A DNA stretch of 64,000 bases from Schizochytrium sp. TIO01 (lineage: Eukaryota; Protista; Bigyra: Labyrinthulomycetes): NCBI GenBank assembly GCA_004764695.1, contig SMSO01000014.1:7058029-7122028 (forward strand), read 5' to 3'. This document shows positions 1 to 64,000 of the stretch, piece after piece. The position numbers were made by a program, and so were the translations under genes. Under the pieces are notes generated by a model. The model was not told where the DNA came from. It was given only the letters and a program-made list of their open reading frames with translations, and did no database searches. The stretch's first letter is position 1, and each line of letters starts with the position of its first letter.

Positions 1-2040
1 ACCATACAGTCGTGCACACCAAAAGTTTGCTCGCATTTCTGCATTTTTCTCTGTACCACTCACATCAAGCGGGTGTACAGTTGGTCGCCGATTGGGACAA
101 TCGGGTGTGCAACAGCATCGGCACGGTCGGGGTTCACCGTCTTTCCACTGAAGACAATTTTTACATCCTCTAGTTTTTGTTTCGTGTGAAGATAAGTCAT
201 ATTGCACAGCCTGGCATGGCGCAGCACCAAAAATAAGGTTGAGAAATGCAGTGACATGCTGCAAGTAAGGTGTAAGAATAGCGGTGCGCATAGAACGACT
301 TCTGGCAAGGCGCATTTCTGCGCGGATGAGCTCCTTAAGAACCCGTGAAACGGCATCTAGAAGGAGAACTTGACGACACGCTTGAACTTTGCTATGATGA
401 AAAACAAGACCAAGGAAACGCATGTTGACTCCAGCAGTGTGCAGTTCTCGGCGTATAACACGGTTAGGAAGTCCAACATTTGTGCGTGAGGGAAGGAGAT
501 CAGATGGTGGGAGTTGGTCAAGTTCATTTGCAACTCGTGGCACAATTTCTTTCAAAAGCATTTCTGTAGCTTGGATTACATTGTCATCAAAACTTGCGTG
601 TTCTTTGCGTCTCGATGCAAACTTTGAGAAGGCGTCACTCGAAAGGGGGAGGTGAAAACTCCGAACAAGTTCTGCTCGGAGCATGTAAATCAGATGATGT
701 CCACGCTGATTGCTCTGTGCACCTCCAAGGCTTTCAAAGCTAGTGTACATGTTTTCTCCATTTGGTGAATCTCTAGAAACCTTGTATACGGACTGCACGA
801 TCTTAGCAAGACGATGCGGCGGCGGTTGTGGTGGGAATAGGCGAGCAAAGTCAACAGCATAGTGGCGCACATCCTGCTGTCCGTCAGGCAGGGTCCCAAC
901 GATACGATGAACCTCCATATCACATGGGAGGTGGATCCATCTTTCGTCTGTACTGTACTGGGTGCGCCACTGTGGAGTTACGCGAACTGGGTGTTTCGCT
1001 AGATTAAGAGATTTTGCGGCACTCTCGATTAAGCTTTTCCCAGCAAGAGCATCATCTTCCAGGTTCCTACCCCCATTACTGGATCCATAGCATAATGTTT
1101 CCTCACCTTTGATGGGGAGAAGAGACATGGCTACGAGTTTGTAGCCCAAGTAGCGAATGACAGCAACCAAGGGAAGCTTGAGACCAGAATTGACACAATG
1201 TAAAGCGGTGACACCTTTTAATTGATGGTTGGCTTCCTTTGATGCGAGGGCATCACCTCCGTAGAGTTTGTGACTGTCGAGAGGAAAGCGAAAAAATATA
1301 TTTCCAGCAATATACTTTTCACCTCCTGCGAATCCCCCGACCTCATTTGTAGCTGGACGAATGGATTTCTTATCATCAGGCAAGTGCTTCTCACTAATGA
1401 TGACCTTTCCATATGTTGTAGCGGCGTGCTTAAAGTCCCGCACAAGTTTTGAAAGTCGGCTGAAGGTATCTGCTTTTTTGTAAATAGTCAAATCTGGCTC
1501 AATGTCTTTAACGAGGCGTTGAAATTCTTCATCAAAGCTTGTTTCGAGATCTGCAAAGTTAAGTGCACGGCTCTTCTCCGCTTGTTCCTGGGGTATAATG
1601 GATTCCGTAGATTTTTGTCTTGAGACGTTTGTTTCTGATGAGCAGTCTTGTCTTATGAGAGGTGGAGGTGATGTGAAATTCTCCTCGGGTCCACTCTCCG
1701 GAATGTTCTCATAGTTGTTTTCTGGAGCCTGGGAGCTAATGTCTTGGACTCGTTTCTGAGGTTGCTCCAGAAGTTCGACGTTATCAAAATCATCACCACA
1801 ATCCCCACTGTGATCAGCTTCTTCTTCCAAACTGATATCAGAGTTCATGCACACATCGCTCAAATTTTCATACGCCAAGGAGTCCTGGCTAGCGTAAACA
1901 GGTTCATACGAGGCCTCAAAGTCGCCCTCCTGCTGAAAGGTCCTTTTCCACGGATCCTGACCAAGGCTCGTCTCACCCGTTGATTTTCTATCCCGGCGTT
2001 GTTCATCCCCACGCGCAAGGAAGGGCGAGTACCTTGACAT
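1..2040 (-). CDS. Clu (clustered mitochondria)-domain protein, 5' part; the ORF runs off the window's left edge
   Basis: Manual translation from ATG 2040 (MSRYSPFLARGDEQ...) stayed open through the part I read (to about 300); no stop-terminated ORF in this frame appears in the track. Clu-type motifs: KEANHQLKG, LPLVAVIRYLGYKLVAMSLLPI, TLCYGS, RHYAVDFARLFPP, MLRAELV, PLSSDAFS, LHTAGVNMRFLGLV. Confidence 0.85.
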   Translation of the reverse strand, partial: MSRYSPFLARGDEQRRDRKSTGETSLGQDPWKRTFQQEGDFEASYEPVYASQDSLAYENLSDVCMNSDISLEEEADHSGDCGDDFDNVELLEQPQKRVQDISSQAPENNYENIPESGPEENFTSPPPLIRQDCSSETNVSRQKSTESIIPQEQAEKSRALNFADLETSFDEEFQRLVKDIEPDLTIYKKADTFSRLSKLVRDFKHAATTYGKVIISEKHLPDDKKSIRPATNEVGGFAGGEKYIAGNIFFRFPLDSHKLYGGDALASKEANHQLKGVTALHCVNSGLKLPLVAVIRYLGYKLVAMSLLPIKGEETLCYGSSNGGRNLEDDALAGKSLIESAAKSLNLAKHPVRVTPQWRTQYSTDERWIHLPCDMEVHRIVGTLPDGQQDVRHYAVDFARLFPPQPPPHRLAKIVQSVYKVSRDSPNGENMYTSFESLGGAQSNQRGHHLIYMLRAELVRSFHLPLSSDAFSKFASRRKEHASFDDNVIQATEMLLKEIVPRVANELDQLPPSDLLPSRTNVGLPNRVIRRELHTAGVNMRFLGLVFHHSKVQACRQVLLLDAVSRVLKELIRAEMRLARSRSMRTAILTPYLQHVTAFLNLIFGAAPCQAVQYDLSSHETKTRGCKNCLQWKDGEPRPCRCCCTPDCPNRRPTVHPLDVSGTEKNAEMRANFWCARLYG

Positions 2041-3570
2041 CTCGACGCGGTCGTGTCCAGCACGCCTCGTGTCGTCCGTCGCCCGCTCGCTTGCCCACTG
2101 GACCGTGCAAAGGCCGCCGCAATTGAGATTTGCTACTCCTTGAGCGGCTTTTGATGTGACTAGCGACTCGGAATTATACACCTTATTTAACTATGAATAT
2201 TGCACTAATACGCGCCAATAGCAGCAGCACTCAAAACATGGAGTCTACACACGGCAAGAGGAGTTCATTCTCCCTTAGTTTCAACCAAGGCAGCATCTCC
2301 AGCAGCAACTGGTGCATGAATTACAACCTCGCCACTCAGACTTGCATCGAAACGTTTGGAGTCGTGTCCACTTCAACTACTCCATTTCGGATCACAGATG
2401 TCCAGGAACACCTGCTCCTCCTCCTCCGTCCCTCTTTAGCCAAAGATGAACAACTCGATTTGGGTTCTAAGGAAAGAGAACAAAAGAACGAGGGAGCAAA
2501 AGAACACCGGCGGGTGGCGAAGTCATACAAGACCGTGGCAGTTCACGTGCGGAGCGCACCAGACCGAGGAGGGCTTGATTCTTGGCCCTGATTGTGTTGG
2601 TCCTTCAGGTAACTTACCTCCTCCAACGATTCCTCGACTTCTTGAACTCGCGTGTTTTGCTTTTTCGTCAATTAGACCCGATTGATTGAACGCAGCCCGA
2701 AGTTAGAATGTGGACGTCTCGTCGTCTTGACGATGACTTGAACTGGCGTTACCAGCGAAAGCTAACCGTCTCGAGTTCGTGGGTGTGGTGAACAATCTCA
2801 CAGATGCTTTTCGATGAAAAATCTAGTTTGGACTTTACCGCTTTTGATTCGAGTGTGAGCTTCCGAAGAGATTGAACCTCGTCGTCGCGAAGGTCCCCTT
2901 TGCCAAGATGTTATGCCGTTCTCCTTGATAGTGTTGTGTTGCACCGTCAACAGCCTTTGTCGTGGCGTCATGCATGTAATCATTGAAAGCTACAGGATAA
3001 ATAAAACAGAAGTGCATTGTGGAAGCATCTGTGAGACTCACTCCGCACGAAGCTGCCAAGCCGTCAAGCAGGCAGCCAGTCAGTCAGTCATCCAGTGGCC
3101 TAGGCCTCTCTCGTGTCTGCCTCCATCGAGTCTGAGCACTTCGAAGCCAAACGGGCAACATCTTTGGCCTTCATGGACTCGTTCTGCTTCAGAATACAGC
3201 ACAAAGGAATTGAGCGAATCGATCGAAGGATGCCTCAGAAGAATCCTTTTGGAGTCTTTCCCCCGCCCCGTCCTCCTAACCTATACACTAGTCTTCAGTA
3301 CGCCTCACTTTTTTGTCTTCCCTGTTTTTCCCATCTTTTCTCTTTGTCGATGATAGCTTTGAAAAGATGAGCACCGTTTCGGAATCCCGGAGCGACTGAC
3401 TGCCTCGGGCTCGCTCAGCAATCCCAGTTCCTCTTGGCGCAGTCCGCGAAGGCCGGTCTTCGTCTCGCGCCAGCCTTCCCTTTTCTCTTCCTCTTGCTTG
3501 CTAAGCACGTTCCTGCCTTCCACGTCTTCTGGTTTCCTTGGGTCTCTTGGATCCGCCTTCGCGAGGCACC

Positions 3571-5532
3571 ATGGACTTCATTCGCGTGCTGGTGCTCATC
3601 TGCTGCTGCCTGCTCAGTCTCGGCTCTTACTACTGCTTCGACCTTCCTGGCGCTCTTCCGGATGACTTTCGGCGTGTGCTAGCGCAAAACAACCCGGGCC
3701 AACAGGGTCTCTTTTACTCAATGTATTCGCTGCCCAACACGGTGCAACCCTTTGTCGGCGGCATCATCATTGATAAGGTGCTCGGTCTCCGTATTGGCGC
3801 CACAATTTGTTGCACGCTTGTTGCTATTGGGTGCTCCGTGGTTGCCTTTGCCGCGAGCGTCCCTGCCTGGTCTGGCACGAGCACCGCTTTCCTCGTCGGC
3901 GTCTCTGGTCGCTTCATCTTCGGTCTTGGTGGCGAGACGTTGGCAGTTTGTCAGAACGCATTTTGCGCCAAGTGGTTTCGCGGTGCAGATCTCGCCACTG
4001 CCTTTGCGATCGTGTTGAGTTTCGCTCGCGTGGGCAGCGCCGTCAACTTTGCCATCGAGCCCAAGCTTGCGTCAGAGTATAGCTTCTCTTTTGCGCTCTG
4101 GGTTAGCGCCGCCTTTTGCGTTCTCTCTGAGTTTGCATGCTTCTTGCTATCCTTCCTCGATATTCGCTACGAATACCTCACCGAGGACGAAGACAATGCC
4201 GAGGCTGTCGACATTGAGTCCAGCTCTGACCTTGACTCTGGTCTCAACAATCTCAACTCTGGTACTAGCTCTGATGCTCTATTGGACGTGAATGCCAGCA
4301 GCGACAGCCTCAATGAGAACCTCTTGGGAGGCCATGCCTCACGGCAGGCACGCCGGGGGTCTGAGGGAGATAGCCGGGGGTTAGCTATCGAGGAAGTTAC
4401 GCATGAGGGCATTGATGCTGCTAAGGCGGAAGAGGACACTGTGTGGTATGCTCTGCGGCAGGTCGTGGGGTACCGGGAGATGTTGATCTACTTAATTTGT
4501 GTTCAATTTTATGTTGCGGTGTTTATTTTCATTGCAGTGGCGTCAAAGTTTCTTACGGATACGTATGATGATATTGATGCAGTATCGGCGGGTCTACTCG
4601 TCTCGGTGCCGTACACAGTTAGTGCCATCGCATCGCCTTTGCTCGGCATGACAATGGATAAGGTCGGACGCGGCCTGATTTTTGTTGGACTGGCGTGCTT
4701 GAGTCTTTTCGGTGTGCACGCCACCTTTGCCATCATGCCACATAGCGTATCTCCTATGGCTGTCATGGTGTGGCTTGGCATCACCTATTCTACCTGCGCT
4801 GCCTCCCTCTGGCCAATGATTGTAAGTTTAATGACGCTCGCATCCAGGGTCTGTGATGTCTGCACTTTGCAACAGCACAATATTTTAGTAACAGCGATAT
4901 AAAAGCAATGGCGACTAACACGTGTTTTACATGACCTTATGTGTTTAATATTCTGATTGTTTCGTGTTTCTTCTTTGTACACCTTCGGATAAATCCAACC
5001 GAAATGTACATTCTGGCAATAATATTTGGACTTCTGGAAATTGAAATCAATATACGCACTTACCTTGCAAATCTATCTATGTTTATAGGCTGTGGTGGTA
5101 GAGTCCAAGTACATTAGTATGAGCTATGGCCTCATGATGAGCTTACAGAACACCGGGCTTGCTATTGCTCCAGCATTCATTATGAAGCTTGTTCCGTCAA
5201 CAGATAGTTCCCCGGAGGTGATCGCTGCAAATTACCGCACTATTGAGCTCATTTTTGCAGGTTGTGCAGCAGGCGCTTTCATTTGTACAGTTCTTTTGTA
5301 CTTTGTAGATCATGCTCACGGTGGTGGCGAGCTCAGCGCTGCAGCTTCTGCGATGCCGATGTCGGTGCAGCCTTCACCTCGTCTCAACCCTCTCAACCCC
5401 CGTGCCTCTCCATTCATTCGTCAGTCGAGCTTTCGGCCTTCAACACGGGCGCGCGAGGTTATTGCCCCCAAGACTCCGCACGCAATTCGTCAAAAGTACT
5501 TTCGCAAACTGCGCATCCAGTCCCACATTTAA
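3571..5532 (+). CDS. MFS transporter, MFSD1-like; two exons 3571-4821 and 5089-5532 (true start may lie upstream)
   Basis: Motifs LGSYYCFDLPGAL, GGIIIDKVLGLR, GRFIFGLGGE, KWFRG, ARVGS. Intron 4822-5088 (GTAAGT...TTATAG) joins WPMI|AVVVESKYISMSYGLMMSLQNTGLA in frame, matching the MFSD1 C-terminal pattern. Confidence 0.85.
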
Positions 5533-6349
5533 TAAGAGTCCATCGACTCCTGCTCAAGTATTATATCCCCACGATACAAGTTTTTGGCAGTGGTCATTGT
5601 AAGGTAGCATTCTGATCTACTATGCAGAGGTTGGCATCATTCATTTCAACCAAGACGATTTAATTGCAGGTGACAACCAATTTAATCATATAGTCGCTGC
5701 CTGAGGATTAATATTTACTTTGGCTCATCGATTTTTCCCGAAGAAGAAAAAATCAAGCTCGAATTCGTGGCAAGACCTGTAATCGTCTTATTTCTCTTTT
5801 ACCTGTCATAGACTCTAACAACGCGTTTGTAATAGTTTGTTCAGATATTTTCTAATTAAAATTTTCCCTTCCTAAAAGTACTATTCTACAAGCCAGTATT
5901 GTTTCGCAAGGAAAAGATTGAATTCCATCCATGCCTACTACTATCAGTGTTTTGACCAGCTTGTTGCTGGTCTGCGGATGGAGTGGTAACACGCTGATAT
6001 TTTAGAGGGCGGTGTCTAGTTATAGCTAGCTCGGTACATAAAGAAAGGCCGACAACCGCTCTCGCAATTGCACAGAAGACAAGAGGAGATTCATGGGTGA
6101 ATACAAGATAATGAAAATACAGGACAGCTATAAGCGAAAATACAGAACAGAAGGTTGCGCAAGCGCAAATGGGGAACTAGCAGCAGCTAATTCATCTACT
6201 TCTATTCTGAGGGCCAAAAAAGAGGCAAGATCGAGAAGGCCAGAAGCCCTCATTCAATTTTGTGACCCCATGATGATTTTCAACAGGTCGTTCCCGACCT
6301 ACACAAGTACACACCCTCACTTATCTTGATCCGCGCGGATAAAGAGATC

Positions 6350-7219
6350 ATGGATCATGATGAAGTCTTTGCGCAACTGTTGTTGCAGATGCTTTGGAGA
6401 TGGAAGCTTGCAAACCATTTGTGCGCTATTGCCGGGACCGCAGGCTCCGCAGCGATGGATAGGGACCCACCGAGGAAGCCAGCAGCATTGCCAACCCGTA
6501 CCGATGAGATTCCTGTGTTGCACGAGGCTCTCTTGGACGCCCAACGAGGTCTTCGCGACGGCGAGGCCAAGGCACTTGTGAGAGAATTGCGCGCGAAACC
6601 TTCTCCAACCAGAGAGGTTCGTAACCAGCGTATTGCGGCGCAAACGCAGCAGAAGCGAAACTCAGTTGCGAGCGTGCGTAGTAGCATGAAAATGCATCGG
6701 CAGCGGTTGGTCTTCATCACAGTGCAAGACTTTGAGGATGCGGTTCTCGTGAGACAAACTCAGGAAAGCCTTTTGCGGCATGCTTTCATTATTCTGCCAG
6801 ACACACATTGGACAGCAGTACATCCAATCCGCATACCTGGTTTACCAGAAGAATCTGCCGTGCGCCTAGATGATTGTGTGATTGAGCAATTGCAGGCTAA
6901 AGAGATAAACGGAACGTTATTCTGGTTGGGCAGCAAGGAAGGCAAAGGACAGTCCTTCGAGGAGCTTTCTGCTTGGATTCGGGCCAAGGCGGATCCTGCC
7001 ACCGGCAACCGGTACCATGCTCTGCAAATGAACACAACTTGGTGGAGACGACGTTTCCCCATGCCGAGTGTGCCTCCGAAATTTACGCGGTCGGGGGAAA
7101 AGATCGCGAGGAGCCTACAAAGTACTAGCACAGAACCGCATTGTTTGCTGGAGATGCTCCACCAAAGCAACCCAGGAGTTTTCAAGTTCATGACTTCGCT
7201 ACCGCGCAACCCAGTTTAA
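6350..7219 (+). CDS. hypothetical protein (~290 aa)
   Basis: Long ORF (6326-7219, first ATG 6350) with protein-like composition; no recognised motif. Confidence 0.55.
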   Translation: MDHDEVFAQLLLQMLWRWKLANHLCAIAGTAGSAAMDRDPPRKPAALPTRTDEIPVLHEALLDAQRGLRDGEAKALVRELRAKPSPTREVRNQRIAAQTQQKRNSVASVRSSMKMHRQRLVFITVQDFEDAVLVRQTQESLLRHAFIILPDTHWTAVHPIRIPGLPEESAVRLDDCVIEQLQAKEINGTLFWLGSKEGKGQSFEELSAWIRAKADPATGNRYHALQMNTTWWRRRFPMPSVPPKFTRSGEKIARSLQSTSTEPHCLLEMLHQSNPGVFKFMTSLPRNPV

Positions 7220-8571
7220 GCCCACCGTCACCACTAGTGCTTCATGGGCTCTGGTTGGTCCCTGTGAAATGTAATATATAAAGTAATCAATCACCAAGTC
7301 TTTGTCTACTGATTGGGCCTCCTCCTTTGGGGACAAGAAAGAAAAGATCTATTCATTTCCTACGCTAGACACCATTCGTTGCGTGAGCCCCATGCTTGTA
7401 TCAGATGGGCCCGAGGCTAGAGGGGTTTTCAAATCAACAAGGGGCGTAGTGAGCCCACGTTAGGGGTCTGCTGCCATTCCGTCAGGTTCTGCGGAGTAGG
7501 GAGCAAATTCTTATGACTTATAGGGGAGATACAAAAACGAAGATTTGAGCGGGGTTGGTGAGAGTTTTGTCATTTCAGACGCCGAGCGCGCCGGTGTTGG
7601 TCCGGGACCTTTCGGGAGGGTCCAGAACGACTGCCAAGATCGTGTTTTGCTCGCCGGCTTTGGGTAGTGGTAGAAAGCTCGATCACCGAAGGCGTTTTTG
7701 ACCTGCGCGTCGAGTCTGCGGCGACTGATTTTTTGCTAGAGGTCAATGATGACCACCGCGGTAGTCCCTCATAATTGTACTAGTAAAAAAAAAAAAAAAA
7801 CTTTTCAAAAAGAAAAGAAAATATAAATTAGAAAACAGATAAAAGAAATTAGACCTAGGAAGGTATTGATCATGAGCGCTGCCACTGTTTTTGTAAAGCA
7901 CTAATGAGTGATTCCAGACAGGGGATTTTAAAGGGGTTGGTTTTAGGTGATGGAGGCCAAGTGAGGTAGCTAAACAAAGGCAAAACGATCGGGGATAACA
8001 AAGGAAAAAGATGAATTTGCTGATGTTTGGGGTCTCTGCTTGTTTAAAAGATGAAAATAAATTCATGATGATGCTTTGCAATCTTGCAAAGGAGGATCTA
8101 GTTTTTAAAAAGTTCTTCACCATGATCATCTAGCTGTTGTGTACATCTTTAGAACTATGTACAACAATCTAGCAGTTTAAAAATGGAGAGGCTTGGGGGG
8201 GAAAGGTATAGGATCACAGTAACAACTGAGTGGAGAGGAACGAGAAGAAGAAAATCAGAAAGAATTGAGGGGAGTCGACGATACCGAGTGCCCAAAGTAT
8301 ATTTATTTGAGCAACAAGGTTCGTACGCACAAACACACATGGATTATTAAAAAGAATAGCAGGAGCAGTAAGAGCAAGGGGCGAGCGTACTCATCCAGAT
8401 CACATATCACCCAAATTGCCATCAGACAGACAGACAGCAGTGCTTGTGGCTAGAGTTTATGTCACTGCGAAGGGGGAAGTAGTGTTGGCACAGGATGTAC
8501 GGAGTTTAGGACGAAGAATACGGCATCGCTAGAAAAGGCCAATCTATGCGTAAGGCATGGCGACCTTGAAT

Positions 8572-9696
8572 TTAGTTGGAGGCGGCCTCACGGCGCTTCT
8601 GGGCAGCCTTGGCAAGACCCTCGAGAACCTCGCGGGTGCTAGCCATGTCAATGCAGGCATCAGTGATGGAGACACCGTACTTGAGGGAAGCGGGGTCGGT
8701 GACACCAATGTCCATCTTCTGGTTGCCCTCGCCGATGTTGGACTCGATCATGAGACCGGCGATGCTCTGGCTGCCAGCGGCGATCTGCTCTCCGAGATCA
8801 GCGGCAACCTTGGGCTGGTTCTTGTGGTCCTTGTTGGAGTTACCGTGGCTGCAGTCAACCATGATGCGGTTCTTGATGTTGGCCTTCTCGAGGAGCTCCT
8901 GGCACTTCTCGACGTGCTCCTTCGAGTAGTTGGGTCCGTTGCTGCCACCGCGCAAGATCACGTGGGACGCCTCGTTACCGGTGGTGGAAACAATAGCGGC
9001 GAGACCCTGCTCAGTGACACCGAGGAAGCTGTGCGGGTTGGAAGCAGAGCGAATGGCGTCGACGGCCATTTGGACGCTGCCACCAGTTCCGTTCTTGAAG
9101 CCAATGGGGCAAGAGAGTCCTGAGGCGAGCTCACGGTGGATCTGGCTCTCGGTGGTACGGGCTCCGATGGCACCCCAGGTGATGAGGTCGGAGGTGAACT
9201 GGGGGGAGATGGAGTCGAGGAACTCAGTGCCAACGGGGAGACCAAGCTCGTTGATCTCGAGGAGGAGCTGACGGGCGATGCGAAGACCCTTGTTGATGTT
9301 GAAGGTGCCGTTGAGGTCAGGGTCGTTGATGAGGCCCTTCCAGCCAACGGTGGTGCGGGGCTTCTCGAAGTACACGCGCATGACGACGAAGAGGTCCTTC
9401 TCGAACTCCTCCTTGAGCTTCTTGAGCTCCTGGGCGTACTCGATGGCGAGCTTGGTGTCGTGGATGGAGCAGGGGCCGACAATGACGAGGATGCGGTCAT
9501 CCTTGCCGGAGATGATGTCGGAGGCCACCTGGCGAGCCTCGTGGATCTTGGCGGCGAGCTCGTCAGAGACAGCAAGCTCCTCGAGGAGGATGGCAGGGGG
9601 AATGAGTGGCCGGAGCTTGACAACGCGAACGTCGCGGGTCTTGGTGCTCTCGCCGTTCAGCTGCTCATCAGCCTTACGCTTTGCGGGGACGGACAT
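8572..9696 (-). CDS. Class I (AroF/G/H, ARO3/4-type) DAHP synthase
   Basis: Motifs IVGPCSIHD, RVYFEKPRTTVGWKGLINDP, GARTTESQIHRE, GFKNGT, MVDCSHGNS, GVSITDACI; strong GC3 codon bias. Confidence 0.97.
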   Translation of the reverse strand: MSVPAKRKADEQLNGESTKTRDVRVVKLRPLIPPAILLEELAVSDELAAKIHEARQVASDIISGKDDRILVIVGPCSIHDTKLAIEYAQELKKLKEEFEKDLFVVMRVYFEKPRTTVGWKGLINDPDLNGTFNINKGLRIARQLLLEINELGLPVGTEFLDSISPQFTSDLITWGAIGARTTESQIHRELASGLSCPIGFKNGTGGSVQMAVDAIRSASNPHSFLGVTEQGLAAIVSTTGNEASHVILRGGSNGPNYSKEHVEKCQELLEKANIKNRIMVDCSHGNSNKDHKNQPKVAADLGEQIAAGSQSIAGLMIESNIGEGNQKMDIGVTDPASLKYGVSITDACIDMASTREVLEGLAKAAQKRREAASN

Positions 9697-10699
9697 CTTT
9701 CTAGAAAGTTTGTGGTGTTGTGCTGCGACTACTGCTGCTTGACACTCTTGTCGAGGTTTACGTTTGGGGATTGCTGACAGTCTCTGTAGGCTTGCTTTCC
9801 ACGGCTCCTATTTCTCCCTGCTATCATATAATATAATATACCTTGCTTTGACTGCTTTTCTTTCATTCTTAGTGAACGATTTCTTTTTCTTTCTTTTTTA
9901 ACTGTTAAAATTAAACATCATTTATCTAAGTAGGTAGGAAGTTCACCATATTAAAAGACAAAAAAACAAAAAAAAACATTCTTGCTTTCAATTATCGTGC
10001 TTGCCTTCCTTCTTTTCGGTCGTATGCTTCCTGCTTCCCAGCATTCTTTCAAACTCGAAAACAAAGGGCAAACTGAAAGGTGCATTTCCAGCTCATTCGA
10101 CTCATCAGCCTGTTGCTGCAACTGGGTGGACGCCTTCTGTAGTCTGGTTGATCTTCTTCTTTCGTGCAGCCAGAGCTCGTTTCTTTAATTTGTCGGAGGC
10201 TTTTGCAAAAGCTTTGTGTGTAAATAAACCAAGCGCATGGGACAACCAACGAACAGCAACACAGATAAGTTTTGATTTATATACAAGGCAGAAATATTCT
10301 TTTAAAGGCATTTTTAAATTGAAAAAACAAGCGAATAGACAAAATTCATTTCATATTTTTAAAACTTTAGTTTTATAAACAAGAAATGAAAAGAAAAGAC
10401 CACTATGCCGCAATAGCGCTGATTTACTTTGGGTAGTTTATAGCACTTGGTAGCGCACGGGTAAGAGCTGCAGGAGAAGAGTTTGCTCTGAGCATATGTT
10501 ATATATATATATATATATGGCAGAAGAGGCCTCGAAGGACGGCAGCCTCTTCAAAAGGTCTCTCCTTTTCCACGTTCTGAATGCAAACGGAGACCTCGCT
10601 GCGTAGACCTTCTGTCGCATGCCGCCTCTTTTCAGTTTGGGGCTTTCTCGATTGTTTCAAGTTGTTTCAAGTTGTTCCAGGTTGCTCGTTTGCTATTTT

Positions 10700-11424
10700 G
10701 ATTGATATTTTATTTTGATTATTATTTTGATTATTATTTTGATTATTATTTTATTTGGTTGTTGGATTGATTGATTGTTCAACACCCTTCTTTTCTCACG
10801 CCTTCTTCCACTCACCGCCGCCATCTCCCATTCCCTTTCTTGAGAAGATTGTGCACGGGTAAGTAAGCAAGTAGGTGAATGGGCAGCTCAGCTGCCTATC
10901 GCTTCCTCGCGCTCCCGCCTCAATGTAGGTGTCGGCGCGAGGCTCTTCGCAGGGCGGCGCTTTGCAAGAACTTGAGACAGGAAGGTCAGCCTGAGGGGAA
11001 TAGGGAGAGCTGCCCAATCAATCGATTTCCTCGATTGCACTGCGCTTTCTCTCTTTCTTTTCTCTTCTTTCTTCTTTCTTCTCTGTTTTCTTTTCTTTTC
11101 TTTTCTCTTCTTTCCTTTTCTTTTCTTTTCTTTTCTTTTGATTTCTTCTTCCAAACCACTACTTTCTGCATCTTATTGATCGATTGATTGATTGATTGAT
11201 TGATTGATTGTCTGTTTATGAGCGCTGTTTGTTCATCCATTGTTGGTTTTTGTGAAGGTGCGCTAAGGCAAGCGCTAAGTGGGCACCTACCTTCTTCGTC
11301 CTCCCTCTTTGAAGAGGTCCTTCCCTTTAAAGTCTGCTATTCATTACATGTTCATTTCAGGCTTCGCCAAAGCATGCAAATGAATGAATGAATGAATGAA
11401 TGAATGAATGAATGAATGAATGAA
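10700..11424. repeat. Microsatellite/low-complexity cluster: 12-mer TTATTATTTTGA repeats, T/C-rich tract, (ATTG)n, (AATG)n
   Basis: Visible tandem units near 10705-10752, 11046-11150, 11183-11209 and 11379-11424. Confidence 0.85.
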
Positions 11425-14400
11425 TAATTGCAAACCGCCACTGTCGCTCGCTCGCTTGCTCCTTTGCTTGGAAACCGAGCCAGACGCCGTGGCAGAGAGA
11501 GCTTAGACCGCCTCCTCTTCCACTCGGGAACGCTTTGCGGTTGCGGCTGGGCTTGGAGGTTGCGGCTGGGCTTGGAGGAAGCATTATGAGTGAGTGCAAC
11601 AAAGCACAGAGCATAAAGCTTGGCTCGCTAGGTAGCAGCTATTCTTCGTTTCCAGGGAAGAATGAAAAGCACCAGATCAAGACGAAAACCTGTGCAAGAT
11701 CAAGGAAGGCCCATTGAGATTGCCACCAAGATGCCTCCTGGTCCACACGGTTCCCGAAGACACGGAGGCCAGTACCGTAAGCTTTTGTTGGAGCTTGCTT
11801 CTTCAATTGGTTCTATATTAATTGATTGGTTGATTGATTGATTGATTGATTCCTGCATCGATTTATTCATTTGACACCAAGCACTGCAGCTGCTTCCCGG
11901 TCAAGCCACGACCGGTCTTCTCGGCCAAGAATGCGACGCCATTCGCAGAACTCGCAGCAGCTGTGACCACGCTCCCCGGTCGGTTTGTTTATTTATTTAT
12001 TTGTTTGTTTGTTAGCTTATTTGTTTGTTTATTTCAAGTTGTTCGTTGGTTAGCTTATTTGTTTGTTTATTTCAAGTTATTTTGTTAATGTAATATTTCA
12101 TCATCGAATTTGGCCAATGGGCTTGGATCAGTGAATCAGTGAATTAATGAATCAGACATCAAACTCACGAATGATAAAGAAGAGCGAATGGAATATTATG
12201 AATGCATCGCCAGTGTTTCCTACAAAGTTCGTAGTAAGTCGAAAAGTAACAAATGCTTTTGCAACTCCGAGATTCGCCCTACGAGCTTCCATGAAAGGCA
12301 GTGCGAATTAGTGCATGGTCGTGCAGGTGGCGTACTGCAATCTCCGCATCCATCCACGGCGTGCGGGCCAGACAAACCTTCGATGGATGTTCGATTAGAG
12401 TCATGAGACCGAGAGGGCTTTTGGAGGATAGGCGTCTACTTTTCAGCAGTCTAAACTTCTGGGACCACCGGCACCCGTTCAATCAATTGGTGCAGCACTC
12501 TTCGCTTACCCAGGTCGGGTTAATCGTAGCTTTTATTTGGGAGGTAGGCGAGCTGCCCACAACCAAGTTGCAGCCTGCAGAGCTGCGAAGTATATTCTGT
12601 CCAAATTAATCATTGGACGAACGGCCCAAACGATCTTTTTACATTGCATTTTAGCCGCCGTAATTGAAAGCGATTTCTTCGCATGTGCATACCGAAGTGT
12701 TCTGGGGAAGGCAGCGAACCATTTGAAAATCACATCTAAACATTCCCGCACACAAGCGAGGCTCTCCCAAGTAGAGCGCATACAGATTAACAAACCATAC
12801 CTAGTTGTCTGTAGACAGCTACGATGAAGATTTGCTCAGACCTAAGAAGTAAGCAGCAGTGTTACAGAAAAGACCCGCTCTCATCTTGGAATCAATCCCC
12901 CAATTCATTTTCAAAACTAGATAACCAGTCATTCCTTGCTCTCGACACGTATAACACAGCCACTTAATACATCGAGATATCTGTGCCACAAACCTTGGAA
13001 CGCCAAGAACTCCAAACTGATTTGACTTTTAGAAAAGATAGATGACATCTGGTTTCGTTGTATTCATTTTTCATAGGAGGGTGCTAGTGCGAGGAATAGG
13101 AAGAATCGAGCGAGCGGCATACGCGGTGGCGTTGTCCAGGTCGCTTGTCCTGCTACAAGTTCTGTTAGCTCTTATCAGTAACACTGAAGTTCTTACAAGT
13201 AGGGAATGTAGTACCTAGGTGCACCAGAAATGGCGTATAAAACCCGGCAATCTCTGGAACCAAGAACTCCTGTTGCCTAATTTGCAGTATATGGTAATCG
13301 CGGCGGAAAACCGAGTTCAACACCAGCCGCAGCAACATCTCCATGTTCTCACTCCCTTTCTTTACCTCCAAGTTGTTACGTTTGCAGCTGTTTTGTTTGC
13401 AGTAGATTTGAGCCCGCCACTGCAATAGAGAAAGTGAACCATTTTACATCCATCTACAATTCCAATCTCCGTTGCATCGACGTATTCTTCAATTTTAATG
13501 CTTTCTCGGAATGCAAAATAGCGACCACATCCAAAAAATGCTGGGAAGAGCGCTGTTACACACAATACGGCGACCGTGAGCTACCGGTCTAGAGAGACGA
13601 TGTTCGCGCAACACGCCTTTGAACTTGGGGCGCAATATTTTAATACACAGTAGGCTTCACAACGCAGGTCGTGATTTCTCGAGTAGAATTGATGGCTTGA
13701 TGCGCCAGGAGCGCCGAAAGGAAGAAGCAATACGAAAGATTTGAGGTTTTTGTCGAAAAATAACGGAGGATGCCTGTAGTACCTAGGTCCTACAAGACAG
13801 AGGGAGTAAACAGGATCTATTTTCGTACGGGATCTTCTTTGCACAACCTGGTCTCAGATTGGAAAGTTGTGACTGCCGGCGCTAAGATAGTAGTTTGACA
13901 TTCTTGGGCAGATTTTACCATGAAAGCCACTGTCGAGAATGCCGAGACGGATATCTCCAAGCCAGAATCATAGCTAGCTAGCCACAAGAGAAAGCTTAGA
14001 TACTATCGTGTGATTGTTTCATGTTTTTAAACAAGAAGAATCCGCCAAAAAGGTGGAGTTAGACCACGCTTCACAAGATCTGCAATTGTATAAAAAATGT
14101 AAAACCGTCACCGTCAAGACTACTTGTAAGACGGATCGCGATGATTCCAGGAAACAATCAATCAATCCATCAACAAAGAAGTGGCATGAATGAATAAAAA
14201 TAAGATTCACTCGGCTAGGCCAGCACTACAGCGTGGCCACTTTCTTTGAAGATAGCCACTCCTGAAGATCGTGATTTCTCTACTCGAAGCTCGAGAGATC
14301 CCTGCTACAGCGACGGTGTGTGTATATGGTAAGGTATCCAACTCATGTCTTTATAAAAATCTCCATATTCATGATACCAACGCAGTTCGCGAAATGTGCG

Positions 14401-15374
14401 GCTGCGGACACTCCGGAAGCGACTTTCACCATAGGAGTCTTTAGAGCGGGACTAACCATCTCTCTGCGAGAAAATGGTGGATCCTTTTTTCTTCCTTTTA
14501 TTTTTTAAATATGAAAAAGAAAGTCATATCTTTGGTAAATTTAATTATTTTTATTTTAAAAAAGGAAGTACTTTTTTAAAATATTAAAATATTAAAATAG
14601 AAGACAAGAAAACTCGTTTTCTTTTCTGGTCTCGCGGTAATTCAAACTCGGCGCAATCAGCGAACTCACGTGAAGCTTTTGCTGGGGAAAATACATCACT
14701 CTCAATCGCCCCAAAGCGAGCATTTTCCACAACCATGCCTCAAAAGGGAGTAGGTTAATATTAAGCCCCCTTTGCGTGCAGCTCGCAGCTTCGGCTGATT
14801 GCGGCAGCTATATTTCGCAGCCATTTCTTTCATTTCCTTCTCCTTTCCAATGGAATCGCACAAAAATTCCAAGAATTAAAGGAGCATTCATTGCTTTCAC
14901 TTTAGTTTTGAACGATCAGTGCGTATACTGAGCACACTTAAAACCTTTCCTCTCTTTCTTCCTTCCTCTCTTTCTTTGGTCTCTCCATGTTACGAAAGCA
15001 GAAACAAAAAACACAACGAAGTCCTTCGTCCATTGCACTCACTGCTCACTGTGCCAACCTGTGCACGCCCGCCGGAAAGTTGCGGCAACGATTGCCGCCA
15101 TGGCAATCATATCATATCCGCTGCCTGTCCGAGCAGGATCGTCCCAAGATTCCGCAAGCCCATGCCGATTGGCTTCTGCGGGCTCATACGCCCTTAGAAA
15201 TCATTGCTTCCTTCCTCGTACAACCGACAGGTATTCGAGGATGTACGTGTGAGAAGCATTCGAGGAATTCAATGCCTTAGGGAAAAGGAGAAAACCAAAG
15301 GAATTTGTCGTTTCGAGCTTTGAAATTTGAAATGTGCACTGTATCATTGATTGTATACTGTATTCATTATGAAT

Positions 15375-15415
<41 letters not shown>

Positions 15416-15759
15416 GAGAGAGAGAGAAAGCCGCGGCAAGTCTTTCGACCATAAGGGTCCACATACGCCATAAGCTAAGAGTGAATCTGCGGCTCCGAGG
15501 GCACGAGGCCGGCGCAGAGGCAGGCGTTTCTCTGGATATGCGGCAAAGGAATCAAACCTACTCGCTTTGTCGTCTGCGCGGTGCTTCAAGTTCACCCCAA
15601 AGCTGCACAAGAGCTGGCCGAACGACTCTTCTCTTGGTGTCAAAGGTACCGACCGTCGAGGGGCTAAAGGCTGAAAGACCCAGCGCTCGTTGCCCAAGTC
15701 TGAGGTTCCTCTTCAATTGAATCTCTTCTGCTTTTAGTCCAAAGTTGTGGTTTTTAAAC

Positions 15760-15866
15760 GGAAAAGGAAAAGGAAAAGACAAAGAAAAGGAAAAGGAAAA
15801 GGAAAAGGAAAAAGAAAAGGAAAAGGAAAAGGAAAAGGAAAAAGGAAAAGGAAAAGGAAAAGGAAA
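15760..15866. repeat. (GGAAAA)n hexanucleotide repeat
   Basis: Directly visible; gives rise to spurious KEKE/KRKR/FPFP ORFs. Confidence 0.9.
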
Positions 15867-17653
15867 GAAGAGTCAGAACTACAACAGCTCAGAGGAACGA
15901 GTCCGGAACGGTCCATCGCATCTTCTTCCGAAGGTGGTGGTAGGAGCCTACTACTACTGCTATTAAGTACTTCTCCAGAGTCCTGAATTCCGTAGAAACA
16001 ACTAGTAGTTAGCTAGGTACCTACTTCATTTTCTAAAAATCTATTAAAAATTGAATTGACCATTTTACTATTTTCTACATTCATTTGCAACTTCCTTTGT
16101 TTTGAATTTTTAAAATTAAAAAGGTCGAACTTGCGCGGAATGTGCCTCTTCCTCTGAAGTAGGTAAGTAAGTACCTATTCTTCTACCATCGATAATGGAG
16201 CGACTGCAATTCATGGGCGCTGCTCATGCTCGCTCGAGGCGATCGTGCGGTGGCGCTGGCGGAGCTGGTGTAGCACCTTCGTGGATACCTTTGGGAATAT
16301 GCACCTGTGCGCAAAGCGAGCGGATTAGATGGTTGGTACCAAGGCCGCTTTGTTTTGCTGGTTGAAACACATTCACGGCGGAAGAAGGATCCAAGAGCGA
16401 GCCCCAAATCGGGGCCCCAAATCTGACATTGCAGTGAAGAAGAGACATTCTTACCTTTGGATTGTGAAATATAATTTACAAAATAAATAAAATATATCCT
16501 ATCGAGAACAGGGACTCTTCGTGGGAGCCCACACCTGTGGCGAAGACGAGTGTCGAGAACGTTGTAGCAACTACATCATTCCCAGCGCCCCATGAGCAGG
16601 CAGATGGATACCTCGAACTGATTCTCGGCAGATCTTGGCCCACGTGACAAGTCTGTGCATCCTCATGTGCACCCTCGTGTCTGGATTCTCCTGGTATCAA
16701 AACTTGGTGAACGGACACGGTCACCAAGAAGCAGCAGGAATGCTGAACGTGGAGTGTGGATAAGCGAATTGAAATGATGGTGGTGTCGAAGGACCTGGAC
16801 ATCCCGTGTCTCAAGACAAATGATACCTGCTAGCTAGCTAGCTGCTACTTATACAGCTAGCTGCAGACGTGCTAGCAGAGTTGGCGATGATGACGTCAAG
16901 ATTTGCAAAAAGGTTGTACTACGACAATTTGATACTAGCATGTGTCTTCAAATGCAAAAACCCATCATTCTGCGGAGCTCTTTGATTTCCCGGAAGCCAG
17001 GACATCAGCAGCTGCATACGGCATTTGCAAAATTCAGCCTTTCCTGAAACAGGTTTCCTGGCGCAATACGCAACACCAAAACCACTCAACCCCTCGAGTG
17101 CGTGAGTATACCCACTATAATTCTACTAGGCCAACAATTAACGGTCTATCCTGCCCCAAAGCGGCCTAAACAAGTGGTCCATATTTCCTTCCCCAAAGAG
17201 GCCTATCGCAATCTCGAATATCTTTTGCACCCGCGAGTTGATATACTCTTCAATGATGCTGGAGAGTTGGTGTCCTTGACGCGCGCGCCTCGTGATGGCG
17301 TTTCTGGGCGGTGAATCTGCTCCGCCACAGGCACGTGGCCGGCGACCTGAGGTGATAAACGTGAAGCACGCAACTTCCTCTCCACGACTATACCGTTTTG
17401 GGCCCTGCCGGAGTCAGAGCCGCCTCGCGACGCAAGGCCGAGGGCGGCTTTCTTCGAGCGGCGGTGACGTTTTTTCGCCTCCGCCTCTTATTCCCCCTCT
17501 TTCTCTCCTTGGAGATAGATGCGTAGATCGAACAAACGAACATACTCACGACTGACGGCACGAGGGCGGGTTTACGGTAGCTGCGTGTAGCACTCCCCTA
17601 GCGCACCCCGCGGCGGCGGCGGTTCCACCTTAAAGTTGGCGATTTTGGTTTTC

Positions 17654-17761
17654 TCTTAGATTTTAAACTACAAAATTTGCAAAACTTGCATTTCATAGAA
17701 GGAGCTAAGACTCCATCACGGACTAGTTAGACTAACCCGCGACTCAATGAAATGATTTTTT
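17654..17761 (-). ncRNA. Putative omega-RNA (reRNA) scaffold of the Fanzor2; guide predicted to start at about 17654 and read into the flank
   Basis: Minus-strand fold by eye: 8-bp closing stem (17747-17754 with 17689-17696), 12-bp stem with three G-U pairs (17716-17742), and hairpin GGAG-UCUUAG-CUCC (17701-17714) whose loop is complementary to CUAAGA (17654-17659), forming a pseudoknot. Located directly after the Fanzor stop codon. Confidence 0.7.
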
Positions 17762-19618
17762 TTAAATCATGTCCTTGGATAGGTAGCGTAAAAGGATGCC
17801 TCTTGCGGCATGGACATCACGGTCTGCTACATGGTTGCACTTGAGATTAGGGCATTGGAAAACCTTGGATGCCCCGAGTTTATGGTGGAGGGTACCGCAC
17901 TCATTGCATGTTTTTGAAGTGTAGCTCTCTTGGCAAAGAACAAGCTTGCACCACGGGAACATCTCAGCCTTATGAATGAGAGCCTGGCGGAACCCAAAAT
18001 GGGACCAACGACACATCATTCGAACAGACTTCTTGGATATCCGTCGCTCCATCCTCCTGCTCATCTTAGAGGTTTCGAATTTGGGCAGGAGAATAACACG
18101 ATAGTTTTCACAAAGCCAAAGCGCGAGCTTGCGGTGAATCTCAGTGATCTTGTTCTTGATCTTGAGTTGGGCGCGATAGAAGGCGCGCTTCAAGGGGGTG
18201 TTGAAATCGTATGCAGTTTTCTTTTTATTTTCTTGAGCTTTATCAATCCTGCTTTGGATCTTATCAACGCGGCGACAGAGATAGAATATGGTTCTAAAAT
18301 CTTTCCCTGTGCCCCATTCAATGGCGCGGCCATCAGCATCATACATCGTCTGAAACGAGCGAACACCTGGATCTAGAGCAATGACACTGTGGTGCGCCTT
18401 GGGTGCCTGGTCCATTGGACGCTTTTCTTCTTCTCGTAAGAAGCAGAAGTACACATGCCCAAGGCGATTCATTTGCACACGCATGGCGTTCTTAATCTGA
18501 CTGGGGAACTTTTCTTTGCGCGTACGAAACTCTTTTAGAAAGCTGGTGGTCTTTGATTTCTCCGTATTCCAGATACGTGCGTTCACTTCGAAAATCTGTG
18601 ATTCATCACGCTTGGTCCGAAACTTATAAAAAGATTGCTCATGAACTTTCTTTTGTACAGCGAGTTCTTCGTTTTTGGCTCGTCCAGAGTTAAGAGCCTT
18701 GAAGAAATCCAGAATCCCGGAATCACGGATAGCCTGTGGGACCTCGAGAACCCATTCAGGAGCATCATGCCTTTCTTTAGATCGAACGGCTTTCTTTTCT
18801 CCATAGAGGGCACCATACGTTTGGGGATTCCCATCTTCATCTACTAAAACCTGCTTCGTCTTGGAATCCTTTTTGATGCACGCTTCTTGATGCAATTTGA
18901 TGGCTTCTTCCTCGCCCTTCGCCACGTCTCGGTGAAACGCAACGCCAGTATTGTAGGCTCTTCTAGTGACACCAAACCATTTAAGCAACTGTGTACGCTG
19001 ATCTTTAGTAGGGTATACCCTGACCTTTTTGGCACGGACAAGGTCATATTCTTTCTTGATGGTCTTGCGCGCCTTCGTGCGAGCTCGCTTCTTCCTCGCT
19101 GCGTCGTCGCCGTCTATTTTGCGCTGCTCGTTTTCCGTGATGCGATGCCACAAAGACGGTGATGATTCCGAGGAGGTCTTTGGTGAAGGTGTCTGCGTCT
19201 CCGGCATGTGCATCTTGGCCGTGTACCACGAGTTTGACATTTTTTCTTTCGAAAAGGTGTTCCAGGAGGTCGACTGCGATTCGCGCAAGTCGGTCGCGGT
19301 GCATGACCACAACTTGGCCGATTCCGCCGCGGTCACAGGCGTCCAGTAGGGAGCACAGGCCTTGGCGTTTGAAATTGACCCCGCTACCGATGTCTTTGTA
19401 GACGGCGGAAGCATCTGGGTAGGCGCGCTGGAGATCGCCAACCTGGCGTTCGAGGTCCTCCTTTTGCTTGGCCGAGGACACTCTGGCGTAGATAACGGTA
19501 CATCCAGAGCTGCGTTGCTCGCGGCCGGTGGAACCGCAATCAAAGATGCGCTCAACATCGTCGCAGGCGTAGATGCGCTTGCCTCCGGGGAAGCGCGCGC
19601 AGCGCACGCGTCCGCCAT
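17762..19618 (-). CDS. tnpB: Fanzor2 (IS607 TnpB-derived) RNA-guided DNA endonuclease; frame open from 19702, first ATG 19618, alternative ATG 19414
   Basis: HTH/WED region KKVRVYPTKDQRTQLLKWFGVTRRAYN; RuvC-I IALDPGVRSF (D444); LLPKFE with Pro (P540) at the canonical Glu site; relocated Glu in CQESYTSKTC (E592); Zn finger CNEC...CPNLKC; RuvC-III DRDVHAARGI (D629). Numbering follows the 646-aa ORF. Confidence 0.93.
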   Translation of the reverse strand: MADACAARASPEASASTPATMLSASLIAVPPAASNAALDVPLSTPECPRPSKRRTSNARLAISSAPTQMLPPSTKTSVAGSISNAKACAPYWTPVTAAESAKLWSCTATDLRESQSTSWNTFSKEKMSNSWYTAKMHMPETQTPSPKTSSESSPSLWHRITENEQRKIDGDDAARKKRARTKARKTIKKEYDLVRAKKVRVYPTKDQRTQLLKWFGVTRRAYNTGVAFHRDVAKGEEEAIKLHQEACIKKDSKTKQVLVDEDGNPQTYGALYGEKKAVRSKERHDAPEWVLEVPQAIRDSGILDFFKALNSGRAKNEELAVQKKVHEQSFYKFRTKRDESQIFEVNARIWNTEKSKTTSFLKEFRTRKEKFPSQIKNAMRVQMNRLGHVYFCFLREEEKRPMDQAPKAHHSVIALDPGVRSFQTMYDADGRAIEWGTGKDFRTIFYLCRRVDKIQSRIDKAQENKKKTAYDFNTPLKRAFYRAQLKIKNKITEIHRKLALWLCENYRVILLPKFETSKMSRRMERRISKKSVRMMCRWSHFGFRQALIHKAEMFPWCKLVLCQESYTSKTCNECGTLHHKLGASKVFQCPNLKCNHVADRDVHAARGILLRYLSKDMI

Positions 19619-19742
19619 CGGCCCAGCCCCGAAGGGCGCTTGCTGAGACCCCAAACTTCCGGTGAAAGAACTTTGCTGGTTTGTATTCGAGGTTTGCTCC
19701 ACTTGCAGTGTTTGGAGCTTGGCGGTTCCTTGGCCTCCCCAT
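19044..19742 (-). CDS. tnpA: IS607-family serine recombinase/transposase TnpA
   Basis: N-terminal MerR-like HTH (FGVSASALRGWADGGRVRCARFPGGKRIY), catalytic IYARVSSAKQKEDLERQ (S89), DIGSGVNFKRQGL, VVMHRDRLAR, DLLGIITVF..HHGKR. Confidence 0.95.
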   Translation of the reverse strand: MGRPRNRQAPNTASGANLEYKPAKFFHRKFGVSASALRGWADGGRVRCARFPGGKRIYACDDVERIFDCGSTGREQRSSGCTVIYARVSSAKQKEDLERQVGDLQRAYPDASAVYKDIGSGVNFKRQGLCSLLDACDRGGIGQVVVMHRDRLARIAVDLLEHLFERKNVKLVVHGQDAHAGDADTFTKDLLGIITVFVASHHGKRAAQNRRRRRSEEEASSHEGAQDHQERI

Positions 19743-21199
19743 TTTCTTACCTAACCTCCACTTCTTATTAAAGATCTAACTAAGTATAATATATGATTAA
19801 TATGAAACAAGCACATCGAAATATAAGTTATCGAAATTTTAACGGTTTTTGTCATACTGTTCATGAAACGTAGAACAAAGAGAGAGATTTGATATTGGTG
19901 GGTTTTTCCTTTCTCTGCTTTTCTCCTAATTCCGAGCTGCTAGGGCTGCGCTAGGAACTGTTACGGAGGCGATTCCTAGTGCGCAGGTAGATGGCCCCTA
20001 CTGTATCAGGAAAGGTACTAGTAGTAGTAGAGCTTACACTAAAGGGGCTTATGAGAGAGAAGAATTTGAGGCAAGTGCTAGAGTTCCTGATAAGTGACGG
20101 TTAGTGGGTGTTCCTGGGGTATCACCTAGCTAGCCAGTTGGTAAGAAGCACAGTATCTTGGATGCATGCTGGGGCGGGTCAGATTCCGGTGCGAAGGCAG
20201 CGAGGAGCCGTGAACGTGGCACTCGTCGGCCCGTCTCGCTCAGCTTTGGGAGCCATTTTGGGAGCTCGTTCATCGTTCTGGCTAGCCAGAGGGGCATGCA
20301 TGCCACAATCTCCCCATCGATCATCACTAAACCTCTGCAGCAAGCGCAGCACCGTAGTGCCTGCTACGGTTTAGGATAGGAGGGCGAGCATCTACATGCG
20401 CTTGCAATCTGTACCCTCCTGGACTTCGCTACGGAGATGAAGATAGATAGATAATGGAGGCACTTCTAGGGATTAGGATAGGAGGCGCGCAGGCAGCCGG
20501 GAGGGCAGTTAGCTAGCTAGCTAGCTACTAGCTAGTTAGTTTAACTAGTAGTTCAAGGCTGCGAGGATTCGTGGGACCCTCATCGACCAATTGGTGTGTT
20601 TCTTTGGCGAATGGAGTGTCTCACAGATGCGGTTGGGACTGCGATCTCAGCATTCAGTCAGTCAGTCAGTCAGTCCTGCCGTTAGTTTCTCTCGGCTGCC
20701 TGATCGCCGACCCGCCGTTGGAGTCAAGAAGGGCCATCCTTGCTTCCTTCCCTTCGTTCGCTCGCTCTCATCATAACTAATCTCAGCTGTGCTTTCTCTC
20801 TCTCTCCTTTCATAACGCCCAGAGAGAGCTCGCTCTGTCTGAACATGGTATTTCAAAACGAATTGAAAACCAACAAAATCAACAACGACAACAACGAGAA
20901 CAACCACCACAACAACGCATAATACCAGCAGACAGCAACAACAATGTAAACAACGAAAGCCTAACCGTGCGCTGCTGCCGCTACCGAGCTGACCGGGCTT
21001 GCTTGAATGAGTAAAGACGACGAATTGGTCTCACGAATTGGTCTCCACAAGGAGGAGGGCATACGGGCCCTCTTTCTTCCCTTCCCTGCGGTGGTTAGAC
21101 CAGTAGTTGGAGCGCCTCTGCTGTAAAGAGGCGGTGGTTAGTTAGTGAGGCCTTAGAGTACACGGTTAACTTAAGAGAAGAAGAGTAAGAAGAGCAAGG

Positions 21200-21272
21200 T
21201 ATCTATCTATCTATCTATCTACATATATCTATCTATCTGTCTATCTATCTTATCTATCTTATCTATCTGTCT
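21200..21272. repeat. (ATCT)n degenerate microsatellite
   Basis: Directly visible tandem units. Confidence 0.85.
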
Positions 21273-22699
21273 ATTTTGAGCCCAGCGGAGGAGGATAAGG
21301 CCACGAGGCGGAGCGCTCGCTTTCTCGCCTGTGGCCTGCCTGCCATTCCATTTGGCCTTTGGAATGGATGGGATAGCTGACTCCAACCCACGCACTGCGA
21401 AGGCAGCGTAACAAGGTCCCAAGAGTTATCTCGAATTGGGCGGCGAATTCATTCGATTGCTTCGGCCTTGAAGGCAGAGGCCCTCAGAAACGGCGGTGGA
21501 GGTTAGCCCATATTGGCCGTAGTAAAGAACGACGCGGCGTTCCGACGCTGCGTTCCCCTGCGCGATTTTTTCCCAGGCCTCATCCGCCCGGGCCAGATTT
21601 TTCCCTCTCTTTTTTCCAGCTGGGAGGGCATGGGAAAAAGATGCGGCGGGGGGTACAAGTGAAGTAAATTTGCTCAACAAGTGAGCTATAGTTCTCTGCA
21701 CAGTAGACTATAACCGCGCAAGTGGAGCTTTCCTCTCAGTGTGCATGAGAGGGCGTGGTAAAATATCGCAAGTGAGTTAAGTGGTCTGCCTCTGGGACCC
21801 CTCGACACAAGTGCTCCCAGAGGGGCTCAGAGGGGAAGTGAGGGGGCCCCCATGAGAGGAGGATCTTCGCATTTCGGGTCCCGCCTGCGGGAGGAGTCCT
21901 AGCAGCGCTAGCTAGCCAGTTGGCTAGGGTGCGGTCCCATAGATACGCTGAGGAAGGCGCCAGGGAAAAACAAGCAAGAGAAAGAAAGGGATCTCCGTCT
22001 ACAAGCATCTCTGTCTCTCTGTGCGCTAATTCTGCTGCCTACGAGCTAAGATAAAAGAGGTGGATAGGGGGTTCGCTAGGGGTGCGCTAGGGCAGGCGGC
22101 GGGAAAAAGAAAAGAATAGAAAAGAAAAGAATAGAAAAGGACCCTCAGAGAAGAAGGGGATAGATAAGTAAGTAAGTAGTAATAAGGGCTTCTTGGCGAG
22201 TTTTTAGTTTTTAGTTTTTTGTTTGTTCTTTCTTTCGTGATGGTTTTTGTTTCCTCTCTTTTCGTTGAAGGATCGAGCGCTTTGAAAGGAGTTTAAGGCG
22301 AAGGAAAAAGGCGAAAAGCGAGGCAGGAGAAATCGCGAGGCCTCGGAAAGGGGCCGCCGGCTGGGGCGACCTGCGAATCCGCGGGGAGGCGAGCTCAGGC
22401 AGGCAGGGGGGCCGCTCGAGAGGGCCCCCAGAGCAGGCGCTGGGCGGCTGGCGAGCGAAAACGGAGCAGGATTTCACGGACTGAGTGAGGAGGTGGAAAG
22501 AAAGAAAGCACCTTGAAGGATTTTTTTCTTTTTCTTTTTCTTTCTTTCTTTCTTTCTTTCTTTCATTCTTTCTTCTCTTGTTGCTCTCTTTGTTTGTTTC
22601 CTTTCTTCAACGTGTGAAGGGAAAGAAAGAAAGGCCGATTTAATTAGGGACAAGCAGGCGAAGATTTGAATTCTGTTTGAATTTGGAGACGGAGGTACT

Positions 22700-22932
22700 G
22701 TGTGTTTGTTTGTCTGACTGATTGTTTGTTTGACTGATTGATTGTCTGATTGTCTGATTGTCTGACTGACTGATCGTCTGAGCGATTGCTTGTTCGATTG
22801 TTCGATTGTTTGCTTGTCTGATTGTCTGATTGTCTGATTGTTTGATTGTTTGTTTAAAGTCGTTTGATTGTTTGTTTAAAGTCGTTTGTTTGTTTGTTTA
22901 AAGTCGTTTGTTTGTTCGATTATTGTTTGTTG
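22700..22932. repeat. Degenerate GATT/GTTT/GTCT tetranucleotide tract upstream of the DEK-like gene
   Basis: Directly visible; includes three copies of TTTGTTTAAAGTCG. Confidence 0.8.
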
Positions 22933-23140
22933 AGCGTGAGAAGGTTTTTCCTGCCTCATATTAAGGTGGCAAGGGCCTAGCGGAGTCCTAGGCGCGGCGG
23001 TAGGCAGCGGTAGACGGGGCTAAGCGCTCCGTTGAGGCGGATACGGCGCAGCAGAACCGCAACTGCAAAGGCGCTTGAGCAAAGAGCAAGAGCAGCGCAG
23101 AGAGAGAGAGAGAGAGCGCGAGGTGAGGCAGACAAAGAAG

Positions 23141-24565
23141 ATGGCAGACGCAGACAAGAACGACAAGAAGGCGGAGGAGGCAGGCGCCGCCGCCGCCTCG
23201 GCCAAGGGCGACGATGGCACGGAGACCAAGGTGTCCGTGGAGGTGAAGGAAGGCGAAGCGAAGGAAGACAAGAAGGAGGAAGAGAAGGAGACCAAGGAGG
23301 ACGCCATGGAGGTAGACGAGGGCAAGGCCAACGGCAAGAAGGAGACCAAGAAGGCCGCACCCAAGAAGGCCGCCGCCGAGAAGAAGGAGAAGAAGGAGAA
23401 GAAGGAGCCCGCAGAGGGCGAGAGGCGCAGTGGACGCTCCCGCAAGCAGGTGGAGCACTTCGCCCCGCCTGAGCCCTCCACCAAGGAGGAGGACGAATTC
23501 GTCGTGCCCAAGGGCAAGGGCATGGCCATCTCCGACATGGAGAAGATCAGCCACTTCCTTAACAAATTCCCCGTCAGCTCTGAGGAGATCCAGGCCCTTC
23601 ACAAGGCCTTCTACGGACGCAAGGGCAAGCGCGATGCCAAGAAGAACGTTCTTGCCTTCAGCGGACTCGTCTACCCTGACGGCAAGGCCGAGGCTGGCCG
23701 CGACAAGGTCTTCAACACTATCGGCGTATGGAAGATCGACTTTCTCCGCGAGATGATGGACAACTTTGGCGTCGACCGTGGCCAGAAGACCAAGAAGGAG
23801 GAGCTCCTCGACACATTCATTGACTGGCTTGAGAAGCCCACCTACGACCCGGAGATGGCTGTACCCGGAAAGGCCAAGAAGGCCCCCAAGAAGAAGGCTG
23901 CTCCTAAGAAGAAGAAGGCTGCACCCAAGAAGAAGGCCGCCGCAGGAACCAAGCGTAAGAAGTCCGAGGCCACCGAGGGCGACAAGGAGGGAGCCGAGAA
24001 GAAGGACGGCGAGGAGAAGCCCAAGAAGAAGGCTAAGAAGGAGACCACCGAGGGCGACAAGCCCAAGAAGGCTGCCGCCAAGAAGCCCGCTGCTGAGAAG
24101 AAGGAGAAGGCACCCAAGAAGGAGGGCGAGGAGAAGCCCAAGAAGGCTGCCGCCAAGAAGCCCGCCGCCGAGAAGAAGGAGAAGGCACCCAAGAAGGAGG
24201 GCGAGGAGAAGCCCAAGAAGGCTGCCGCCAAGAAGCCCGCCGCTGACAAGAAGGAGAAGTCCCCCAAGAAGCCCGCTGCCGAAAAGAAGGAGGCTGCCGC
24301 CAAGAAGCCTGCTGCCGAGAAGAAGGAGAAGGCACCCAAGAAGCCCGCTGCCGAGAAGAAGGAGGGCGCCGCAGAGAAGAAGTCTAAGAAGAAGCCATCG
24401 GACGAGCTCGTTAAGAAGATCAAGGACCGGCTTAAGTCCATCTTTGAGGAGGGCGACAGGGAGAAGCTCACCGTGGCCGCTGTGAAGAAAACAATTAAGA
24501 AGGACATCCCTGAGTCCGCTGATCACACCGCTCTCATTGGCGAGCTCATGAAGGAGCTCCTCTAA
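23141..24565 (+). CDS. DEK-like chromatin protein with Lys/Ala/Pro-rich repeats
   Basis: DEK core (ALHKAFYGRKGKRDAKKNVLAFSG, SAP-like FLREMMDNFGVDRGQKTKKEELLDTFIDWLEKP) and a DEK_C-like end (PSDELVKKIKDRLKSIFEEGDREKLTVAAVKK). First ATG 23141; strong codon bias. Confidence 0.85.
   Translation: MADADKNDKKAEEAGAAAASAKGDDGTETKVSVEVKEGEAKEDKKEEEKETKEDAMEVDEGKANGKKETKKAAPKKAAAEKKEKKEKKEPAEGERRSGRSRKQVEHFAPPEPSTKEEDEFVVPKGKGMAISDMEKISHFLNKFPVSSEEIQALHKAFYGRKGKRDAKKNVLAFSGLVYPDGKAEAGRDKVFNTIGVWKIDFLREMMDNFGVDRGQKTKKEELLDTFIDWLEKPTYDPEMAVPGKAKKAPKKKAAPKKKKAAPKKKAAAGTKRKKSEATEGDKEGAEKKDGEEKPKKKAKKETTEGDKPKKAAAKKPAAEKKEKAPKKEGEEKPKKAAAKKPAAEKKEKAPKKEGEEKPKKAAAKKPAADKKEKSPKKPAAEKKEAAAKKPAAEKKEKAPKKPAAEKKEGAAEKKSKKKPSDELVKKIKDRLKSIFEEGDREKLTVAAVKKTIKKDIPESADHTALIGELMKELL
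24055..24375 (+). repeat. Coding minisatellite: 75-nt unit (EEKPKKAAAKKPAAEKKEKAPKKEG) plus shorter 36-39-nt units
   Basis: Units start at 24128 and 24203 (75-nt period); shorter KKPAAEKKE units follow. Confidence 0.9.
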
Positions 24566-25948
24566 ATGATGTGTTCTTCACATACTCACTCATTTAACCC
24601 TACTACATCTCATCAATACAACTACCTACCTACCTACCTGCTACTAACCTTCCTTCACTCACTCTCAAGATATTCCATATCGCATACATATATCTCCCCA
24701 CTCGCTCTCATAATGGCATTGCATGTTCTCCAACCCAAGCCAACCTAAATTTACTCGAAAATGGAGCTAGTTCGCTGTGCATAGACCTCTCTCTTTGTTG
24801 CCCTCGAGCTGGTTGTCTGGTTTTCTAACGCGTAACAAATTCATGATCAATTTTTGCAATTTTTAAGTCTCAAGAACAGAAATCAATTCATGCGGCTATG
24901 TAAAATGAGAGCACATCCAACCCAGTACTACAGTAGTACTATATCTACTTTTGGACAACAACAGACAGCACCGTGTCCCTCCTCAGGACATTTCTCCTCT
25001 CTGGCAAGTCTGACTTCCTTTTCTTTTCTTTTTTTTAATTGAAAATTTTAAAACCTCTTGCATTATTATTTGATGTTTGAAGTTTTTAGGAAAGCTGAAT
25101 TGGACCTCTAGATAAGGCAGTATCTCGTATAAATATTTTAGAGTAGCTCGACTCTTTCGCAAGATATTTAAAATATCAGTAGAAAATTGTAATGAAAGGT
25201 AGAGCTCTGGCTATTCTATGATGCGCCGCACGCTTTTACATAAACCATCCCGTAATTTTAGAAGTAGATCATGGCTGTTCATCATGAGCAATCCACTCTT
25301 CACCCAAACCGACAGTTGATGTTTATAAAATAAATTAGAAATACTGCTTCCCGTGTCTTTCCCTCTCTTTTCAAATCAGCTTACAAAGTAGAAAACATTA
25401 GTTCTGCATGTAATGGATGATGAAATGTTGCTTCTCCAAACTCTTCGAAATTTAATAAGGTCTTGTAGGTTAACCAAGTCAAGATTATGCTTTCTGTGAT
25501 TCTGGAAAAACACTCGAACAGAGCCATGACCTAGGCTATTTCGCCAGTCATGACCTCATTTTTACTTCATCATCCTTGCGTTGACTCTTATAAGCGTATG
25601 AAGTGACGCTAGAAAATTAAGTTTCGAATAGTGTCACTAATTTGTCAAGTACTTTCGTAACGTGCAAAGACGCCTTTCGGCATGGAGAGACTAAAGAATT
25701 GCTACAAACATAAACAAAAAAAATGGACAAAGAAAGATTTCGAAAATAATAAAATAATTAGATCAAGAGATACGGCACCCCATATCAAATTCGATTGGAG
25801 CTTAGGCACAAGACCCAAGGGCCCAGGGCTGCGTTGGAGCGGTGGGTACTTGCGGCTCGCTAACACTAAGGCTTAAGAAGGCAACGGAGCGACCAAGTAC
25901 AGAGCCATTTCCCTGTATTCTTGTCGCCATCCATCTTTTCCTTCAATT

Positions 25949-25996
<48 letters not shown>
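25949..25996. repeat. (CAA)n trinucleotide repeat
   Basis: Directly visible. Confidence 0.95.
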
Positions 25997-26153
25997 CAGT
26001 CAAGCTGGGCTCTGGTTGTGAAGCAGACTACAACGCGGATAAGCTAGGAGTTGGACCTAAACTTTTTCTCTTCATCCACTAAGAAAGACAGAGGTAGCGA
26101 AAGCATAGTATCATAAATTAGAGAGTAAGGTACCTATCCCCTTGACAAGAAAA

Positions 26154-27034
26154 ATGCTTCATAACAACGAATCAGAAAAGTAAGTTGTCTTGTGTTTGGC
26201 TTAATGCAGGTGAAAAGAGATTGATTACAGCATTGAGAACAAGCACGACTCCTTCTCATATACGAACATTCCCGTCTAACAAAGATACCCACTCCCACTT
26301 CATACATATGATTGATTCTTTATTTGTTGCACATTTATAGTAAGAGCTCTGGCAGCGTGCAGGGCAAAATTAAGTTTGTCGCTGTGGCACGCGCAGAAGA
26401 TGGAAAGCTAGTTGCCACCTATCTTCCGGATAAAGCAGATTCAGATGTCGAAAAGTATCATCATGCAGTCCATGAAGTGCTTAGTGCACCTGATTTTCAG
26501 ATGAAGGTTAAACCTGGTTCGCGTTACCGCTTAGTAGGCGATATCAATGCCTTTAATTTTTCCACAGATGCTCAAGAGCGAGTTTACATTGTTATCACTG
26601 CTTCTAACTACCCAGAGCGAATGGTATTCCCTCTCATCCAAGAAATTATCCCTGCGTTCAAACAAGCGCACGGGGAGGAAGCCCTCACGTGCGAGGAGGG
26701 AGCACTTTCGAAAAAGGTGGAGCCCTTGTTTGCAAAACTCGTCAAGACCTATGATGACCCAAGTTCTGATAAGATCGCTACCCTGCAAGGTAAAGTTGGC
26801 GATGTGACGGCTACCATGCAGGACAACATTGGTAGCATGCTACACAGTATGTCCCGTGCAGAGCAACTCGAGGCAGACACCGCTCGTCTGCAGGACGAAG
26901 CACTTCTTTTTGACAAAAAAAGCAGTGAACTCAAACGTAGGGAAATGTGGCGCAAATGGAAATTGAACATCATCATTGGAGCTGTGCTCTTAGTCATTCT
27001 TGTCATCATTATTGTAGCTCTCGCTACCCGCTAG
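26154..27034 (+). CDS. VAMP7-like longin R-SNARE; exons 26154-26179 and 26341-27034
   Basis: Longin domain (FVAVARAEDG...YIVITASNYPERMVF), synaptobrevin coil (DKIATLQGKVGDVTATMQDNI...RAEQLE) and C-terminal TM helix. Phase-2 intron 26180-26340 (GTAAGT...TTATAG) links in frame to an ATG in AAAATG context. Confidence 0.88.
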
Positions 27035-27460
27035 CTTCAGTATAGCACCACACTCACGATTTACGAAGGATTCAAGTTTTGCGCCTCGCTCACTCCCTCT
27101 TTTTCTCTCTGCGTCCCTTTTAATGTTGACTCTTTTCATATATATACAACAACTGCAACTTACATCGCATCATCTTTATTATTGAAAAAATCTACGTCCT
27201 TTGTACTTTTTTTTTTCTCTCAACGACTAATTCAACAGAATCGTGATTCTCATCGTTCTTCTGTTTTCTAATACAACTTTTTCATCCTCTTTTTTTTTTT
27301 TACTTATCCAGATTTACTATTCAAAGTTGCTCTTAATAGTGCTCCGTCTTTACCAAAGCAGTGAATCTTCTTTGCTTTGGTTTCTCGATTGAAGGAAACA
27401 GACAACAAAAATGGAATATAATTCAAGTAATATATAGTTTTGAAATGCTAGAACAAATTT

Positions 27461-29023
27461 TCACATCCAACGCCCCGTAGTATTACGACGCTGGCCACCT
27501 TGAAAAGAGTTCGCAAGAGGGTCATCCCACGCTGCCCTTGTCTTGAAACCGAGTGCAGGATCGAGAAGCGTTGACTGGTATCTAGCGCGTACCATATTTT
27601 GTGCCTTCTCACGACGTCTACGATTATAATCACGTTCCATGCGTTCTGTAAAGTCCTCGCCAAGCACACCGAGGTCATACACGCCCGAAGTAGCAAGAGA
27701 GTGCTCTTTTGTCTCAAATTTCGGACGGAATGTGCAGCCTGCGTCTCGAAGAGCTTCTTGCTCAGCAATCACTCGCTTCGCGTCACGTTTGTACATATCT
27801 GTCTCCATACGATGCATGAACTCCCCGCTTACTTCACTCCAGTTCAAAGACCTCGTCTTCACTCTGCGGGTTGTTGCAAATGTCGGATCATACACGATTT
27901 TCTCTTCTGGCCGAAACGAAGGAGCTGTTTTGGTCTCCAGGTCAGCACGTTTTTCCTCACTCTCGCGCATCTTTGATTCCATGCGGTCTAGAAAGTTTTC
28001 ACTAACGTCTTGCCAAACTGTCTTGTATCTGTAAGCCACTTTGCAGTCGCGACATTTATTTTTCCTGTTTTTCACCTCATCATATGATTGTGTGGCATGG
28101 CATTGTGGACAAACTTTCTTATCGACACGTTTCTCATATTCAGCCTTACCCCTTTTCGTCTTGAGCGCTTGCTCTTTAACTTCGTGGGCAGTTTCGAATC
28201 GCTGTAGACATGGTCCAGAGTTCCTAACCATAGATCGCGAAGAACGGTTAATTTTGGGCTGGAAGGTGCAGTTTTTTTCATCATCTTCTTTAATAAATCG
28301 TTTTGGGGTCCCAGACTTGTTTGAAGAGCGGGTCGTTTTCGTTGAGGAGAGTCTTTCCCGAGACTCTGCCAGCGAGAATCGACGACTACTGCTACCGTGG
28401 TGTGCTGACCCCCTACTCTGACGACGGGAACGAGGAGAGCTTTGCTTCATTTCCATGGGCTCAGCATAAAGCTTGGCCCAGGCTTTTGTGACTGAGGATT
28501 TCCGATCTCGATGTGACGACGACATTTGTTGATTGTTTTGATCCTCCTCGTTCTCTTCGTCTTGCTCACCATCCCCACTAGAGATATCAGCACTTACTTG
28601 CTGCAAGACGCTGTTTGCTTTTGTCGTCTCGTTTGATAAAGCCTCATCCTTTTCAGGTGTTTGCCTTTGCAAGACATCTTGCGCTGCAGATTTTAATATA
28701 TCAGACGTGCTGGATTTTCCCATTGCCGCCGCTTCAGGGGTTTCAGCATCTTCATCCTGCTGCTGCTGGATAGCTCGTGTTGCTTCTGCCAGGACGCGCT
28801 GAGTTTGTAGTTGCCGGGGCGTCTGAGCCTTGTCGTTTCCAGAATGTGGGGATTGCACTTCATTGTGAGTCTCGCTCTGCTGCTGGCTTTCGCAGTCCTG
28901 TGTCTCCTGCTCATGCTCTTGTTCCTGTTGCTCATGGTGTTGCTTTTGCAGCTCCCTCTCCTCCCGAGCGACCTGTGCTAGTGCAGACGGCGCAGCATCC
29001 CTTGCAGTTGCTTCCTGCGACAT
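27461..29023 (-). CDS. hypothetical protein with Q/E-rich N-terminus, CTFxPK repeats and a CxxC-CxxC zinc ribbon
   Basis: Long ORF (first ATG 29023); CTFQPKIN, PSFRPE and CTFRPKF motifs; CPQC...CRDC. Confidence 0.75.
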   Translation of the reverse strand: MSQEATARDAAPSALAQVAREERELQKQHHEQQEQEHEQETQDCESQQQSETHNEVQSPHSGNDKAQTPRQLQTQRVLAEATRAIQQQQDEDAETPEAAAMGKSSTSDILKSAAQDVLQRQTPEKDEALSNETTKANSVLQQVSADISSGDGEQDEENEEDQNNQQMSSSHRDRKSSVTKAWAKLYAEPMEMKQSSPRSRRQSRGSAHHGSSSRRFSLAESRERLSSTKTTRSSNKSGTPKRFIKEDDEKNCTFQPKINRSSRSMVRNSGPCLQRFETAHEVKEQALKTKRGKAEYEKRVDKKVCPQCHATQSYDEVKNRKNKCRDCKVAYRYKTVWQDVSENFLDRMESKMRESEEKRADLETKTAPSFRPEEKIVYDPTFATTRRVKTRSLNWSEVSGEFMHRMETDMYKRDAKRVIAEQEALRDAGCTFRPKFETKEHSLATSGVYDLGVLGEDFTERMERDYNRRRREKAQNMVRARYQSTLLDPALGFKTRAAWDDPLANSFQGGQRRNTTGRWM

Positions 29024-29992
29024 GCTTACGTAGTGTTCGTTGCGATGCTCAGAAGTAGTATTGAATGATGAACAAATTGGGCTTTGCTTGCAATTTGCTC
29101 CTCTAACGTCTGCAAAATCCAACGTCTACGAAGATCTCGTCTTATCCTTTTGGCCACGAGCAAATGGACCTCCATAGCCTGTGACCCCTCATAGCGTAGA
29201 GGCCTTTATTTTACTCACAGTTGACTTTTGCGGTGTGTACCATCTCGTCAACGGCTATCCGGGTTGTGGAGTCTATATGTTGCTGTCATTTATTATTATT
29301 CTTGTTTTATTTTATTTGTCCTTTTCAGATTTAAGTGAACACGGTTACCTAATATCATTCGTAGTACCGAGGTATCTTCTTTCTTTTCAAAACGTTTTAT
29401 TTTAGTTTATGTTTTATTTTATAATTAAATTAATTATAGTAATTTTAAAAAAAATTTAAAAAATCTAATTTGAAGAAACAGCGCTACCGTGAGGCACTGG
29501 AGCATTTTGCACAAGCAGTTTAGATCAGAGAGGAAGTCCAGCGTAAAATTAATTCGATGTTTGGAGAAGTTAGCAGGCACGGAATAAGATAAAGATATCA
29601 TTTCTACGTTTAAACGTAGGTCCACTATATTGTAAAGTGAAAGAAAGATTGTCGTACTGGCAGTGGCGAGTTTCCTGTGCACAAAAGCGAATGAGAATAC
29701 GCTTGAGACCTTTGTTCTGATGCGATGTAGGTACCATCAGTGCTGCCCAATGAAAACACTAATTATGTAAGCATGTTTGACGTAGTTTTCCAGTTGACCT
29801 CCCTACTCGAAATTAGAAATATCATAGTTTGTTTGGGCGAACATTTCAGTGCTTGTAGTGCATTCAGAGGCTAAAACCAGCTCGAGAATCTCCTGGAGCC
29901 AGAACTTGTATGGCATTTCTGACGGTATGAACAAAATTAAGTATATACTTAGGGGTCTACAAAAGAATATGCGAACCTTGAGTGTTGCTAGT

Positions 29993-30499
29993 TTAAAGTT
30001 TGGCGAACATGACGTGCGCGTCAACGAGTCCAAGCTTTTGGTGCTGAAAGACCTCAGGAAGAGTGGTAAGCACCTTAAAACCTAGGTCTTTCCAAAGCTT
30101 GACGGCGGCCTTGTTAGAGGCAACAACAAAATTAAATTGAATGGCGTAGTACCCAAGACGTTTAGCCTCAGGAATGGAGTGCTCACCCATTTTGCGGCCG
30201 ATACCGAGGTTATACTTTGTAGGATCTACCATAAAAGACCCATTGGCAATGTGCGAACCTAGGCCCATTTGGTTGTCTTTGAGGATGTAAGTGCCGACGA
30301 TCTCACCGTCCACTTCAGCTACATAGGTATGGAACTTCTTCCCATACCAGTTAGCGAGTGCATCCTCACGGCTCATGTCGGGGGGGAAAACATAGGTGTC
30401 ACCCGTCTTGATGACCTCGTGGAAGATCTCCCAGATTCTGTCAACGTCTGCATCGCATGCCTTGCGAATCGTCACCACTGGCTTATCCCCGGTCGCCAT
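29993..30499 (-). CDS. GNAT N-acetyltransferase (bacterial-like, Mpr1-related subfamily)
   Basis: GDTYVF, GLGSHIANGSFMVDP..YNLGIGRKMGEH, QFNFVVASNKAAVKLWKDLGF; ATG at 30499. Confidence 0.9.
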   Translation of the reverse strand: MATGDKPVVTIRKACDADVDRIWEIFHEVIKTGDTYVFPPDMSREDALANWYGKKFHTYVAEVDGEIVGTYILKDNQMGLGSHIANGSFMVDPTKYNLGIGRKMGEHSIPEAKRLGYYAIQFNFVVASNKAAVKLWKDLGFKVLTTLPEVFQHQKLGLVDAHVMFAKL

Positions 30500-31569
30500 C
30501 GCTCCAAAAAGTTCAATAGCAGATCTCAAGGACCCAAGGACCAGCCGTCCACTCCTTCAATCTACCACCACGTGCCAGCAAGCCGTCCGGAGACAGTAGT
30601 AGTAGTAGCACCACCACCACCACCAGTAGAAAATCCTCCACTTGTGAGTTATGACTTTGCCTGGCCCTTTGCCTGGCCCTTTGCCAGCACCAACAAACCG
30701 ACAGAGTTAGCTTTTGTGCAGTTGCTGTTGTTATCAATGTAGTGCAAAGCATTTGCGTAGTGTAGTGCTCTCCCAGGGACCCTGTACTCTTGCCTAGTCC
30801 ACTCTTAGCGTCCACAAAAGCGACTTTTCGTAGGTCTATTATACCTACAGTAAACTCTTTGTTTGGAGATCACCCAAAAAGAAAAGGAAATCAAAACGAT
30901 GTGACCTCAATTCTTCCTTCATCTTCATCTCTTGCTCGATATATTGAATGAACTCCAACTGCAACCACGTTGAGAGCAGCAAAATCCCAGTGGCTTATGC
31001 GTGAGGCCAGATCAATTCTCGAAGGGGTGGAGCTTTTGAGAGGTTTTTCTACGCCACCGTGGAGATGGAACGTCTCTGCAAACAAAGCCCTCAGTGCGCC
31101 CTTGAGTCAGCACGTGTGCGAGAATGCACAATATGAATAAATGCAATTGCACAATGCTCGGAAGAGAGTTCATGATCTGCGAACAGTTCGAAGCTATGTG
31201 TAGTGAATGCTGAGACGACTGCGAATCCGTGGGGAATGCCATGATACGAAATGCAATTGTCAATGAAGTCGGTTGAGCCGCACAAGATGGAAAGCTTGAA
31301 CACATAGTAGAGCTGCTTGGTTAAGCCAGCCTCGCGTATGAAGATGAAGTCTGCCAAGCCCTAACACCCATCAAAGTGGGTGTCAACATTATGCTTGGCT
31401 TCGTTGAAAATGGTCGTTCGTGAGCTGGGATTGTGCTGCGAGTACACTGGAGTGGGCAAAGAGTTAGATTGAGAGAGGTGAAAGATGTTTAAAAGATCGC
31501 AATTCATCATTCAATGCAGATTTGGGTTGCACTATCGCAGACACAGAACTCGAGAATCCAGCTGACGCT

Positions 31570-32805
31570 ATGTGCGGGCGAGGACGCTTCGCGCTGCAGG
31601 CCTCAGATGTTGTTGCTGCTGCAGGACTGCACTCGGCGCCGGGCTCGTCTGCGTCGTCTTCGTCGGCTGCTGGTGGTGGTGCTGGCGGCAAGGAAAGCTA
31701 CGATGAGCCTCAGGGCGATGCCTCCAGTGGCCAAGATGCCACGGATGACATGGCTCCAGTGGACGAGTCGCGGCTTCAGCAAGAGCTAGATGGACTCAGA
31801 AGAGAGAATTTTGGACCTGCAATGGTTGCAATGATCTTGGTACGCGACGCTAAAACAGGAAAACGCGAATTGCGTAAAGCGCAATGGGGCTTGATCTCTA
31901 AGAACCCAGGAAAAGCCATAACTGCAGGAGACTTTTTCCAGAAGTTCAATGCAAGGGAGGATAACCTTGAATATGCACACCGACCAAGACTTGCGCGGCA
32001 GCACTGTGTAGTGTTCTTTAATGGGTTCTATGAGTGGAAGAACAACAAAGACCCTTTGTCCAAGAAGGTCACCAAACAACCATACTATATTTATCCGAAA
32101 GAGCAGGCAGTGCTTCGCCTTGCTGGGCTCTATGAAACATGTGTTGACCCTGGCTCGGGAGAAGAGCTAACGACGTTTACAATAATAACTGTGAATGCTG
32201 CGAAATCTTTTGAGTGGCTGCACCACAGGATGCCGGCAGTTTTACCCAATGATACAGCTGTGAACGAATGGCTGGGCGCCACAGAATGGAATCCCAAAAC
32301 TCATGCAATTTTAAGACCTGACGAAACATCTCTCCAATGGCATCCTGTCACACCATCGATGGGCAAAACCTCATATCAGGACTCTGATTGTACCAAGGCT
32401 ATTAAACTTGAGAAAAAGACACCGTCTGTGCTCTCCATGTGGTCTAAGCAGGAGAAATCAGGTTCTTCAAAGCCTAACACAACTCCACTATCTCCTACGC
32501 CCTTGAAATCTATGCCGAAGGGGACTCCAGAGAAAGTGGCAAAGCCTGAACCCGAGGTTGTTTCTTTGCTTTCAGATTCCCCAGAACTCATTAAAGTTTC
32601 TTCCCCGCACCTGAAACGTAAGCTTCCTGCGGGAAAATATCATGAATTTTCCTCACCTCTAGCGAAGGTCTCCAAGAAAGAGGATATCAAAGTTATGAAG
32701 TTAAAACAATCTTCAGCAAAGAAGCCAGCGAAACCGACATTAGCTACATCGCCCGCGGCAAAGGGACAGCGCACACTCGGCGCTTTTTTTGCAAAGAAAG
32801 ACTAA
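31570..32805 (+). CDS. SRAP-domain abasic-site protein (HMCES/YedK family)
   Basis: N-terminal MCGR (catalytic Cys2) at ATG 31570, QWGL, FNAR, GFYEW, FTIIT, HHRMPAVL, WHPV; C-terminal QRTLGAFF resembles a PIP box. Confidence 0.92.
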   Translation: MCGRGRFALQASDVVAAAGLHSAPGSSASSSSAAGGGAGGKESYDEPQGDASSGQDATDDMAPVDESRLQQELDGLRRENFGPAMVAMILVRDAKTGKRELRKAQWGLISKNPGKAITAGDFFQKFNAREDNLEYAHRPRLARQHCVVFFNGFYEWKNNKDPLSKKVTKQPYYIYPKEQAVLRLAGLYETCVDPGSGEELTTFTIITVNAAKSFEWLHHRMPAVLPNDTAVNEWLGATEWNPKTHAILRPDETSLQWHPVTPSMGKTSYQDSDCTKAIKLEKKTPSVLSMWSKQEKSGSSKPNTTPLSPTPLKSMPKGTPEKVAKPEPEVVSLLSDSPELIKVSSPHLKRKLPAGKYHEFSSPLAKVSKKEDIKVMKLKQSSAKKPAKPTLATSPAAKGQRTLGAFFAKKD

Positions 32806-34093
32806 TTTCTCTTCTCTTGGCTCTCTTTATTGTAAAAGTAACCCTTTGGACTGGTATATCAAAACTGCCTCTGTGCATAATTACACAATACACATGCATT
32901 GTTATTATTTTCATATGTTTCCTCTACTTTGAATCAACTTGAATTAGATTTGCAGATTCAAGAAAAGAAAGTAAACAAGTTGCAAAGACACCACTGTATT
33001 AAGCATAGACATATCTTGCGCATAGGGCTTATAATACAGTTGTAAGTTGTACGTCACTCTATACATGTGGCCCGCACAAAACGATATATACAAGTTCCTT
33101 ATCTTGCAAAGGGCGATTTTGCAAAAGCCATCGTCCCTAACCCCCAGACATATATACATTCCATCCTCGCACCCATAACTTCGCACAAAGCATCTTAAAT
33201 ACCCTTTACGCTTTCAAACATTAAGTAAGGTTATGAGGGTACGATATCTACTACTTCTTGAAAGACGCGACGAACGGAACCCCCAAAGCCGAAAATAGAA
33301 CGAACTGCATTTCACCAAATCAGGAGGAAGTAAAGCCATTGAAAGCATACTAGCATCAAAATTAATCGTCAAGCTTCTTTGGCCTGTGTCACCACCTTGA
33401 GCTATGCTCATCACCGCACGCCTTAATGAACACCAACTGATAACTCACAAAGAGAAAAAGGCAACACCAAAATTTATTTTTACAAAAATAATACTATTTA
33501 AGATAAATAAGAATCGTAGGTAGGGCCTAATGCCAATAGTAATTGAAAGTAGATGGAACGAAACATAATCGGAATCAACATAATTGTTTAATTTTAACAC
33601 CGATTCGGAAACAAAAGAAGCAAGCAAGAAACGAGGAGTGCCAAAGCGCAATCAATCTGCTCACGCCTCCAGTCGGCCGACCTCGCTCTCCGAGCGTCGC
33701 GGAGGTTGAAGGTCGCGTAAGTAAGGGCGCTCACCAGGGCCCAGGTGCGCCCTTGCCTGCTCGGACTCGCGTACACCGCTTGAGAACGTTTTGAGTGTCG
33801 GCATTGAGGTACTGAGTTTCTTCGCTTTTCTCCATATTCCACCGTTTCTTGCATACCCTCTTCCGGTCTAGTCCAGGGAAAGAACTTGTCGCAGCCAAAG
33901 AAGTTTGTAAGTGAGGTCTTGAAGTCTTTCTGTTTTTACTCTGGTGAGTATCGATATAGACGTGATTTCGTCAATATCAAGCTTCAATTGTTCGAGCTGA
34001 TTATCTAGTTTTGTTGATCTCGAAGTTGACCTTGCATTTTTGCGATTGGTGCTAGTTTCACGGAGCTCTGAAGAGTTTATAGATTATTACAAA

Positions 34094-35563
34094 ATGCTTC
34101 GCAGACTACTGGCAGGATCTGACCACAGCGCCTCCAGCGATGACAACAATTCTTCCTCATCGCATCGCCGTGACAATGACTCGATTTGTGCACGATTTTG
34201 CCAGTTGCCATACTACTTGACAGGAGATCACCCGGACCAATTTGTCTCAGAACCGGGAACTGGCGTGGCAAGACTTCCCACCGGCGCTACTGGGCGCAGA
34301 GGAAGTTCACGCCGCGGTCGCAGTCGCTCCGGAAGTGGAAATGAAAGAAGCAGTAGCAATCGGGGAGCTGGATCAGACCAGACGAGCAGTGCTGGAGGTA
34401 GTAGCAGTTCACGTCCTGACGGTGCTTTATCGCCGCTGCGAAGGCGTGAAAAGGAGGAAAGCACTAATCTCGCCAAGTTTCTCGCTCTGGGGAAGACGTT
34501 GACAGCAGCAGACGCAGAGGAAGAGGCCAAAATTCTCGAGGGCGTTGAAGGTATTGGTGAGGAGTGTGGAATCTGTAGCCTAAAGGTCGCAACACACTAT
34601 GCCCTCCCATGTCGCCACCGAGCCTGCAAGGTATGCTGGAGCCGCTGGCTTGCAGACCATGACAGCTGTATGGTGTGTATCAGCAAGGTGGTGAGCTTAC
34701 GCAGGTATCCGGAATCGCTTCTGCCACTCACCCCATATGAACTTCAAGAGAAAAGTTCGAGTGCACGGATAAGTGGAATTGTAGAAAGGGACGTTAATCC
34801 CACACTTGCTTTGCAAAGTGAACTTGTCGTTGTCGAACAAGCTTCTGAACGTTGTGTGCGCAGTATCTTGCTTGTGAAAGACTCGTTAGATCAGATCCTT
34901 GATGCTTTGCAAACGGTGGAATCACATTTGTTCAACATCACACGTCCTGATCCGGGCCATACTGTAACTGTGGAATCCCTGACCTCCGTACTCGCTGTGG
35001 AGCGAAGCACTGTTGTCGAACAGCTCATTGCTTACGATAATATTTTTACGGAGCGTGGTGATTGGGTTGCCATGGACAATGAAATGTCTCTATTGGCCTC
35101 CGCTGTGCAGTCATTCTCAGGGCGATTTGATACCTATGTTGAAAGAGATAATGGTATTGATACAGCCGATAAAGCAGCTGATGCCGCTCTTGTTGAAAAT
35201 GCTGTGGAGGTTTTTGATGTTCTTGTTGCTTCAAATTCGCTACAAGCACAGTGGCACCGTCTAAAGTCGATTTTAAAACGCCTCGGATCAGAGAGCTCCC
35301 TTATGCTGGGTCTAATGCGTATTTTCGGCATGATTCATATTTCTCATTCCGGAGGTGAAAGCAATGATATTCCAGCCTTTGCTTTGCGTGTCATGGCGTC
35401 TGCTCAGTCAAAATTTGAAGGAACTGACAAAAGACTTAATGACACGCTGCTCCCCGAGGCAACCTTTCTCTTGGAGCGCCTTCAATCAATGTTTCCCACC
35501 GCCGGGGGGACAGATGATGATGATGAAACGGATCAAAATAAAACTGCGCTCGCTGCTGTGTAA
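34094..35563 (+). CDS. RING-finger (C3HC4) protein, putative E3 ligase
   Basis: CGIC-x-LPCRHRACKVC-x-CMVC; ATG in AAAATG context at 34094. Confidence 0.8.
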   Translation: MLRRLLAGSDHSASSDDNNSSSSHRRDNDSICARFCQLPYYLTGDHPDQFVSEPGTGVARLPTGATGRRGSSRRGRSRSGSGNERSSSNRGAGSDQTSSAGGSSSSRPDGALSPLRRREKEESTNLAKFLALGKTLTAADAEEEAKILEGVEGIGEECGICSLKVATHYALPCRHRACKVCWSRWLADHDSCMVCISKVVSLRRYPESLLPLTPYELQEKSSSARISGIVERDVNPTLALQSELVVVEQASERCVRSILLVKDSLDQILDALQTVESHLFNITRPDPGHTVTVESLTSVLAVERSTVVEQLIAYDNIFTERGDWVAMDNEMSLLASAVQSFSGRFDTYVERDNGIDTADKAADAALVENAVEVFDVLVASNSLQAQWHRLKSILKRLGSESSLMLGLMRIFGMIHISHSGGESNDIPAFALRVMASAQSKFEGTDKRLNDTLLPEATFLLERLQSMFPTAGGTDDDDETDQNKTALAAV

Positions 35564-36181
35564 AGAAGATGTACCTGTGATCACTGAAACAAGTAAAAAA
35601 TCTCGCATCGTTTGGGCGCCTGCATCGGCCTTTGCCCACCTGCATGTATACAACTCCCATCAAGATAGTCTTGTTAGCTTGAAAGCTCCCACATCCCTAT
35701 ACTATTCTATCAAACGTACCTTCTAGGGACTATCTACTACTACTCCTACCGCTCTTGTGACTGCTACTACCGATGAGAGGAAGACGATCTCTCTTTTGAT
35801 ATTGTTGATAAGATGATGATGATGATGATGAACTCCAATTTCTTTTCTACTGCCTTTTTACCCAGTTTGTGTTAAGTTTGTCAAAACTTGAGTCATATGA
35901 GCTCCCCAAAACAACCTTGCAAACATCTCCAATCATCGGCGCAAGATATTGCATAAAGAAAAAAGAAAGAAAAAAAGGACAGACATAAACTATAGGATAA
36001 TTGGATCAGTATGGCACATGAGATGCTATTAGTATATCGTGGATTGTTTCATATCAAAGCTTGATTTTTGGAGGAAAAAGGATTTAGTCTCCTTGTGCAA
36101 AGACGCAAGGTTCTTAAAGACACAGTCCAGATTGCTATACACTCGTTGTCACGCGCTCGAACTACACTATCAAGAGAAATC

Positions 36182-37091
36182 ATGGCTGGCGTGCTTTACG
36201 GTCTTGACAAGGAGGTAAGTCGCAACATCCAGGGGGGACTTTGGCTTGGCGACTAAGATGGCACCAGAGTAGGAAAGAGCTGGACTTGATCCATTTTTTA
36301 AAAGCTGGACACTCGCCTCCGTAGACTCCTCACGCTTAGTCGCAGCGATACTATCGCTCCAAAGGCAGTGAAACATCGCCTAAGCAGTCTGGCTTCAAAG
36401 GTAAAGGTTGGAGAACGTAAAAGCAGAAAACTCACAGCCGCTTGCTTCTATTTGTTCATGTATGATTTTCCATATTAATATAAACGTTGCTTCATTCAAT
36501 ACACACTATGTGTTACACTCGAGATCTTTGTAGCTCGCAGAGCGCGAGGCCTCTAAACGTGACCCTGAACTTGAGGAGCGTGTACGTGCCTACCTTGAAG
36601 AGCTCACTGGTGAAGACGTCGGTGAGGACCTCTTGGAATCTCTGAAGGATGGCACAATTCTCTGCAAGGCGATGAACACCGTCAAGCCGGGTGCAATCAA
36701 GAAGATTCATGAAAGCAAGATGCCATTTAAGCAAATGGAAAACATTCAGTCGTTTCTTAAGGCTTGCCGTAGCGAGCTTGGCATGGCTGAGTTTGATCTC
36801 TTCACCACTGCCGACCTTTTCGACGGCAAGAGCATCGTAAACGTTACCAATGGTCTTGTTTCCTTCTCCCGTGCTGCTACACGTGCCGGGTACGCAGGCA
36901 CCTCACTAGGACCTAAAGAGTCTGCCAAGGGTGCGCTGAAGGAATGGGATGTTAACCCTAATGCCAGTGTCTCCAAGATGAACCAGGGCAGCGTAGAGAC
37001 CATGGACAAGCGAGGAATCGACATGAGCAGTAACCCAACTTTTGGTGCGGACAACTCGCGTAAGGTTTGGGGAAACCGCACCATGGAGTAA
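36182..37091 (+). CDS. Calponin/transgelin-like CH-domain protein; exons 36182-36214 and 36534-37091
   Basis: Intron 36215-36533 (GTAAGT...TTGTAG) gives MAGVLYGLDKE|LAEREASKRDPELE...SLKDGTILCKAMN...MPFKQMENIQSFLKAC...DLFTTADLFDGK. Confidence 0.9.
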
Positions 37092-37971
37092 AAATTCTGC
37101 AAACTTCATCTAATGCGAGAATCAGATGAGTAAATACGTAGGTCCTTGCCAACCGTACATTTGAGGTATCAAATTCGTCCGAGTTTCTTTTCTTCTGCTA
37201 ATAAATCCAAAAGTGTTCTTACTAATATCTATGTTTGTTTCTACCCTACTTAGGCACTTTCTGCAACATTTCTGCTTAATTTAGACGACCCAGAGTTTTC
37301 AGTGTCTTAAAAAGGACGTCACTCGCTCCAAAGGTGAATATTTACTATAATACCCTGAAGAATCTTAGAAGGCAGTAGTTTACAGCCTTACTTTTTTAAC
37401 GAGCTTAGACGTGCTTAACCTCAGTACCGTTCCAGGTTTGGAAAGCAAGGGCGTGCCTTTTTTGTTTCTTTCTATAACACGTAAAAGAAGTCTCGAATTG
37501 CAGAATACTTGAATTTGGGATATCTTTTTTGTTCAGCTATCAGAATTTTATTTTTTTTAACGAAGGCTAAAGGATTTGACAGGGCTGCACCAGAAGTCCT
37601 ATATGCCTGTTATCATTATATCGAAACAAGATGATAATAGAACAATATTCATTGATAGTGATAATTGTGATGGTGGTAAAAATATCAGGCTTTCCAATGT
37701 TAAAATTATAGCTTTTACATTAGAAATACCACTGTGTTTGTTGTGTATTGTAAAAGCGATAAGGATACCAAGGATCCTTAGTGATGAGAAAAACGATAAA
37801 CAAATAGTACAAGCAAGTCCCTACGATATCTTTGCTCTGGCTCAACAGTATGTGGAATTTATAGCTGAAGTGATGTACTGGTTTGTAACTTGCGAATTCA
37901 TTCGGGTTGCTAGTTATCGTTTCCTTAGTAGATGTTCAAGAAAGCATTGCAGTGTGAAATAGACTCCCACC

Positions 37972-38448
37972 TTACCAGCGGAAGCCCCACAAAAGTCCAG
38001 TTGAAAAACCTGCGGCATGAGGTCCATGGAACTTGAGAATACCAAACACCTTGGTGACGTAGTAGCGCACATCCTTGGTCGTAACAGTTCCACTGCCATC
38101 TGTGTCGATCCTCTTAATCAAGTCTCCACGGATCTTGTCCCAGCGTACCTCAATGTACCCCGCATACTGCATACCTTGGAGGCAAATGAATCCCACGCCA
38201 AGAGCCATGGCAGCAATTTTGCTGGCTTGCTTGACAGCATAGCCTGTGCAGAATCCTACAGCGCCACCAAAGCCAAGGCGCGTGAGGATCGGGCCAAGAG
38301 TGCCAGACACCACATCGACCAGGGCTTGGTCCTCCTTGGTCAGCACGATCTCATTGTCATCCACCTTGGGGCCTACGACTTCATCGAAAACGCCATTCTC
38401 AATATCAGCGCTCACATCCACGATGTTGCTGCTGTTGTCGTTCGCCAT
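37972..38448 (-). CDS. FUN14-family membrane protein
   Basis: LGFGGAVGFCTGYAVKQASKIAAMALGVGFICLQGMQYAGYIEVRWDKI...AGFSTGLLWG. Confidence 0.9.
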   Translation of the reverse strand: MANDNSSNIVDVSADIENGVFDEVVGPKVDDNEIVLTKEDQALVDVVSGTLGPILTRLGFGGAVGFCTGYAVKQASKIAAMALGVGFICLQGMQYAGYIEVRWDKIRGDLIKRIDTDGSGTVTTKDVRYYVTKVFGILKFHGPHAAGFSTGLLWGFRW

Positions 38449-40627
38449 CTTTCACTCCGCGCTACAACAAGAACCTCAACGTCCAAGGGGCAGTCCTAGC
38501 TGACTTCACTCCGCTCCTCTCCAAACAAAGCACAAGAACCGCAGGATGCTTGACAAAAACCGGGGTCTGCCAGCGCTTGAAGAAGAGGGCGTCCACCGAG
38601 GTCGGCGAGTTGGTGTGGTCAAACGAGGTTTATTGAAAAAATCAGAGACCGACCCCAGCAGATATTGAGACTACCAAAACAGTCGGCTCTCCTCAAAGTT
38701 GACCACCGCAAACTAAGAACTCTCCTCTCCCAAACGGTCAGCTCTTCTGCGACTCCGACCTCTCTCACGTGTCCGCGTTCACGACTTTAATAGCCAGTGA
38801 TGAGCCGAAGAAAATCAGACATAGGCCCAGAAAGAAAGCCACAAGAAGAAGAGAAAAAGAAATTAAAAAAGGAAAAAGCGTCCTCAAAGAATATCAAAAG
38901 GAGACGGCGCGAGATGAGGAACCCCGGCGGCACGTTCCGCACACCTAGACGATGTATCAGAAAGGTCCAAGTACGTGAAGAACAGGACGCGATGCTGTGT
39001 GCCAGTGCGGTGAGAAACTGATTACCGCTAGTGTGTTACAATGTATGACTCCTTACGCACATGAGGTTTGCTCCAGCGAAAATTGTTTGCTCAGGGATAG
39101 TTTATGACATCTGGTACATTGAATGTTGGTACGTTTTGCTAGATAAGAACTAAAACGAATGCGGTACCTAGTTAGCTCGGATCTAGCACAGAGGTATAGA
39201 CGATCATAATTTTTCTTTCTGGTTGGATAATTCTTCTTGAACATGAAGGTCGTTGTAAATTATAATTTTTCTATCGGTGATACTTTCAATGATGACTTAC
39301 CAAATACAACTGCCAATAAATTAAGCTCCAGCGAAAACTTCAGGCCGTTCCCAGAGAATCCTTAAGCGATGGAACTGCATACTGCTTATCACTACTCGCA
39401 TTTCTCATAACCACCTTTTATTTAATTATATTGTACAGTTCGCTTGAACCCCAAGAGAGATGAGACCGTCCTCATATAAGAAACCAATAGCCTAGGGCCA
39501 TTTGACGTATGCACACAAGGGAAAAGTATCATGGTCTAGTCTCTACAGAAGAAACTACCTTTTAACAAAAACTCCAAAGCCATCTGCAAATCCTTTCTTA
39601 AATTCTGTAGAAAGCAAATACCCCCTTCGCACAAATGAAAACCTTCGACTTCATTAGTTTTCAAGTTATAAAAATGTCTTTCTCTAGTTCACTTGGACGT
39701 GATATTTAGCAATATTATGACTCTTATGATTGTTTCCCATGAACTACTATATTTTGGTCTCTATTCGTTAACTTAAATTCCCCTGCCTTACCTTGGCATC
39801 GGCTCAATACCTTAATTCCCCTTCTGTTCATCACATCCTATCATATATTTTGACTATATCAAAGCCAAACCTAACATCCAATGCAAGTCACCGCGCCAAT
39901 AGCTTCAAGTATTTGTGTACCTCCTTCGCTCTTTTCCCACCCTCAAATCACAAAAGAATGTTAATATACAGCACACCTGTACTTCGCTTTCTCGGATTCA
40001 ATTCGTGAGTTGACGGTTTCCAATAAAATCATTGCATATATCTTAGTTCCATACTTCCCTCTCTGAAAGCAAGCGGATCAGTTTTCCCGGAGTGATCATC
40101 TTCAATGCAACCATCGGCACGGTATCCAGCCAACCAGCCAATAGAGCTGGAAATACTTTCTCTTCGGAATCTTCCTTCAATGGAATACACTGCGCGCTAG
40201 ATCTGATTTGGTAGAATTTCAGTACTACTCATATTAACACACATTAACAAATACTGCTATTACGTTGCGGTGCAACTTCAAGATTTCTCATTCTTTTAGA
40301 AACTCCCGCAGAAAATGCCACTATGTGAAAGCGGCGAAAAAAAGAGATTGCCCATGATTCCTTGGGAGTAGTTCGTAGCATGGTTGTTTAAGCATCCTCA
40401 CCAATGCATATAAGAACTATCTACCCAAGTTTGTGATAACATTGTATATAAAAAGGTGCATGGGTTGAAACATCTCGAGTCTGAAGAATCATTCCTTTAA
40501 GCGGCAAAACCAAAACTCGAACACACCAAACAAGTGACTTCAAAGCAACAATCAAGCTTCTAAAGAATATAACACACATCAACTTAGACTATTCACCCAA
40601 GCAATACCCTTTACTCAACAACATAAA

Positions 40628-41566
40628 ATGAAGGTCTTCGTCACCGGTGCTAGCGGATGGGTCGGCAGCAAGGTCACCCAACTCCTCATCCAACAAGGTC
40701 ATCAAGTCACCGGACTTGCACGCTCTGACAAGTCTGCCGAGCGAGTTAAGAACCTTGGCGCCGAACCTGTTCGTGGAGGCCTCGAAGACCTCGATGTGAT
40801 CAAAGCCGCCAGCAAAGATGCAGACGCAGTCATCCACACTGCATTCAACCATGAAGATTTTAACAAGTATGTCGAGAACTGCGAAATCGATCGCAAGGTC
40901 ATCAGCGCCATGCTCGACGCTCTCTCAGGCTCTGGCAAGACATTGGTTGTCGCCACAGGTCTCTACGGACTTGGCGATGAGGAGTCTATGGCCGAGACCA
41001 CAGGAATCAAGGGCATCCGAGGTGCCACAGAGCCCATGTTGCTTGAGCGTGGTGAGAAGGAGAACATCCGTGTTGCTAGCGTGCGCTTGCCTCCAACTGT
41101 ACACGGCGTAGGTGACCAGGCATTCCTCAAGATCCTCAACGGGTTTGCGCAAGCCGCCCAGGTATCTCCGTATGTGGGCGACGGTAGCAACCGCTGGGGT
41201 ACGGTGCACCGTGATGATGCTGCCAATGCATTTGTGTTGGCCTTGACCAAGGGTCCTGCTGGTCAGAGGATTCATGCTGTCGCCGAAGAGGTTTCATTCA
41301 AGGACATCGCAGAGGTGCTAGGAGCAAACCTTAAAGTGCCTGTGAAATCTGTAAGTCCGGAGGAGGCAGCTCAACATTTCACATTCTTGACTCCGTTTGT
41401 GACAAGTAAGTACACAGCCCCGACTGAGATTACACGTGCGCGTCTTGGATGGGAGCCTAAAGGTCCTGGATTGCTTGAGGACCTCCGCAATCCCAAATAC
41501 TTTGGTACTCCTAATAAGAAGCGTAGCATCTTCTCGTTCTTGTTCAAAAGAAGGTCAAGCAAGTGA
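40628..41566 (+). CDS. NAD-dependent epimerase/dehydratase (atypical SDR), copy 1 with basic C-terminal extension
   Basis: MKVFVTGASGWVGS Rossmann motif, DAVIHTAF, VRLPPTVHG, VHRDDAA, RARLGWEP. Confidence 0.93.
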   Translation: MKVFVTGASGWVGSKVTQLLIQQGHQVTGLARSDKSAERVKNLGAEPVRGGLEDLDVIKAASKDADAVIHTAFNHEDFNKYVENCEIDRKVISAMLDALSGSGKTLVVATGLYGLGDEESMAETTGIKGIRGATEPMLLERGEKENIRVASVRLPPTVHGVGDQAFLKILNGFAQAAQVSPYVGDGSNRWGTVHRDDAANAFVLALTKGPAGQRIHAVAEEVSFKDIAEVLGANLKVPVKSVSPEEAAQHFTFLTPFVTSKYTAPTEITRARLGWEPKGPGLLEDLRNPKYFGTPNKKRSIFSFLFKRRSSK

Positions 41567-43130
41567 ATAATAAACATAGATTGTATGAAAGTAGGCAGAG
41601 CCATTATCCCTAATTGATTTTTACTTTTAATTCATCAAAATACATTTCTTCTGTTTTTATGATATTGTGATAGTAAAAGTACAACTCTCTGCTTTTGTTA
41701 CAGCTACACCTCCACTATTTTGATAAAAACGCCTGTTATCTGAGCCACAATATTGAAAGATTTTATTATAACAGGCCTATTTCACTAACCCTTAAGGTAC
41801 ATCCGAGTGGGCTATTTGAAAATTGCAGTAGCTATACTATTAGCTTGTTCTTGACTACCTATAACGTTAGTGAAAGTATAGTGAAGGAATACTACGTTCG
41901 TGTGGAGACCTCATGACGCCGAAAGCAAATAGATTCTCATGTAGCTACCTACTTCCTGTGAGTTTGGTTAGATTGGCCCACAGTTTAGTTGATTAGCGAA
42001 CGGATCAATTTGGCGTGTCTCTAATTAGTTGCACTAAAGCAACACTAAACTTGCTTAACAGATTTTAGGCTAGAATGACCAGGCCGAACCACATCCTGGA
42101 AAACATGTATTGCTTGTTCATACTGTCGAATTGTTTTCGTTTATCCACATTTGACAATGCCCATGGCTTGTTTTCGCCAACGAATTTGGTACCAAGACAT
42201 AATAATTACTGCCAAACTTCGGCAGCAGCAGAAATTTTGCCCTATTTAATCTTTTAAAAGATCAGTTTAAAAAAAATAAGAATATCTAGAGGCTTATATA
42301 AATCACAAATAACAACAACAATAATAGTTGTAATGATACTAACATGAAATTCGGTTTCTTCAAGCTCGATTTTTTAAGAAATCTTATGGGTTTCTCTTTC
42401 CAGTTTCTATGCCCATGTATCCCGAAGATTACTTTACTTTTCTCCCAACACCTAACAGAGGTGCAGATTTTCTCAATATTGCAAACTTCACACTTTCTCT
42501 CGGGTGTGTCTTTCAAGTCGCCGACTTTATGCGAGAGATCATTGTTTGTTCCGTATCTATAGCTTGTTTGCTAGAAGCCGGATCAATCTATTTCTCTGTT
42601 CACTCTTTGCGAATCCACCTGTATCTTTCCAGCCAACCAAAGCTGAACTGACTTCTCCTGCGGAGCTTGTTGGAGCAATAACTTAGGGTGTTACCTGTAA
42701 CTAGCTATATTTGATACCCACTTTTATTAGTATGTTACTACTAGTATGACGTTGCGGCGAAAATCAAAAATTTGCCATTTTCTGATAACAATTTTAAAAT
42801 GTTTTGTTAATAAAATATTCCATGATTTAATACCCACGGCGAAAAGAAGAGATTCACCAAGATTTCTCGGAAGTAGTAGAACATAACTAGGCACTTGTGT
42901 TGATGCAGTTGAGCACTACCAAGAGCAATCGTTCACAGTAGAAGTAACATCAATCATGATGCTACAGAAATGTATATTGAATAGAAGTATCGATTCCAAG
43001 GGGAATAACAAAACCAAAACTCGAACGCACCAAACAAGCAACCCCAAAGCAACAATCCAGCTTCCCAATATATTACATACGTCAACTTAGACTATTCACC
43101 CAAGCAATACCCTTTACTCAACAATATAAA

Positions 43131-44012
43131 ATGAAGGTCTTCGTCACCGGTGCTAGTGGATGGGTCGGCAGCAAGGTCACCCAACTCCTCATCCAACAAG
43201 GTCATCAAGTCACCGGACTTGCTCGCTCTGACAAGTCTGCAGAGCGAGTTCAGAGCCTCGGCGCCAAACCTGTTCGTGGAGGCCTCGAAGACCTCGATGT
43301 GATCAAAGCCGCCAGCAAAGATGCAGACGCAGTCATCCACACTGCATTCAACCATGAAGATTTTAACAAGTATGTCGAGAACTGCGAAATCGATCGCAAG
43401 GTCATCAGCGCCATGCTCGACGCTCTCTCAGGCTCTGGCAAGACGTTGGTTGTCGCCACAGGTCTCTACGGACTTGGCGATGAGGAGTCTATGGCCGAGA
43501 CCACAGGAATCAAGGGCATCCGAGGTGCCACCGAGCCCATGTTGCTCGAGCGTGGTGAGAAGGAGAACATCCGTGTTGCTAGCGTGCGCTTGCCTCCAAC
43601 TGTACACGGCGTAGGTGACCAGGCATTCCTCAAGATCCTCAACGGGTTTGCGCAAGCCGCCCAGGTATCTCCGTATGTGGGCGACGGTAGCAACCGCTGG
43701 GGTACGGTGCACCGTGATGATGCTGCCAATGCATTTGTGTTGGCCTTGACCAAGGGTCCTGCTGGTCAGAGGATTCATGCTGTCGCCGAAGAGGTTACAT
43801 TCAAGGACATCGCAGAGGTGCTAGGAGCAAACCTTAAAGTGCCTGTGAAATCTGTAAGTCCGGAGGAGGCCGCCGCACATTTCACATTCTTGACTCCGTT
43901 TGTGACAAGTGAGTACACAGCCCCGACTGAGATTACACGTGCGCGTCTTGGATGGGAGCCTAAAGGTCCTGGATTGCTTGAGGATCTTCGCAATAAAGAA
44001 TACTTCGCATGA
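43131..44012 (+). CDS. NAD-dependent epimerase/dehydratase (atypical SDR), copy 2
   Basis: Near-identical to 40628-41566, starting 2503 bp downstream. Confidence 0.93.
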   Translation: MKVFVTGASGWVGSKVTQLLIQQGHQVTGLARSDKSAERVQSLGAKPVRGGLEDLDVIKAASKDADAVIHTAFNHEDFNKYVENCEIDRKVISAMLDALSGSGKTLVVATGLYGLGDEESMAETTGIKGIRGATEPMLLERGEKENIRVASVRLPPTVHGVGDQAFLKILNGFAQAAQVSPYVGDGSNRWGTVHRDDAANAFVLALTKGPAGQRIHAVAEEVTFKDIAEVLGANLKVPVKSVSPEEAAAHFTFLTPFVTSEYTAPTEITRARLGWEPKGPGLLEDLRNKEYFA

Positions 44013-44359
44013 ATCATTTATAATTCTAAATATATAAAAATGTAAGTCATTTCCGCTATTGTTTCTCGGTTTTCATATAACTATCAGAAAGTATTGTTAA
44101 AGTTGAACTAGTTTAGATATAACATTAAATCAAGCATTGGAGTCTTGTATATTTTTAATCTTACTTTTAAAGATTCCATGGTATAGTCTTACGTGTTCAA
44201 TCTCTTCACTTGAGTCTGATTGACCTGCAGTACTAATGAGATCGAACGATTTGAAACCCGAATCGTTTTAAAGAAAATTAGTTGTAAGATCGACACTTAG
44301 TCGGAATAGAGATTTAAAGAAATAAAAACATGACTTCCTGAAATGCGATTTCTAAGAAG

Positions 44360-45265
44360 TCATTTAAATACATCAGCAATTTGAAATTGGCGCGGGCTCG
44401 AGCGCCGGGATGTGGTTGGTCTACGAGGAGGGCGTAGTGCAACATATTTGCTTGGGTTTGGGATACCTAGAACAGTTTGTTGCTCAATGCGTGGGTTTCT
44501 AAATTGTAGAGTTTTTGCGACGTTACCTTTGCGCGTATGATTTGGTTTGCTAGTATTTTGCACGTTGCATATTTGATTATGGCGTTCTTGTTCGTCTAAT
44601 AGTGCAATAAAATGCTCGGGACCAAGGGTCGGATCAAATGGAGTTGCGGGGCCGCCAAGTGCGGCTGTGATAGCCCGCTGACGCATATTCATAGATGTAG
44701 TAGTGTGCGCCATTGCCTGCAGGGTTGAAAGCATAGATGATGTATTTTCAGTGTAAGTTTCAGTAATTTGTTGTGGTTCCCCAGTGAGCCCCTTATTCTC
44801 GAGTTTGGTGTTTGAGTCTGAGCCAGAAGTTGAGTCCATTGAGATCACCTGATAGTTAGACTCGGGTTGGTCAACCTCCTCTTGATTGTTACCAGGACAA
44901 CCATTGGTATGCAGATTATGATCAGTTTGGTTTCTTGGGTCTGAACGCCGGACAGCCTCACGTATTTCACACAAAACTTGTTTCAAGTGCTCCTCTCGAG
45001 AATACTGTTGAGGGTACTTTAATCTATGGCTTTCTATGAATTCATCATGTGTCAATTGGTTCGAAACTGAAGGCTCGGGTGTACGCGTTTGTCGGCCCAA
45101 TAAATTGACCGCCAAAATTGCATCTTCGTGTCGTTCAAGCTCGGCATCGCCTTGTCGTTGTTCGTAGTGTTGTTTACTTTGTCTTCGTATGGGAAGCGGC
45201 TGTCTCAGAGCGAGAAGATCGTTCTGTACATCTACTGACAACACCGGCAGACGAAAGCTCTCCAT
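44360..45265 (-). CDS. hypothetical protein (301 aa, likely largely disordered)
   Basis: ATG-initiated long ORF, divergent from the EF-hand gene; no motif recognised. Confidence 0.6.
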   Translation of the reverse strand: MESFRLPVLSVDVQNDLLALRQPLPIRRQSKQHYEQRQGDAELERHEDAILAVNLLGRQTRTPEPSVSNQLTHDEFIESHRLKYPQQYSREEHLKQVLCEIREAVRRSDPRNQTDHNLHTNGCPGNNQEEVDQPESNYQVISMDSTSGSDSNTKLENKGLTGEPQQITETYTENTSSMLSTLQAMAHTTTSMNMRQRAITAALGGPATPFDPTLGPEHFIALLDEQERHNQICNVQNTSKPNHTRKGNVAKTLQFRNPRIEQQTVLGIPNPSKYVALRPPRRPTTSRRSSPRQFQIADVFK

Positions 45266-45650
45266 CGTTGTTGTTTACCTAGTTAACAACCGCGGACTGC
45301 GTGTGACTGCATAAAGCTAGGTCGCCGCAAGCGGATTAAACAATCCGAACACCTACAAGCTAGCCAAACAGCTGCGTTTGGATGTTATACAACTCTTTAT
45401 ACTTCAATCATTGATTGGTGATTGGCTACGGATCAGATTCCTCTACCCTCCCCTCACTTTACCTCAATATTTCTGGCGAAATCGCTCCTTGTAATGCTAC
45501 TGTTGTTCTCTATGGAAAAGTCGAATGTTAAAATCCGTTGTGCAAGGCTTTCCCTTATTGGGTTCACTAGGTCTTCTCTGACCGTCCGTACGTTTTCACT
45601 TGAAGATAATTCTATGTCGTGGTGTGTACTATTCCTTGTAATAATTTCTT

Positions 45651-46757
45651 GTGCGATGCTTCTTCGAGTTATTCGATGTTTTGATGGTGTCAGAAGGCAC
45701 TGGATCCTTGCCCAATCGAGGTCATCTTCTACATAGGAAAAGCTTACATCACCTGCAAATCGAAAGTGGGGGCATTGTTGCTCAATTGCTAGTTGTTGTG
45801 ATGAATGCTCAAAAAGAAGCTCTGCAACGCCGGTCTCGCTCCAAAAACGATGAGTCAAAGACTTCGTTCAAGGAGCTCATTGCTGCATCACGCACAAAAC
45901 GAGGTGCCAAAACAGAACGAAGGACTTTAGCAGAGGTTGAGCACTCTTTCCTGCCTCGCGAGGCTCGAGAAGATCAGCGACCTCCGCACAGACGCCCAAA
46001 GTACCATAATATTTTCGCAAAAACTGCAGAGTTTAACCAGCGCTTGGAATTGAAGGATGCTTTGCAACGCTTCCAGAAGATTCGTCCAAATACTCTTTGT
46101 GAACAATCCTCGGTTTCAGATCAAGAAAAGATTGCATGGAAAGATGTTCTCACTAGGTGGAAACATCTTCGACATGGATATTCTAAGCAGATACAACAGC
46201 AGAATAAAATTCGACACCAGACACTTCAAAATGAGTGGAGTGAGTGGCTAAAGCTCCACAACCCTGTTTTGAGCGCTCAGTGGACAGCGATTCGAGATCG
46301 CCGTATGGACCTCTTGCAGTGGTTTCGCGTTCTTGACTTGGATGGAAGTGGTGAAATTAGTACTGCGGAACTTGTTGACCCATTGCTTACGGTAGGGCTT
46401 TGTCGTAACCGCCGTGAGGTTGAAGAGCTTGTGGCTAGTATTGATGCAGACGGTTCCGGGGCCATCGGTTTCGACGAATTTCTACATATTATTTGTTCGG
46501 AGGATGGAGAGGGACCCAATAGCGGAAATGCCCTTGTTCAGTTGTACAAAACAGCAGCACAGGGCGAACTTGGAGACTCATCTACTTTAGATTTTTCTTT
46601 GATCCTTGCATCATACCGCCGAAAAGTTATATTACATGCTCTTGCGCCAACATCGGAGCACGCAGAGCAAAGTGATTCTCGGAAACGTGACACATTATGT
46701 GTCAATGCTCTTGCGAATGAGTTTTGGCAACGTAAGTATTCAATCCCTCCGCCCTGA
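45651..46757 (+). CDS. EF-hand calcium-binding protein (start uncertain)
   Basis: EF-hand pair DLDGSGEISTAE and DADGSGAIGFDE. Confidence 0.8.
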   Translation: MRCFFELFDVLMVSEGTGSLPNRGHLLHRKSLHHLQIESGGIVAQLLVVVMNAQKEALQRRSRSKNDESKTSFKELIAASRTKRGAKTERRTLAEVEHSFLPREAREDQRPPHRRPKYHNIFAKTAEFNQRLELKDALQRFQKIRPNTLCEQSSVSDQEKIAWKDVLTRWKHLRHGYSKQIQQQNKIRHQTLQNEWSEWLKLHNPVLSAQWTAIRDRRMDLLQWFRVLDLDGSGEISTAELVDPLLTVGLCRNRREVEELVASIDADGSGAIGFDEFLHIICSEDGEGPNSGNALVQLYKTAAQGELGDSSTLDFSLILASYRRKVILHALAPTSEHAEQSDSRKRDTLCVNALANEFWQRKYSIPPP

Positions 46758-47447
46758 TCAATAATGGTCCTCTCTTTGTAAAGGAATTCCAGAATGAAAA
46801 ATATGAAATAGCCTATACGAGATTGAATTTATTTGTGTGTCCGTCAGAAGGAAATATAACCGCTGAAGACACCATTTTGTTATAAGATTGGTTTTTCATT
46901 ACAATTACTAAAATTAGAAATCAATTCGAATTCGCGTCCCAGCTAATCTTCGGTTTTTAAATACGTGAGCCAATTTTGATACCCATACCATTTTTCCAAG
47001 ACCGCATTTCTAACAGCAAATAACTTTGGTCTGCTTCACTACATACATAGGCTACATGAACTGCTCAGATAATTTTTCGTTGGGAGTTGCTTTTCTGTTT
47101 ATCTCCTCTCACCCACAAAAATACATTTCAGAATATGAAAGGCGAGTTTATAACATGCACAGCACTGGATCATTCTATCATTCCCTGCATCACGAGTCTG
47201 CTTTCGTATTTGAAATATTACATATAAAACACAAATTGGAGAAAGAGAGACATGCAGTGCTTTCATGACCAAATGCGATCTATTGAGGAAGCAAGAAATT
47301 CCCCTTTAAAAGGCTTGTATGAATCTGTAAAGGATAAGACTTATATTTCCGTCTCCAGTTTTTCGGAAAGGTAGCAAGCGACTAGCCATTTTTGTCTCTT
47401 GTCCTACAGTTGTCTTCTTTCTTAATCGGTTTTGAAATTCGGAGATC

Positions 47448-49871
47448 TTACCAGACCTCACACCGCGTGGTTGGATTCATAGTACTACCTGCCGGGCATT
47501 GAAAAGCATCCGCAAACGGTTGAAAGGATTGGAGAGTTCCAATAACACGGAATCGACTAGGTGAGTGCACATCATTTAAGACAACCTTTTCCATGGTCTG
47601 GTCTCGCATATTGCCACACCATGTGCGAGCAAATGCAATAAAAAACATTTGGTCAGAGGTATAATGAGAAAGGCCTGGTAGGTTCAAGAAGAAGCTCTCG
47701 TCAGTTCCTTCTATTACGTTTAATTCCTGCTCTTCTCGAGCACTCTGATAAGCTGTGTAAGCTTGCTTGAGTCCCGCATGATCAGCTATATTCTCGCCTA
47801 GGGTAAGATTGCCTCGTACATGAGCTTTGCCATTCAATACAGTAAATGCATCATACTGCCTACGAACGCAGTCAGTTTGTTTCCGAAAACTGTTGTAAGT
47901 AGCGGGTTGCCACCAGGTTTCAAGATTACCCTTTGAGTTATATTGAGCACCAACATCGTCAAAGCCATGTGAGAGCTCGTGACCTATAACTGATGCAATG
48001 CAGCCATAGTTAAGAGCCGGAATGTAGTCCTTATGAAATAATGGTGGTTGAAGAATACCAGCGGGAAATACAAGCTCGTTGTTTGAGTTTGAGTAATACG
48101 CGTTTACATCAACTGGGTTCATATGCCATTCCTCTTTATCAACCAAATTGCCAAGACGTTTCAGCACTCGGGTGAGGTCATAGGTTGCAGCATTGCGCAG
48201 ATTAGCAAAGTAATCATTTTCAGAAATAGAAAGAGAATCATAGCGGGAATTCAGGGCAACGTCATCCATGATAAAATCAGGATAACCGATCCGAAATTCA
48301 CTAGCATCCACCTTTTCACGTGCACGAGCACGCGTAGTCTCATCCATCCAGTCAAGAAGACCAAGATTCTTTTTAAAGCTATCTTGAACACGCTTGACAA
48401 GCGCAGAGGCCTTAGCTTTTGAATCTTGTGAGAAATGACTGTTTAGAAACATTCGCGCTACAAGAAACCCTAGTCGGGACTCTGTGCGAGAGACGCACAA
48501 TTTCCAACGCGGAGTTTGCATTTCGATACCATAAACAACCTTGTCAAATTCAGCATCATTATTGAGAAATTTTTGTGGGAGATGCGGCGAAAAATGGAAA
48601 ATAATACGAAAGAGCAAGTAGTCCCTGACAGTCTCAAGCGATGTCGAAGCGAGAAGATTTTCCATTCTTTCCAGAAAAGTTGTTGATTCAACAGTTACCG
48701 TGTGCAGAGCATGAATAGAGCTCTGGTCAGCACCTTGAAGAACTGCATAGAGGTATGAGGAGAGCTTCATGTTTGGCATGAGCGCATCAAGGTCTTTGAC
48801 GAGTACGGGTGTATTGGAAGTTGTGGGATCACGAAGCTTCTCAGGGGGTTCCATAATTCCGGCCAGTTCTTGCTCAAATAGAACAATGTTGCGTGCACGC
48901 TGAAGATTCATATGTGCCTCCCCGCGCCAGGCTGTGATTTGACTGACGATGAGTTTGCGCAAGGCTACCAAAGAAGAATCTGAGTCAATGTTCTTTCCAA
49001 TGTACGCTGAGCGACTCGGCAATGCTAAACCACCTTGACCAAGGTACACGACATTCTTGGATGAATTGTGCACGCCAGCATAGATGCCAAAGTCAAAGAA
49101 TGCACCAACACTGGCCCGATGCATATTGGTGAGGATACCTCGGAGAGTATCCCACGCCTGAGCATCCCATGTAGAATTGGCATCAACTGTCCACGCGTGC
49201 AAGCCTAGGTCCGATGCAAACCGATCAACTGGCACAGTTCCTATGATATTGATCCTGTTTAGATCCATGCATGCACGATAGAACTTGCGTGGCTTAGCCA
49301 TGTATGATGACATCGTTGATGAGTTTGTCGTGGAAGCATCATTTTCAAGAAGTTGGCGTAGAACTAAACGGTTTTGGTCGGCAATTTTGCTCAGGGTAGA
49401 CACGCTAGCTTCTGTAGGCTCAATCGGGTGCGACTGGACCCAGTTTCCGCAAACATGCTCATAAAAATCATCGCACGGGTTGGTAGAAGCATCGATACTG
49501 GCAAGTAGATCGCTGGCTGCATGAATGCAAGCTTCTGTCTCGCATACAGAGGCCCGATTCTCCTCAAGGACTTCGAGTTGTTTGTCTCGTAGCCCAACGC
49601 TGAGCAAGGAGAGCAGCAAAATCGCGCAGCTCAGAAGAAGGGCCTTTTCTAAAGTTGACCGTTGTTGCCAGGCTTCGCAGCACAGCATATCTTGCTGCTG
49701 TTGTTGCTTTGAACTGTCGACCTGAGCAAAGTAACGTCGCTGAGGATCCCAGTGCGACTCGAGATTGTCAATACGCTCGGCCTCCAGCTCATCGATACCA
49801 TCGTCATCCTCTGAATCCCACCTTGGTGCTGCACCAGTGTTATGTTTGTTCCTGCGATCTGGCATCTCCAT
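47448..49871 (-). CDS. M13 family zinc metallopeptidase (neprilysin/ECE-like), type II membrane protein
   Basis: Single N-terminal TM helix, CETEAC...PCDDFYEHVCGNW, VNAYY, HELSH zinc motif, GENIAD, HSPSRFR, C-terminal CEVW. Confidence 0.96.
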   Translation of the reverse strand: MEMPDRRNKHNTGAAPRWDSEDDDGIDELEAERIDNLESHWDPQRRYFAQVDSSKQQQQQDMLCCEAWQQRSTLEKALLLSCAILLLSLLSVGLRDKQLEVLEENRASVCETEACIHAASDLLASIDASTNPCDDFYEHVCGNWVQSHPIEPTEASVSTLSKIADQNRLVLRQLLENDASTTNSSTMSSYMAKPRKFYRACMDLNRINIIGTVPVDRFASDLGLHAWTVDANSTWDAQAWDTLRGILTNMHRASVGAFFDFGIYAGVHNSSKNVVYLGQGGLALPSRSAYIGKNIDSDSSLVALRKLIVSQITAWRGEAHMNLQRARNIVLFEQELAGIMEPPEKLRDPTTSNTPVLVKDLDALMPNMKLSSYLYAVLQGADQSSIHALHTVTVESTTFLERMENLLASTSLETVRDYLLFRIIFHFSPHLPQKFLNNDAEFDKVVYGIEMQTPRWKLCVSRTESRLGFLVARMFLNSHFSQDSKAKASALVKRVQDSFKKNLGLLDWMDETTRARAREKVDASEFRIGYPDFIMDDVALNSRYDSLSISENDYFANLRNAATYDLTRVLKRLGNLVDKEEWHMNPVDVNAYYSNSNNELVFPAGILQPPLFHKDYIPALNYGCIASVIGHELSHGFDDVGAQYNSKGNLETWWQPATYNSFRKQTDCVRRQYDAFTVLNGKAHVRGNLTLGENIADHAGLKQAYTAYQSAREEQELNVIEGTDESFFLNLPGLSHYTSDQMFFIAFARTWCGNMRDQTMEKVVLNDVHSPSRFRVIGTLQSFQPFADAFQCPAGSTMNPTTRCEVW

Positions 49872-50255
49872 GGCGTCGACCGTCTCCCGACCCGTCTCAA
49901 TTCCAGGTTTTGATCTTGTGCTCCTGATTCCAACCCATCGTCTTTCTCGCTACTATTGAATACGTGTACGTAGTAGGAGCTGGTAGTAGTAGACGACTAA
50001 CTATTGAGCCACTCTCACCGACATAGTAATTAATTAATCTACAACGGGAGAAATATACCTGCTTTCGCACCTATTACCTGTCGTTTCCTTCCTTTCTCAG
50101 ACCCCAAAAGCGAGGCCCATTTTCACGATTCAAAGGTCATGAGTCAAAACGGTTTAGCTCGGGTCAAAACTCAGGCCAAAACAATCATTACCCATGAGCC
50201 AAGTCCAGCACATCGCCGAGCAGTACCTGGGTACTCTCTGGAGTCTGTACAACAT

Positions 50256-50259
50256 TGTT

Positions 50260-50292
<33 letters not shown>

Positions 50293-50293
50293 G
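50256..50293. repeat. (TGT)n trinucleotide repeat
   Basis: Directly visible. Confidence 0.9.
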
Positions 50294-51269
50294 CCACAGT
50301 CAACTAGCCTACTACTGCCTACCTACCTAACAGAAAAGCAGTGGTGCGGATACTCTATTTACAGACTCTTTTCTCTACTTTAAGCTACCCTCCAAAGTGG
50401 AATATACGCGGATCCCCTTGTGTAGCAGATTTATACTCTGTTCTTGCGGCCCAAAGTAGGGAATGCGGGCCCTATAGCGCACTTGCAGCGCACCGTTACA
50501 AGCGCAGAATAGGCATCTACAAGTAGAGAATAGGAATCGACAAGTAGAGAATGCAGCGCAACTATCGATTCCGTGTGTTGAACTATCTATCTATTGTGTA
50601 TTGTGAGCATGGTTCGACGAGGGGCCACACGCAATCCCTGAAAAGTAGCGAGCAGACGCGAGTCCCACTCGCACGCGACGTGCGAGGCCGCGGCGACGCT
50701 TCCCGGCGTTCCCGAGAGTGTCCGCCCGTTCTCACCGAGTCGTCTGCTTGGATTGTGGCTCGCTCGTAAGGCGCTCGAGGCACCACCAGAGGAAGCATTG
50801 ACAGGAGTCCGCGATCGCGTGCATCAGTTAAAAAGCCAAATCTGAGTGAGCCAGGTTTTTGTAGTTGTTAAAAGAAGACCAGGAAACGTTAAGAGTTAGT
50901 TAGTGAGTTAGTGAGTTAGTTCATCAGCGAGAAGATCGCAATTCGGAGGACTCGGAAGATTTAACCCCTCTTATTTCATCCCAATTCCCGCAAGTGTTTC
51001 ATTGTCATTTGCAATAAACGGGCTCAGCCAAGATTGCTCCGTTGCGCGATCGTGGGGTGAGCGGCAGATTGCAATTGATCGATTGATTCATAGATTGATT
51101 GGCCACTTGAGTTAGCAAGCAAGCGTGCCTGCTTTGCGAGGATTAGAGTCTACTCTGTTTGTTGCAGCGTGCGGCGCAGGGTGGTGCGAGTAGTTGGCAG
51201 TTGCTGATACTTGCCATTGGTTGATTATCCCAACCATATAGCCCTTTCTTTTGGCGATTTGACTCAAGA

Positions 51270-52994
51270 ATGCGTACCATAGCAGGTGTGATTCGCACGG
51301 TTTTACTGCTGGCAGTTGCTCTGTGCGTGGTAAGCCATACCCTGGCTTCCTCCAATGCCTCAGGACTGATTGAGGGAGGGGACTTGCGTGTGTCTGGAAA
51401 CTCTACTACATTGGTCTTGGCTCCCCAGGATGCAGTCGCGGAACCCAGCACGGTGGCCCCGGTCCCAATGCAAAAGAACTCCCCTTTGAAGAAGAATGTA
51501 ATGTGGAATATGGTTAGGATGTTCGCTCTTCCGGTCTTGATTTTCATGTGTTTTGTGGCACTTGCAATCGTTTGTGATGACTACCTGGCACCATCACTAG
51601 AGACTTTTGTAGACAAGGTTGGGATGCCTCACGATGTTGCAAGCGCCACCTTCTTGGCCTTTGGGTCCTCGGCCCCAGAGATTAGCATCAATTGCGTAGC
51701 TACAATTCATGGCAAGGTGAGTCTTTCACTGAGCGCAGTGCTTGGTTCAGGTATCATCGCGTATACGGTAATTCCCGCAGCCTGTGTACTTGTGAGCAAA
51801 GGTCAGGTTCTGCGTCTTGAAGCTGTGCCTTTGATTCGAGATATGGTTTTCTATGCGGCTTCATTGTCTGTATTTGTAGTATTTACATTTGAAGGCTCGT
51901 TCACAAAGGAGCGCAACATTTCGATGCTTTTGTTATTTGTTGGTTATTTGGTCGTCATGGTTGTGCTCGGAAAGATTTACCATGGAAAAGACTCGTTGAG
52001 TAACAAGGTTACGGGTGCTACTGTTGAGGAACAGCTACCCTTGACAGGCGAGACTAGCGAAATTGATTCGCAGTGGGAAAGCAAGGAACCATTTGATCGC
52101 ACTCGTCTTCTTGTACGCTGGAAGACAGACTCTGATATTCCTCGTCACCACATTGATGAGGGATACGGAACGCGAAACCCTTTTGATGATGAGTTATCTG
52201 AGGCAGAGGCGCGACAAGAGCTTGAAGAAGTTGAAAATAAGTTAGACCAGGCTTTGCGTTGGATTTCCACTCCACTTCGTCTACTTTTTCACGTGACCAT
52301 CCCCCCTCTCTGCTGGTCGCCCCCTGATGATGATGATGATGATGATGATGACGAGGCTGATATTGGCCCTAGTGCAAGCGTTATAAGTGCAAATGACGAG
52401 GTGAAGCAGAAATTAAGCAGAGTTTACCCCTTGACGATGTTAATGTCGCTGGTCTACGTTGCGCTGTTCAGTGAGCTCGTGCTAATTTTTACAACGGACT
52501 TTGCGGAGCTTGTTGGCCTGTCCCATACGATTGCAGGCCTGACAATTGTTGCTCTTGGTGCTCAGGTTCCCGATTTATTTGCTAGCATGTCAGTAGCTAA
52601 GCAGGGGGAAGGGCCTAGTTCGATTGCTAATGCTGTCGGTTCACAGATTATCAACATTCTAGTAGGCATTGGTGGTCCATTTCTTGTTTATAATTGGCAA
52701 ACTGGATCTGCTGTTGACGTTATGTCATCTGGGGCAAGTGATGGTGCTGGCCTCGCTATGACAGGCGTAATGATGTTATTTCTTGTGGTGGTATTTTCGA
52801 TGTTATGTTTTCGCCACATGAGCTGTGGCAAGGGTGACCACCATCAGCACAACCATTCCAGCCACAACCATTCACACCATCACCATCACCATACCAAACC
52901 CGCGTTAACAAGTCTCGATGCTGTAATTCTAGCGGTGCTCTATGTGGTCATGATTGTTGTGCTAGTTTGTTCAGAAACGATTGTGCGTGTATAA
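51270..52994 (+). CDS. Cation/Ca2+ exchanger (NCKX/SLC24-like, CaCA superfamily)
   Basis: Signal peptide, LAIVCDDY, alpha-1 ATFLAFGSSAPE, alpha-2 GLTIVALGAQVPD...NAVGSQIIN, acidic central loop, His-rich insertion. Confidence 0.9.
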   Translation: MRTIAGVIRTVLLLAVALCVVSHTLASSNASGLIEGGDLRVSGNSTTLVLAPQDAVAEPSTVAPVPMQKNSPLKKNVMWNMVRMFALPVLIFMCFVALAIVCDDYLAPSLETFVDKVGMPHDVASATFLAFGSSAPEISINCVATIHGKVSLSLSAVLGSGIIAYTVIPAACVLVSKGQVLRLEAVPLIRDMVFYAASLSVFVVFTFEGSFTKERNISMLLLFVGYLVVMVVLGKIYHGKDSLSNKVTGATVEEQLPLTGETSEIDSQWESKEPFDRTRLLVRWKTDSDIPRHHIDEGYGTRNPFDDELSEAEARQELEEVENKLDQALRWISTPLRLLFHVTIPPLCWSPPDDDDDDDDDEADIGPSASVISANDEVKQKLSRVYPLTMLMSLVYVALFSELVLIFTTDFAELVGLSHTIAGLTIVALGAQVPDLFASMSVAKQGEGPSSIANAVGSQIINILVGIGGPFLVYNWQTGSAVDVMSSGASDGAGLAMTGVMMLFLVVVFSMLCFRHMSCGKGDHHQHNHSSHNHSHHHHHHTKPALTSLDAVILAVLYVVMIVVLVCSETIVRV

Positions 52995-53454
52995 TCGTTT
53001 TCAAAATCCGACAAATTACTCGTATTCGCTTCTAATTTGAGGCTTATTTACATCCTTTTTACGTTTTGCAGTCGTAAGGTAACAGCAGAATCTTTCAAGG
53101 TACATTTTCTACTTTTAAAAGCGGATATTTGTACTAGTTTGGATGCACTGTTAATGGATGTAGCAGTGTCACAATTTGGACACCTTAAACCTATACTGCT
53201 GCTGTTGATGGGTGTTTATTTGGTTTTGGTTTTGTCAAACAAAGAATAAAAGAAAAGAACGCACCCCATCTCCTAATCATTTGAAAATTTTGATATTTTG
53301 TTGAACCACAGAATATAGCTGAAGATATTGTTGGTACTACAGTGAAAATCTTGTTTGAGCCAGTTCTCCAACCTGGAAATGGGAGATGACATCAAGTGAT
53401 GTAAAAGTCAATAAATTCGCTCAAAGTACGAATATCAAACATTCTCAGTCCTCG

Positions 53455-53479
53455 CCCCCCCCCCCCCCCCCCCCCCCCC
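53455..53479. repeat. poly(C) tract (~25 nt)
   Basis: Directly visible; G-quadruplex potential on the minus strand. Confidence 0.9.
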
Positions 53480-54779
53480 TATTTATTTTAAAAAGAAATC
53501 AAAAGAATAAAAAGTATTCTTGAAAAACTTGCTAACGTGCTCGACGCTGTACTTTAGGGTGTTGGACACAGTTTAAAGGAATTGATGATCGGTCTTGGCG
53601 ATGAGATGAAGCAAACGTGGTCGCTTGACAAGGTGGCGAACGAGCTTTGGGGGCGAGAAACAAAAGATTTGCCGATGACTGAAGTGGCAGTATAAGGCAA
53701 GAAAGCAAAAAGAAAACGTAAACCCCCGCCTTTGAGAAAGAATGAAATGTGTGGAGATGAATGGATGTATGTACGTAAAAAGATCAAAGACTCCGTTACA
53801 GATGCGCCCAAATAACCTGAGAAATGAAAAACGTCATGGGGAATATGCCACGTGACAATTTCTGTTTGTTGCTACTGAATAAAGAACCTGGACCGCATGT
53901 GAACGATACCTCGCCAAAGAAGGATTCTTAAGTGCACTTTGAAGAACCAGAGTGAAAATCTGTGTCGCCAACCATGGCAAAAGGGGTTCGCGAATATTGA
54001 CAAGCACTCAAGAAAAGGTGGAGCAACCCTACTCTGGAAAGATGATCAGCATGAAGTAGGTAGAAACCCATTTGGTGAGATCATGCATACCTTTATAGCA
54101 CCCTGATTGACGTTTCCCGCTGTTTTCTGTTTATTTATATGGGTGTGGGGGGCTGGAGAGAGGAGAGCGGAGTATCGTGAAACGTTTGCAAGGAGGCAAC
54201 AAGGAAGGCAAAGATTTTATTTGGAGCGTCTCAGGGGGAAGACGAGATCCCGAGGCAACCTTGGGGCGCAACGGTAAGAATCGAGTCAACTCGTCTTTCC
54301 AGTGGGGGGGGTAGTTGATGTTGTTATGAAGGTTCGAATGAAGGATTCTTTGAGGTACTCCACCTCCCTCTTCTATTTGCAGAGCTTGGGTATGATGAGG
54401 GAGATCCTCGTGCTGGAGTACAACGAAAGGACTGCCTCTTGCTTGTCTGGGAAGATAAAAGAATGTGGAGATTGTTAAATGAGCACGAGATGAAGGAGTT
54501 TGATTGTGATCACAGATTTGAAAGTGTAAGTAGTGTATAGAGTATTATTCACTTTCTTCTTCAAGTTGTATAACGTTGTTGTTGGGATTGTTATGGCTTG
54601 CCTGTTGGCTACCAGGGCGTATTATTGGTCGTAAATTGGGGAGGGGGTGTTTGGGGAATGAAGCGTCAAAAGATTCCACACGGGGTTGTGGTATGATGAT
54701 ATATGGACGTATGCGTGGAGGGTACTTGGCTTTTCAGTCATTCAGCCAGTCAGTCTACTACTTGTGCGTCATTCCTCTT

Positions 54780-55859
54780 TTAGTGGTTGAGGAGGAGCAC
54801 AGAGCAGATGAGGGCTGCCCAGGTGCCGAAGTAGCCGTTACCGACGTTGGTAAACGGGTTGAAGAAGGTGAGCACGATAAGAGCGACCGCCCACCAGACA
54901 ATCATGAACATGACAAAGACCTTGTTGCCCTTCTCCGGGAGCTTGGCGGAGAGCAGAATACGGATGAGCACAACTGCAAAAGAGACGCATCCAACAGCAA
55001 TAGCGTAGGATGCATTGTAGTCCTTACATCCATGGCTGCACTCTGCGACTCCAGAGAAGAGCACAACAAGGGAGGCCACAAGCAGGATAGCATAGCGGTG
55101 TCCAAGCTTGGAGAAGCGGTCAATCGTGTCACGCACGCGTCCGACAGCATTGGCAAGAAGCATGAGAGAGCAGAGCAGCCCTCCCCAGGCCGCAAAGTAG
55201 CCGTTGCCGGGCACGACAAAGGGTGCGTCTGAGCCAAAGGTCGTGAAGCCAGCGACGAAAACCCACCACGCGAAGAAGAAGATCACGAGGGCCAGCTGAA
55301 GCTTGGGTGTGAGGTTGTTCACGCGGTCAAGCGCGAGGTAGACGATCGAAACTACGAGCGAGATAACGCCGGCGGCGACGGCGAAGCCGCTCTTACCCTT
55401 GCAGTAGTTCTGGTCGCTGCAGGTTGTGGAGGCAGAGATGGTGAGAATGACGGAAGCCACGAGCACGAGCAGAGGGTAGCCACCGTTGTTGAAAATCTTC
55501 TCCTTGGCGCCGTCCAGCGTGACAGCGTCGTGCTGGCCATAGGTCGTGTCGCCGTCGTAGTGGGCTGCGCCATTTCCGTGGTTGCGCTCCAGGTCATCGT
55601 CATCGTGGGCCTCAGGAGGAGGTACGGGCACGGCGTACGCCTGCTCCATGCTGCTGCCCTGCTGCTGATGAGTGTCACTCATGGCGAAAGCGTCAGCCTC
55701 AGCGTCCCCAGAGGATCCGTGGCGGCTCAGGTACTGCTGCTGCGAAGGAGGCGGCGGCGCGACGGAGGAGGTGGTCTGCGCGAACGGATTCTGTGTCGGG
55801 GAGGAAGGCGTCTGCTGCTGCTCTTGCGAGGAGGCCTCAGCTGTCTTTCCATCCAGCAT
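54780..55859 (-). CDS. 8-TM membrane protein built of two 4-TM repeats, each ending in PF-x2/3-GNGYF-x-x-W
   Basis: Internal duplication: ASTTC...FAVAAGVISL...WW...PFVVPGNGYFAAW versus GVAEC...YAIAVGCVSF...WW...PFTNVGNGYFGTW; strong GC3 bias. Confidence 0.85.
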   Translation of the reverse strand: MLDGKTAEASSQEQQQTPSSPTQNPFAQTTSSVAPPPPSQQQYLSRHGSSGDAEADAFAMSDTHQQQGSSMEQAYAVPVPPPEAHDDDDLERNHGNGAAHYDGDTTYGQHDAVTLDGAKEKIFNNGGYPLLVLVASVILTISASTTCSDQNYCKGKSGFAVAAGVISLVVSIVYLALDRVNNLTPKLQLALVIFFFAWWVFVAGFTTFGSDAPFVVPGNGYFAAWGGLLCSLMLLANAVGRVRDTIDRFSKLGHRYAILLVASLVVLFSGVAECSHGCKDYNASYAIAVGCVSFAVVLIRILLSAKLPEKGNKVFVMFMIVWWAVALIVLTFFNPFTNVGNGYFGTWAALICSVLLLNH

Positions 55860-56781
55860 CTTGTTTGTATGTTTGTTTGTTCGATTGTTTGTTTGTCTGA
55901 TTCTTTCATAGATATGATGATAGATATGATGATAGATCTATCTTTTTAAGTGCGATTGTTTGTTTGTTTGTTTATTTATTTATTTATTTATTCCTAATAA
56001 ATGCTTTTGTTTTCCGCTTCCCTTTTCGTTTTATCTTCCTCTTCTTTCTTCCTCTGCTTCTCCTCTTTGCTATCTTCTTACTGTAGTCCTTAATTGCTTT
56101 CTAAGCGCCTCTAGCAAAAAGCATTTTCATCTCGCTTTTTTACTTTCTTTTTTCTTCCTTTTCTTTCTTTTTTTCTTTTTCTGTTGCTTCTTTCTCACTT
56201 TTCCAAGTTTAGCTTTTTCGTGCGGTAGAAAATAGAGAAGAACTTGAAGCTTGTCTAAGTTGAAGTGCGCCATCATGTTGGCTATACCTATCTACTGTTA
56301 CTAAATGAGCGTATCATGATTGGATGTCTTGAATCAGATCATCATGATAGGCACTACCACACCTATTTACCACTACGTTCCCCTGCCAATCTGGAGATAT
56401 GATATTTTTTACATAATGTTTCTACTATTGAGCCTCTTTCTTTTTCTTTATAAATGATAAATGTTTTTAAGTATGTTTTCAGAAAGATTTAATTTACTTT
56501 GCAAATAATTAGTATCTGGAAAACTTGAGTCGGCGTCAAGTAACCTAACTATCATCAGCAGAATAGACCATCCACCGTGCATGAATCATAGTAGTGTCCA
56601 ACAGCTGCTCCTGATTGGCACTTTCACTTCCGAGCTCCAAAGTGGCGAGGGAAACTACTATGTTCGCTTAATACTCCAGCTTGAACAAAGCAAAAGATAT
56701 GCAAGAACCTGAACGAGGCCTTTCTCCTATCGTAGATTGTTGCCTCTACGTACTACTAACTACTACCAGGTGATTGAACCC

Positions 56782-56837
56782 GGTTAGGTTAGATTAGGTC
56801 AGGTTAGGTTAGGTTAGGTTAGATTAGGTTAGATTAG
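56782..56837. repeat. (GGTTA/GATTA)n pentamer repeat, TTAGG-like
   Basis: About 11 tandem pentamer units visible. Confidence 0.85.
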
Positions 56838-57044
56838 AGTCGCAACCTCCCAGTTCTGTGGCAACTAACTGCCCGCGGTGAAGCTTGGCGAATGTGACGT
56901 GATTTGAAGAGATAGATGGCCGTGGGACTGGCTGGAAACCATTCCACGTCCGAGTGTCGCTGCAATTCTTTATCCCCAGGTATACAGCTCCAGAGATCTT
57001 TGAGGATTCACTGGAACAATCAGAGGTTTCTGTTTCCGATTCTT

Positions 57045-57105
57045 CTTTTGTTGTTGTTGTTGTTGTTGTTGATGATGTTGTTGATGATGATGTTGATTGA
57101 TGTTG
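57045..57105. repeat. (TTG/ATG)n microsatellite
   Basis: Directly visible. Confidence 0.85.
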
Positions 57106-59804
57106 AGGTAGGTAGGTACTTACTAACCTACATGATTGCCATGATGGCCTCCCATTAATTATTAACTTCTGCTGTTCTAAATGAACAATAAACTTTCACT
57201 TCCGGATGAGTCGTGATTTCTCTCCTTTTTCCTCCTCCTCAGCCTTCACCTTCCGCAGCCCCTCGTACCTTTCAGCGGGAGCCAAGGCGCCGCCGAAGAA
57301 CCGGAAGGAGCCCTGGGCAGCCTCTGCCAGCAGCACCAGACCGCGAGCTCCGTCTTCTTCATCCATTCCACAGCACTGTCGCTCGCGGCAACAGCACTAA
57401 CGGACCCTTCTTCGTTTCCCCCGCTGTCTCGTGCGTCTATCTTTCTTCGCCTTCTTATCCAGTGCTTTCTCCTTTAAGCCCCTTTTTTATTTCATTAAAG
57501 TTGAAACAAATTAAACTTAAGTTGAAGTTTATGAATAGATAGAATAAACAAATAAATAAATAAATAAATAAACACAAACAAACAAACAAAAAATAGAGTT
57601 TTATGATATCATGGTGGACCTTTAAACAGAGACCCACAAACAAACAAACAAACAAACAAACAAACAGCTTTCAACACACTCGCTTCTTCCGCCTTTCTAC
57701 GTGGCGAGTTCTCTCCTGGGGACTCCAAGGCACACGCTCGCTCCTTTTGGGTTCTCTCGCAGCCAACTAACTCTTCGCCGTGTCCTCTCGAGAGCGAGCG
57801 AGTGATCACATGCGCCGCATTCTTCGAGTTCTTCGCACCACGATTGATCCTGAGACCCTCCTCTTCGGTCACCCTCGAATCTTTCTTTTCTATTCTACGC
57901 TTTTCTTTTCTTTTCTTTTCTTTTCTTTCCTTTTCCTTCCTTTCCCTTCGCAGAGAGGCACTAGAGTATGATCGAATGGAGAATCCATCCTGAGACGAAG
58001 CAAAGACCTAAGTTCCCTTCTCTCCGTCGTTCCTGCTCTCCGTGCCGCTTGAGCATCAACGCGCGGCGACTCGAGTGCGAAGGACAGAGCACAAGTGCAG
58101 AGAATCGAACAGAAGAGAGTAGAATAGACGGCGAATTCGCCATCCCATCTTCTACTTCTTCGTTCACTCTTTTTCTGTTTCTTTCTCAAAGCTATTTTTT
58201 TAATTTAATTAATTTGATTTAAAATTTAAAACTAAAGTTTAAAATAAAGGGAGTATAGTCGAAAGTAAGGAACAATCGATCCATTTCATTCATTCATTCA
58301 TTCATCGCTCACTCATTCAATAGTGGATGGCTGCTTAGGCGCGCGTCAGCGAGGGCAGTGCGTTCCCTTATTTGTTCCTGAGGTAAAGGACCCACTGTGA
58401 GGAGGCTGCCTGCCGCGTAAGGAGAAGAAGAGAGGACAGTTGGAGGAACTGAAGGATATGTGTGAAGGTGGCAGCGAATTGAGAAAAGAAGCTCAGACCA
58501 ATAAATAACAACAAAGTTTTATGGATATTGGTCCATACTTATGTCTATCTCCATTTTCAATTAACTTTTAAATAATATTATTATTACTCTTTTGAAGACG
58601 AGGAGAATGAATTCTGATGGCTGATTCTTATTCTTATTCTTATCCTTATTGTCCACTCTTTTTCTTTCTTTCTTTCTTTCTTTCTTTCTTTTTAATTAAA
58701 ATAGAAGTAAGAAGAACAAAAAAGCGAGCGTGTTAGAAAAGAGCGAGGAGGCCTTCCGTCTTCTTTCATCACTGCCCCGGAAACGAATGGAAAGAGGCCG
58801 CCAACGCACCAATGGCTTATGGAGGCTGCCAGAAAAGCTATGTAAACTCCATCAGCTCCGGCCTGGCCCGTCGCTTTCCTGGAGGGAGGTAGCATTTACC
58901 TCCCTCGCTCCCTCAGCGAGAGAATGCTGATTGGTGGGACGCTGTTTGATACCACTAACCGGGACCGTATCGATAGCTAGCTAGCTAGTAGTAATCGTAG
59001 CAAGATTGTCAAACTACGCACGATCACTGTTATGATGAAGGACCATTTACAAACAGGCTCTTGCGCTCGCTCTTTGGAAACCTTCAGTTCCTCTCAAGCG
59101 GTCCACAGTTTACTAAGCAAAAGACGCGGAGAACTCGCAGAAGTAAATAAAGACATTAATGTATTGTTTGACTTTTTGTTTTGTATTCTTAAAGGGTTCT
59201 TTTGTGTCAGTTGGTCGAAGACAGTGTTCGTTTTCTGTTCTCTAGGGCCAAGTTTGCTATAGCTCCAGTTCGCCGGCGAAGAGCGACTGAAATAACAACT
59301 TGAAAACAGGCGGTCTCTGTGGTTCTATTCTCGACCGCAAAGTCTCAAGTCGCAAGTCTCAAGTCTCAGGTCCCTGATTTACAGCGGCTTCCTTGCAGCG
59401 CCTTTGATTCCTTGGTACTTGCGAACTTGAGGCCCCGTCTCCACATCGAACGCCTTCTCCATGGTCAGACCATCGCCGCTGTCGCTCCGCTCTCCATACC
59501 ATCGCTTTTGCCGCTGTTGCTTTCCATATCACCATCCATGTCACGCCCATACCAGCTCCATCAAGCGACGCTGTGATGCTGCACGTGAGCGAAGGTGTGT
59601 GCGAGCGCGGTGTGTCTGTGTGAGTGAGAGTGAGAGTGTGAGTATGAGAGTGTGTGCGGACCTTCTGGTTTTACGGCGAGTCGCTGCCGCTGATGAGGTG
59701 CCAGCCAGAGCCTGCTCCCGCCAGTCCTCCTGCCTGCTCTGGCGAAAACCCAAGTCCAAACCCATCTCTCGAGAAGAGGAGGAAGGCAATGTATTTATTT
59801 CCAT

Positions 59805-59841
<37 letters not shown>

Positions 59842-62800
59842 ATAGGACTATTATAGTGCACGTGCTGTGTTTGACGTGCCAAGGTATCTATCTGTCTATC
59901 TATCTATCGCTTCATTCACGCGATTGCGGTCTGTGCCCGTGTGGATCGCGGGACGCACATAAGTGCCGGCGCCTGCGAGCCTCCGCACGTGGTCTCCTCC
60001 CCGCGCAGGACGGCTCCTGTGACCGTGGACTCTCCATGGTCCCAGAAGAAACGGCGTTGGACGATTGATGGATTCTCTCTGTAGAGCTGGAGAGGCATTG
60101 ATTGCTGATTGGGTAAGCTGGTTAGACGGTGCTTTCTGCGGGTGTGCGCACTGCTCCTGAAGGCGACTAGCAGGCGCGTTGTTGGCTTGGGGTCGAAGGA
60201 CATCCATCTCTGGCGGTTGTTTTGATGCGTGGCGTTCGCGAGCTCGTAGAAGGAACTCCTCGAGATGCTCCGGGGATGCCGCGGAGAATGTACTCTTTCA
60301 TAACAGTTTCGTTTCGTGAGCGCATGCATCTCCGCCACGAAGGAGGACCTGTGAAGTGAGCGCAGAAGACTCGCAGAAATTGGGTGCTGCCTTACACGAG
60401 ATTTCGAGCACCTCCAGATCAGATCAGATGGCTCAAGGATTCCGCGTGACGTTCTGACGATTTCAACGAGAGCTGGACAACGATATCTTGAAGCTCTCCA
60501 GACTATCTCTCAGTCCTGACCTCCAGGGATTTGCCTCGCGAAGCCTTCAACACAGGCAAGAACTGGAGCTAGCGAGCCTAAGCCGCTGTTTTCAAGGCTT
60601 TCGTGCGGGCAAAGCCCAGGCCAAAGCATATCGCCCACGGGCCAAAGCTCTGAGAAATCGAGTTGACTGCTTAGTTTCCGTGCGCTTAACTGCGTACGCA
60701 CGTTTTGGAGACATCCAATTCAATCATACGGTGATGCTCAAGCTGAGAAGAAGTGGTATCTACTCGCGTATTACATGGCCTGCAATTTTCAATCAGTTGG
60801 TTTCAAAACGTTTTTGTATCTTTTTCTTTTTAAATGTTAAAGAATATTTTATTTTGTTTTAATTTACCGTTTTAATTTAATTTAAAAAATAAATAAAAAA
60901 GTAAAAACCATAGCAGAAAATCTTTTCGATGAAAGTTCGTCCTCTCATTAAACAGGTGCACAAATACACGTTGCCGGTATTATCAAGTACACCCACATCC
61001 TACTATTCAGCAGGTTTAAAATGGTCAATCTCTTCGTACCGGAACACGGCGCCTGGTCGATGTCTGCTTCATACGAATGAGCACGAAGGAATCGAACGAA
61101 GCCTCGAGCGGCCAAGAGAGAGGCAGAGCAGAGGCGCGCGTTGCGGAGCGTGAAGACCAGGTCGAGCATGCCCAGGAGGCCCCGCGAGGGGCCCTGAGAG
61201 CCGCGGGCGCGGCTCCCATCGGCCATGAGCTGCGGTCCACCTCCATTCGCCACGTGACTGTCAAGCTCCTCAGCTGCTGCAAATGGTTGCTTTGCTGTTC
61301 TGTTCTCTCTGCACTGTTCTCTCTGCACTGTTCTATATGTCCTGTTCTATATGTTCTTGTTTGTTTGTCTCATTGTTGTTTACTCTGGCGCAGGAGTTGT
61401 GATTGCCGTGCTTTTGCGTTTCGCTCAAGCAGTGGCGGTTATGCCGACGTGCAGGTAGGCGAGCATGGAGCAGCGAGGCAGGGAGGAGAAGGGCAGCCTC
61501 CGGTTTTCGTTGCGGAACAGTCTTCCCTTCGATTGTCTGATATTTTCAGGGTGGTCTTTGTTTGTTCGATTGATCAACTATCTTTTGTAAAATTGCGAAG
61601 CGGGAAAGCGCGACTGAGAACGAATTCCTTTTTCTTTTCTCTTTTTTTTTTTCTTTTTTTTTTTTTTTAAGTCATTTATTACCTAGTGTAGCAGGTACTA
61701 GTAGCGGCTGTAATGGTTAGGGAGGTGGAAGGTGCTTTTTCTCTCTTCTCTTCTTTTCTTGAATTAAAAAACAATTTTAAGATTTTATTAAATGGATCTC
61801 GCGAAGCTCAGACAGAGGAGGCAGTGATGAGGGTGATGGTGATGACAATAGCGACGATGGAGATGATGGTAACTACAAACAAAGCATCTGAGGTACACGG
61901 CACTCGGTCGTCGAGCGATTGAAGCTCGGAAATTCATCTAGGTACTATTGAGTGGCAGCAGCGGCAAGAGCAGCTGTCAACGATGAGAAGTTGAATTCCA
62001 TACGCAACAGCTTGGCGAATTTACTGTAAAACGCTTAGAACTGTTGCTTCATTTTCAAGCCTGTAATTCATCATTTCACATAAACTGAGAAAGCCAGGCT
62101 TGTGTTTCTCAAGTCTACCATATCATTGATTACGAACTAGCTTGAACTAGACCTTGCTTTGCAAGCTTGGTATCGTTTTTCAATTGCGCAGAGGTCGACT
62201 GAGTGATTGTTTTGGCTTGCACTTTGAACTAAGTTTTTCTGTGTCTTTCTTCAATTTAAAAATGCAGAATTTGCCCATGACTACTGGGAGTGTACAGAGA
62301 GTTGTCCACACAAGTAGGCGTGCGCCAGATTAGCGAATTTTATCATTAAAAGTCTACTCTCTGTGGCGACATATGATGGATACCATGTTTTGGGGCACAT
62401 TTCAGTTCATGTCTCTAACCAAGGTCGTCAAGAGGTTAAATGTTACACAAAGCATGGAGACAAATTTGATCAAAATCCGGCGACAGGACAGGATTCTTCT
62501 TAGAATGCCATGGTGAAAACAACATGTTCTACCTTGAAACTTCTTCGAAGTTATTTACTCGTTTCTCATCGATACATATGATATCATGATGATCATTAGC
62601 CATTCCACGTGGCCTGCAAAAGATCTTGGAGTAGCTGCATGAAGACCACAATAAGCATGGGTGCTTGAAAGGTATTGGTTCGACACCCCAAAGTGGCAGT
62701 CAAGAACGATGTAAATTAACGTGATTTTGCGCTTGCTATCAAGCCAACTCCGACGACCTATAGCAGGAATCTTGCTACGATCAAGATGAAATCTTCAAAC

Positions 62801-64000
62801 ATTGTGCGTTGAGCTGATATTCTCCTCATTGGATAGAGCAGATTAGCTTGTGTAGGGTAGCGTTCAGAGGTAGTGTCACAAGAGGGTGAATTCTGACAAT
62901 GCGATGAAGTAAGACCTGTTGAAGAAAATGAAGGAGACATTCTGCATATAGGGGTTTTAGATACAGGGAGGGTGAATGCACAGGCAGTGTCGAACGAAAA
63001 GGTTAGGCATACTTAGGTTTGGGGAAGACACCTAGCTGGGTATTACTTCAATATTGGAATACGATTTGGTCACTGTCTGTCTAAAGGTCAAGTAGAAGAG
63101 TGTCATCTAGAGTACCTAGCCGAACGGTTGACGAATACGAGAAAGGCTTGCGATACTACGCAAACGACAGATCCTGTCAATACTGACAGAAATTTGATCC
63201 TTTTTCTTTAAAATCAATATTGAATTGGACTTGTGGTTCTTCTTCGCACACTAGAGCAAAGTTTGGTGCTAAATTAAGGGGGGTTCTGAGGCACAATGCG
63301 ATGACGTCATGTTTGGTCTGCAGCTGAAAATCAAGCCGTAACGTCCTGCCAATAACATGATGTAGAAGCACGGCATTGCATTGCAAACATCAAAGAGATA
63401 AACAGCAAGGTGTAGCGTGCCCATATCGAGAACGACAAGACACGAGTATACTCGCTAAGTATACCTATTCAAATGGTCATCCAAGATTTGATAATCCTGC
63501 TACCAGCACAAACGCTTAGTTAGTAAATTAAATTAAATTGAAATGAAAGTTTCTCCCCTCATTCCCATGTAACAACATCTTGCAAAAAGAAAAATTACTG
63601 AGAGAGCACAGGGTTTTACATCTGCCAAACCTTTTCCCCTTGATTCTCTATTTACTGATATCTTTGTACACAGCGATGCAGGCAAACCATTGCAAAGTAT
63701 ATGATTAAAATGCGCAACACCCAGCACGTTTTGGTTTCCTTGAATTGGTCGCTTCTCCTTTATTCTCATGTCCTGGTGGCCCTTCGTAACCATTTGCACC
63801 ACATTCACTAGCATCGACGCCCTGGCGATGCTCTGTACGTTTTAGTTCGTAGACAAGTGCCCGGTCGCAAGGTGTCTGTGTCTTCACCGTGTTTGCGACA
63901 TTAAGCTCGTACCTACTACTTCTGTAACTTGCAAACTGGAGAGAAGAGGGTAACGAATTCGCCTTGAGGTGAATTCATCTTGAGGTGAATTCATGGAAGT

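What the first reader, a model, noticed from the sequence alone, without database searches (positions are those of the whole stretch)
17654..19870. Intact eukaryotic IS607 element with TnpA, Fanzor2 and omega-RNA: a complete candidate RNA-guided nuclease system
Seen: a serine recombinase ORF with intact YARVSS and a 646-aa frame with the full RuvC triad (D444, E592, D629) and a zinc finger. Neither has stops or frameshifts, and both sit among intron-containing eukaryotic genes. Known: Pro at the canonical RuvC-II Glu site plus a relocated Glu just before the Zn finger (ESYTSKTC) is the Fanzor signature, and association with an IS607 serine recombinase marks Fanzor2. Inference: a recent, possibly still mobile and active, programmable nuclease in a protist nuclear genome.
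Basis: partly seen in the sequence, partly recalled or inferred. Interest (0 to 1): 0.92.

Follow-up and report, generated by a model that had tools for sequence, protein, structure and literature searches.

The report
Intact IS607 transposon with Fanzor2
This is an intact copy of a recently multiplying bacterial-type jumping gene (IS607) in a protist chromosome. It carries its recombinase, a Fanzor2 RNA-guided DNA cutter and a likely guide-RNA scaffold; this is a known kind of system, but the cutter's front domain is written in a second reading frame across the recombinase gene.

Summary
Window 17653-19859 (minus strand, 2,207 bp) is a complete IS607-family element.

- **TnpA:** a 232-aa serine recombinase with an intact YARVSS motif.
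- **Nuclease:** a TnpB-like ORF whose best solved relative is mimivirus Fanzor2 (9b0l, Z 22.9).
- **Active site:** D444/E592/D629, a Cys4 zinc finger, and Pro540 at the canonical RuvC-II Glu site are all confirmed.

Two corrections. The 646-aa frame starts at GTG; the first ATG gives 618 aa. The element's left end is 19859, not 19870.

The genome holds over 20 full-length copies at different sites. Five are 99-100% identical, and seven of the 20 copies examined keep both ORFs intact. Near-identical ORFs occur in MMETSP transcriptome assemblies.

The last 210 nt are invariant between subfamilies and fold into conserved hairpins, a plausible omega-RNA scaffold. RNA-guided cleavage, TAM (predicted CAG) and mobility are inferred.

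The nuclease's first 192 codons lie in the +1 frame of tnpA. They include the Fanzor2-specific N-terminal domain. The same nesting occurs in 75 of 75 related bacterial IS607 loci.

Earlier agents of this scan reported this dual coding on other copies of this family. Verdict: a new member of a known kind.

The parts
17653..19859 (-). Whole IS607-type element, 2,207 bp. Left end begins CAGTATGACA; right end finishes ...CTAAGAG. No terminal inverted repeats and no target-site duplication.
   Evidence: Ends defined by where 19 other genomic copies stop matching. No terminal inverted repeat found.
19743..19859 (-). Left-end untranslated region (117 nt), AT-rich. Presumed promoter and TnpA-binding end.
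   Evidence: Fastest-evolving part between subfamilies, 8.5% fixed differences. Promoter role is inference.
19857..19859 (-). Terminal CAG at the left junction: predicted target-adjacent motif, with AG as the likely crossover dinucleotide.
   Evidence: CAG is the last trinucleotide shared by the copies, and bases upstream differ. Known Fanzor2 TAMs are CCG, TAG and GGG (PMC10432273, PMC11832414). Inference only.
19044..19742 (-). tnpA: 232-aa serine recombinase with an N-terminal MerR-like HTH and a resolvase catalytic domain. YARVSS lies at 19473-19490.
   Evidence: NCBIfam NF033518 IS607 transposase E 4.5e-42, 143.7 bits (cut-off 110). Pfam Resolvase E 6.7e-20.
17762..19618 (-). Fanzor2 gene from its first ATG: 618 aa plus stop. 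The open frame runs up to the GTG at 19702.
   Evidence: TnpB family models. 9b0l Fanzor2 Z 22.9 over 429 residues. AF2 model mean pLDDT 82.3.
19044..19618 (-). Dual-coding stretch (575 nt): tnpA in one frame, the first 192 codons of Fanzor2 in the +1 frame.
   Evidence: No stop in the +1 frame, P 0.006 by synonymous-codon shuffling. Only 1.4% fixed differences against 5.8% in the nuclease-only part, P 7e-6.
19049..19357 (-). Coding for the folded Fanzor2-specific N-terminal domain (equivalent of ApmFz2 RuvC-R and thumb), lying entirely inside tnpA.
   Evidence: Model residues 89-191 have block-mean pLDDT 59-95, mostly above 70. They align only with ApmFz2 residues 53 onward, while TnpB and Cas12f align from model residue about 192. 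The NSW[FY] motif is shared with L79.
19052..19096 (-). Basic stretch RKKRARTKARKTIKK, a candidate nuclear localisation signal. It is part of an insert seen in the window protein and two of its four eukaryote-clade relatives aligned, and in none of the bacterial relatives.
   Evidence: Alignment. NLS role inferred from Fanzor literature (PMC10530073).
18371..18373 (-). RuvC-I Asp444.
   Evidence: Invariant column; sequence.
18083..18085 (-). Pro540 at the canonical RuvC-II Glu position.
   Evidence: Aligns with the Glu of ISDra2 TnpB 'GTEHL'. Invariant.
17927..17929 (-). Relocated catalytic Glu592 (QESYTSKTC).
   Evidence: Invariant. Aligns with the 'NEYLTTKTC' Glu of ApmFz2.
17837..17908 (-). 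Cys4 zinc finger (C599, C602, C617, C622).
   Evidence: Invariant cysteines. Pfam Cas12f1-like TNB domain E 5.6e-13.
17816..17818 (-). RuvC-III Asp629 (ADRD).
   Evidence: Invariant.
17653..17862 (-). Candidate omega-RNA scaffold and right end. A 210-nt block has no fixed difference between subfamilies. Four hairpins lie in the last ~125 nt, ending at ...CTAAGAG.
   Evidence: 0 of 112 non-coding sites vs 5.8%, P 0.003. MFE -34.2 kcal/mol, z -3.3. Same hairpins in diverged families and a metagenome relative. 83.6% of cells paired vs 38-48% in slid controls. No RNA data.
17633..17652 (-). Host DNA just beyond the right end, which would supply this copy's guide.
   Evidence: By analogy with TnpB/Fanzor omega-RNAs (PMC10432273). 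Unique in the genome.

Best explanation
An intact, autonomous copy of a recently active IS607-family DNA transposon in a protist nuclear chromosome. The host is probably a thraustochytrid-like marine stramenopile.

What it encodes:
- TnpA, a serine recombinase that would excise the element as a circle and reinsert it at a short crossover (probably AG), leaving no inverted repeats or duplication.
- A 618-aa Fanzor2. This is a TnpB-type RuvC nuclease with the relocated RuvC-II glutamate, a zinc finger, the Fanzor2-specific N-terminal domain and an NLS-like basic insert.
- A conserved structured right end that would be transcribed into an omega-RNA, whose guide is the host DNA beyond the right end.

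By analogy with bacterial TnpB, the Fanzor2-RNA complex would cut CAG-flanked empty sites, so that homologous repair copies the element back.

The nuclease's first 192 codons are read in the +1 frame of tnpA. This nesting is inherited from bacterial IS607 ancestors. In a eukaryote it puts the nuclease AUG second on the message, so leaky scanning or an internal start could yield both proteins.

Shown here: gene identities, fold, catalytic residues, copy number and youth, dual coding, conservation of the right end. Inferred: all biochemical activities, the TAM, the crossover and the translation mechanism.
For: - **Families:** TnpA and TnpB model matches.
- **Solved-structure match:** 9b0l ApmFz2 phmmer E 1.3e-18, profile E 3.3e-48, Foldseek E 2.1e-18, VIA Z 22.9.
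- **Active site:** invariant D/E/D and Cys4, with Pro at the canonical Glu site.
- **Copies:** 61 DNA matches including over 20 full-length copies; 21 TnpA matches above the curated cut-off. Distinct flanks. Both ORFs intact in 7 of the 20 copies examined.
- **Selection:** nuclease-only region N:S 43:31 among fixed differences; overlap 1.4% vs 5.8%; right end 0%.
- **Dual coding:** codon-shuffle P 0.006 here and 1e-4 in a metagenome relative. A tnpA-less homologue keeps the N-terminal motifs. The N-terminal domain is folded and matches ApmFz2. In 75 of 75 bacterial loci the nuclease is in the +1 frame, median overlap 611 nt.
- **Start codons:** the next ATGs after the tnpA ATG are in the nuclease frame.
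- **Transcription:** MMETSP transcript ORFs of 601 and 617 aa at 94-95% identity.
- **Phylogeny:** placed outside the bacterial clade.
Against: - There is no direct RNA evidence for this copy. The runs guessed to be RNA behave like low-coverage DNA: flanks at 4-10x, element at 266-1,041x. The one certain oligo-dT run gave only two short contigs at depth about 3.
- Covariation in the right-end hairpins is weak: 5 pairs with changes on both sides, and 78 of 500 shuffles reach that.
- No Rfam family matches.
- No empty site was found, so TAM and crossover are read from junctions only.
- The tnpA AUG has a strong context (AAAATGG), which argues against efficient leaky scanning.
Confidence: 0.85

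Rival explanations
1. The copy is a young but already inert relic. The ORFs are intact only because too little time has passed, and neither TnpA nor Fanzor2 acts today.
For: Many family members are broken: stops in tnpA in about half of the copies, plus old families at 67-85% identity with frameshifts. No transcript was shown for this copy.
Against: Five copies are 99-100% identical at different sites, and seven of the 20 examined have both ORFs intact. Differences fixed between subfamilies show purifying selection on both genes and on the right end. Related transcripts carry complete ORFs.
Confidence: 0.1
2. The long N-terminal overlap is not translated. The real nuclease starts at an internal Met (frame residues 154, 163 or 165), and the open +1 frame across tnpA is a by-product of tnpA codon usage.
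For: Residues 1-88 of the model are predicted disordered. Alternative-frame translations of a conserved gene look conserved by themselves.
Against: The folded part begins at model residue 89 (frame residue 116), upstream of those Mets, and matches the solved ApmFz2 N-terminal domain. A homologue without tnpA keeps the same motifs. The +1 frame is open in 75 of 75 bacterial loci and in independent lineages beyond shuffle expectation. When ATG 242 was lost in one subfamily, an ATG arose 48 nt downstream through a change that is synonymous in tnpA.
Confidence: 0.08
3. The segment is bacterial or giant-virus contamination, a misassembly, or part of an integrated giant-virus region rather than a resident nuclear transposon.
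For: IS607 is a prokaryotic family and Fanzor2 is enriched in giant viruses (PMC10530073). Homologues occur on IMG/VR contigs.
Against: Copies lie on at least 12 large contigs between ordinary host genes. GC content is like the surroundings. Independent runs of several labelled organisms hold the element, and in two runs also this copy's flanks. The protein lies outside the bacterial clade.
Confidence: 0.02

Closest known systems
Acanthamoeba polyphaga mimivirus Fanzor2 (ApmFz2 / L79, PDB 9B0L) in ISvMimi IS607 elements
   Same: Best sequence and fold match. It shares the WED-REC-RuvC-ZnF core, the relocated RuvC-II Glu, the N-terminal RuvC-R/thumb domain with the NSW[FY] motif, a disordered N-terminus, and association with an IS607 TnpA.
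   Different: Only about 19% identity. The host here is a cellular protist chromosome with over 20 copies, not a virus with three. An extra basic insert lies before the WED strand. The predicted TAM is CAG rather than GGG. Whether L79 also overlaps its tnpA could not be checked here.
NlovFz2 (Naegleria lovaniensis) and MmeFz2 (Mercenaria mercenaria), experimentally active Fanzor2 nucleases (PMC10432273)
   Same: Eukaryotic nuclear, multi-copy Fanzor2 with a 3' omega-RNA and 3-nt TAMs ending in G (CCG, TAG). The junction CAG here fits that pattern.
   Different: Activity, omega-RNA and TAM are untested here.
Eukaryotic IS607-like elements with TnpA plus Fanzor2 (ACa-1/2 of Acanthamoeba castellanii, Phytophthora Fanzor2; Bao & Jurka 2013, PMC3627910)
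   Same: Serine-recombinase TnpA plus Fanzor2, with no TIRs and no TSDs, in a protist genome.
   Different: A different host lineage. This is a young family with many intact copies and a derivative subfamily whose tnpA is disrupted.
Bacterial IS607 elements of the Fanzor2-like TnpB clade (cyanobacterial, Poribacteria and others; e.g. Arthrospira ISArma1-type; Yoon et al. 2023, PMC10711439)
   Same: Same gene order, same +1-frame nesting of tnpA inside the nuclease gene (75 of 75 loci), same N-terminal domain motifs and same relocated Glu.
   Different: 28-31% identity and a separate clade. No NLS-like basic insert. The nuclease ATG usually lies 7-13 nt from the tnpA ATG rather than 124 nt.
ISDra2 / ISFba1 TnpB (PDB 8H1J, 8EXA, 8IAZ)
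   Same: Core fold, Z 19-20. RNA-guided nuclease of a transposon with a right-end-derived guide RNA.
   Different: They lack the N-terminal domain, since alignment starts at model residue about 192. In ISDra2 TnpB the catalytic Glu is at the canonical RuvC-II site; ISFba1 was not examined at residue level. ISDra2 uses a Y1 transposase.

Membership tests
Fanzor2 (eukaryotic/viral TnpB-like RNA-guided nuclease) | RuvC D-E-D triad with the Glu relocated to just before the zinc finger and a non-acidic residue at the canonical RuvC-II site | tested here: met
   D444, E592 and D629 are invariant. Pro540 aligns with the ISDra2 Glu, and E592 with the ApmFz2 Glu position.
Fanzor2 (eukaryotic/viral TnpB-like RNA-guided nuclease) | Cys4 zinc finger between the relocated Glu and RuvC-III ([TS][TS]xxC4...RD signature of Bao & Jurka) | tested here: met
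   ESYTSKTCNECG...CPNLKC...ADRD; cysteines invariant. Pfam PF07282 E 5.6e-13.
Fanzor2 (eukaryotic/viral TnpB-like RNA-guided nuclease) | Structured N-terminal extension (RuvC-R and thumb) absent from solved TnpBs | tested here: met
   Model residues 89-191 align with 9b0l from residue 53. All TnpB and Cas12f chains align only from about 192. The profile match to L79 starts at its residue 73.
Fanzor2 (eukaryotic/viral TnpB-like RNA-guided nuclease) | Phylogenetic placement with eukaryotic/viral Fanzor2 rather than bacterial TnpB | tested here: inconclusive
   It sits in a 24-row clade (SH-aLRT 99) whose only named members are eukaryotic (MMETSP, Durusdinium), separate from a 23-row bacterial clade. 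The characterised Fanzor2s (Apm, Nlov, Mme) could not be put in the tree. Most clade members are unnamed metagenome proteins.
Fanzor2 (eukaryotic/viral TnpB-like RNA-guided nuclease) | Omega-RNA encoded at the 3' end, with the guide from DNA beyond the right end | tested here: inconclusive
   The conserved, foldable right end fits. There is no RNA evidence, weak covariation and no Rfam match.
Fanzor2 (eukaryotic/viral TnpB-like RNA-guided nuclease) | TAM-dependent RNA-guided double-strand DNA cleavage | not testable with these tools
   Needs an RNP pull-down and a TAM-library cleavage assay.
IS607 family transposon | Serine-recombinase TnpA with N-terminal HTH and C-terminal catalytic domain | tested here: met
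   NF033518 equivalog 143.7 bits (cut-off 110) over residues 26-210. MerR-type HTH at 28-66 and resolvase domain at 83-216.
IS607 family transposon | No terminal inverted repeats and no target-site duplication; identical ends in dispersed copies | tested here: met
   No terminal inverted repeat. Flanks differ immediately outside CAG...CTAAGAG in about 20 copies.
IS607 family transposon | tnpA followed on the same strand by tnpB | tested here: met
   Here the overlap is 575 nt.
IS607 family transposon | Crossover dinucleotide shared by both junctions and the target (GG in IS607) | tested here: inconclusive
   AG is present at both junctions (C-AG-TATG......CTAAG-AG). No empty site was found to prove it.
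IS607 family transposon | TnpA-dependent excision as a circle and reinsertion | not testable with these tools
   Only indirect support: young copies at many sites.

The most novel reading that the evidence does not exclude
The structured N-terminal domain that distinguishes Fanzor2 from solved TnpBs is an overprinted gene segment. It is written in the +1 frame across almost the whole tnpA gene.

This 330-800-nt (median ~610) dual-coding block arose in bacterial IS607 ancestors and has been kept through the transfer into eukaryotes. It physically locks transposase and nuclease together.

In eukaryotes it places the nuclease AUG second on one capped mRNA, so both proteins could be made by leaky scanning. 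The Fanzor/TnpB papers read here do not mention it. Other agents of this scan saw it on sister copies.
Probability: 0.5. Interest if true: 0.7.

Novelty: new member of a known kind. Interest (0 to 1): 0.55.

Why it matters
- **A native eukaryotic system with all parts.** A family with many intact, near-identical copies in a culturable marine protist offers the transposase, a compact 618-aa RNA-guided nuclease with a likely NLS, and its scaffold together. That is a good place to test what Fanzor2 does for its transposon in eukaryotic cells, and it is a candidate genome-editing enzyme.
- **The dual coding is more general.** If confirmed by translation data, it would be a long, ancient overlapping gene pair conserved from cyanobacteria to eukaryotes. 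It would explain why tnpA and this nuclease clade travel together. It also points to an overprinting origin for a domain seen in the cryo-EM structure.
- **A natural experiment.** The subfamily whose tnpA is broken by a solo LTR still spread, which bears on mobilisation in trans.

Tried and rejected
I used the search for related loci instead.
- **Rfam** gave no relevant family; the only hit was a chance mir-208 match at E 0.12.
- **RNAalifold** on a broad 20-sequence alignment found only one 5-bp hairpin.
- **My covariance model** recovered the within-genome families but only one metagenome relative.
- **Covariation** is not significant, so the omega-RNA rests on conservation and position.
The runs labelled 'RNA?' behave like low-coverage DNA, and contigs cannot show RNA ends. 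I claim no expression from them.
- **The 295-bp insertion as an intron:** rejected. It lacks GT-AG ends and is a dispersed repeat occurring in pairs about 5.5 kb apart, i.e. a solo LTR.
- **Overlap as a eukaryote-specific adaptation for leaky scanning:** rejected as an origin, because 75 of 75 related bacterial loci have it. It may still be exploited that way.
- **IMG/VR contig L035 as a giant-virus example:** doubtful. Its nuclease groups with bacterial ones.
- **Empty site or second allele of this insertion:** none in the assembly.
- **Host identification:** organism names are coded. TTAGG-type repeats, about 64 Mb, about 46% GC and MMETSP matches suggest a thraustochytrid near Aurantiochytrium. 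However, contig sizes up to 9.8 Mb do not fit the published A. limacinum chromosomes, so this remains unverified.
- **Not needed or not encountered:** no spliced model was needed, and no contig was taken for human.


Full report
**Observation.** On the minus strand there is a 232-aa ORF (19742-19044) and a 646-aa open frame (19702-17762). Neither has stops or frameshifts.
- The first carries VIYARVSSAKQ (residues 85-90 = YARVSS; sequence).
- The second carries VIALDPG (D444), QESYTSKTCNECG...CPNLKC (E592 and four Cys) and ADRD (D629).
- These residues are invariant in alignments of 14 and of 72 homologues.

- The long frame opens at GTG. Its first ATG (19618) gives 618 aa.
- Its first 219 codons overlap tnpA.
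- The left end lies at 19859, not 19870.
- The host genes I examined nearby are long uninterrupted ORFs, not demonstrably intron-containing.

**Element and copies.** A DNA search of the window's own 64-Mb, 37-contig assembly gave 61 matches.
- More than 20 are full-length, on at least 12 contigs.
- Five are 99-100% identical, about ten are 94-96%, and others are 67-90%.
- All copies stop matching at the same two points. The element is therefore window 17653-19859 (2,207 bp), starting CAGTATGACA and ending CTAAGAG, with unrelated flanks at each site.
- There are no terminal inverted repeats and no duplication of the target.
- A profile search finds 46 TnpA matches, 21 above the curated cut-off.
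- TnpA is intact in 10 of the 20 copies examined. Both ORFs are intact in seven: window, L002-L005, L007 and L013.

**TnpA.** It scores 143.7 bits against the NCBIfam IS607 transposase equivalog (cut-off 110; E 4.5e-42). It has a MerR-type HTH at residues 28-66 and a resolvase domain at 83-216. Its relatives (up to 62% identity) are abundant, unnamed metagenome proteins.

**The nuclease.**
- Pfam and NCBIfam assign it to TnpB: guided_TnpB E 1.3e-25; TNB zinc-ribbon and HTH_OrfB domains.
- Among solved structures the best match is mimivirus Fanzor2 (9b0l): phmmer E 1.3e-18 and profile E 3.3e-48.
- An AlphaFold2 model built on 72 sequences has mean pLDDT 82.3 and pTM 0.78.
- Its best fold match is again 9b0l: Foldseek E 2.1e-18; VIA-align Z 22.9, 429 residues, rmsd 4.3. 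ISDra2 and ISFba1 TnpB follow at Z 19-20, then Cas12f at about 15.
- In the profile alignment Pro540 falls on the catalytic Glu of ISDra2 TnpB (GTEHL). E592 falls on the Glu of ApmFz2's NEYLTTKTC. This is the rearranged RuvC-II site described for Fanzor2 (PMC11832414).
- In a maximum-likelihood tree of 53 proteins, the window protein and an MMETSP transcript product (94% identical) lie in a 16-row clade (support 100) with a Durusdinium protein and metagenome proteins.
- That clade sits inside a 24-row clade (support 99). A 23-row clade of cyanobacterial, Poribacteria and other bacterial TnpBs is separate.
- The characterised Fanzor2s were not available for the tree.

**Dual coding.** The nuclease frame is the +1 frame of tnpA. 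From its ATG (19618) to the tnpA stop (19044), 575 nt encode both proteins. Several independent lines show this is not an accident:
1. **Synonymous-codon shuffling.** Shuffles of tnpA give 3.3 +1-frame stops on average against 0 observed (P 0.006). A metagenome relative gives 5.9 against 0 (P 1e-4).
2. **Alignment of the N-terminus.** The N-terminal 200 residues align among homologues at about 45% identity. An IMG/VR homologue with no tnpA at all keeps the same motifs: PYWT, S..L[WF], NSWFTVK.
3. **Fold.** Model residues 89-191 (frame residues 116-218, all inside tnpA) are predicted folded, with block-mean pLDDT 59-95, mostly above 70. They align with ApmFz2 from residue 53, whereas every TnpB and Cas12f chain aligns only from model residue about 192. 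This is the NTD (RuvC-R plus thumb) that Schargel et al. describe as unique to Fanzor2 (PMC11832414).
4. **Substitution pattern.** Differences fixed between the young subfamily and the 95% subfamily are 1.4% in the overlap and 1.6% in the tnpA-only part. They are 5.8% in the nuclease-only part (N:S 43:31) and 8.5% in the left untranslated region. Overlap versus nuclease-only gives P 7e-6.
5. **Start-codon replacement.** The older subfamily lost ATG 242 (ACG) but gained an ATG 48 nt downstream. Both changes are synonymous in tnpA.
6. **Bacterial relatives.** In 75 of 75 related bacterial loci that have both genes, the nuclease frame is +1 of tnpA and stays open across 332-1,253 nt of it (median 611). 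In 47 loci with both ORFs long, the nuclease ATG usually lies 7-127 nt after the tnpA ATG. Their N-terminal domains share the motifs.

The nesting is therefore ancestral and was not invented in eukaryotes. What appears new in part of the eukaryote clade is a basic insert (RKKRARTKARKTIKK here) between the N-terminal domain and the first WED strand. It is shared with two of the four eukaryote-clade relatives aligned and with no bacterial relative, and is a plausible NLS (compare PMC10530073).

For translation, the next two ATGs after the tnpA ATG are both in the nuclease frame (+124, +184). In the metagenome relative so are the next three. This would allow leaky scanning. However, the tnpA AUG context is strong, so an internal transcript start is equally possible.

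None of the five Fanzor/TnpB papers I read mentions the overlap. A full-text search linking IS607 or TnpB with overprinting terms listed no paper that mentions IS607 or TnpB among those shown. Two follow-up agents of this scan reported the same dual coding on other copies of this family. I had reached it independently.

**Right end and omega-RNA.**
- The last 210 nt (17653-17862) show no fixed difference between subfamilies. For the 112 non-coding nt, P is 0.003 against the nuclease-only coding region.
- The last 138 nt fold into four hairpins, one spanning the stop codon (-34.2 kcal/mol, z -3.3).
- The same hairpin plan and the block GAAATGCAAGTTTTGCAAATTTT...CTAAGNG recur in families only 67-70% identical, and in metagenome relatives.
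- For my proposed structure, 83.6% of cells pair against 38-48% when partners are slid. Only five pairs show changes on both sides, and shuffles often reach that.
- A covariance model finds it once in the window, at the element's end.

I therefore call it a well-placed, conserved, structured candidate scaffold, not a demonstrated RNA.

**Ends and TAM.** The left junction always reads CAG, and the right end finishes AG. This fits an AG crossover and a 3-nt TAM CAG, in line with CCG, TAG and GGG for known Fanzor2s (PMC10432273, PMC11832414). No empty site exists in the assembly.

**Expression.**
- Two MMETSP transcript ORFs (601 and 617 aa, 94-95% identical, marked complete) show that a close relative transcribes the whole nuclease frame, including the tnpA overlap.
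- Of the sequencing runs that hold the element, those guessed to be RNA have flank depth 4-10 and element depth 266-1,041. That is what DNA of a multi-copy repeat gives.
- A certain oligo-dT run of another organism gave two contigs of 331 and 240 nt at depth about 3.
- Transcription of this particular copy is not shown.

**Host and rivals.**
- Neighbouring genes are ordinary eukaryotic genes: M13 peptidase, Na/Ca exchanger, SRAP, RING, EF-hand and DAHP synthase.
- GC content does not stand out.
- The element occurs in runs of at least eight labelled organisms.
- Contamination, misassembly or a giant-virus island is therefore very unlikely.
Contig sizes differ from the published A. limacinum assembly, and names are coded, so this is a guess.

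**Comparison and novelty.** IS607-type elements with TnpA and Fanzor2 in protists and giant viruses have been known since 2013. Fanzor2 activity is established for Apm, Nlov and Mme. This is a new, unusually well-preserved and recently active member. The dual-coding architecture is a property of the whole clade. To my knowledge and by the searches above, it has not been discussed in print.

**Limits.**
- No biochemical property is testable here.
- Omega-RNA covariation is weak.
- Characterised Fanzor2 sequences could not be added to the tree.

Noticed in passing
L016:3505-3799 (same insert in L017, L018 and two more copies on C13; element position 199/200, equivalent to window ~19660): A subfamily of at least five copies shares a 295-bp insertion in tnpA carrying (CCTAA)5. 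The insert is a dispersed repeat found in pairs about 5.5 kb apart, i.e. a solo LTR. These copies sit at different sites and keep the nuclease frame open (617 codons) although tnpA is broken. A tnpA-defective derivative was therefore apparently mobilised in trans.
   Followed up: partly
L002:3738-4999 and L008:848-1379 (locus coordinates): Two young copies lie head-to-head within about 30 bp of the left end of an old, diverged copy of a related family. In L010 an old copy lies about 280 bp beyond the right end. This may reflect insertion near existing ends.
   Followed up: no
window 19618 (element position 242) and element position 290 in L008, L011-L014, L016-L018: The older subfamily has ACG instead of the nuclease ATG but gained an ATG 48 nt downstream. 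Both substitutions are synonymous in tnpA.
   Followed up: yes
L035 (IMG/VR contig of 252 kb), 2383-4009: This 'viral' contig carries the same nested tnpA/nuclease pair, but its nuclease groups with bacterial TnpBs next to a Riflebacteria MAG. The contig may not be a eukaryotic giant virus.
   Followed up: partly
L046 (1,994-bp 'Bacteroidetes MAG' contig) and L118 (793-bp 'Gammaproteobacteria MAG' contig): L046 places its nuclease inside the eukaryote-associated clade in the tree; L118 (not in the tree) matches the window protein at 49% identity, well above the bacterial loci. Both short contigs are probably misbinned eukaryotic or viral DNA.
   Followed up: no
window 22988-24565: A GC-rich (0.60), strongly AT-skewed stretch with long open frames on both strands (512 aa Leu/Gly-rich on the minus strand, 496 aa on the plus strand). 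It is probably a low-complexity repeat-coded gene.
   Followed up: no
window 15400-15920: (TA)n and a long GAGAAA/GGAAAA-type microsatellite that produces spurious Lys/Glu/Gly-rich ORFs.
   Followed up: no

Follow-up and report, generated by a model that had tools for sequence, protein, structure and literature searches.

The N-terminal domain of Fanzor2 nucleases probably arose by overprinting of the IS607 recombinase gene tnpA

We found that an IS607-type transposon of Schizochytrium sp. TIO01 encodes the N-terminal part of its nuclease in the same bases as its recombinase gene, tnpA, read in the +1 frame. The element lies within a stretch of 64,000 nucleotides that was analysed as a whole (the window). 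An earlier note, made from these letters alone, had proposed that the Fanzor2 N-terminal domain arose by overprinting of the recombinase gene. Because the recombinase frame is the older one, we consider overprinting of tnpA, in an event shared with bacterial pro-Fanzors, to be the best explanation and very probably the right one. The conservation of the overlapped peptide, selection in the +1 frame and a structural match to the mimivirus Fanzor2 ApmFz2 (PDB 9B0L) all point the same way. The proposal survives for the Fanzor2 N-terminal domain with refinements: the overlap is not confined to eukaryotic Fanzor2, and the conserved domain comprises only about residues 88-140.

The whole unit is an intact IS607-type transposon (Table 1). 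The tnpA product matched PF00239 (E 7e-20) and the IS607 transposase model NF033518 (143.7 bits, cut-off 110), with weak matches to MerR-type HTH domains at its N terminus. The downstream gene on the same strand belongs to the TnpB family by its matches to PF12323 and PF07282. Its catalytic residues D416 (DPG, RuvC-I), E564 (adjoining the zinc finger) and D601 (RuvC-III) aligned with D324, E467 and D501 of ApmFz2, and because of this matching triad we assign the nuclease to the Fanzor2/pro-Fanzor type; it is likely to be an RNA-guided DNA cutter. A protein in the MMETSP transcript collection matched it at 93%. The element ends were located approximately, from contig joints and loose ends: contigs of other copies diverge from the window at about 19841-19859 on the left and extend to about 17672 on the right, and one contig that joins 17633 to 19876 resembles an empty site. 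The right-end region folded with a z-score of -3.24, and none of 200 shuffles was equally stable. There is no second copy of the element within the 64,000-nt window. The flanks of the element are rich in repeats, which, like the MMETSP match, points to a eukaryotic host.

Table 1. Features of the IS607-type element, in window coordinates.
Feature	Position	Strand	Remarks
tnpA (IS607 serine recombinase)	19742-19044	minus	232 aa, intact; MerR-type HTH and catalytic domain, YARVSS; ancestral frame
Fanzor2 ORF from first ATG	17762..19618	minus	618 aa; stop codon 17764-17762; frame open from 19750
Nuclease leader, residues 1-87	19358..19618	minus	overlapped, poorly conserved, predicted disordered; stop-free
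Dual-coded core	19200..19357	minus	nuclease motif P[FY]W...S..LW.P/C...NSW[FY]; RuvC-R-like part, Fanzor2 N-terminal domain
Overlapped nuclease helix and basic stretch	19044..19199	minus	helix H156-179 in the model; over tnpA E-helix and tail
Candidate ωRNA / right-end region	17640..17800	minus	3' of the nuclease stop; approximate boundaries
Left end, AT-rich	19743..19860	minus	approximate

The nuclease frame, +1 relative to tnpA, had been described in the earlier note as open across almost all of tnpA; it is in fact free of stops over all 699 nt and on to its own stop. We reproduced the reported overlap lengths of 575 nt from the first ATG and 659 nt from a GTG at 19702. Further in-frame ATGs occur at 19558 and 19414, both upstream of the conserved motif, and at 19240. 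The nuclease landmarks CAPYW (19357), SAKLWSC (19321) and NSWY (19234) are read from bases that also encode TnpA, as had been claimed. Nuclease residues 1-87 are read over the tnpA HTH, the linker and the first half of the catalytic domain, and the dual-coded core over the tnpA segment LLD...VVV.H.DRL.R...KLVV. This tnpA contains no +1 stop, against a mean of 2.5 in 300 synonymous codon shuffles (a fraction of 0.02 were as low) and of 6.6 in GC3-matched recodings (0/300 as low). The overlap is also GC-richer than the remainder of the nuclease gene (58% versus 47%), as the note had observed. We rejected this contrast as evidence for overprinting because non-overlapped elements share it: tnpA exceeded the nuclease core in GC in 63 of 72 overlapped elements and likewise in 6 of 7 that carry tnpA, non-overlapped, on the opposite strand.

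We found 40 homologous proteins and aligned 24 of them with the query; most of the 24 have P[FY]W...S..LW.C/P...SW[FY] across the overlapped stretch, so the peptide is conserved among homologues, a point on which the earlier proposal depended. Alignment scans with the nuclease or tnpA then yielded 298 loci (another 79 loci and three annotated plasmid regions served follow-ups only; single-protein scans of viral contigs gave nothing). Together with the window, these contained 159 near-full, stop-free tnpAs, or 111 after those more than 85% identical were dropped: 83 overlapped, with the motif in +1 (one, L258, was included on its open frame alone and has no motif match), 21 canonical and seven on the opposite strand, head-to-head with a mimivirus-type Fanzor2. 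The 83 overlapped genes had a median of zero +1 stops (none in 57, at most two in 80) and 46 in total, where codon shuffles predict 294 and recoding predicts 881. Canonical genes had 3-24 each (318 in total; 314 and 286 expected), and opposite-strand genes 17-37 each, as by chance (197 in total; 194 and 152 expected). These counts come from related genes and are not independent events. Because the grouping used the motif itself, we reclassified the 103 plus-strand tnpAs by their partner nuclease alone, leaving out the N-terminal motif. A DPG-type partner with a zinc finger accompanied 56 of them; counted from YxRVS onward, 52 of these had no +1 stop and all 56 had at most one. The remaining partner classes were mixed (no +1 stop in 18/21, 4/11 and 3/15), partly because the pattern missed partners. 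The overlapped set takes in Microcoleus, Limnofasciculus, Geminocystis, Thiocystis, giant-virus contigs and other viral contigs, and the same overlap occurs at Moorena and Chromatiaceae loci. Measured from the first +1 ATG, the overlap was at least 300 nt in 74 of 75 elements (median 593), and among the loci fetched the motif was found only beside pro-Fanzor/Fanzor2 nucleases. These data confirm that the dual-frame overlap is clade-wide, common to cyanobacterial and other bacterial pro-Fanzor TnpBs and to viral elements. The brief overlap that the earlier note described as usual for bacterial IS607 orfs is that of canonical elements (7 nt in one, L379).

Both frames are under selection, and the overlapped peptide is selected at the amino-acid level in +1, as seen when the dual-frame constraint envisaged in the earlier note was examined. 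At the tnpA codon Leu132/133 (19346), 93% of the 83 genes have G as the third base, which yields a +1 Trp, and neighbouring third bases keep a +1 Pro (83%), Leu (90%), Pro (80%) and Ser (75-83%). Leu and Val codons that precede a G end in G at 171 of 183 positions at the three Trp sites of overlapped tnpAs versus 86 of 644 elsewhere; the corresponding values for non-overlapped tnpAs are 2/10 and 70/259. The p-values overstate independence, since these sites were picked after the alignment had been viewed and belong to related genes. Identity at fourfold-degenerate sites, in overlapped gene pairs less than 60% identical, was 0.53 in the motif region versus 0.275 expected, with 0.38 and 0.35 in the flanks and 0.30 in the HTH; non-overlapped genes gave 0.26-0.29. 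In 82 of 83 elements the real +1 frame outscored 100 of 100 random recodings of its own TnpA. In the leader (about residues 1-88) the frame would only be kept open; the conserved, partly ordered domain comprises only about residues 88-140 (19357-19200).

To characterize the overlapped peptide, we built an AlphaFold2 model of the nuclease from a 25-row alignment. Residues 1-88 were predicted to be disordered (pLDDT <50), residues 89-140 partly ordered and residues 156-179 helical. The best structural match of this model was 9B0L (Foldseek E 2e-18): model residues 88..618 aligned to 9B0L 53..518 (Z 21.9, rmsd 5.2, 423 residues; the aligner gives ranges only), and TnpB structures aligned only from residues 191-193 on. 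According to the accessible text of the ApmFz2 paper (PMC11832414), the N-terminal domain of that protein (53-130) is absent from other TnpB structures; its RuvC-R element (65-91) completes the RuvC fold, and Asn82 and Ser83 contact the ωRNA pseudoknot. A profile of eight mimivirus-type Fanzor2s aligned ApmFz2 from residue 37, and ApmFz2 K64-Y85 (KISKWIP...TNSWY) aligned with mimivirus-type N termini. Six of these N termini in turn matched the overlapped motif (HHalign 89.7%, E 2e-6), and K..W.P...NSW[FY] stands at the same position before the HTH in both groups. From these two links, Asn82/Ser83 of ApmFz2 would correspond to N129/S130 of the present nuclease, which are read from the tnpA codons for KLVV. 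The overlapped stretch downstream of the core would occupy a thumb/NLS-like position relative to the thumb of 9B0L. The model and the profile alignments thus support mapping the overlapped peptide to the Fanzor2 N-terminal domain of 9B0L, in keeping with the resemblance to Fanzor2 N-terminal extensions to which the earlier note had pointed.

Two observations show which frame is older. Because the recombinase profile covers the overlap region and canonical tnpAs, which split from all others with a support of 99 (three rows left out of this quick tree), lack the second frame, we take frame 0 to be the old one and frame +1 to be the newcomer. Elsewhere the nuclease frame has outlived its host: tnpA has decayed under an intact nuclease frame in several elements. 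Four loci (L006, L013, L015 and L079) keep the motif intact over -1-frame tnpA remnants with one or two stops (ghost scores 43-81, shuffles below 4), and in four more (L002, L007, L026 and L120) the motif persists over an old frame that has 14-29 stops, a faint tnpA ghost being seen in L002 only. In Nostoc PCC 7120 (L380), tnpA contains a stop and the nuclease frame is open. The converse was seen at L378, in which tnpA is intact, the nuclease decayed and the +1 frame interrupted by five stops. A near-copy of the present element was cut at 19660 in six of eight public runs (X1, X4, X6, X8, X14 and X19); it has lost the tnpA start and the 19618 ATG and gained an ATG at 19570, and its tnpA stop at codon 167 is merely E125D in the nuclease. 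A transcript-derived protein (P0001) has the 19570 start and the same substitutions, its ORF beginning inside the tnpA remnant. A depth step near 19660-19680 in six of eight runs (X1, X4, X6, X8, X10 and X19) had suggested an internal promoter in tnpA; we rejected this and attribute the step to a 5'-truncated copy, because the contig end joins foreign sequence at 19660 (6/8 runs). Contig depth in these runs cannot rank genes by expression.

The mimivirus-type layout, with tnpA on the opposite strand, may descend from the overlapped layout. It is unlikely, in our judgement, that the overlap is real and selected and its peptide nevertheless not homologous to the N-terminal domain of ApmFz2, mimivirus-type elements being a sister lineage that gained its domain separately. 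Several observations would fit such a history. The profile of the overlapped motif (A4) had no significant match in the PDB and missed 9B0L at E up to 10, so the motif is tied to ApmFz2 by way of intermediates and a predicted model. Single mimivirus-type N termini, freed of the overlap, scored weakly against the overlapped profile: L129 reached 25 bits and L140 11 bits, above all 200 shuffles, and the other four scored weakly or not at all (L142, L150 and L113 were matched by 2-3 of 200 shuffles, and L132 gave no signal). No recombinase ghost was detectable in the -1 frame of mimivirus-type N termini. Quick trees built freely nested the opposite-strand tnpAs inside the overlapped clade, and a tree placing them outside it was 9.9 log-likelihood units better (AU p 0.61), so that a sister position is permitted. 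We also considered whether opposite-strand tnpAs retain a trace of the motif in their +1 frame and rejected this: scores were within the range of random recodings, and the protein-level excess over canonical genes was marginal (p 0.035). Against a separate gain stand the HHalign match, the equal placement of the motif before the HTH and the alignment of the model from residue 88 onward to 9B0L from residue 53 onward. So does L129, the best intermediate between the two layouts, which has its tnpA on the opposite strand yet carries the full motif (PFW...SKQIFLP...NWF) and scored 25 bits against a shuffle maximum of 7.

The position of start codons bears on how the overprinted frame is expressed. 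Of 76 overlapped elements, 38 have a +1 ATG no more than 25 nt downstream of the tnpA ATG, versus 5 of 23 others (about 20% expected), and only 2 of the 76 have a +2 ATG there. The nuclease ATG in +1 lies a median of 13 nt from the tnpA ATG, several overlapped elements read ATGxATG, and some bacterial-type elements have purine-rich stretches 5' of the internal ATG. In the present copy, the tnpA ATG comes first (A at -3, G at +4) and the first nuclease ATG follows 124 nt later; because of this offset, the nuclease start would need leaky scanning or a shorter transcript. We do not equate the 19618 ATG with bacterial ATGs at +64 to +73; a Met lies one codon away in 14% of genes. The 124-nt offset would also suit a TnpA-Fanzor fusion made by programmed +1 frameshifting or splicing, with no start of its own in the second frame, and IS3-type elements do form OrfAB fusions by frameshifting (accessible text of PMC5771124). 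We consider such a fusion very improbable: the +1 frame is open nearly to the tnpA start and usually has its own nearby ATG, no tnpA-nuclease fusion occurred among the loci examined, and the truncated near-copy, which lacks the tnpA start, has a new ATG. Least probable is that the +1 frame is open simply through the codon usage of tnpA and that the nuclease begins close to the tnpA stop. Ordinary IS607, with its short overlaps, has that arrangement, RefSeq annotates the Nostoc PCC 7120 nuclease only from after tnpA, and the TnpA protein alone does force some of the motif score (a median of 37 of 93 bits). This reading is nevertheless largely refuted by stop depletion, Trp-site fixation and synonymous-site conservation that are confined to elements with a DPG-type partner, by a motif that outlives tnpA decay and by the closed frame where the nuclease has decayed.

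We therefore return to overprinting of tnpA and propose the following course. In the ancestor of pro-Fanzor TnpBs, tnpB would have been lengthened at its 5' end, its frame now running upstream through tnpA. The same DNA would then have specified two proteins: TnpA, read in frame 0, and a nuclease with about 190 extra residues, begun at a second start near the 5' end of the stretch. Eukaryotes and their viruses may reach that start by leaky scanning or by scanning of adjacent AUGs, and bacteria by a second ribosome-binding site. The first 88 or so nuclease residues would form a disordered spacer and residues 88-140, approximately, a RuvC-R-like element that, by homology to ApmFz2, may complete the RuvC fold and touch the ωRNA pseudoknot through N129/S130. 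Selection on tnpA third codon positions preserves the Trp, Pro, Leu and Ser of the motif. The nuclease keeps the motif where tnpA has died, and would likewise have kept it in mimivirus-type elements, whose tnpA lies on the other strand.

These results offer an origin for the single domain that distinguishes Fanzor2 from TnpB. They also describe a rare, old, same-strand dual-coding region of roughly 600 nt outside viruses, in which the new frame was turned into a structural component of an enzyme. Living elements still show its stages: complete overlap, a live nuclease over dead tnpA, and complete separation of the two genes. The question why eukaryotic Fanzors were seeded by so narrow a TnpB clade, raised in the accessible text of PMC10711439, becomes testable. 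Tentatively, and with some doubt, we suggest that overprinting may have created the pro-Fanzor lineage and pre-adapted it to eukaryotes: the nuclease start would have moved until only a few bases separated it from the transposase start, making a two-gene bacterial element readable from one capped mRNA by scanning ribosomes, and the nuclease would have gained an RNA-gripping domain and a basic, NLS-like stretch. If true, this would account for the entry of one TnpB clade into giant viruses and eukaryotes, yielding Fanzors. For practical work, gene callers can clip pro-Fanzor nucleases at the tnpA stop, as at L380, and tool mining may therefore be testing truncated proteins; recoding tnpA or the nuclease in overlapped elements will harm the partner gene.

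In searches of accessible article text we found no paper joining IS607, TnpB and overprinting, and term searches of supplements were likewise blank. That IS607 orfs overlap is all that is stated in the accessible text of PMC10711439 and its preprint, PMC10530073, PMC3627910, PMC10691335, PMC13565253, PMC10432273, PMC6188088, PMC7019647, PMC9956272 and PMC3673617. The element itself is an ordinary member of a known family; its dual-coding architecture and overprinted origin are well supported and, as far as we searched, undescribed. Annotations of chloroviruses NY-2A and AR158 reportedly list resolvase ORFs inside transposase ORFs, so the overlap coordinates may have been noted before without an overprinting interpretation.

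The element resembles that of ApmFz2 in its DPG RuvC-I motif, the Glu beside the zinc finger, the N-terminal domain and the IS607 serine recombinase, but here the domain lies inside tnpA in +1, whereas the mimivirus-like loci examined have tnpA head-to-head on the other strand; the accessible text of the ApmFz2 paper (PMC11832414) regards the domain as unique to Fanzor2 and names no origin for it. With the IS607 elements of cyanobacterial pro-Fanzors (TnpB2; PMC10711439, and ISArma1, PMC3673617) it shares the RuvC signature and tnpA type; the accessible portions of those accounts, unlike ours, mention neither a long overlap nor an N-terminal domain, and for at least one pro-Fanzor nuclease (L380) the RefSeq start lies after that domain. 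Canonical IS607 elements (H. pylori IS607, IS1535 and ISC1926; accessible text of PMC6188088) have the same order of tnpA then tnpB, which 'often overlap'; they differ in an overlap of a few bases, 3-24 +1 stops in tnpA and no N-terminal extension. Closest in principle are viral overprinted genes, in which, according to the accessible text of PMC8227390 and PMC3744397, a shifted frame yields a new, often disordered protein under dual constraint. In contrast to these, the new frame described here extends an old enzyme, encoded next door, at its N terminus and became a structural part of it; the element spans bacteria, viruses and eukaryotes, and its new frame is separable from the host gene.

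The overlapped domain, the N-terminal part of the nuclease that is encoded inside tnpA in the +1 frame, is left out of the RefSeq annotation of Nostoc PCC 7120 plasmid alpha (L380:2602-3777), where the nuclease start is placed 3′ of tnpA. The Cylindrospermum homologue P0035 (409 aa) looks similarly cut. Two nucleases without tnpA (L037:2390-2501 and L051:2390-2504) have an N-terminus cut to approximately 38 residues. The first residues of these trimmed N-termini are the P[FW]W motif, and they represent a minimal version found in nature.

Public contigs contained a 5′-truncated near-copy of the window element, corresponding to window positions 19660-17670, in which tnpA is dead and the ATG is new. 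This near-copy contributed the greatest share of contig depth in most runs examined, and the transcript-derived protein P0001 agrees with it. It could be a domesticated or highly expressed Fanzor2, the depth coming from runs whose kind was guessed. One contig connected flanks 17633 and 19876 with 24 letters between them; because this resembles an empty site, insertion of the window element may be polymorphic and recent.

The region 3′ of the nuclease stop is a candidate ωRNA. A Pfam search with the repetitive ORF tabulated below returned no match; by impression, we take it to resemble a host chromatin protein.

Further features of the window
Feature	Position	Strand	Remarks
Structured region 3′ of nuclease stop	17640-17800	-	z -3.24
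Repetitive ORF, 496 aa	23075-24565	+	Lys/Glu/Ala-rich; accompanied by long antisense ORFs

The contigs that carry the closest relatives within 'bacterial' genome bins (L159, L161, L164, L165 and L171) are very short; these relatives may be viral or eukaryotic DNA assigned to the wrong bins. At loci with mimivirus-type Fanzor2 (L129, L140, L142, L150, L300, L303 and L305-L309), tnpA is on the opposite strand, head-to-head with the nuclease, and most retain a shortened K..W.P...NSWF motif.
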